Assembly (NCBI RefSeq): GCF_000008665.1
Contig: NC_000917.1
Location: 1,770,001-1,802,000 of the forward strand
Source: Archaeoglobus fulgidus DSM 4304
GTDB lineage: Archaea; Halobacteriota; Archaeoglobi; Archaeoglobales; Archaeoglobaceae
Length of the DNA stretch: 32,000 nt
Reading direction: 5' to 3'
The translations under genes were made by a program, and so were the position numbers. Under the pieces are notes generated by a model. The model had not been told where the DNA came from, made no database searches, and saw only the letters and a program-made list of their open reading frames with translations. Of this stretch, positions 1-32,000 are shown piece after piece (position 1 is the stretch's first letter; the number at the start of each line of letters is the position of its first letter).

Positions 1-419
1 CTCCCTCCAACAAAGGTGTGCCCAATCTCGCCGGCCGCACCCCTACCCCTGTAAATCTTCCCGTCGGCAACAATCCCCCCTCCAATACCCGTTCCAACCG
101 TCACCGCAAGCAAATGCCTGAAGTTCAGAGTTTTGGCGGCAAAGTAAGCGAAACAGTTCGCGTCATTGTCCACAATGAACGGAACATCGAGCTCCATTTT
201 CGGAATTGCTGGAAGATTAGGTGCCTTAACGGGCTTACCGTCAACAAACCAAACAGCCACACCGATTCCAACGGCCTCAGCATCACCAAAATTTTTCTCG
301 ATGAAGTCGGATAAGTTCTGAATAACTTCCGAGGTTCTGAAGCTCTTTATTTGGAAGACGTTTCCTTCCAGAACGGCAACATCGGTGTTTGTCCCCCCAA
401 CGTCGATTCCGACAATCAT
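1..419 (-). CDS. ROK-family sugar kinase (glucokinase-like), N-terminal part; the 3' end lies beyond the window edge
   Basis: Absent from the ORF track because it is truncated. Reverse-strand translation from ATG 419 gives [20 protein letters not shown]...[11 protein letters not shown]...[28 protein letters not shown]. This is an ASKHA phosphate-1 motif followed by a ROK-type signature. Confidence 0.7.
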
Positions 420-461
420 GATAGAGCAACAACGTTATTAAATTTAAAACGCACTGTAACT

Positions 462-1070
462 ATGGTCAAACTTCTGACGAGGGAAGAGGGCGAAAAAGCC
501 GTCAGGCTTGCAAGGGAGGCTATAGAGCACTACCTTGAGGAAAGGAAAATACTCCAAAAAAGACTTGACGGCGTTTTCTCCCAAAAAAGAGGGGTTTTCA
601 CAACTCTGACAAAGCACGGAAATTTGAGGGGTTGCATTGGCTTTCCCTATCCGGTTAAAAGGCTTGACGAGGCGATAATAGAGTCCGCAATCGCCGCTGC
701 GGTTGACGATCCACGTTTCGAGCCTGTGAGGCTGAGCGAGATGAACGAAATCATTGTTGAGGTGACCATCTTAACTCCGCCTGAGAGAATTGATGCCAAG
801 CCCAAAGACCTACCCAACCACGTCGAAATTGGGAGACATGGTCTTATAGTAAAAATGGGCCCCTTCTCAGGTCTCCTCCTGCCTCAGGTTGCCGTGGAGT
901 ACAACATGGACGCCGAGGAGTTCCTCAGCGAGACTTGCATGAAAGCAGGCCTACCACCGGACTGCTGGCTCACCGGAGCGGAGGTTTACAGGTTCGAGGG
1001 GCAGATATTCAAGGAAAAAGAGCCAAGAGGGGAGGTTGTGGAGGTGGATATAAAAAGCTGTGGGATTTAG
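462..1070 (+). CDS. AMMECR1-domain protein
   Basis: Track ORF 351..1070. The residues before M38 overlap the divergent ROK gene, so ATG 462 ([22 protein letters not shown]) is the likely start. RGCIGFPYP and DPRF motifs are typical of AMMECR1. Confidence 0.85.
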
Positions 1071-2008
1071 CTCGCTACGCTTTCCCACCTTTTCTGTATG
1101 TCCCTGAACTTCTCCCTCGAAAGCTTGTAGTACTCCTCAGCCTTCGAGTACTCCTTCATTTCTCTGTAGAGGTCTCCAAGATGCCTGTACGCTGCGGCTA
1201 CGAACTGCATGAAGTCCGCATCAATCCTTTCGAGATTCTGGAAAATCTCCAGCGCCTCCTTGAACATTTTCTCAGCCTCCTGATACCTTCCGAGCTTCTT
1301 TCGGAACATCGCGTAGTTGCTCAGCAGAATGGCCAGGTTAAGCTTGAAGGACTCTGCCTCCTCCACGAGTTCCCTGTACAGCTTCTCCGCCTCTCTGTAG
1401 CACTCCTCAGCCTCGTCAAAGTCTCCGAGTTTTACGTAAATCTCCGATGCGGTCGCAAGGCTTTCCGCAAGCTCTTCTTTGGTGCCAATCTTTCTCCTTA
1501 TCTCTAAAGCCTCTTCGGCCTTAACCTTGGCCTCGTTGTACTTTCCCATGTCGTAGTAAAGCGTTGCGAGGTCGTTTTCAATGGCTGCAAGCATCTCTTC
1601 ATCTCTGTTTTCCTCGCATATTTTTTCCGCCTCCGTGTACATCCTCTCCGCGTTTTCTTTCATGTCCATCAGAATCAATGCTCTCGCAGCGTTTCTCATC
1701 AAAACCGGCGTTATGGATTTCATTCCAAGCTCAATGGTGAGCTTTATCGCATTAACAGATGAAACAACGCAGGAAACGAGAGATTGCTTGTCCTGCCTCT
1801 CGACCGCGTCCTGAGAAGCGTAAACGAAGTGAAGTATCAGCATGAGTTTTTTCCAGATTCCATCAAGCTTTTTAATCTCCTCAGCATCTCTGAAGGACTT
1901 CTCTATCCTCTCCCTTAGCTCTTCAGGTGCGGATTGCTTTACAAGCTCAAAAGCATCAAGAATTTTTCCTTCCCGAATCAGCCTTTCAACCTCTTTTACA
2001 ATTTCCAT
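1067..2008 (-). CDS. TPR-repeat protein
   Basis: 313-aa ORF with repeated 34-residue-type helical units (A..Y..LG.Y.EA...Y.EAL.I). TTTTAAA box about 25 nt upstream of ATG 2008. Its stop overlaps the AMMECR1 stop by 4 nt (convergent). Confidence 0.85.
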
Positions 2009-2114
2009 GCGGGCTATTTTTTCGAACCTTTAAAAGCTTTTTGAGGTTGTATGAGCCCATTAATAGTGTAATTATTCGTAATTGCCTACAAACTCAAAAA
2101 GAAATAAAAGCTAA

Positions 2115-2531
2115 TTACTCAATCTGCACGGCCTTTCTGTCCTTCTTCAGCTTCGGAATGGTTATCTCAAGGACTCCGTTGTTGTACTTGGCCTTGACAG
2201 CATCGATGTCAAGTCCAGCAGGCAGCGCAATCCTCCTGTAAACCTTTCCCATCCTTCTCTCCCTTCTGAGGTACTCACCCTTCTTCTCCTCGAACTCCTC
2301 CTTCTTCTCCGCCTTTATGACTAAATCTCCATCCTCAAAGTAAATCTCCAGATCCTCCTTGCTGAATCCCGGCAGGTCCGCGACAACTCTGATCTGCTCG
2401 CCCTCGTCAATAACATCGACCGGCATTGTCACCCTGAACTCCTTCACCTCAGGGAATCTGCCAAACTCTTCCAGCAGCCTGTTAAACCTCTCCTGCATCC
2501 TTCTCAGCTCCTCAAACGGGTCAATCAACAT
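2115..2531 (-). CDS. hsp20: Small heat-shock protein, Hsp20/alpha-crystallin family
   Basis: Alpha-crystallin core: VDVIDEGEQIRVVADLPGF..EDLEI...GDLVIKAEK...RIALPAGLD...KAKYNNGVLEITIPK. The track start is GTG 2540, but GGAGGTGAT lies 4 nt upstream of ATG 2531, which I prefer as the start. Confidence 0.95.
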   Translation of the reverse strand: MLIDPFEELRRMQERFNRLLEEFGRFPEVKEFRVTMPVDVIDEGEQIRVVADLPGFSKEDLEIYFEDGDLVIKAEKKEEFEEKKGEYLRRERRMGKVYRRIALPAGLDIDAVKAKYNNGVLEITIPKLKKDRKAVQIE

Positions 2532-2574
2532 CCCCATCACCTCCCCCTAACCTTTCTTTCCTAACTTACTTAAC

Positions 2575-2589
2575 CTAACTTTATGTTAG
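2575..2589. promoter_or_regulatory. CTAAC-N5-GTTAG palindrome, the heat-shock regulator (HSR1) operator type, in the hsp20 promoter
   Basis: Exact CTAAC TTTAT GTTAG, between a TTTATATT box (minus strand, 2597-2606) and the hsp20 start. Extra CTAAC half-sites at 2547-2551 and 2561-2565. Confidence 0.65.
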
Positions 2590-2648
2590 GTAGTCGAAAT
2601 ATAAAGTTTTCTGTTCAGATTTTTAAGAAGCGTCGGAGTAATTGCAAC

Positions 2649-3632
2649 GTGAGATGTGTTGTATGCGGAAGAGAAATTGAAACCGGGAGTTTGTGCGGAA
2701 AATGCATGGTTGAGAAGGAAGAAGTTGCCAAAATCGACGAATTTGAGATTACCGTATGCAGCAGATGCAATTTAATTAGGCTGGGAAACAGGTGGGTTGA
2801 GAGGAGCGTTGAGGAAGTTATCGAAGAAATGGTTTTGAGAAATGCAAGAGTTGTTGAGGAGTTTAACGTTACCGAAGTTGCGATATCCCAGGAGCACTGC
2901 GTCTTCAGGGGTGAGATTTCTGGCGATGAGGTTAAGATCTTAGTTCCACTGAAGTACAGGATAAACAAAGTGCTCTGCGAGAAGTGCAGCAGGGAGGCTG
3001 GGGGGTATTACGAGTCAATAGTGCAGCTGAGGGCTGCCGGAAGAGAGCTAAGTGACGAAGAAATTGAAAAAGCCTTAGAAATTGTGGATGAGGTTATTTC
3101 AAGCGCTCCCGAAGATCAGAAGGCCTTTATTTCAAAGCTTGAGAGGAAGAGGGAGGGTGTCAACATATTCTTCGGAAGCAGAAACATAGGCAAAAAGGTA
3201 TCAAGGATGATTATGAAAAAGCTCGGGGGGAGCATCACGGAGAGCAAGAAGCTGCACACGCGAATCGACGGCAGAGACGTTTACAGATTCACCTACTCGG
3301 TCAAACTGCCTGAATACAGAGAAGGAGACATTGTAGAGAAAGAGGGGAGGTTCGCAGTTGTCAGAAACTCCGTGGCTGGAAAGGGTCTGGACATACTCAC
3401 AGGAAAAACCGTCAACCTCGGCAATGAGAGGGTAGCGGTGAGAAGAGAAGACCTGAAGAGCGGTGTTGTGGTTAACGCTGACCCCAATGCGGTTGAAGTT
3501 GTTTGCGAGGATGGAAGGCTTGTGACGACTCCGAAACCTTCGGGAGCGGAGATTGGCGCTGAGGTGAAGGTTTTCGAAATAAATGGCAAATTCTTCTCCG
3601 TGTATGAAGGCGGTCAGAGTTCCGAAGAGTGA
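2649..3632 (+). CDS. NMD3-family protein (archaeal homolog of the 60S export adaptor)
   Basis: N-terminal CxxC clusters (CVVCGRE..CGKC...CSRCN..RLGNRW) and a later CEKCSREAGGYYESIVQLR, typical of NMD3. Track ATG 2583 sits inside the hsp20 operator. In-frame GTG 2649 lies 22-29 nt downstream of a TTTTTAAG box, so a leaderless start is likely. Confidence 0.8.
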   Translation: MRCVVCGREIETGSLCGKCMVEKEEVAKIDEFEITVCSRCNLIRLGNRWVERSVEEVIEEMVLRNARVVEEFNVTEVAISQEHCVFRGEISGDEVKILVPLKYRINKVLCEKCSREAGGYYESIVQLRAAGRELSDEEIEKALEIVDEVISSAPEDQKAFISKLERKREGVNIFFGSRNIGKKVSRMIMKKLGGSITESKKLHTRIDGRDVYRFTYSVKLPEYREGDIVEKEGRFAVVRNSVAGKGLDILTGKTVNLGNERVAVRREDLKSGVVVNADPNAVEVVCEDGRLVTTPKPSGAEIGAEVKVFEINGKFFSVYEGGQSSEE

Positions 3633-4593
3633 GGCAGAGCAGGTTAGAAGGCTGGCGGAGAAGCTCGGTGTCAAGGACAAGAGCAGGAGGATTACGGCAA
3701 CCGGAGACTACGTTGAGATTCCGATTATTGACTCTGCCGAGAGTTTTTTCAAGGGATACACTATAGTTGAGCAGGACAATCCTGTTTTTTCGAGAAAAAG
3801 GAGTCTTCGGGAAATTCTTAGGGGAAAGGTGCCGGAGGAGCTTATTCCCACAAATTACAAGGTTATTGGCGACATCGTCGTCGTTAAGCTCGATGAAAGG
3901 GCCAGGGAGTATGCCAAGGTGATTGGAGAGGCTCTGATGCAGATTAACCCCTGCAAGGCGGTCTGGTGTGATTACGGCAGATACGGGATGAAGAGAAAGC
4001 CGAGAATGGAGCTGATCGCAGGGGAAGGGAGCGTTACGGAGCACAGGGAGAACGGGTGCAGGTTCAGGATTGACGTCGCCAAGGTCATGTTTAGCCTGGG
4101 CAACCAGGCGGAGAGAATGAGAATCGCGAGGCTCGTTGAAGATGGGGAGGTGGTTGTTGACATGTTCGCGGGCATCGGATACTTCTCAATACCGATCGCC
4201 GTCCACTCAAAGGCAAGGAGAATATACTCCATTGAAATTAACCCTGAGTCCTACAAACTCCTTCTTGAGAATATAAAGCTGAATGACGTCGGAAATATAG
4301 TTCCGATTCTGGGCGATTCCCAGTTCGTTACGCCTGAGGGTGTAGCGGACAGGGTTGTCATGGGGCACATTTACTGCCACGATTACCTCCACACCGCCAT
4401 AAGGGCTCTGAAGGAGAGGGGTGTTGTGCACTACCACGAGGCAACTCCTGAAGCGGTTATTGACAGGCCCGTAAGGAGGGTGGAGAAAGCCTGCAGGAAA
4501 ATGGGGAAAAAATGCAGAATATTGGGTTTTAAGAAGGTTAAAAATTACTCTCCGGGTGTTTATCACGTTGTTGTGGACGCTGAAGTTTACTGA
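3604..4593 (+). CDS. Trm5/Taw2-type tRNA methyltransferase (Met-10+ like, class I SAM-dependent)
   Basis: SAM-binding motif [16 protein letters not shown], then EINPES and the conserved C-terminal part. The N-terminus [22 protein letters not shown] resembles the Trm5 D1 domain. The alternative ATG 3583 cannot be excluded. Overlaps the NMD3 3' end. Confidence 0.8.
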
Positions 4594-5555
4594 AGCTTCT
4601 CGGCAATTTCCTTGGAGTGGTAGGTTATGATGAGGTCCGCTCCAGCCCTTTTTATGGAAATCAGAACCTCGTAGATTGCCTCCTCGCTCAGCCAGCCGTT
4701 CTTTATCGCAGCTTTGATCATGCTGTACTCTCCGCTCACGTTGTACGCTGCCAAAGGCAAATCGAAGCGCTCCCGTACCATTCTTATAATGTCGAGGTAG
4801 GGCAGGGCCGGCTTGACCATGATTATGTCCGCTCCCTCTTTGACATCAAGCTCGATCTCCCTCATCGCCTCTCTGGCATTGTGGATATCCATCTGATACC
4901 CCCTTCTGTCACCAAACTTGAACCCGCTCTCCGCAGCATCTCTGAAGGGAGAGTAGAAGTTGGAAGCATACTTGGCGGAGTAGCTCATAATGGGAGTGCT
5001 CTCAAAACCCGCTGCATCAAGGGCCTCTCTTATCGCCTTAACCATTCCATCCATCATTCCGGATGGCGCAACAATGTCCGCTCCGCTTTCCGCATGGCTC
5101 ACAGCAGTTTTCCCGATTATGGGCAATGTCTCATCATTCACAATCTCCCCATCCTTTACAACACCGCAGTGGCCGTGAGTTGTGTACTCGCAGAGGCAGA
5201 CGTCCGTTACGATTACAGCATCCGGAAACTCAGCCTTAATTCGCCTGACGGCTTTCTGTATTACACCATTTTGGTCATAAGCAGAAGAACCAGTTTCGTC
5301 CTTATAGGAGGGGATGCCAAAAAGGATGAAGCTTCTCAGGTCCTTCTCGAGGCACTCCTCAACCTCCTTATCAACCATCTCCAGCGGAATTCTGAAGTAG
5401 TCAGGCATGGATTCGATCGGCTTCTTTTCTTTAATATTTTCATCAACGAAAATCGGTGTTATGAGATTCTCAGGACTCAGCCTTGCTTCTCTGAACATCC
5501 ACCTCAGGTTTGCCTTCCTCAACCTTCGCATCCTTACCTTCGGAAACTCTGCCAT
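4587..5555 (-). CDS. hemB: Porphobilinogen synthase (delta-aminolevulinate dehydratase)
   Basis: [12 protein letters not shown]-terminus, [14 protein letters not shown] zinc site, active-site region [19 protein letters not shown] lies 4 nt upstream of ATG 5555; the track start is 5573. Confidence 0.95.
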
Positions 5556-6783
5556 TTCCATCACCGAAAACATACTTTATGGACTCAATAACGTGAAACT
5601 CATCCTTCCTCGCCGCCTCCCTCAGGCGAACTGTAGGCTCTCTCAGGAATTTCTTAATGAGGGAGTTGGCAAAATCGTTGAGAATTTCCTTAACATCCTC
5701 TGAAACGCCGTATCTCGCGTTTAGCTTTGCGTAAAGCTCCTCCACCTCTTCGCCAACGAACCTCTCAGCGAGAGAGTACATGGCTGCAATGGCGTCTCTG
5801 GCGGAGATGTCCTTCAAGAGCAGCTTTAGCTGCTCAAGCTCCTCCTCAATAATCCCCTCAACCTTTGCTATCTCCTCCCTCCTTCTGGCAAGGTTCTCCT
5901 CGCTTATTCTCCTCAAATCATCGATCGTGAGTAGCTCAACTCCGTCAAGTTGTGCAACGCTCTCATCCACGTCTCTCGGCAAGGCTATGTCAATGATGAG
6001 AAGCTTCTGACTTCTCTCCCTCATAGCCCTCTCCACGTCCCCCCTCGTTATGACGGCGTGGGGTGCGGAGGTTGCGGATATGACGACGTCGCAGACCTTG
6101 AGGTAATCAACCAGTTTGTCAAACTTTACTGCAACCCCGCCAATTCGTTTTGCAAGCTCCTCAGCCTTCTCGTACGTTCTGTTGGCTATTAAAACAGCCT
6201 CTACTTCCTTACCTGCAATGGCCTTTGCAACGAGCGTGCCCATTTCCCCCGCACCTACGAGCAAAGCCTTCTTTCCCTTCAGCGTTCCCAGAACTCTCTC
6301 CGCCACCTCAACCGCAGCAGAGCCAATCGACACCGAGCCTTTCGAAATTGCCGTCTCTCTCCTAACCCTTCTCCCGACCTGAACGGCCTTGCCGAAAACC
6401 CTCTCCAGAACCTCCCCAGCCTGCCCACCTTCCCTGCAGAGATTAAAGCACTGCCTTACCTGACCGAGAATCTGCTCCTCCCCAACAATCATCGACTCTA
6501 TTCCCGAAGCAACTCTCAGCAGGTGCCTCAGGCAGCTCTCACCAACAAAAATTTCAGCCTTTCCGGTTATACCAAGCTCCTCCGCAATATCTTGAAGACA
6601 GCTTTTCAGATTCTCGCCAACGAGATAGATTTCGAAGCGATTGCATGTGAAGATGTAAGCATACTCGGAAAAACTGCATTTCGAAATCACATCCTCCAGT
6701 CTCGGCTTTACAGTAAGCCAGATTTTCTCAATTTCCTCAACTTTGGCATTTTTGTGAGAAATCGTTATGCATCCAATTTCCAT
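5470..6783 (-). CDS. hemA: Glutamyl-tRNA reductase
   Basis: TCNRFEIY catalytic-Cys motif, GAGEMG NADPH-binding motif and a C-terminal dimerisation helix. The last 29 codons overlap hemB. Confidence 0.95.
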
Positions 6784-6882
6784 CTTATAGTTCAGAATTC
6801 ACAAGTGCTTTTTAAGTTTTTTATTCAGCAATGCTGAAAAGCAAAAATTAAAATGATAAAATGGTGGAGACTCCCGGAACGG

Positions 6883-8079
6883 TTAAACGAACATCACTCC
6901 CTTCAAATCGGGTATCGGAGTCGTCTTCTTGAGCACCTTCTCTATCGCCTTGGTGAAGTCCAGCATTGTAACCTTCGCCCTCTCCTCTCTGATGGCAAAC
7001 ATCCCTGCCTCGGTGCATATCGCCTTGATGTCCGCTCCACTCGCACCCTCCGTGATTCTCGCAAGCTCCTTGAAGTCAACGTCCTCCGCAAGCTTCATCT
7101 TCCTCGTGTGTATCTTGAAAATCTGTATCCTCCCCTCGAACGTTGGTAGCGGAACCTCTATTATTCTGTCAAACCTTCCAGGTCGAAGGATTGCTGGGTC
7201 GAGTATGTCGATCCTGTTCGTCGCACCGATGACCTTCACATCCCCTCTCGGGTCGAAGCCGTCAAGCTCAGCTAAGAGCTGCATCATCGTCCTCTGAACC
7301 TCCCTGTCACCGCTGGTATCGCTGTTTGTCCTTCTCGCAGCTATTGCATCAAGCTCATCTATGAATATTATTGAAGGTGCCTTCTCCTTTGCGAGCTGGA
7401 ACACCTCTCTGACCAGCCTTGCTCCCTCTCCGATGTACTTCTGAACGAACTCGCTGCCAACCACACGTATGAACGTTGCCCTCGTCTGGTTTGCGACCGC
7501 TTTGGCCAGCAAGGTTTTACCCGTACCCGGCGGACCGTAGAGCAGCACACCCTTGGGCGGCTCTATGCCAACTTCCGCGAAAAGCTCCGGTTTCAGCAGC
7601 GGCAGCTCAACAGCCTCTCTGATTTCCTCAATCTGTACATCAAGACCTCCTATGTCCTCGTAGCTAACTTCTGGCTTCTCCTCCACCTCAAAGCCGTAAA
7701 CCATTGGGTCTTTGGATGTTGGAAGGACATTCACTATTGCCAGCGTCTGCTGGTTTAAAGCGACTCTCGCACCCGGCTTGAGTTCTTCCTCATTGATGTA
7801 CTGCGAGGTGTTGACAACGAACTTCGGTCCGGTTGAGCTCTTCACAACAACTCTTCCGTCTTCAAGTATGTCTGAAACAACACCTACGAGTAATGGCGGT
7901 GAGCGTAATCTTTCAACTTCACTTCTCAGCCTTCTTACTTCTCTTTCATACCTTATTCTTTCGCTTTCGATAAACTTCTTCTCGTCTTCCAATCTGCGAT
8001 AAAGCTCTCTAAGCTTGTAGTAATCCTCCTCCAGCTTCTTCAACTTTTCCAGGAGGTATTGTATTTCGCTATCGCCCAT
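6883..8079 (-). CDS. pan: Proteasome-activating nucleotidase (AAA+ ATPase)
   Basis: N-terminal coiled coil, OB segment, Walker A GPPGTGKT, Walker B IIFIDELD and a C-terminal hydrophobic tail ending in MFV (HbYX position), as in archaeal PAN. Confidence 0.97.
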
Positions 8080-8181
8080 ATTTTATCCCTCAATTTTATT
8101 TTTTGCTTCCCTCTACGTTCCGGAAGCCTCCAAATACATATATATCACTCATCATATAAGAACTTGTTGCTGGTGAGTGAA

Positions 8182-8652
8182 ATGAACTGCGAAATCTGTG
8201 GCAGAGAGATTAAGGGAAAAGGCTTCAAGATTGTTGTTGAGGGCAGTGAGGTTACGGTTTGCGGCTCCTGCAGACAGTTCGGAACTGAAAAGAAGCCCTC
8301 CGTAGCATCTCAGCAGGGGGCGAGAAGGGTCGTTCTGAAAAAGAAGAGGGGTTCGACAAAAATCGAGTTCACAGAGGAGCTTGTTGAGAACTTCCACATT
8401 ATTATCAGGCGAGAAAGGGAAAAGAGAGGCTGGAGTCAGGAGCAGCTTGCAAAGAAGATTCAGGAGAAGGAGTCTTTGATAAAGAAAATCGAGAATGCGG
8501 AGATTACACCTGAGCCTGAGGTTGTGGAGAAGCTGGAGAAGCTGTTCAACATCAAGCTGAGAGAGCAGGTTCCCGAAATCAAAATTGAGAAGAGCAAGAG
8601 CCTTGTTCCAACACTGGGCGACGTTGTTGTTGTGAAGAGAAAGAAGAAATAA
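8182..8652 (+). CDS. mbf1: MBF1-type transcriptional cofactor (zinc ribbon plus Cro/C1 HTH)
   Basis: MNCEICGREI...VCGSC zinc ribbon and HTH RGWSQEQLAKKIQEKESLIKKIE. The track ORF starts at 8059 inside the divergent promoter. ATG 8182 follows an ATATATA box. Confidence 0.85.
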   Translation: MNCEICGREIKGKGFKIVVEGSEVTVCGSCRQFGTEKKPSVASQQGARRVVLKKKRGSTKIEFTEELVENFHIIIRREREKRGWSQEQLAKKIQEKESLIKKIENAEITPEPEVVEKLEKLFNIKLREQVPEIKIEKSKSLVPTLGDVVVVKRKKK

Positions 8653-8679
8653 TTTAAGTCCAGAGCATTAAAGAGCTGC

Positions 8680-8988
8680 ATGCACAACTTCATCTACATA
8701 ACCGCCCCTTCTTTGGAGGAGGCGGAAAGAATAGCGAAGAGGCTCCTTGAGAAAAAACTCGCAGCCTGCGTAAACATCTTTCCCATTAAATCTTTCTTCT
8801 GGTGGGAGGGAAAGATAGAGGCAGCAACTGAGTTTGCCATGATCGTTAAAACGAGGTCGGAGAAGTTTGCCGAAGTCAGGGATGAGGTAAAGGCGATGCA
8901 CAGCTACACAACTCCCTGCATATGCGCAATACCGATAGAAAGAGGGCTCAAGGAGTTTCTCGATTGGATAGACGAGACAGTCGAATGA
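8680..8988 (+). CDS. cutA: Divalent-cation tolerance protein CutA
   Basis: 102 aa. The pattern KLAACVNI.P..S.F.W.GKI....E..MIVKT...F..V...V...H.Y..P.I is characteristic of CutA1. Confidence 0.9.
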   Translation: MHNFIYITAPSLEEAERIAKRLLEKKLAACVNIFPIKSFFWWEGKIEAATEFAMIVKTRSEKFAEVRDEVKAMHSYTTPCICAIPIERGLKEFLDWIDETVE

Positions 8989-9680
8989 GGAGGGTCGGAA
9001 CATACGGTGGAAGGAAATTGATAGAGTACGATCAGGAGCGCTGGAACATACTCGCAGAGAAAAGGGAGCGGGCAAAGGAGGTAATGGAGTCCTTACTTTC
9101 ATTCGGAATCGAAAGCGTTGTTTACGGCAGCGTTGCGAGAGGGGATGTGAACGAAAAAAGTGACGTGGACATCTTCATCCCCGAGGTTATACCCTCTTAT
9201 AAGGTTGAGGTCGCTCTTGACGGCTTCGAAGTCCTTGAAAAAAGAATCGTCCAGGCAACTCCAAACTACGCCATAAAGGGAGAATTTGTGCTGTCCGACA
9301 ACACCACCGTCAGTTTTCCACTGGTCAGGATGAGGGAAAGGGAGATGGACTTTTACAGGTTCGGAGGCTGTGTTGATTACAGGGGGTTGATGGAGAAGCG
9401 AAGAGTGCCGGGAGTGGACAAAAGACTCGTTCTGATAATTCCCACCGGAAAAGGGCATCGCGAAATCCCTCTTACAGACATTCATCCGAGCAGCGTGGCG
9501 AGAATGCTCGGAGTGTCAATAGACATCGTGACGGAGAGAATAAGGGTTCTGACGAGAAGGAGAGAGGTCGGAAGGACGGGCATCTTTCTCTGCGAGACAA
9601 TTCCTTCAACTGACTGCTTCGAGCAGGCTCTTAAGGAAATCGCCTCCAGAAACCCTGCGGTAAGGAGAAGGCTCGACTAA
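8985..9680 (+). CDS. Nucleotidyltransferase-domain protein (Pol-beta superfamily)
   Basis: GSVARGDVNEKSDVDIFI is a G[SG]-x10-DxD NTase motif. ATG 8985 overlaps the cutA stop (ATGA). Track start 8922 would run inside cutA. Confidence 0.7.
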   Translation: MRRVGTYGGRKLIEYDQERWNILAEKRERAKEVMESLLSFGIESVVYGSVARGDVNEKSDVDIFIPEVIPSYKVEVALDGFEVLEKRIVQATPNYAIKGEFVLSDNTTVSFPLVRMREREMDFYRFGGCVDYRGLMEKRRVPGVDKRLVLIIPTGKGHREIPLTDIHPSSVARMLGVSIDIVTERIRVLTRRREVGRTGIFLCETIPSTDCFEQALKEIASRNPAVRRRLD

Positions 9681-9790
9681 CCGAACTTCTTGCTCAGCTT
9701 TATCGCGTTCAGCAGGGTTAAGGTGTACACGGCGAACAGGGCAATCAAAACGACCATCGAAGCCAGCATTACTGCTGTGTAATCATTCAT
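9677..9790 (-). CDS. Small single-pass membrane protein, possible CcmD analog (not in the ORF track)
   Basis: 37 codons: MNDYTAVMLASMVVLIALFAVYTLTLLNAIKLSKKFG. GGAGGTGAT lies 5 nt upstream of ATG 9790, inside the ccmC 3' end. The start overlaps ccmC by 8 nt. One TM helix plus a basic tail. Confidence 0.45.
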   Translation of the reverse strand: MNDYTAVMLASMVVLIALFAVYTLTLLNAIKLSKKFG

Positions 9791-10445
9791 TTTCCATCAC
9801 CTCCAATTTCTCCCTTATTTCGGAAATTTTCGAATCCAGAAGGAAAAAGGCGATGTAGAGCAAAATGAACGCGATTATCATAACTCCCAACAGCATTCCC
9901 CTCTCCGTATCAAAGCTCACTTCGAAAGGTTTTGGATGAAGCGGGGAGAGGAGAGACGAAAAATAGCTCATCGGAACCGTGACGAAGGCGAAGATGGAGT
10001 AGATGGCTGAGTATCTCGCCTTCACCGCATAATCCTCAATGCTCGCTCTCAAACCGAAGTACGCAGCGTAGGCAAACCAGAGGACGAGAACAAACGTCTC
10101 TCTCGGGTCCCAGTTCCAGTAGCTCCCCCAAGCGACCTTTGCCCATATCGAGCCGCTTATGAGAGCGGCGGTAATCATAGCAAAACCGAATTTTGCTGAG
10201 CTCACAGCCTGAACATCCCTTCTGTAGTTCTCCGTTTTGAGAAAAACAACTGAGAAGGCCAGAGTTACCGCGAATGCCACAAAAGAAGTAACGGCTGCGG
10301 GGACGTGAAAGAATATTATTCTGTAGTTCTCAGCTATTGTCGGCGATGAAACGGGAGCGAGTGAGAGTACCTTGTAAACACCGTAAACGAGCATCGCGAA
10401 GCCGGAGAAGAAGCACAAAGCTGAGGCTTTAGACCACATGACCAA
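9783..10445 (-). CDS. ccmC: Heme-handling protein CcmC (cytochrome c maturation, WWD family)
   Basis: Trp-rich WWD motif WGSYWNWDPRETF, flanking conserved His contexts (FFHVPAAV, LSPLHPKP), about six TM helices. The start is either TTG 10445 or ATG 10439. Confidence 0.85.
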   Translation of the reverse strand: MVMWSKASALCFFSGFAMLVYGVYKVLSLAPVSSPTIAENYRIIFFHVPAAVTSFVAFAVTLAFSVVFLKTENYRRDVQAVSSAKFGFAMITAALISGSIWAKVAWGSYWNWDPRETFVLVLWFAYAAYFGLRASIEDYAVKARYSAIYSIFAFVTVPMSYFSSLLSPLHPKPFEVSFDTERGMLLGVMIIAFILLYIAFFLLDSKISEIREKLEVMENE

Positions 10446-10475
10446 GCGTGTATGAACAAGGCTTTAAGTTTTTCC

Positions 10476-11270
10476 CTAACCCCTCCACGAGACTGCGAAG
10501 TATATCGACGATGCTATGGCTGCCGCAACCGCACCTGAAGGAATGCTGAAGTAGAAAGAGGTTAAAAGGCCAAAGTAAAGGCTTGAGAGGGCTAAAACGA
10601 ATGAAATGAGGAAGACTGACGAAAGATTTCTTCCCAGCAGCCTTGCAGTCGATGAGGGAGCAATGAAGATTGAAAAAACAAGAATCGCTCCGACAGCTTT
10701 CAGCGCCGTCACAACTGATATCGAGATCAGGGCGATCAGCAGGAAATCGTAAAGGTAAACGTTGATACAGGTCGCCTCCGCCCCTGAGGGGTCGAAGGAT
10801 ATGAAAATGAACTTGTGGTAAAAGAACGAGATTGCAATAAGCACGAAAGCCGTTGTGATTGCTACAATCACGAAATCGTCGAGGGTGAGGAGCAGAACAT
10901 CTCCGAAGAGAAACTGCCAAGCATTTGATGCTGAGTTTCTGGTCATTGCGATAAATATGGCCGCCAGAGCCATGGATAAGGAGAAGGCGGTTGCGATGCC
11001 AACGTTCACATCACCTCTCCTTGCGGCCTTCGCAGAGAGAACTGCAAAGAAGACTGCTGCAATCACAGCAAAAAGAAAGTAGTGAGCGCTGAAGCCAATT
11101 GAGTTCAAGAAGAGAGCGAGAGCAACTCCTGCCAGGGCAGAGTGGGCGGAGCCAGCAACGAGAAACGATGCCCTTCTGAAAACAGTAAGGGTTCCGGCTA
11201 TGGATGCGTTCAGCGAAATCAGCACTGAAGCTATTAAAGCCCTCAAAATGAGCTCATCCATGGTAATCAC
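10476..11270 (-). CDS. Metal ABC transporter permease (ABC-3, ZnuB/TroC/MntB type)
   Basis: 264-aa polytopic membrane protein with the composition and length of ABC-3 permeases. Overlaps the ATPase gene by 17 nt (alternative ATG 11261). Confidence 0.85.
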   Translation of the reverse strand: MITMDELILRALIASVLISLNASIAGTLTVFRRASFLVAGSAHSALAGVALALFLNSIGFSAHYFLFAVIAAVFFAVLSAKAARRGDVNVGIATAFSLSMALAAIFIAMTRNSASNAWQFLFGDVLLLTLDDFVIVAITTAFVLIAISFFYHKFIFISFDPSGAEATCINVYLYDFLLIALISISVVTALKAVGAILVFSIFIAPSSTARLLGRNLSSVFLISFVLALSSLYFGLLTSFYFSIPSGAVAAAIASSIYFAVSWRG

Positions 11271-12015
11271 CGTAAAGCGGATGTGTGAAGCCCTCCTCGC
11301 AAATTACGATTGGTATGGACGTGCCGTAAGCTTTTATGATGTTCTCCTCTGAGAAAACCTCGTTTGGTTTTCCTGCCGCTATTATCCTCCTGTTGAGCAG
11401 AACAACTCTGTCAATGTTGTGGAGCAATGGATTGATGTTGTGAACCACTGCAACGACAGTTTTGCCCTTGGAACTCATCTCCGCAAGCACCTCAACTATT
11501 TTTTCCTGCGATGGCACGTCAACGCCGTTAAAGGGCTCATCGAGCAGCAGAATTTCTGGGTCGGAGATTAGAGCCCTCGCGAGCAGCACTTTCTGCTGCT
11601 GCCCGCCACTTAGCTCGCTGAAAAGCTTATCTCCAAACCCATCCAAACCGACCATTGAAAGAGCCTCTCTTAGCTTACTATCACCAACCTTTTTCCCTCT
11701 CGCCAGCAATGGCAATTTTATAACCTGAGAAACCGTCAGGGGAGCTTCAAGAAGAATCTCCTCTCTCTGAGGAAGATAGCCAACCCTGCCAACGAATTTA
11801 TCCCTCTCATCAAAGGCGTTATAACCGAGAACTTTAACAGTTCCCTTAGTGGGCTTTAAAAGTCCGAGAATAAGCCTGAGCATCGTGCTCTTTCCAGCCC
11901 CGTTGGGGCCGAGTACCGCAACAAACTCCCCCCTTCCTATACCCAGGTTCAGATCACTCAGAACCTCGCTGGAGTTGTAGGAGAAACTCACGTCGTAAAA
12001 CTCTATTACTTTCAT
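11254..12015 (-). CDS. Metal ABC transporter ATP-binding protein (ZnuC/TroB type)
   Basis: Walker A GPNGAGKST, signature LSGGQQQ, Walker B LLLLDEP. ATGA overlap with the upstream binding-protein gene. Confidence 0.92.
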   Translation of the reverse strand: MKVIEFYDVSFSYNSSEVLSDLNLGIGRGEFVAVLGPNGAGKSTMLRLILGLLKPTKGTVKVLGYNAFDERDKFVGRVGYLPQREEILLEAPLTVSQVIKLPLLARGKKVGDSKLREALSMVGLDGFGDKLFSELSGGQQQKVLLARALISDPEILLLDEPFNGVDVPSQEKIVEVLAEMSSKGKTVVAVVHNINPLLHNIDRVVLLNRRIIAAGKPNEVFSEENIIKAYGTSIPIVICEEGFTHPLYGDYHG

Positions 12016-12950
12016 AACCTCACCTTTATCACAGCGATGATAAGAGCCTCAACTACACAAAGGACTGAAAGAACGTATATCCAGACGCTGTCCCTGCTGC
12101 ATTCCGCGTAGCCTCCTGCATAGGCGATTCTTGCTGCGTTTGAAATGAGCATTGTGTCGTAAGCCGAATCTCCTGAAGAGAACCTAACCCATGCTATTTT
12201 CGCATTCGTACCCTTAACCAGTTCCTTCGCCATTTCCTCTCCCTTTCCACCCTTCATAAACTCCGGAACGATTATTCCCCTGTAATCTCCGCTTTCGAGC
12301 TTTTTTCTTATTTCAGCAAGCTCTCCTGCGCTTGCGCTACCCGCTCCTTCTGAAATCAGAACTGCTGCAACGCTCAAGTTATAGGTTTTAGCTATGTAGC
12401 AGACTCCGGGTACCATCGCAACGTATTTCCTTCCCGACTCCCCTTCCGAGATCCTTTTGGCCTCTTTTTCCGCCTCCTCGACTCTCTCAACGAAGACTTT
12501 AAAATTTTCTTCAAACTGCGCCTTTTTTCCGGGATACATCTCTGAGAGCTTGTCCTTAACCGCCTTTGCGATCCCTACTGCGTTTTCTGGTAGCATCCAG
12601 TAGCCGTGCGGGTTGCTTTCGAAGCCGGGAAAGTCGTAGAGCTTTGCGTTGTAATCTCTAAAATCGAGGGTGTTGGAGAACTCACTTGCTATTTTTGCCT
12701 CAAAATCCAGCAGTTTTGAGTTTGCAAGCACGATGAGGTCCGCTTTCCTCATTTTCTCAATATCCTCAACCGTTAGGCTGAAGGCGTGAGGATCGGAGCC
12801 TGGGGGGAGCAGGCTGTAAACTTCAAAGCCATCTCCAGCAACCGCCTCAACGATTGGCTTGAAATCGGGCACCGTAACGACTATTGTCGATGCCTCGGCT
12901 GTGCTGAGGAGGAGAAAAAGTGATAAAGCTGCAATAATGACGGGTCTCAC
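12012..12950 (-). CDS. Metal-binding protein of an ABC importer (TroA/ZnuA/PsaA cluster-9 type)
   Basis: Signal/anchor segment VIIAALSLFLLLSTAEAS, and metal-ligand contexts SDPHAF and NPHGYW. GGAGGTGA lies 5 nt upstream of GTG 12950, which overlaps the repressor stop (GTGA). The track start is 12980. Confidence 0.85.
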   Translation of the reverse strand: MRPVIIAALSLFLLLSTAEASTIVVTVPDFKPIVEAVAGDGFEVYSLLPPGSDPHAFSLTVEDIEKMRKADLIVLANSKLLDFEAKIASEFSNTLDFRDYNAKLYDFPGFESNPHGYWMLPENAVGIAKAVKDKLSEMYPGKKAQFEENFKVFVERVEEAEKEAKRISEGESGRKYVAMVPGVCYIAKTYNLSVAAVLISEGAGSASAGELAEIRKKLESGDYRGIIVPEFMKGGKGEEMAKELVKGTNAKIAWVRFSSGDSAYDTMLISNAARIAYAGGYAECSRDSVWIYVLSVLCVVEALIIAVIKVRL

Positions 12951-13366
12951 TTTTTCACCTCCGGAATTCTCTTCCCACACGGGCAGAATTCTCTGTCACC
13001 GTACCTTGCTTCGAGGGCATCAACGAGGCTGCTGCCGGCAACCATGCCTATTTTTTCAGCCTCCTTGCAGAAGTCCTCCACGCCGAGGTCTGCGAGAAGG
13101 CACTCTATAAGCCTGTGCATCCTTACCGCTGCCCTTGCTTCCATTTTTCCCCTTTCATTCAGAACCAATCCCTTCTTCGGGACGTAAACGCCGTAGCCTG
13201 CCTTAGACAGTTCGTTCAGCATTTTCTGAGCTGTTGATTTCGACACGCCAAGCTCCTCCGCAACCTGCGTGGGACCGATTACTGCAAGACCTTTCTCAAG
13301 TGCGGTGTAAACTGTTCTGAGCACAACCTCTGTTTTTGTAACAAACTTCGTTCGCACAGCGAACAT
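12947..13366 (-). CDS. DtxR/MntR-family metal-dependent transcriptional repressor
   Basis: N-terminal wHTH ([24 protein letters not shown]), a dimerisation/metal-site helix ([10 protein letters not shown]) and C-terminal CPCGKRIP, resembling the CPHG.PIP motif of the family. Confidence 0.85.
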
Positions 13367-13411
13367 ATCCAGACTCGCAATATATATTTAACGGACGCTG
13401 CAACACGGAGC

Positions 13412-14410
13412 ATGGCAAAAATTTATCGCGACGCGGATGCGGATTTGAAGTACCTTGACGGGAAGACTGTATGTATAATCGGATACGGAAGTCAGGGACA
13501 CGCCCACGCCCTGAACCTGAAGGATTCTGGGGTTAACGTGGTTGTCGGACTGCCTGAGTGGGACAAGGCAACATGGGAGAGGGCCGAGAAGGACGGGATG
13601 GTTGTTAAAAAGCTTAGCGAGGCTGCTGATGGAGCAGATGTGATAGCGATGCTCATTCCCGATATGGTCCAGCCTGCTGTGTACAGAGAGCACATTCAGG
13701 ACAAGCTGAAGGAAGGTGCGATGCTAATGTTCGCCCACGGCTTCAACATCCACTACAACCAGATTGTTCCGCCTGAGTACGTGGATGTGGCAATGGTTGC
13801 ACCCAAGGGGCCTGGGCCACTGGTAAGGAGAATGTACGTTGAAGGTAAGGGCGTGCCGTCTTTGGTTGCGGTTGAGCAAAACTACACTGGCAAGGCTCTC
13901 GAAGTCGCCCTCGCCTACGCAAAGGGAATTGGAGCGACGAGAGCAGGTGTCATAGAGACGACCTTCAAAGAGGAAACGGAAACCGACTTGTTCGGAGAGC
14001 AGGTTGACCTTTGCGGTGGAGTTGCGGAGATGATAAAGATGTCCTTCGAAACCTTGGTCGAGGCGGGCTACCAGCCCGAAATAGCCTACTTTGAGGTTCT
14101 GCACGAGCTCAAGCTCATCGTCGACCTGATTTACGAGGGCGGAATTTACAACATGTGGAGTGCTGTTAGCGAGACTGCCAAATACGGAGGAATGACGAGA
14201 GGAAAGAGAATCTTCACAGAGCAGACGAGAGAAGAGATGAGAAAGATCCTGAAGGAAATTCAGACCGGTGAATTCGCGAGAGAGTGGATTCTCGAAAACA
14301 TGGCGGGAAGACCGGTTTACAACAAACTGCTCCAGATGGAAAGGGAGCATCCGATAGAGAAAATCGGAAAAGAGCTAAGGGCTATGATGCCCTGGCTCAA
14401 AAAGGACTAA
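13412..14410 (+). CDS. ilvC: Ketol-acid reductoisomerase
   Basis: [22 protein letters not shown] motif, and FAHGFNIH...DLFGEQ..LCGG class I KARI motifs. Confidence 0.97.
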
Positions 14411-15018
14411 TACACCTCTGCTTTCCCAACAAGCTCCTTTATCAAATTTTTTATAAACCTGCAGTTGTCGCTTTCCTTCAAAGCATCATTGGAAAAGATG
14501 TCTGCCGAGAAGAAGGCCATGTTTCCTTTTCTAACCCCAAAAACCACGTTTTTGCCAGTTCTGAAAGTTATGTCCCCAAGCAATACCTTCGTGTTTCTGT
14601 TCCCGTTAAGGATTACCTCGCACTCCTCATCAACCTCCATATGGTATGGATGGAGGAGCTTTATTACGTCAACACCTCTGAAGTACTCAAGCTTGCCCCT
14701 CATTGCAGAGGCGTTGAGCTCAAGGCAATCCGCGACGGGCAAGAGATTCTCCGAAAGGCGAATCGGAACGTTATTGTTCAAAACATGGAAAACCAAAATC
14801 TTGCTTTTTGCGAGCCGGGAAATAGCGGGAATTTCGGAGAACTCTACGGGTTTTAGGAAAAAAATGATTTCGTACGAGAACTCGATTCTGCTCAATTCCG
14901 CAATATCCGTCGAAATCTGCCCCGAATAGTCCACATGATAGTCATTTATCAGGCACTCCTCAAGCTCCTTGTAGCGATGCCACTCACCATCCTCGGCAAT
15001 CAGCAGTACTGATAGCAT
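14407..15018 (-). CDS. Hypothetical protein, second gene of a pair with the Csa3-like regulator
   Basis: 203-aa ORF starting 6 nt after the upstream stop. The N-terminus [10 protein letters not shown] and alternating beta/alpha pattern suggest a flavodoxin-like or class-I-GATase-like fold. The C-terminal [28 protein letters not shown] weakly recalls DUF4350/GldG-type ends. Function unknown. Confidence 0.6.
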
Positions 15019-15024
15019 GCACTA

Positions 15025-15675
15025 TCATCCGAACATGGCTACAAATGCTTTTCCAAGTTCGGTCAGGAATATGCTGAGGTTCTTCCCCTTTCTTTCGGTA
15101 ACAACAAGCCCATCTTCCTCAAGACCGTTGAGGTGGTAGCTCATTCTCGCCCTCTGTGCCATGTACTTCTTCTGCTCCTCAAGTTTCCCTTCTACGAGCT
15201 CGATTAGCTTGTTGATTGAGTCCACACTCCCGCCTTCCCTCTCAAGCGCCCTCAAAATTTCAAGTTTGTCCTCGTTGACTTTCTTTATTGGAGGGGTGGG
15301 TATTTCAATGACCGAGTCGCCTTTTTTGGTATATATTTTGCTTTCAGAAATCTGGGCGGAAATGAAACAGGCGAGGCAGGTAAGCTTGTCCGAGTCTGTG
15401 ATGTTGAAAAGCACCGTGTTTCCTGCATCAACCTCCTTTCTCACGGTCCTGAGTATGTCCACAACAGCCTCATACACGCCGTCACTTTTAAGCTCTAGAA
15501 CCTCAACTTCAACCAGGGAGCTAAGCGTTCCCTTAACCTCATCAACGTACTTCTTAGACTCCTCGCTGTCAAATATTAGGTATGCCTTATGAATCGGATG
15601 TCCACTCATTTTCACACTGTCCACAATTTCAGCGGTGTTTGATTCAACTGAAATGACATGCACGAAACTTACCAT
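15025..15675 (-). CDS. Csa3-like putative regulator: CARF-type Rossmann-like N-domain plus C-terminal winged helix
   Basis: 216 aa. The N-domain pattern VHVISVE...AYLIFDSE...VLFNITDSDKLTCLACFISAQI aligns by eye with Sulfolobus Csa3 (FVTMGF...LVIVVPSP...IISDLTMGMRMINTLILLGII). The C-terminal EDKLEILRALEREGGSV...YHLNGLEEDGLVVTERKGKNLSIFLTELG is wHTH-like. T-rich TATA-like box about 25 nt upstream of ATG 15675. Confidence 0.55.
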   Translation of the reverse strand: MVSFVHVISVESNTAEIVDSVKMSGHPIHKAYLIFDSEESKKYVDEVKGTLSSLVEVEVLELKSDGVYEAVVDILRTVRKEVDAGNTVLFNITDSDKLTCLACFISAQISESKIYTKKGDSVIEIPTPPIKKVNEDKLEILRALEREGGSVDSINKLIELVEGKLEEQKKYMAQRARMSYHLNGLEEDGLVVTERKGKNLSIFLTELGKAFVAMFG

Positions 15676-15756
15676 AGCACTAAAAAAGTTTTGTTGTTTA
15701 AAAAATTTTCTATTATAGAGCGCCAGAGTTTACGAGAGAGTCGTAAGGTCAATACT

Positions 15757-15761
15757 AAAAA
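15757..15761 (-). terminator. Oligo-T tract downstream of 23S (possible archaeal terminator)
   Basis: T5 on the minus strand, about 25 nt past the 23S processing stem. Confidence 0.3.
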
Positions 15762-15783
15762 GTAGTTGACAAAGCCATGCAAA

Positions 15784-15799
15784 GGTTCGTCCCCAATCT

Positions 15800-15814
<15 letters not shown>
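15784..15814 (-). other. 3' half of the 23S precursor processing stem (bulge-helix-bulge candidate)
   Basis: 15784-15796 GGTTCGTCCCCAA is the exact reverse complement of 18775-18787. Pairing continues (ATGC/GCAT, CTGAGACCGGC/GCCGGTCCCAG) with 3-nt bulges. Confidence 0.6.
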
Positions 15815-18756
<2,942 letters not shown>

Positions 18757-18770
<14 letters not shown>

Positions 18771-18787
18771 GCATTTGGGGACGAACC
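18757..18787 (-). other. 5' half of the 23S precursor processing stem
   Basis: Complementary to 15784-15814 as described for that feature. Confidence 0.6.
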
Positions 18788-18863
18788 TCTGCACGGCTTC
18801 ACCTGGGCAAACTTGCCCATCAACCCTTCCCCGACGACTTTCATCGCCGGGTGCACGTAATAA

Positions 18864-18935
18864 TGGACTCGGCGGGATTTGAACCCGCGGCCTCCGCCTC
18901 GCAAAGGCGGCGCTCTCCCGCTGAGCTACGAGCCC
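18864..18935 (-). tRNA. tRNA-Ala (anticodon UGC) in the 16S-23S spacer, CCA not encoded
   Basis: Reverse strand: GGGCTCGTAGCTCAGCGGGAGAGCGCCGCCTTTGCGAGGCGGAGGCCGCGGGTTCAAATCCCGCCGAGTCCA. It folds as a 72-nt cloverleaf with a TGC anticodon, the G3:U70 alanine identity pair and a TTCAAAT T-loop. Confidence 0.97.
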
Positions 18936-18937
18936 TT

Positions 18938-18971
18938 GGGCTTGTCAGCATATGAGCCCGGCAGGCGAAGG
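18938..18971 (-). other. 3' half of the 16S precursor processing stem
   Basis: GGGCTTGTCAGCA (18938-18950) is the exact reverse complement of 20527-20539. GCCCGGCAGGCGAAGG (18956-18971) pairs near-perfectly with 20506-20519. Confidence 0.65.
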
Positions 18972-18986
18972 CTGGAATGCACCTTT

Positions 18987-20478
<1,492 letters not shown>

Positions 20479-20505
20479 TGGCGGGGGCTAAAGCGGTGAA
20501 TACAT

Positions 20506-20539
20506 CCCTCGCCTGCCGGTTTGCTCTGCTGACAAGCCC
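20506..20539 (-). other. 5' half of the 16S precursor processing stem
   Basis: Complementary to 18938-18971 as described for that feature. Confidence 0.65.
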
Positions 20540-20682
20540 ACATCAGACCGCATTTTGCATGCGGTCCTCCCACAATATACCGTGGGCAGGAAGGCCTCCC
20601 CTCATCACGGGCTTACGCCCTTTCGGGGCACTTGCCGGACCCACGGTTTTCGTTCTTGGCAACACATTATTTGGTTTTTAGG

Positions 20683-20690
20683 TTTATAAG
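20683..20690 (-). promoter_or_regulatory. Candidate TATA box of the rRNA operon promoter
   Basis: The reverse strand reads AAAAGCCTTATAAACCTAAAAACC, about 200 nt upstream of the 16S 5' end. It is the only good A/T box between the CYTH gene stop (20775) and the structured leader. Confidence 0.4.
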
Positions 20691-20774
20691 GCTTTTGCTC
20701 AAGCCCTTTCCCTTATCCACCTGTATGATGTAATTAGCTCCCGCATCAATCGATATTTAAGACTTTTGGCCGAT

Positions 20775-21302
20775 TTAAAGAGACTCTTTTCGTGATTTTT
20801 TCTGTAAGATAAGCTCAAGGTACGAATCTCTGATGCTCTCATTCCTTGAGTAGCCAAGCTGCTCGGCGATGGAAAAGACCTTCTCTTTGGCATCAATGTT
20901 ATCAGCCTCCACCTCGATTTCAACAAACTTTCCAAGGCCCTCAACATCATCTAAGCAGATTATAGCTTCACACAAGCCATAAATTCTCCTGAGCTTCTTA
21001 ACTTCCGCAACAGCCCTGAAGCCGAGCTTTTCGAGGATTTGCTTAGCTGCTTCAAAATTCTCAACCTTAAGCTTAACCTCTTCCCTGCTTTTCGTCTCCA
21101 CATCAACCTTCGGACCTTTATAGGTTAAAGTTATCCCCTCCACATCCTGCCTTATCCTCAGAGCCTCATCGCTACTGGCAAAATCCCTGCACGGATGGGA
21201 GAAGTAAATGTCGTGCTCGAATTTCTCAATAATTAGTTCCGCTATTTCCTTTACCTTCTCCTCCACCCCTTCGCGGTAGGGAAACTTGGCCTCGACCTCC
21301 AT
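20775..21302 (-). CDS. CYTH-domain protein (class IV adenylyl cyclase / triphosphate tunnel metalloenzyme)
   Basis: N-terminal EVEAKF (ExExK signature). 175 aa, with alternating acidic/basic beta-strand residues (RIRQ, LTYKG, KLKV, VEIEVE) typical of the CYTH tunnel. Confidence 0.85.
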   Translation of the reverse strand: MEVEAKFPYREGVEEKVKEIAELIIEKFEHDIYFSHPCRDFASSDEALRIRQDVEGITLTYKGPKVDVETKSREEVKLKVENFEAAKQILEKLGFRAVAEVKKLRRIYGLCEAIICLDDVEGLGKFVEIEVEADNIDAKEKVFSIAEQLGYSRNESIRDSYLELILQKKSRKESL

Positions 21303-21349
21303 CTCAATCTTTTTATATCCGCCCCTTGGGGCTTAAAAAGGTGGTGTTA

Positions 21350-22111
21350 ATGATATCGGATGGTGACTTTATCAGGCTCAGCTACACAGCAAAGCTGGAG
21401 GATGGAACGATTGTAGATACCACTGACGAGGAGGTGGCAAAGGAGCACGGGATATACAACGAAAATGCGAGGTACGGGGATATATACATCGTGGTGGGCA
21501 AAGGTCACGTTCTGCCCGGACTTGAGGAGGACATAAAGGGCAAAGATGTGGGATACAAGGGCACAGTCGAGATTCCACCTGAGAAGGCCTTTGGCGAGTA
21601 CAACCCCGATTTGAAGGACACCTTCAGCGTCAACAGGTTCAAGGAGAGACCCGAAATCGGGCAGAGAGTGAGAATTGGCGACAGAATCGGAACGGTTGAG
21701 AGGATAGTTGGAAGGAGAGTCATCGTTGACTTCAACCACCCCTTGGCTGGCAAAAAAATCATCTTCGACTACGAAATCAAGGAGAAGCTTGAGAAGCCAG
21801 AGGATAAAATCAAGGCTCTCTTTGTAATTCACACGGGCATTGACGTGAAGGACGTTAAGATTGAAGACGGCAAGGCAATCGTTGAGGTTTCGAGCGACGT
21901 CTACCTGAATCAGGTCTTTCTCATCGGCAGATACAGGGCTGTGAAGGATATCTTTGAAAATACAGAGGTAAAGGAAATTGAAATCGTGGAGAGGTTCGAG
22001 AGGGAGCAGGAGCTTCTGAAGCTTGGAGAGGAAATAAAGGCTGAAGAGGAAGCTGAGAAGGAAGGAGAGAGTGGCGAGGAGGAAGAGCAGACTGAAGAAA
22101 AAGAGGAGTGA
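21350..22111 (+). CDS. Long-type archaeal FKBP peptidyl-prolyl isomerase/chaperone with an IF insert and acidic tail
   Basis: FKBP core: DFIRLSYTAKLEDGTIVDTT...VVGKGHVLPGLEEDIKG...VDFNHPLAGKKIIFDYEI. GGTGGTG lies upstream of ATG 21350; the track start is TTG 21326. Poly-Glu C-terminus. Confidence 0.9.
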   Translation: MISDGDFIRLSYTAKLEDGTIVDTTDEEVAKEHGIYNENARYGDIYIVVGKGHVLPGLEEDIKGKDVGYKGTVEIPPEKAFGEYNPDLKDTFSVNRFKERPEIGQRVRIGDRIGTVERIVGRRVIVDFNHPLAGKKIIFDYEIKEKLEKPEDKIKALFVIHTGIDVKDVKIEDGKAIVEVSSDVYLNQVFLIGRYRAVKDIFENTEVKEIEIVERFEREQELLKLGEEIKAEEEAEKEGESGEEEEQTEEKEE

Positions 22112-22124
22112 ATTTTCATAAAAA

Positions 22125-22130
22125 TTTTTT
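22125..22130 (+). terminator. Oligo-T tract after the FKBP gene
   Basis: T6 located 14 nt after the stop codon. Confidence 0.35.
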
Positions 22131-22317
22131 ATTGGTATATAGTGGCTTCGATTAGTATTTTATAGTTCAAGTTTACATAACTATAGTTATAACAAGAAGC
22201 CTTTCTCTCCAAGATTGGTTTCTTGTTTGGATGAGAGTGGTAGATTGAAGCTTGAATTATGCAAATTGGAACGAATCTGGAAGATTTTGCCGTCTTCCAG
22301 CGGAATAAAATTTAGAG

Positions 22318-24426
22318 GTGAGCTATTTGAGGATTTTAGCTAAAATTTGGATTCCGATGCTTTTCTTAGCATTGCTACATCCGGCAAGCGCTCTGAGTGA
22401 GGAAGAATTTAACAAGGTTGTTGACGCTGTTAGTTCAGTTGGAGTAGAGGTGGACACAAAGGCCTACGGGAATATCGGGTCGATCATTAACGGCCATTAC
22501 AAATATACTGGGCCCATAGCTTATGCAGGGATTACAGCAGATGTGAGTATAAAAATTCAGGATTACACAGAAATTATGAAAATATATGGATACAAAAACT
22601 ACAAAGAAATTCCTGCCAGTGGCTCCAACATCCTAAGGTCTGATCTAAATAGGGAGAAAGCCAGGTGTGATGAATACCAGAGTGGAAGTGATGACATTTT
22701 CAAGCAAATAAGCACAATCGAGGGTACAAGACAGTACTGCTATCACCTATTTGTCGATTGGCAGAACATCGATGGACAAAAATACTGGGAGGAATCACCC
22801 AGGCATGCTTTTTCTCAACTTCTCACAGTCACACCAAGAGCTGAAGTGGCAACTATAATCAATATCCATAATTTTTACACATGTGAGTCTGACTATGTTT
22901 ATACTGTTTGCGACGCTCAAACCAATGATTGCGTCGAAGTGGTTGATTCGGAAAAATACAGCAACTATGTTAAGTGCCTCGAAGACCTGAACCAGAAAAC
23001 AGCAGAATTCACAAAAACACTCAGCCTGAAAATTGAAAGTGCTGTCTTATCAGCCCTTGGTGCGGGTGAGACAGCAACGCCAACAACAACCGCAACTCCA
23101 GCCGCATCCTACACAATCCAGATTCTCTCTCCAAGTCAGGGAGCAACAGTCACATCCTTCTTCAACAAAGGCGGAGTGTGGAGCGACAAAGCGTTCATTC
23201 ACATTGTCAACATCAAGGCAAAGGTGTCGGGAGAGGGGGCGAGCAATCTCTATGCTGTGGTTATTGCACCCGACGGCATCGAGAGGAAGTTTACTATCTA
23301 CAACAACGATCTTTACGCAAGAATTGCTCCGAAGAATATTAACACGGGAAAGGGGGACATCTGGATCAAGCTCTACGGTGAGACCTCCTCAGGCATAACA
23401 CTTCTCGCCACAAAAAGCCTGACTCTCAACTTCATCAGCCCGGAAATTATTGATGGCAAAGATAACGATGGAGATGGCCTTGTTGACTGCAATGACCCAG
23501 ACATAGCAACCAGCGATGAGTGTGTTTACCAGAAAAAGCTCGAATGGGCGGAGAGTGTGATGAAAAGGCACATAGAATACATGGAGTCCCAGCCCGACAG
23601 GTCATTCTTCGAGCCCAAAATTGCCCACATAAAGAACCTCTACGAGAAATACAAGAACGACCCCGATAGAATGGTTGCTGAGATGAACAGATACATGGAC
23701 GCTCAGGTTTACCACAACCAGAAGATTAAGACAATCATCCAAATCTTTCAGGATGACCCGGACAAAGCGGAGAAGGTTGTGGAGATTGCGGAAAAGTATA
23801 AGAACGACCCTTGGCGTAGAAACTACGAGCTAAACAAGTTCGTTTATGAGAACTCCAAATCTGAAGCTGAGAGAGAAGCGGTGAAGAACGCCATTCTGAC
23901 GGGAATAATCAACCCGCCCAAATGGTTTGTTGGGGGGCAGTATGGTTCTGGCGGCGCTCTGGACTGGGCTCAGTTCGTCGCATCAAACTTCGAGCAGGTT
24001 GGAGATACTGTGAAGCTCAAAGGTGCTGAGAAAGTGAAGTTCTTCACAACTCCGGCAAAAATCTACCTCGTCGCTCAGGATGCAAAAGCGCTGATGGATC
24101 ATGCGAGACAGCTCGAAAAGATGAATCTCGACAGCAGAACAAAGGTTTCCATTGTCGTGCTCGACGGTGCAACGAAGATTGGAAAGCTGCTCGACCCGAC
24201 TGGCTACTTCGGAAACATGGCGGATGCGACGGTTGATGCCCTGATCAAGCTCAGAAAGAAAATAGAGGACAGAAACGGCGGATGGATACAAACGGATGTT
24301 GGCGTTTTGCACGAAACCAGCATTCCGGGAATCTACGAGGACTACGAGACTGGAAGGAAGTACAAGCGCATTTCAGGAGGGTGGTTTGAAAAGGACACCT
24401 GGGTGGAGGTGAAGGGCAATGTTTGA
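22318..24426 (+). CDS. Large secreted multidomain protein of unknown family (cluster gene 1)
   Basis: Signal-peptide shape RILAKIWIPMLFLALLHPASA/LSEE. GAGGTGA at 22314-22320 favours in-frame TTG 22327 as the start. Modules: six-Cys N-domain, ETATPTTTATPAAS linker, beta-rich segment, DNDGDGLVDCNDPD loop, and a helical C-half with a duplicated EKYKNDP segment. Confidence 0.8.
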   Translation: MSYLRILAKIWIPMLFLALLHPASALSEEEFNKVVDAVSSVGVEVDTKAYGNIGSIINGHYKYTGPIAYAGITADVSIKIQDYTEIMKIYGYKNYKEIPASGSNILRSDLNREKARCDEYQSGSDDIFKQISTIEGTRQYCYHLFVDWQNIDGQKYWEESPRHAFSQLLTVTPRAEVATIINIHNFYTCESDYVYTVCDAQTNDCVEVVDSEKYSNYVKCLEDLNQKTAEFTKTLSLKIESAVLSALGAGETATPTTTATPAASYTIQILSPSQGATVTSFFNKGGVWSDKAFIHIVNIKAKVSGEGASNLYAVVIAPDGIERKFTIYNNDLYARIAPKNINTGKGDIWIKLYGETSSGITLLATKSLTLNFISPEIIDGKDNDGDGLVDCNDPDIATSDECVYQKKLEWAESVMKRHIEYMESQPDRSFFEPKIAHIKNLYEKYKNDPDRMVAEMNRYMDAQVYHNQKIKTIIQIFQDDPDKAEKVVEIAEKYKNDPWRRNYELNKFVYENSKSEAEREAVKNAILTGIINPPKWFVGGQYGSGGALDWAQFVASNFEQVGDTVKLKGAEKVKFFTTPAKIYLVAQDAKALMDHARQLEKMNLDSRTKVSIVVLDGATKIGKLLDPTGYFGNMADATVDALIKLRKKIEDRNGGWIQTDVGVLHETSIPGIYEDYETGRKYKRISGGWFEKDTWVEVKGNV

Positions 24427-24775
24427 GCCTTTTCTCCTTGCAGTTGAAGGGCAGGAATTTCTGACGGGCTTTCACGTCGAGGGGCCTTTGGCGGGGCTCA
24501 TCATAATCCTGATCGCTCTCCTGCTGCTCTGGATATTCAAAAAGGTGCTCAAGCTCGTGGTTGTGTTGATAGGAGCTGTTGTGGGCTACTTCGTTGGAGA
24601 AGCTGTCGAGCCATCCCTCTCGCTGGTTTTTGCCGCTGGCTTCGCAATCGTTGGGATCTGGGCTATGTCAGGGGACAAGAGCAAAAAGAAGGGAAAGAAG
24701 CAAAGGAGCATTTTGAAGGATGCAGACGACTGGGATGACGACAGCTGGGACGATGAGGGCGATTGGGATGAGTGA
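24419..24775 (+). CDS. Small three-helix membrane protein with a basic-then-acidic Trp-rich tail (cluster gene 2)
   Basis: GGAGGTGA lies 6 nt upstream of ATG 24419, which overlaps gene 1 by 8 nt. Three hydrophobic segments, then KSKKKGKKQRS and DADDWDDDSWDDEGDWDE. Confidence 0.75.
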   Translation: MFEPFLLAVEGQEFLTGFHVEGPLAGLIIILIALLLLWIFKKVLKLVVVLIGAVVGYFVGEAVEPSLSLVFAAGFAIVGIWAMSGDKSKKKGKKQRSILKDADDWDDDSWDDEGDWDE

Positions 24776-24785
24776 GGTGGTTTGA

Positions 24786-25727
24786 ATGGGAAAGCTGAAA
24801 AAGCTGTTCTTCCTGCTGCTGATTCTCTTCGGGCTATTCATAATCATAGACTGGGATGGTAACATACCCGACGACTTCATAGACGACTATCCGGGCTGGG
24901 GAGGAGGAACGAAGCACGGAGATGTTAAGGATACGTGGATTGATGCGAATGGAGACGGGCAGGGGGATGTTTACGTCGGAGATGGATACGCAGAGGTCAC
25001 TCAGCACTTTGTTATCTACGACAGAAACAGCGATGGAAAGTATGATGCGGTGCTCCTCGACCTCGACGAGAACGGGGACTTCGAGACGAGATACCTTGAC
25101 GAGAACTACGATGGCAAGACTGACCTCTGGATTACAACCTTAAACAATAAGAAGAGCTACGCATGGGATTTAGATGCCGACGGAATTCCTGACGTTTACG
25201 ACACCAACGGTGACGGCAGGATTGATGCATGGGACTTGAATGGCGATGGAGTTGTGGATGTCAGGGATGCAGACTTTGATGGAGATGCTGACATGCACGA
25301 CTACGACTTTGACGGAGTTTTTGATGAAGTATGGTCTGCCGGTGGTGACTCATCTGCCAGCTCAGGCACAGCGGGAAGCAATGTAGTCAAGATTACTCTC
25401 TCAACCCCCAACAGAATGTTTCTTGACTTCTCAAGTGGATATGGCGATGAAAACAACTTCGACATAATGCTCGAACCTTGGTGCATCGACAACGCTGCAA
25501 TTAACGGGAATTTTGCAGACATCGGCGTGATGAACCTTGAAGCCGTCACCTCTGCAAACATCCCCTCATCCGGCTACCTCCACGAAGACACCATGGAGAT
25601 AGAGATTGGACACGTTTACATCAACAAGAACTCTGATGGAAGCTACACAGCCTTCACCATCTACAGCCACCAGAAGACTGGCGATTGCGACCACGAAGTC
25701 CTTCTCGGTTACAAGAACCTCGGGTGA
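24786..25727 (+). CDS. Membrane-anchored or secreted protein with nine DxDxDG calcium-type loops (cluster gene 3)
   Basis: GAGGTGG SD. N-terminal anchor LFFLLLILFGLFIII. Loops begin at residues 53, 79, 92, 105, 128, 139, 150, 161 and 172. Beta-rich C-terminal domain. Confidence 0.8.
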   Translation: MGKLKKLFFLLLILFGLFIIIDWDGNIPDDFIDDYPGWGGGTKHGDVKDTWIDANGDGQGDVYVGDGYAEVTQHFVIYDRNSDGKYDAVLLDLDENGDFETRYLDENYDGKTDLWITTLNNKKSYAWDLDADGIPDVYDTNGDGRIDAWDLNGDGVVDVRDADFDGDADMHDYDFDGVFDEVWSAGGDSSASSGTAGSNVVKITLSTPNRMFLDFSSGYGDENNFDIMLEPWCIDNAAINGNFADIGVMNLEAVTSANIPSSGYLHEDTMEIEIGHVYINKNSDGSYTAFTIYSHQKTGDCDHEVLLGYKNLG

Positions 25728-25731
25728 TGAG

Positions 25732-26112
25732 ATGCTGAAAAAGCTCATAATGGGATTTTTCCTCCTCATTCTCCTCGGAATTGCTGGTGTTGCGGTTATG
25801 AACTACTACTACGAAGCCAACTACGATAAGGAGCTTGTAGCCTACGATGAGGGCGTTTTCAACGACAGAGTACACTTCACCTCAGAATTGCTCGGCCCGG
25901 GAACCTACAGAATCATTGCTGGTGGAACCGGGATCGTTGAGGACATAGAAATCATAGACAGGAGCGGAAATGTTGTTGCAAAACATGAGGATACAACCAA
26001 TCTGCTCTACGGCTCCTCCAACTCCTTCGTTGTCCGAGTGAACTACGCCCCGCCAAATCCGGGAGAGGAGTATGAGGCTACCATCGAGATTTACAGGTAT
26101 GTGGAGAAGTGA
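25732..26112 (+). CDS. Small N-terminally anchored protein with a beta-rich ectodomain (cluster gene 4)
   Basis: ATG 25732 lies 4 nt after the gene 3 stop. Begins MLKKLIMGFFLLILLGIAGVAVM. The track ORF (25606) extends upstream into gene 3. Confidence 0.7.
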   Translation: MLKKLIMGFFLLILLGIAGVAVMNYYYEANYDKELVAYDEGVFNDRVHFTSELLGPGTYRIIAGGTGIVEDIEIIDRSGNVVAKHEDTTNLLYGSSNSFVVRVNYAPPNPGEEYEATIEIYRYVEK

Positions 26113-26126
26113 AAGGAGGTGATAAA

Positions 26127-26819
26127 ATGAAAAAACTGATACTGCTGATGCTACTACTGCCCATTTCGCTCATAGGCTGCACTGATGAGGAGAGCAGCGT
26201 TACCGTCGGCCACACGACTGTCTACTACACCAACGTCCCCGACGCAAAGGCAGAGGTTCTGGCTGGTTATCTGCAAGAGGAGTTCGGCTTTACCTCTGAT
26301 ACTGACATTCTGCTCAGCATGAGCGGCAACGAGTACGAGGTGAGGATTCCGAGTTCCTACAGCTCCCCATCTGAAGTTGAAGAGAGCTTCAAGGTCTACT
26401 TTGCTCTTCTTGCCTCAAGGGTTAGTGAGGAGGTTTTCTTCGGCTCTCCTGTTAAGCTCGTCCTTGTCACCCACCAGAACGATGAGCTTTTTGCTGTTAA
26501 AAACCAGTACAGCTTCGAGAAGGCTGGAAGGGTCTTCGTTTACTTCAAAGGTGTTGATAGGGAGCAGGCGTTTAACCTTGCAAACTACCTTGAGAGCCTT
26601 GTCGGAGAGAACTACGACTGGGATGTAATTTTCGAGCAGTCGGAAGGAGTTTATCACGTCGTTCCCTTTGTTGGAATTAACGATGCCAGCGAGCTTACGC
26701 CAGAAATGGAAAACAGCTATCAATCAATGGCCACAGAACTCGAAGACGTTCTCGGAGGAGACGTTGTGGTTCACCTCGTCAACTTTGAGGGCTACGAGGT
26801 TGCAGCCTTTGAGGGCTGA
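26127..26819 (+). CDS. Putative lipoprotein made of two tandem homologous domains (cluster gene 5)
   Basis: GGAGGTGAT lies 3 nt upstream of ATG 26127. MKKLILLMLLLPISLIGC contains a lipobox-like LIGC. The two halves share the pattern V.Y..V....A..LA.YL...D......YEV/YHV..P...E..S......L..V.G..V.L.LV. Confidence 0.75.
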   Translation: MKKLILLMLLLPISLIGCTDEESSVTVGHTTVYYTNVPDAKAEVLAGYLQEEFGFTSDTDILLSMSGNEYEVRIPSSYSSPSEVEESFKVYFALLASRVSEEVFFGSPVKLVLVTHQNDELFAVKNQYSFEKAGRVFVYFKGVDREQAFNLANYLESLVGENYDWDVIFEQSEGVYHVVPFVGINDASELTPEMENSYQSMATELEDVLGGDVVVHLVNFEGYEVAAFEG

Positions 26820-26849
26820 GCGTTTGCAAACAAAAGTTGGCCCTTAAAA

Positions 26850-26856
26850 TTTTTTT
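26850..26856 (+). terminator. Oligo-T tract ending the five-gene cluster
   Basis: T7 located 31 nt after stop 26819. It is followed by a TTTATAT box (26869-26875) for the NSS gene. Confidence 0.4.
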
Positions 26857-26893
26857 AGTAAAACAAAGTTTATATGTCAGGATAGTCTAAGCA

Positions 26894-28369
26894 GTGGCCA
26901 TGGAGAGGGAAAACTGGGCTACAAGAGCCGGTTTCGTTCTCGCCGCCATTGGCTCGGCCATAGGACTCGGAAACATCTGGAGATTCGGCTATCTTGTTTA
27001 CAAAAACGGTGGAGGGGCGTTTCTCATCCCCTACTTCGTTGCACTCTTTGTGGCGGGAATAAGCCTGATGATTCTGGAGTTTGCCATCGGCCACAGGTTC
27101 AGGGGGAGCGCTCCTGCATCAATGAGGAAGCTTGGAGGCAGAGGCTTCGAGTGGATTGGCTGGTGGGCGGTCACAGGAGGCTTGATAATCACAATGTACT
27201 ACACGGTAGTCATTGGATGGGCCATAGTTTACTTCACAAAGTCATTGACGCTGGCGTGGGGAGAGGATACGGGAGGATACTTCTTCGGCACGGTTCTGCA
27301 GCTCTCCGACAATCCATGGGATTTCGGCGGGTTTGCAACCGAAGTTCTGATTGCTACAATCATTGTGTGGGCGCTGAACTGGCTTGTCGACTTCAGGGGC
27401 ATCAGGAAGGGAATTGAGAAGGCCAACCTTTTGCTGATGCCGCTTCTCTGGCTTCTCGCCGTAATCCTTGTCATCAGAGCGGTAACTCTGCCGGGAGCGA
27501 TGGAGGGGATAGAGTGGTATCTGAAGCCCGACTTCAGCAAGCTCGGCGATTACAACATCTGGCTTGCCGCCTTCGGGCAGATATTCTTCACGCTCAGCCT
27601 CGGAATGGGCATAATGATAGCCTACGCCAGCTATCTGCCTGAAAAGAGCGATATAGCAAACAACGCCTTCATAGTCAGCCTTGCCAACTGCGCCTTCAGC
27701 TTCCTTGTCGGCTTTGCTGTCTTCGGCACTCTCGGATACATGGCCTACGCCACTCAATCGGATATAAGCGACGTGGTAGCGCAGTCGGTCGGTCTGGCTT
27801 TCGTGGTGTTTCCGAAGGCTCTGAACATGCTGCCAGCACTGAAGGTGTTCACAGCAGCGGTATTCTTCCTCGCACTGGTCGTTGCAGGGCTTTCGTCCTC
27901 CATATCACTCGTTGAGGCCGTCAGCTCGGCACTGATGGACAAGTTCGGCATGGAGAGGAGAAAGGCCGTGAACATCGTCGTTTTAGTTGGATTTCTCGGA
28001 AGCATCGTCTACACAACGAAGGCGGGCCTTTACTGGCTCGACGTCGTTGACCACTTCATCAACTACTACGGCCTTGTTCTGGTGGGGCTGCTGGAGGTCA
28101 TAGCCGCAGCGTGGCTCTTTGATTTGACAGTGCTGAAGAACCACATCAACTCTGTTTCGGAGATAAAGGTCGGTATGTGGTGGGATTTGGCAGTAAAGTT
28201 TGCAACACCGCTCATACTGGCAGTGCTGCTGATTCTCGACATCAGAGGAAACCTCACGGAGAACTACGGCGGCTATCCGACGGAAGTGCTGCTGACGGGC
28301 CTTTCTATTATAGTTCTGGGCATGATTGTGGCAGCAATACTCTCATGGAGGGATAAAAATGTCAGCTGA
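26894..28369 (+). CDS. Neurotransmitter:sodium symporter (NSS/SNF, LeuT-like) family transporter
   Basis: NWATRAGFVLAAIGSAIGLGNIWRFGYL is the hallmark NSS TM1 motif; about 12 TM helices. The start is either GTG 26894 or ATG 26900. There is no SD, and a TATA box sits 22-28 nt upstream, so the transcript is probably leaderless. Confidence 0.95.
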   Translation: MAMERENWATRAGFVLAAIGSAIGLGNIWRFGYLVYKNGGGAFLIPYFVALFVAGISLMILEFAIGHRFRGSAPASMRKLGGRGFEWIGWWAVTGGLIITMYYTVVIGWAIVYFTKSLTLAWGEDTGGYFFGTVLQLSDNPWDFGGFATEVLIATIIVWALNWLVDFRGIRKGIEKANLLLMPLLWLLAVILVIRAVTLPGAMEGIEWYLKPDFSKLGDYNIWLAAFGQIFFTLSLGMGIMIAYASYLPEKSDIANNAFIVSLANCAFSFLVGFAVFGTLGYMAYATQSDISDVVAQSVGLAFVVFPKALNMLPALKVFTAAVFFLALVVAGLSSSISLVEAVSSALMDKFGMERRKAVNIVVLVGFLGSIVYTTKAGLYWLDVVDHFINYYGLVLVGLLEVIAAAWLFDLTVLKNHINSVSEIKVGMWWDLAVKFATPLILAVLLILDIRGNLTENYGGYPTEVLLTGLSIIVLGMIVAAILSWRDKNVS

Positions 28370-28451
28370 TGCAATCGCCATGGCGGTATTCGGCTTTGCC
28401 GTGCTCTACGGTGGATTGGCGTACTTCCTCTATAGAGCAATGAAGAAGTAA
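28359..28451 (+). CDS. 30-aa single-TM protein, MetS-like small subunit candidate for the NSS transporter (not in the ORF track)
   Basis: MSADAIAMAVFGFAVLYGGLAYFLYRAMKK. GGAGGGAT lies 4 nt upstream of ATG 28359. The start overlaps the NSS 3' end by 11 nt and the ORF is followed by a T6AT6 tract. Confidence 0.5.
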   Translation: MSADAIAMAVFGFAVLYGGLAYFLYRAMKK

Positions 28452-28464
28452 TTTTTTATTTTTT
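28452..28464. terminator. T-rich tract between the convergent NSS/small-ORF and vapC genes
   Basis: The plus strand reads TTTTTTATTTTTT immediately after the small-ORF stop. Confidence 0.35.
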
Positions 28465-28827
28465 AAACAAGCTGGAGCTTCAGCCCGAATTTTCGGAAAA
28501 TCTCGAAGTCAAAGTCCCTCGTTATCAGAATTTTGTCGTTTGCTAAGGCAGAAGATGCAATCAGCAGGTCTTTTACCTTTGGAACTCTGCCCCTTTTTTA
28601 AGTTCTCTGAAAATTTTTCCTGCAAGCTTTGCAGAACTTTCTTCAAAATTCAGCTTAGGTATTTTTTCAAGAAAAATTTCTTCCCTCTCTTTTAAACTTC
28701 CACACTGGAGTTCGAAAAGAGTTATGACAGAAATGCCATAAACTGTATCTCCGTTCAACTTTTCAAGCAATCCTTTATCTCCTTTAAACAAATCAATGAT
28801 TACACAAGGATTGCATCCATTCTTCAA
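28463..28827 (-). pseudogene. vapC: PIN-domain VapC toxin interrupted by a frameshift at an A6 run
   Basis: Frame 1 (track ORF 28573..28827) reads ..[10 protein letters not shown]...ISVITLFEL..G...LKKGAEFQR*. The -1 frame continues KRGRVPKVKDLLIASSALANDKILITRDFDFE..* to 28463. Together they make a 121-aa PIN domain, with the break at A6G4 (plus strand 28590-28599). Confidence 0.65.
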
Positions 28828-29014
28828 CCTCCTTCATCTCCCTTTTTAACTTTTCAACCTCCTCCTCGCTCCTCGTCCCGAATGCAACCATTAAAAGGTC
28901 AAAATTTCCTTCCTTTTTTACCAACTCCCTGATGACTTCAGAGAAGCTCCTTTTTCCTTTAATTTTAACCAGCATCTCATACACATCATCGGAAATGCTA
29001 ATCGTTTTTGTCAT
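28793..29014 (-). CDS. vapB: VapB-type antitoxin (archaeal [12 protein letters not shown].. family)
   Basis: 73 aa. The N-terminus [32 protein letters not shown] matches the common archaeal VapB-like antitoxin pattern. It overlaps the vapC start by 35 nt. A/T box about 20 nt upstream. Confidence 0.7.
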
Positions 29015-29093
29015 GCATGCATGTATGTTTAAAAATTAATAGGTTTTTCGACCTGCTAAATCAAAAAATTATACCTTCAAACAAAACCAAAAA

Positions 29094-30158
29094 TCACTCC
29101 TCCACACCAAAAACCGACTCGTAAAGCAGCTCCACCACGTCAAGAACCTTAACGTCAGCCTTCTTAACCTTCACAGCATCCTCAAGCATCATCAGGCAGA
29201 AGGGGCACGCCACCGCCAAAAATTCGGCAGCAACAATCCCCGCCTCGTCAATTCTCTTGAGAGAGGGCCTGAATTCCACGTCCCTCACAATGTTCCCGCC
29301 TCCAGCACCGCAGCAGAGGGAGTTCTCCCTGTTCCTCAGCATCTCAACCAGCTCAATGCCGGGAATCGCCCTCAAAACTTCTCTCGGCTCCTCGTACAGC
29401 CCGTTGTATCTGCCGAGGTAGCAAGAGTCGTGGAAAGCTACCCTCGCCTCGATGACCTTTCTGAACCTTATCCTCGCCTCCTCTATTGCCTTAAGCAGAA
29501 TTTCGGAGATGTGATAAACCTCAAGCCCGTAGTCATTTTTGAAGGTGTTGTAGCAGTGTGGCGAAATGACAATCACCTTCTTAACCCCATACTCCTCAAA
29601 AGTGGCCATGTTCTCCTCCCTGAGCAGCTCAAAAAGCCCCTCCTCCCCAACAGCCTTAACGTCATTCCCGCAGCATCCCTCCTCCCTAAGAATGGCAAAG
29701 TTAACGCCAGCAGCCTCCAGAAGCTCCCCAGCCTTCCTTGCAACATCAGCAATCCTGTCATCCACAACCCCACAGCCCGCAAAGAGGAGATACTCGAACT
29801 CTCCTTCATCTGCAAACCTGAACTTCCCCTGATGCCAACCCCTTTTCTTGGCCTTTCCCACCCCAAAGGGATTGGCGAACTTCTGAATGCTCTCCAGCAT
29901 CTCTCTGACGTCTGTCGGAACTTTACCGCTCTCAATTACCCTGCTCCTCGCCTCAACGATTAAGTCAGTAATGGGAATGCCCCTTGGACATCTGTCCTGG
30001 CAAACGTGACAGGTGGTGCAGTTCCACAGCTCCTCGCTCCAGAAGTCATCTCCACTGGAAATGTAGCGGGCAATGAGCTTCCTGATGTTCATCGCATACC
30101 GCATGCTGCAGGATGAGCTGCACACCGCGCACTGCATGCAGGCTGTGAGAGAAACCAT
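29094..30158 (-). CDS. HdrD/GlpC-like iron-sulfur protein (two 4Fe-4S motifs plus two CCG domains)
   Basis: CMQCAVCSSSC and CTTCHVCQDRCP (Cx2Cx2Cx3C). The CCG domains are FAGCG...EGCCGND and HDSCY...NSLCCGAGGG. Confidence 0.85.
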   Translation of the reverse strand: MVSLTACMQCAVCSSSCSMRYAMNIRKLIARYISSGDDFWSEELWNCTTCHVCQDRCPRGIPITDLIVEARSRVIESGKVPTDVREMLESIQKFANPFGVGKAKKRGWHQGKFRFADEGEFEYLLFAGCGVVDDRIADVARKAGELLEAAGVNFAILREEGCCGNDVKAVGEEGLFELLREENMATFEEYGVKKVIVISPHCYNTFKNDYGLEVYHISEILLKAIEEARIRFRKVIEARVAFHDSCYLGRYNGLYEEPREVLRAIPGIELVEMLRNRENSLCCGAGGGNIVRDVEFRPSLKRIDEAGIVAAEFLAVACPFCLMMLEDAVKVKKADVKVLDVVELLYESVFGVEE

Positions 30159-30256
30159 AGTTTAACTACACCTGCAAAATAAAACAATTTAGGTTTAACA
30201 GCCCGTTGACATTAGCTCTTTTACCTCACATTTTTAGCAACTACCAAAAAGCAACC

Positions 30257-30664
30257 TCACCTTTTCACAATCCTTTCCAGCCTTCTAACAGCCTGCCTCA
30301 AATCATCCTCGTTGTCGAAGTAAAGAGTTCTGACTGAAAAAATCCCTGCCCCCTTCAGCCTGATAACTCTCCTCTCCTCATCCACCTCAAATCCCTCTAT
30401 ATCCTTCAGGTTCGTCTTAAAGGGCCTGTAGTAAACATAATCACCCTCGATGTAGTAGTGCCTCGGCTTTCCGAGCGTAATGATGGCGTAGAGGGAAATA
30501 AAGAGGGCAAATATAGCTGCCGCAATCAGCGACTTCCCAACCTCCGCCCCTCCAGCAATCTTGTAGGCGGTGTACCCGAATCCAGCCAGAACAATAAGGA
30601 GGATGAACGCGGTCCACTTTCTCCTTGCTGCAGGATTGTTCAAAGCTCTGTATGTCCAGATCAT
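30257..30664 (-). CDS. Two-TM membrane protein with a small C-terminal beta-rich (possibly bPH/DUF304-like) domain
   Basis: ATG 30664 overlaps the ahcY stop (ATGA); the track start is GTG 30673. TM segments [16 protein letters not shown] and [19 protein letters not shown]. Confidence 0.65.
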
Positions 30665-31878
30665 GTCCCGCACCTCCAGTCGCTCAGATACCTTACCTGC
30701 TCCTCAGTAAGCTGGTCAATCTCAACGCCCATCGACTCAAGCTTCATTCTCGCAACCATTCTGTCAAGCTCTTCGGGCAGCCTGTAAACCTTCCTCTCCA
30801 GCTTCTGCCAGTTCTCGGCAATGTATTTAGCAGCTAAAGCCTGATTGGCAAAGCTCATGTCCATAACCTCTACTGGATGACCATCGGCAGCAACGAGGTT
30901 CACCAGCCTTCCCTCTGCGAGCAGGTAAACCCTTTTATCGCCCAGATCATACTCTGTTACGTACTTTCTCGCCTCTCTCTTCGCCTTTGCCATCCTCTCA
31001 AGGGCCGGGATGTCAATCTCAACGTTGAAATGGCCGGCATTCGCCAGAATCGCCCCATCCTTCATCAGCCTTATGTGCTCCTCCCTGATGATGTCCCTGT
31101 TGCCCGTAGCTGTGATGAAGATATCCCCGATTTTTGCTGCATCCTCCATCCTCATAACTCTGAATCCATCCATCACCGCCTCAAGAGCCCTGATTTCATC
31201 AACCTCCGTAACAACAACGCTTGCCCCCATTCCCCTCGCTCTCATCGCTATTCCTCTACCACACCACCCGTAGCCAGCTACAACAACAATTTTTCCAGCC
31301 ATCAGCAGGTTTGTGGCTCTGATAACTCCATCAATGGCGGACTGGCCAGTGCCATAGCGGTTATCGAAGAGGTACTTTGTGTAGGCGTCATTCACAGCAA
31401 TAACGGGGAATTTCAGCACCCCCTCCCTTTCCATCGCCCTGAGCCTTATAACTCCCGTCGTCGTCTCCTCGCTCGCCCCCTTCACCTTTTCAGCATAGCT
31501 CTCCATCTCGCCGTGAAGGAGGAAAATGAGGTCTGCGCCATCGTCGATGACTATATCCGGTTCAGCCCTTATAACATTCCTCAAGGCCTCGTAATACTCC
31601 TCAACATCCATCCCCCTCTTTGCGTAGCATGCAATCCCGCTCTCCCTCAAAGCATCTGCCACATCATCCTGAGTGCTCATGGGATTGCAGCCCGTAATCG
31701 CCACCTCAGCCCCAGCATCAACGAGAGTTCTAACCAGAACTGCGGTTTTCGCCTCAACATGCAAAGCCATGCCGACGGTAAAGCCCTCCAGCGGTCTCTC
31801 CTTCCTGAACTGCTCCCTTATCTTTCCAAGAACCTTCATGTAGCGCTCTGCCCACTCAATCTTCCTGAAGCCCTCCAT
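30661..31878 (-). CDS. ahcY: S-adenosyl-L-homocysteine hydrolase
   Basis: NAD motif [13 protein letters not shown] and conserved SAHH blocks ([37 protein letters not shown]). Confidence 0.97.
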
Positions 31879-31881
31879 TTC

Positions 31882-32000
31882 TCACACCTTCCTCATAAAC
31901 TCCTCAATTCTGTCCTCAAGCTCAGAAAGCCAGTCTATACCTCCCGGCTTATACCTTTTCCTCGCCTCCCTGTCTCCCCTTATTATGGCCTCAACAGCCT
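31882..32000 (-). CDS. 3' end of an unidentified gene upstream of ahcY (5' part outside the window)
   Basis: Open frame on the reverse strand ends ..AVEAIIRGDREARKRYKPGGIDWLSELEDRIEEFMRKV*, 3 nt before the ahcY ATG. Too short to assign. Confidence 0.45.
   Translation of the reverse strand, partial: AVEAIIRGDREARKRYKPGGIDWLSELEDRIEEFMRKV

Follow-up and report, generated by a model that had tools for sequence, protein, structure and literature searches.

The five genes AF1990–AF1994 of Archaeoglobus fulgidus (hereafter O1–O5) are real, co-oriented genes that are translationally coupled via SD sites overlapping the previous stop codons. We tentatively read their products, at somewhat less than an even chance, as a surface-display complex that is stabilized by calcium, tethered to the membrane and equipped with a variable head for recognition; that such a complex would depend on calcium we infer from DxDxDG motifs and gene linkage. 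The irreducible core of the block is a pair made of the conserved C-terminal module of O1 and the calcium-loop repeat of O3. The most informative feature, overlooked in the preliminary description of this DNA, is the N-terminal head of O1, which has the marks of a recombining cassette.

A coupled set of five envelope genes

Within the window (the whole analyzed stretch of 32,000 nucleotides), the ORF lengths and the junctions of -8, +10, +4 and +14 nt given in the preliminary description were all reproduced (Table 1). The strong SD match described before each internal start was confirmed against the 3' end of the 16S rRNA encoded in the same window; since this end reads GGATCACCTCC, the SD consensus is GGAGGTGATCC. 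The window contains 36 copies of GAGGTG versus 16.8 +/- 4.1 expected, and four of the six plus-strand copies in 22000-27000 lie 4-6 nt upstream of start codons of the block (5-7 nt before). The flanking oligo-T tracts are present as well, the downstream one being a likely archaeal terminator. The leader region of O1 holds 11 of the 19 substitutions relative to an environmental A. fulgidus contig. In public annotations the O1 start is ambiguous (GTG 22318, 702 aa; TTG 22327, 699 aa, NCBI; ATG 22357, 689 aa, JGI); the GAGGTGA motif ends 6 nt before the TTG, for which the environmental variant has TCG.

The coupling site at the end of O1, which serves O2 in A. fulgidus, recurs with the same nucleotide arrangement in five aligned Thermococcaceae O1-O3 junctions; the Micrarchaeota O1-O3 junction is a 4-nt overlap without GGAGGTG. 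Transcripts of all five genes are detected in published microarray data, with levels close to the genome mean and falling from 5' to 3' (1.2, 1.4, 0.9, 0.5 and 0.2 for AF1990 to AF1994). Transcripts of AF1990-93 co-vary over five conditions (r 0.76-0.99), whereas r against AF1995, the gene that comes next, is just 0-0.4.

Table 1. Features of the AF1990–AF1994 block, in window coordinates
Feature	Position	Strand	Details
O1 (AF1990)	22318-24426	+	702 aa counted from GTG
O2 (AF1991)	24419-24775	+	118 aa
O3 (AF1992)	24786-25727	+	313 aa
O4 (AF1993)	25732-26112	+	126 aa
O5 (AF1994)	26127-26819	+	230 aa
SD before O1	22315-22321	+	GAGGTGA
SD before O2	24405-24412	+	GGAGGTGA
SD before O3	24774-24780	+	GAGGTGG
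SD before O4	25723-25730	+	GGTGATGA
SD before O5	26115-26123	+	GGAGGTGAT
16S rRNA 3' end	18988-18998	-	GGATCACCTCC
Putative O1 promoter / 5' leader region	22112..22326	+	intergenic
T-tract ending upstream FKBP gene	22125-22130		
TATA-like element, O1 leader region	22159-22165		TTTATAG
Inverted repeat, O1 leader	22191-22206 / 22212-22227		
Conserved coupling site	24405..24421	+	O1 codons VEV (GTGGAGGTG) = SD for ATG overlapping O1 stop
Oligo-T tract	26850-26856	+	31 nt past O5 stop
O1 variable N-terminal head	22393..23067	+	residues ~26-250, six Cys; Thr/Pro-rich linker, residues ~250-265
O1 Ig-like beta-sandwich	23110..23442	+	residues ~265-375; AF2 pLDDT 70-87
O1 acidic DxDxDG / disulfide repeat	23443..23526	+	residues 376-403; Cys391, Cys402
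O1 conserved C-terminal module	23527..24423	+	~330 aa in all; helical bundle ~404-530, alpha/beta region 531-702
O3 layout			anchor 1-28; predicted calcium-loop region ~40-185; Ser/Gly linker; beta-rich C-terminal domain

As had been claimed, each product carries a signal peptide, an anchor, TM segments or a lipobox, and conserved Cys are found in ectodomains of the block products. The N-terminal signal peptide of O1 (…HPASA/LSEE) is its sole hydrophobic segment, with none at the C-terminus, making O1 a predicted secreted protein without an anchor of its own. The small membrane protein O2 combines three hydrophobic segments with a stretch rich in Lys and ends in a Trp-rich acidic tail (DADDWDDDSWDDEGDWDE), which by the positive-inside rule should be cytoplasmic. 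O3 and O4 have N-terminal membrane anchors, followed in O4 by a beta-rich ectodomain of ~100 aa. O5 is a lipoprotein (lipobox LIGC; Gly17 and Cys18 do not vary within the family) whose ~100-aa alpha/beta domain is indeed duplicated (hhalign half vs half, probability 98.4%, E 1e-14).

Searches of Pfam, NCBIfam, PHROGs, PADLOC and PDB sequences and with Foldseek returned nothing significant for the block products except Pfam PF27311 (AF_1994_N), a family named after O5 itself and without assigned function. Hence the statement that the products belong to no recognizable family stands for O1–O4 and falls for O5, and no confident match places the genes in unrelated known families. O4, whose orthologues are 31-51% identical, has sub-threshold matches only, to Gmad2 (E 0.073) and, over nearly its full length, to the bindosome assembly protein BasC (NCBIfam NF053671; E 0.022, 14.7 bits vs a cut-off of 260). 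O4 and BasC resemble each other in being small envelope proteins of archaea with a hydrophobic segment at the N-terminus; however, a class III (prepilin) signal (Lys/Arg at -2, Gly/Ala at -1) is missing from O4, and its surroundings contain no BasE/F-type ATPase or membrane protein.

Domains of O1 and its swappable head

At least five unrelated head types occur across the O1 family, and homologues that are 89-97% identical over the C-terminal 440 aa bear unrelated heads. No head type has a match in Pfam, and the O1 head is modeled by AF2 with pLDDT < 50. One head type is shared with a second secreted protein, which T. indicus and Thermococcus sp. Bubb.Bath both encode ahead of its own anchored 247-aa partner. 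The Ig-like domain behind the O1 head matches E-set / Ig-like domains in Foldseek, among them the P. furiosus PF1109 CARDB domain. It is followed by residues 379-402, which align to the acidic double-disulfide repeat NF033662 of NCBIfam (E 1.7e-4; 21.3 bits, under the cut-off of 41) and to the Cys-rich calcium domain of teneurin (E 2e-3, PDB phmmer). D379-D395 are invariant, and the four Cys of the repeat are all kept in remote homologues, whereas A. fulgidus retains two of four. We assign residues 379-401 to a calcium repeat of the acidic disulfide, teneurin-like type, in degenerate form.

The C-terminal module, the family-defining part in our exhaustive HMM search, carries the motifs PPKW-GGxYxSGG and VLDGATKIGKxLDPTGYFGNMADAT and shares 61-67% identity with Thermococcaceae and 34-45% with remote homologues. 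Its helical part is modeled by AF2 with pLDDT 70-92 and its most conserved part with pLDDT < 50; no structural match was found in PDB or BFVD. Eight polar residues (D214, K235, K246, K249, D252, T254, Y256 and D262, module numbering) stay unchanged even in remote homologues, which would suit an envelope enzyme or maintenance machine. Under this explanation, to which we assign a low probability, the module would be a new extracellular catalytic or ligand-binding domain (acting, e.g., on S-layer, glycans or polymers) with substrate-binding heads, O3 a calcium-dependent cofactor or chaperone subunit, and O4 and O5 accessory binding proteins. The resemblance of the Ig-like domain to those on chitinases and carbohydrate-binding modules, and of head modularity to the shuffling of such modules, points the same way. 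Yet no catalytic family or fold was matched, the GGxYxSGG motif is not preserved in homologue P0034, and neither metabolic nor transporter genes are consistently linked to the loci. Furthermore, a general envelope function would call for a far commoner family: that of O1 has ~17 clusters at E < 1e-30 among 1.84 billion representatives.

O3 and the linkage of the block

O3, annotated as 'calcium-binding protein, putative', contains as described many calcium-type loops, namely nine DxDxDGxxD loops with invariant Asp and Gly positions, and Cys233 and Cys301 are conserved in its C-terminal domain. Four of the nine loops form complete overlapping DxDxDGxxDxxD units with an 11-residue period, a tandem pattern that we take to be thrombospondin type-3-like, although the O3 repeats lack Cys and TSP_3 is not among the matches listed in the Pfam scan. 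The best PDB profile match of O3 is a Ruminococcus flavefaciens dockerin (5lxv_B), and EF-hand proteins are also among the closest solved sequences, with non-significant E-values. The 5lxv_B match has E 0.018, and Pfam gives no dockerin or cohesin.

O1 homologues are confined to Thermococcaceae and a few remote metagenomic or Micrarchaeota proteins. Synteny extends beyond A. fulgidus, with the order O1-O3-O4-O5 (four of the five genes) kept in ~12 Thermococcaceae loci and across two archaeal orders. Wherever a Thermococcaceae locus extends into the gene after O1, that gene is O3. Five remote loci, one of them from Micrarchaeota, contain the O1/O3 pair and nothing else of the block; there the O3 partner is a lipoprotein with the calcium repeat only. 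O2 is an accessory gene at the ancestral coupling site, present elsewhere in only one Thermococcaceae lineage and at another position. Its homologues are limited to L004/L018, where a 150-aa protein is encoded upstream of O1 (BLASTP E 3e-7; phmmer 8e-13), and to T. indicus, which retains a 43-aa remnant; it was not found in other Thermococcaceae loci. The pairwise-identity matrix of O1 correlates with that of O3 (r 0.70), which could simply reflect physical linkage, and not with those of O4 (-0.04) or O5 (0.17), while O4 and O5 correlate with each other (0.81). The preliminary notion of one five-gene cluster is therefore borne out as a coupled envelope-gene set and not as an indivisible one: it resolves into an O1/O3 core, a second O4/O5 linkage block and the accessory O2. 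Unrelated family assignments, a lack of outside synteny and a lack of co-expression, which had been named as counting against it, were none of them observed.

This looseness, i.e. the dispensable O2, the independent evolution of O4/O5 and O1/O3 and the accessory genes inserted between these sub-modules in some genomes, would be expected if no dedicated complex existed and neighboring exported proteins merely shared an operon for expression economy. We regard this as very improbable in view of the gene order kept in two archaeal orders, the coupling of O1 to its next gene conserved at nucleotide level in Thermococcaceae and A. fulgidus, the strict co-occurrence of O1 and O3 even in remote lineages, and the fact that no block gene was found outside the block context.

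A gene pair for an exported protein and its small anchored partner is no less compatible with toxin and immunity than with surface display. The main rival explanation, which we consider unlikely, is a secreted toxin (archaeocin) with an envelope immunity protein: the O1 C-terminal module would attack the envelope of competitors, with heads that bind receptors or serve delivery, like those of colicins and pyocins, O3 on the outer membrane face of the producer would neutralize the toxin, and O4 and O5 would aid release or protection. The O1/O3 pair is tight, overlapping in most loci and conserved across distant archaea, and one conserved C-terminal domain stands behind heterogeneous N-termini (Cys-rich repeats or different heads). 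This domain also makes up most of the minimal remote homologues of 413-418 aa, which suggests that it is the functional part and more than an anchor. Moreover, the distribution is sporadic, A. fulgidus alone carrying the block within Archaeoglobi, and the second protein of T. indicus and Bubb.Bath pairs a shared head with a different C-terminus and its own partner. Polymorphic toxin and colicin-like pairs likewise combine a secreted multidomain protein and a small partner gene with module shuffling and sporadic taxonomy. However, the polarity here is opposite, the N-terminus of O1 being variable and its C-terminal domain invariant, and the partner O3 is a conserved calcium-repeat protein. The 61-67% identity of the O1 module and O3 between Archaeoglobus and Thermococcaceae indicates strong purifying selection and no sign of an arms race, and the Thermococcus locus sits at a fixed chromosomal site, between btpA and a phosphoglucomutase gene, outside variable islands. 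Neither toxin nor immunity, defense or viral families were matched by any block product, a hydrophobic hairpin is absent from O1, the genes are expressed constitutively at a mean level in pure culture, and no orphan O3 genes were seen.

A possible surface-display complex and known systems

In the surface-display complex that we favor, one operon would build an extracytoplasmic, membrane-tethered assembly. Secreted O1 would be held on the cell surface by its own C-terminal module, docked on the calcium-loaded acidic loop array of O3, which itself would be tethered by a transmembrane anchor in A. fulgidus and a lipid anchor in remote relatives. This docking role is without structural support because the most conserved part of the module is modeled with such low confidence. 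A stalk presenting the swappable head outward may consist of the Ig-like domain, calcium/disulfide repeat and helical bundle of O1; the head, diversified by recombination, would serve to recognize or adhere to surfaces, other cells or further partners. O4 and O5 would constitute a second, separately inherited base sub-module, and O2 with its cytoplasmic tail an optional transmembrane accessory.

The proposed arrangement recalls cellulosome-type cohesin-dockerin pairs, in which a calcium-loaded DxDxDG module likewise holds a secreted subunit on a cell-bound partner; bona fide cohesin/dockerin genes are present elsewhere in the A. fulgidus genome. Here, however, the loops reside in the anchored partner instead of the secreted subunit, the 11-13-residue spacing of the nine O3 loops leaves no space for F-hand helices, and the O1 module is helical plus alpha/beta, unlike the cohesin beta-sandwich. 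Myxobacterial TraA is a kin-recognition receptor with a polymorphic N-terminal domain on a Cys-rich/repeat stalk, in which domain swapping changes specificity; it is encoded beside its membrane-associated partner TraB, in bacteria with an outer membrane. Its likeness to O1/O3 is one of architecture only (variable N-terminal domain, stalk, adjacent membrane partner), with no sequence relationship.

A similar operon plan is that of VARTIG in Thermococcales (Makarova et al. 2021, PMC8416519), where a large secreted Ig-domain protein comes first and small membrane proteins come after it. VARTIG proteins (arCOG07710/14200) have about five Ig domains, a GN motif in their conserved N-terminal region and a hypervariable region made by recombination. 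A role in inter-microbial conflict or in telling self from non-self has been proposed for them, and the paper says nothing of calcium or Archaeoglobus (PMC8416519). Both systems thus share a secreted Ig-domain leader, small membrane proteins and recombination-driven variability, yet the protein families differ, and VARTIG varies at the C-terminus whereas O1 varies at the N-terminus. Furthermore, VARTIG lies in recently acquired islands of Thermococcales only, whereas the block described here occupies a fixed locus and occurs also in Archaeoglobus and Micrarchaeota.

An expressed and coupled operon of envelope proteins

The five-gene block picked out in the preliminary description is real, and the priority given to it there is justified. 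Exact look-ups name its products AF_1990 to AF_1994 (O1 to O5 hereafter), which are carried by strains DSM 4304 and DSM 8774 as well as by environmental assemblies; the annotation is "hypothetical" throughout, save for AF1992 (O3; "calcium-binding protein, putative"). The ORF coordinates and lengths reported for them (702, 118, 313, 126 and 230 aa) are all correct in the sequence, the junctions of -8, +10, +4 and +14 nt were confirmed, and the T-tracts said to bound the block are present. As claimed, each of the four internal starts lies a few nucleotides past a stretch complementary to the 3' end of the 16S rRNA, which is encoded inside the window (GGATCACCTCC); the same holds for a TTG that is a candidate start of O1. 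The window contains 36 copies of GAGGTG, an excess over the 16.8 expected. The export and membrane features attributed to the products were likewise recovered: O1 has a signal peptide, O2 three membrane segments, and O3 and O4 N-terminal anchors as judged by hydrophobicity, while O5 is a predicted lipoprotein with the lipobox LLLPISLIGC, in which Gly17 and Cys18 do not vary among 10 orthologues.

The block is flanked upstream by an rRNA operon, a CYTH gene and an FKBP gene, and downstream by an SNF-type symporter gene (AF1995) and a VapBC pair. The rRNA operon accounts for the rise in GC to 0.61-0.64 in the window, and Rfam detected nothing over the whole window beyond this operon and one tRNA. 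In the leader of O1 we noted a palindrome (TAACTATAGTTA) and an imperfect inverted repeat (AACAAGAAGCCTTTCT / AGATTGGTTTCTTGTT); scans for tandem repeats, promoters and terminators were not informative. An environmental A. fulgidus contig (L014, LZQN01000126.1) is 99.5% identical to window positions 22100-26900. O1 and O3 are fragmented in it by five deletions of a single base each, of which four lie in short homopolymers; sequencing error is the probable cause. Of its 19 substitutions, eleven are located in a 190-nt region upstream of O1, and the candidate TTG start reads TCG.

We found no mention of AF1990-AF1994 in the text of any paper; one microarray supplement lists them, a second transcriptome supplement has no entries for them, and no transcription-start-site data for A. 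fulgidus were found. Under the lactate/sulfate condition, array levels relative to the genome mean are 1.2 for AF1990, 1.4 for AF1991, 0.9 for AF1992, 0.5 for AF1993 and 0.2 for AF1994 (Hocking et al. 2014, PMC3949148, Table S3). All five genes are down about two- to three-fold in late-log cells, and electron donor or acceptor has no significant effect on them (PMC3949148). The expected co-expression is borne out for AF1990-93, whose levels co-vary over the five array conditions (r 0.76-0.99), and neither AF1990 nor AF1991 correlates with downstream AF1995. This profile is consistent with one transcript undergoing 5'-to-3' decay, although five data points are no proof. Altogether, AF1990-AF1994 constitute an expressed, coupled operon of envelope proteins.

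Coordinates of features in the A. fulgidus window and in compared loci (L0xx)
Feature	Locus	Position	Strand	Remark
rRNA operon, complete (16S, spacer tRNA, 23S)	window	15815-20478	minus	Rfam; spacer tRNA 18864-18935
FKBP26-type gene	window	21326-22111		directly upstream of O1
T-tract	window	22125-22130		upstream boundary
Palindrome	window	~22178-22189		O1 leader
Imperfect inverted repeat	window	22191-22227		O1 5' leader; 81% complementary, 5-nt loop
O1-O5 block	window	22318-26819	plus	AF1990-AF1994
TTG start candidate	window	22327		O1
VEV/SD coupling site	window	24396-24421		conserved at nucleotide level in Archaeoglobus and Thermococcaceae
VEV/SD coupling site	L001	12497-12547		likewise at other O1/O3 junctions
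T-tract	window	26850-26856		downstream boundary
VapB/VapC-type toxin-antitoxin pair	window	28573-29014	minus	AF1996/AF1997, two genes downstream
bPH-like protein	L001	15063-15521
bPH-like protein	L002	15167-15613
bPH-like protein	L006	11563-12012
bPH-like protein	L008	12355-12819		others also found
Second secreted/anchored pair	L005	10048-12179
Second secreted/anchored pair	L006	9372-11524
Second FKBP26-type gene	L022	1155-1715	opposite to O1 homologue	~1.5 kb from remote O1 homologue

A strictly conserved pair with a swappable head

Relatives of O1 are scarce. A search of 5.8 billion proteins gave about ten, a profile run exhaustively against 1.84 billion representatives gave 17 clusters at E < 1e-30, with the other matches confined to the short acidic repeat, and a metagenome scan returned close relatives only. 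No homologous protein was found in other Archaeoglobales. The order O1-O3-O4-O5 is kept in the Thermococcaceae, namely in T. pacificus, T. indicus, Thermococcus sp. Bubb.Bath and several MAGs, so that the question raised earlier, whether the genes co-occur as a block in other archaea, is answered positively for four of the five. The Thermococcus blocks are invariably found between btpA and a gene for phosphoglucomutase. Identity to A. fulgidus is 50-54% over ~450 aa for O1, ~52% over the calcium region for O3, 38-51% for O4 and 27-36% for O5, and in a neighbour-joining tree A. fulgidus is the sister of the Thermococcaceae clade. With this order retained, it is highly improbable that the five genes are merely co-located.

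Outside the Thermococcaceae, five remote O1 homologues were examined, one in a Candidatus Micrarchaeota MAG and four on unassigned metagenome contigs. All five are built of a signal peptide, Cys-rich repeats, an acidic repeat and the conserved module of ~330 aa that forms the C-terminal part of O1, and all are followed within 0-25 nt by a lipoprotein gene (157+ to 212 aa, lipobox G-C-C). This partner consists of the O3-type calcium repeat alone, 43-50% identical to O3, and O4 and O5 are absent from all five loci. Since the remote loci keep just these two elements, the O1 module and the O3 calcium repeat represent the irreducible core. Furthermore, pairwise-identity matrices within the Thermococcaceae correlate for O1 with O3 (r 0.70) and for O4 with O5 (r 0.81), as against -0.04 for O1 with O4 and 0.17 for O1 with O5. 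This suggests that O1/O3 and O4/O5 are two separately recombining sub-modules, although simple linkage could also explain the correlations.

No counterpart of O2 is present in most Thermococcaceae loci, and where it is missing the 8-nt overlap with O1 is made by the O3 homologue. The last conserved O1 codons, for VEV (GTGGAGGTG), serve as Shine-Dalgarno sequence for the ATG of the next gene, which overlaps the O1 stop; in A. fulgidus this ancestral coupling site is used by O2, and O3 has a Shine-Dalgarno sequence of its own farther downstream. In one Thermococcaceae lineage, a homologue of O2 is positioned upstream of O1; it carries a signal peptide and shares the acidic Trp tail. Given its absence from most of these loci and its different placement in one lineage, O2 is accessory. 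The five genes had been described as one unit; the coupled operon stands, but its core consists of two genes, O2 is dispensable to the arrangement and two sub-modules can be told apart, to which a recombining head has now to be added.

This head became evident when the N-terminal part and the C-terminal 440 aa of O1 homologues were compared separately. The C-terminal 440 aa are 97% identical between the L002 protein and P0007, 94% between the L008 protein and P0031, and 89% between P0003 and the T. pacificus protein, whereas in each pair the heads lack detectable similarity. There are at least five head types, none of which has a Pfam match. The A. fulgidus head is distantly akin to that of one Thermococcaceae MAG lineage (23-25% over ~255 aa), and the part of O1 coding for it (window 22001-23000) has a GC content of 0.40 vs 0.48-0.51 in the remainder of the block, compatible with a foreign or recombinant origin of the head cassette. 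Hence, the secreted module and the tethered calcium repeat form a strictly conserved pair, and the head is swappable. Judged from sequence comparison, a conserved base with a recombining distal domain would be the mark of an exposed part under diversifying selection.

Relation to known families and systems

Pfam and NCBIfam were queried with the five products, with nine accessory or orthologous proteins, and with a set of ten O1 homologues differing in their heads, and nothing significant was returned. The same outcome was obtained in PDB sequence searches with single sequences and family profiles (O1, O3, O4, O5 and a bPH-like protein of the Thermococcus loci), where the best matches were the teneurin Cys-rich domain, to the short acidic repeat, and dockerin (E 0.018). 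The view that no product has a recognisable family thus holds for Pfam, NCBIfam, PHROGs, PADLOC and PDB, all below threshold, but not for O5, which is in PF27311: this family (PF27311.1, AF_1994_N) is annotated on P0011, 100% identical to O5, and on Thermococcus orthologues. It is named after AF1994 and its entry gives no function. The profile and Foldseek searches recommended in the preliminary description led to no characterised family. The suspected domain duplication in O5 is well founded, as its two halves align with a profile-profile probability of 98.4% (E 1e-14).

For O1, AlphaFold2 yielded a mean pLDDT of 49 at full length and 61 for the C-terminal module with an alignment of 17 sequences. 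Residues 265-375 form a confident Ig-like sandwich and residues 400-530 a six-helix bundle of moderate confidence; the best-conserved segment is the one poorly modelled. Foldseek with the full model retrieved generic Ig-like domains only, and the C-terminal module gave nothing at E < 0.04 against PDB and BFVD. Residues 379-402 resemble an acidic double-disulfide repeat and the teneurin Cys-rich calcium domain. The match to NF033662, an acidic repeat of ~32 residues with four Cys, reaches 21.3 bits (E 1.7e-4; cut-off 41 bits); O1 has one copy, in which A. fulgidus has only Cys391 and Cys402 and the remote homologues retain four Cys. A pore-forming hairpin was rejected, since the signal peptide alone reaches a Kyte-Doolittle value of 1.6.

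O3 indeed has many calcium-type loops, namely nine of the form DxDxDGxxD. Its best solved relative is dockerin, at the non-significant E given above, and assignment to type I or II dockerins, which have two segments of ~22 residues with a 12-residue calcium loop and a helix in each, was rejected, there being no Pfam match and the loop spacing of 11-13 residues excluding the helix. EF-hands were dismissed at 12.5 and 12.2 bits for PF13405 and PF13202 (cut-offs 25 and 25.9). With the FG-GAP repeat PF13517, a beta-propeller blade with a calcium loop, the Micrarchaeota O3 homologue scores 22.6 bits (E 1.6e-4; cut-off 26.9) and A. fulgidus O3 has no match. The O4 N-terminus (MLKKLIMGFFLL) lacks Lys/Arg at -2 and Gly/Ala at -1, and its BasC score is 14.7 vs 260 bits; with neither a class III signal nor an assembly ATPase encoded in any locus compared, a pilus or Bas system was rejected. 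By hhalign, O4 resembles the C-terminal domain of O3 in signal/anchor segments only. Altogether, the family, PDB and Foldseek searches gave no catalytic or known-fold signal in the five products, and a new extracellular enzyme with a calcium-binding subunit is decidedly unlikely.

Virus or mobile-element cargo and known defence systems were rejected as well: all PHROGs matches have E > 1e-3, PADLOC gave no match, nor did IMG/VR scans with O1 and O3 profiles, and the flanks are housekeeping. With such flanks and no integrase, an integrated element or provirus was likewise discarded. Polymorphic toxin systems combine a conserved N-terminal trafficking region with a variable C-terminal toxin and a co-varying cognate immunity gene. 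In O1 this polarity is reversed, the C-terminus being conserved and the N-terminus variable, and no toxin or immunity family matched. A related possibility, and the main rival to the model proposed below, is that O1 is a secreted toxin and the envelope lipoprotein its immunity partner. This would account for the tight pair, the heterogeneous N-termini and the dominance of the module in minimal homologues; however, a C-terminus that does not vary, a locus fixed in the chromosome, strong purifying selection and the lack of a toxin signature render it unlikely.

VARTIG loci lie in variable islands and are led by large arCOG07710 proteins with some five Ig domains, hypervariability in the C-terminal Ig region and a conserved N-terminal GN-motif region (PMC8416519). 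By this published description O1, with one Ig-like domain, a variable N-terminus and a fixed locus, is set apart, and the paper describes another module. In concept, the block resembles cohesin-dockerin anchoring, VARTIG, polymorphic toxin loci and variable-head kin-recognition receptors, yet AF1990-AF1994 matched none of these families against which it could be tested. The protein families of the module have no characterised member and no recognisable fold, and the block is best described as an undescribed module of the general kind "secreted surface protein plus membrane-tethered partners".

A possible surface-display complex and its accessory features

As the most economical model we tentatively propose a membrane-tethered surface-display complex with a variable recognition or adhesion head. 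O3, neutralized and rigidified by calcium, would hold the anchorless O1 through the conserved O1 module, and O4 and O5 may form part of the base. O1 would then present its head on a stalk made up of the Ig domain, the calcium repeat and the helical bundle. Beyond this model and the less likely readings given above, the rest of the probability goes to functions of some other kind. A more specific proposal, which we consider doubtful, is that the block is a new archaeal polymorphic surface-recognition system, a calcium-dependent base carrying a secreted stalk with a recombining head. Here the O3 loop array together with O4/O5 would be the conserved membrane base that holds the stalk protein, and the N-terminal heads, exchanged by recombination among Thermococcales, would decide which cells, surfaces or viruses are recognized, making the system a functional analogue of kin-recognition/adhesin receptors such as TraA. 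The O1 module and the calcium-repeat lipoprotein would be an ancient docking pair shared with DPANN archaea, where it could serve host attachment.

To our knowledge, little is understood of how archaea recognize surfaces, hosts or one another and attach to them, and we know of very few characterized envelope complexes from hyperthermophiles or DPANN archaea. The block offers a defined pair, a secreted module and a calcium-repeat partner, neither with detectable relatives among known folds, in which natural head swapping would point to whichever part of the assembly is exposed and under selection. Should the pair prove to be a docking device, it would provide a new thermostable protein-protein anchoring system and a way into the study of cell-cell interaction in Thermococcales and Micrarchaeota; should it prove to be toxin and immunity protein, it would be a new archaeocin class. 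In either case, five genes that have stayed "hypothetical" since the A. fulgidus genome of 1997 would receive a function. The module combines rarity with conservation in distant archaea and is open to experiment; an unusual mechanism is so far not indicated.

The five A. fulgidus products contain no N-X-S/T sequon in 1489 residues, where composition shuffles expect 8.4 +/- 2.6 and none of 2000 reproduced this outcome; the T. pacificus orthologues have 9, 8, 1 and 1. As five neighbouring window proteins (four cytoplasmic enzymes and one membrane transporter) have just 4 sequons in 1686 aa, the depletion may partly be genome-wide. The AF1996/AF1997 genes are essentially unexpressed in the array data (PMC3949148), and the VapC ORF has no Pfam match at E 1e-3. 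A second FKBP26-type gene lies near the remote O1 homologue of L022; since the Thermococcus loci carry none, this proximity is probably coincidence.

Nine Thermococcus loci encode, at varying positions, a soluble protein of ~150 aa with weak similarity to bacterial PH domains (best E 0.019), which has no counterpart in the A. fulgidus window. Two loci, those of T. indicus and Thermococcus sp. Bubb.Bath, include within the block a second secreted protein of 463 or 470 aa, followed by an anchored partner of 247 aa. No family matched this pair, and hhalign of the 247-aa protein with O4 or O5 found signal/anchor similarity only. The N-terminal domain of the second secreted protein is a head type of some O1 proteins: at its N-terminus, the T. 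indicus protein shares 57-59% identity with the head of P0003 and P0031.
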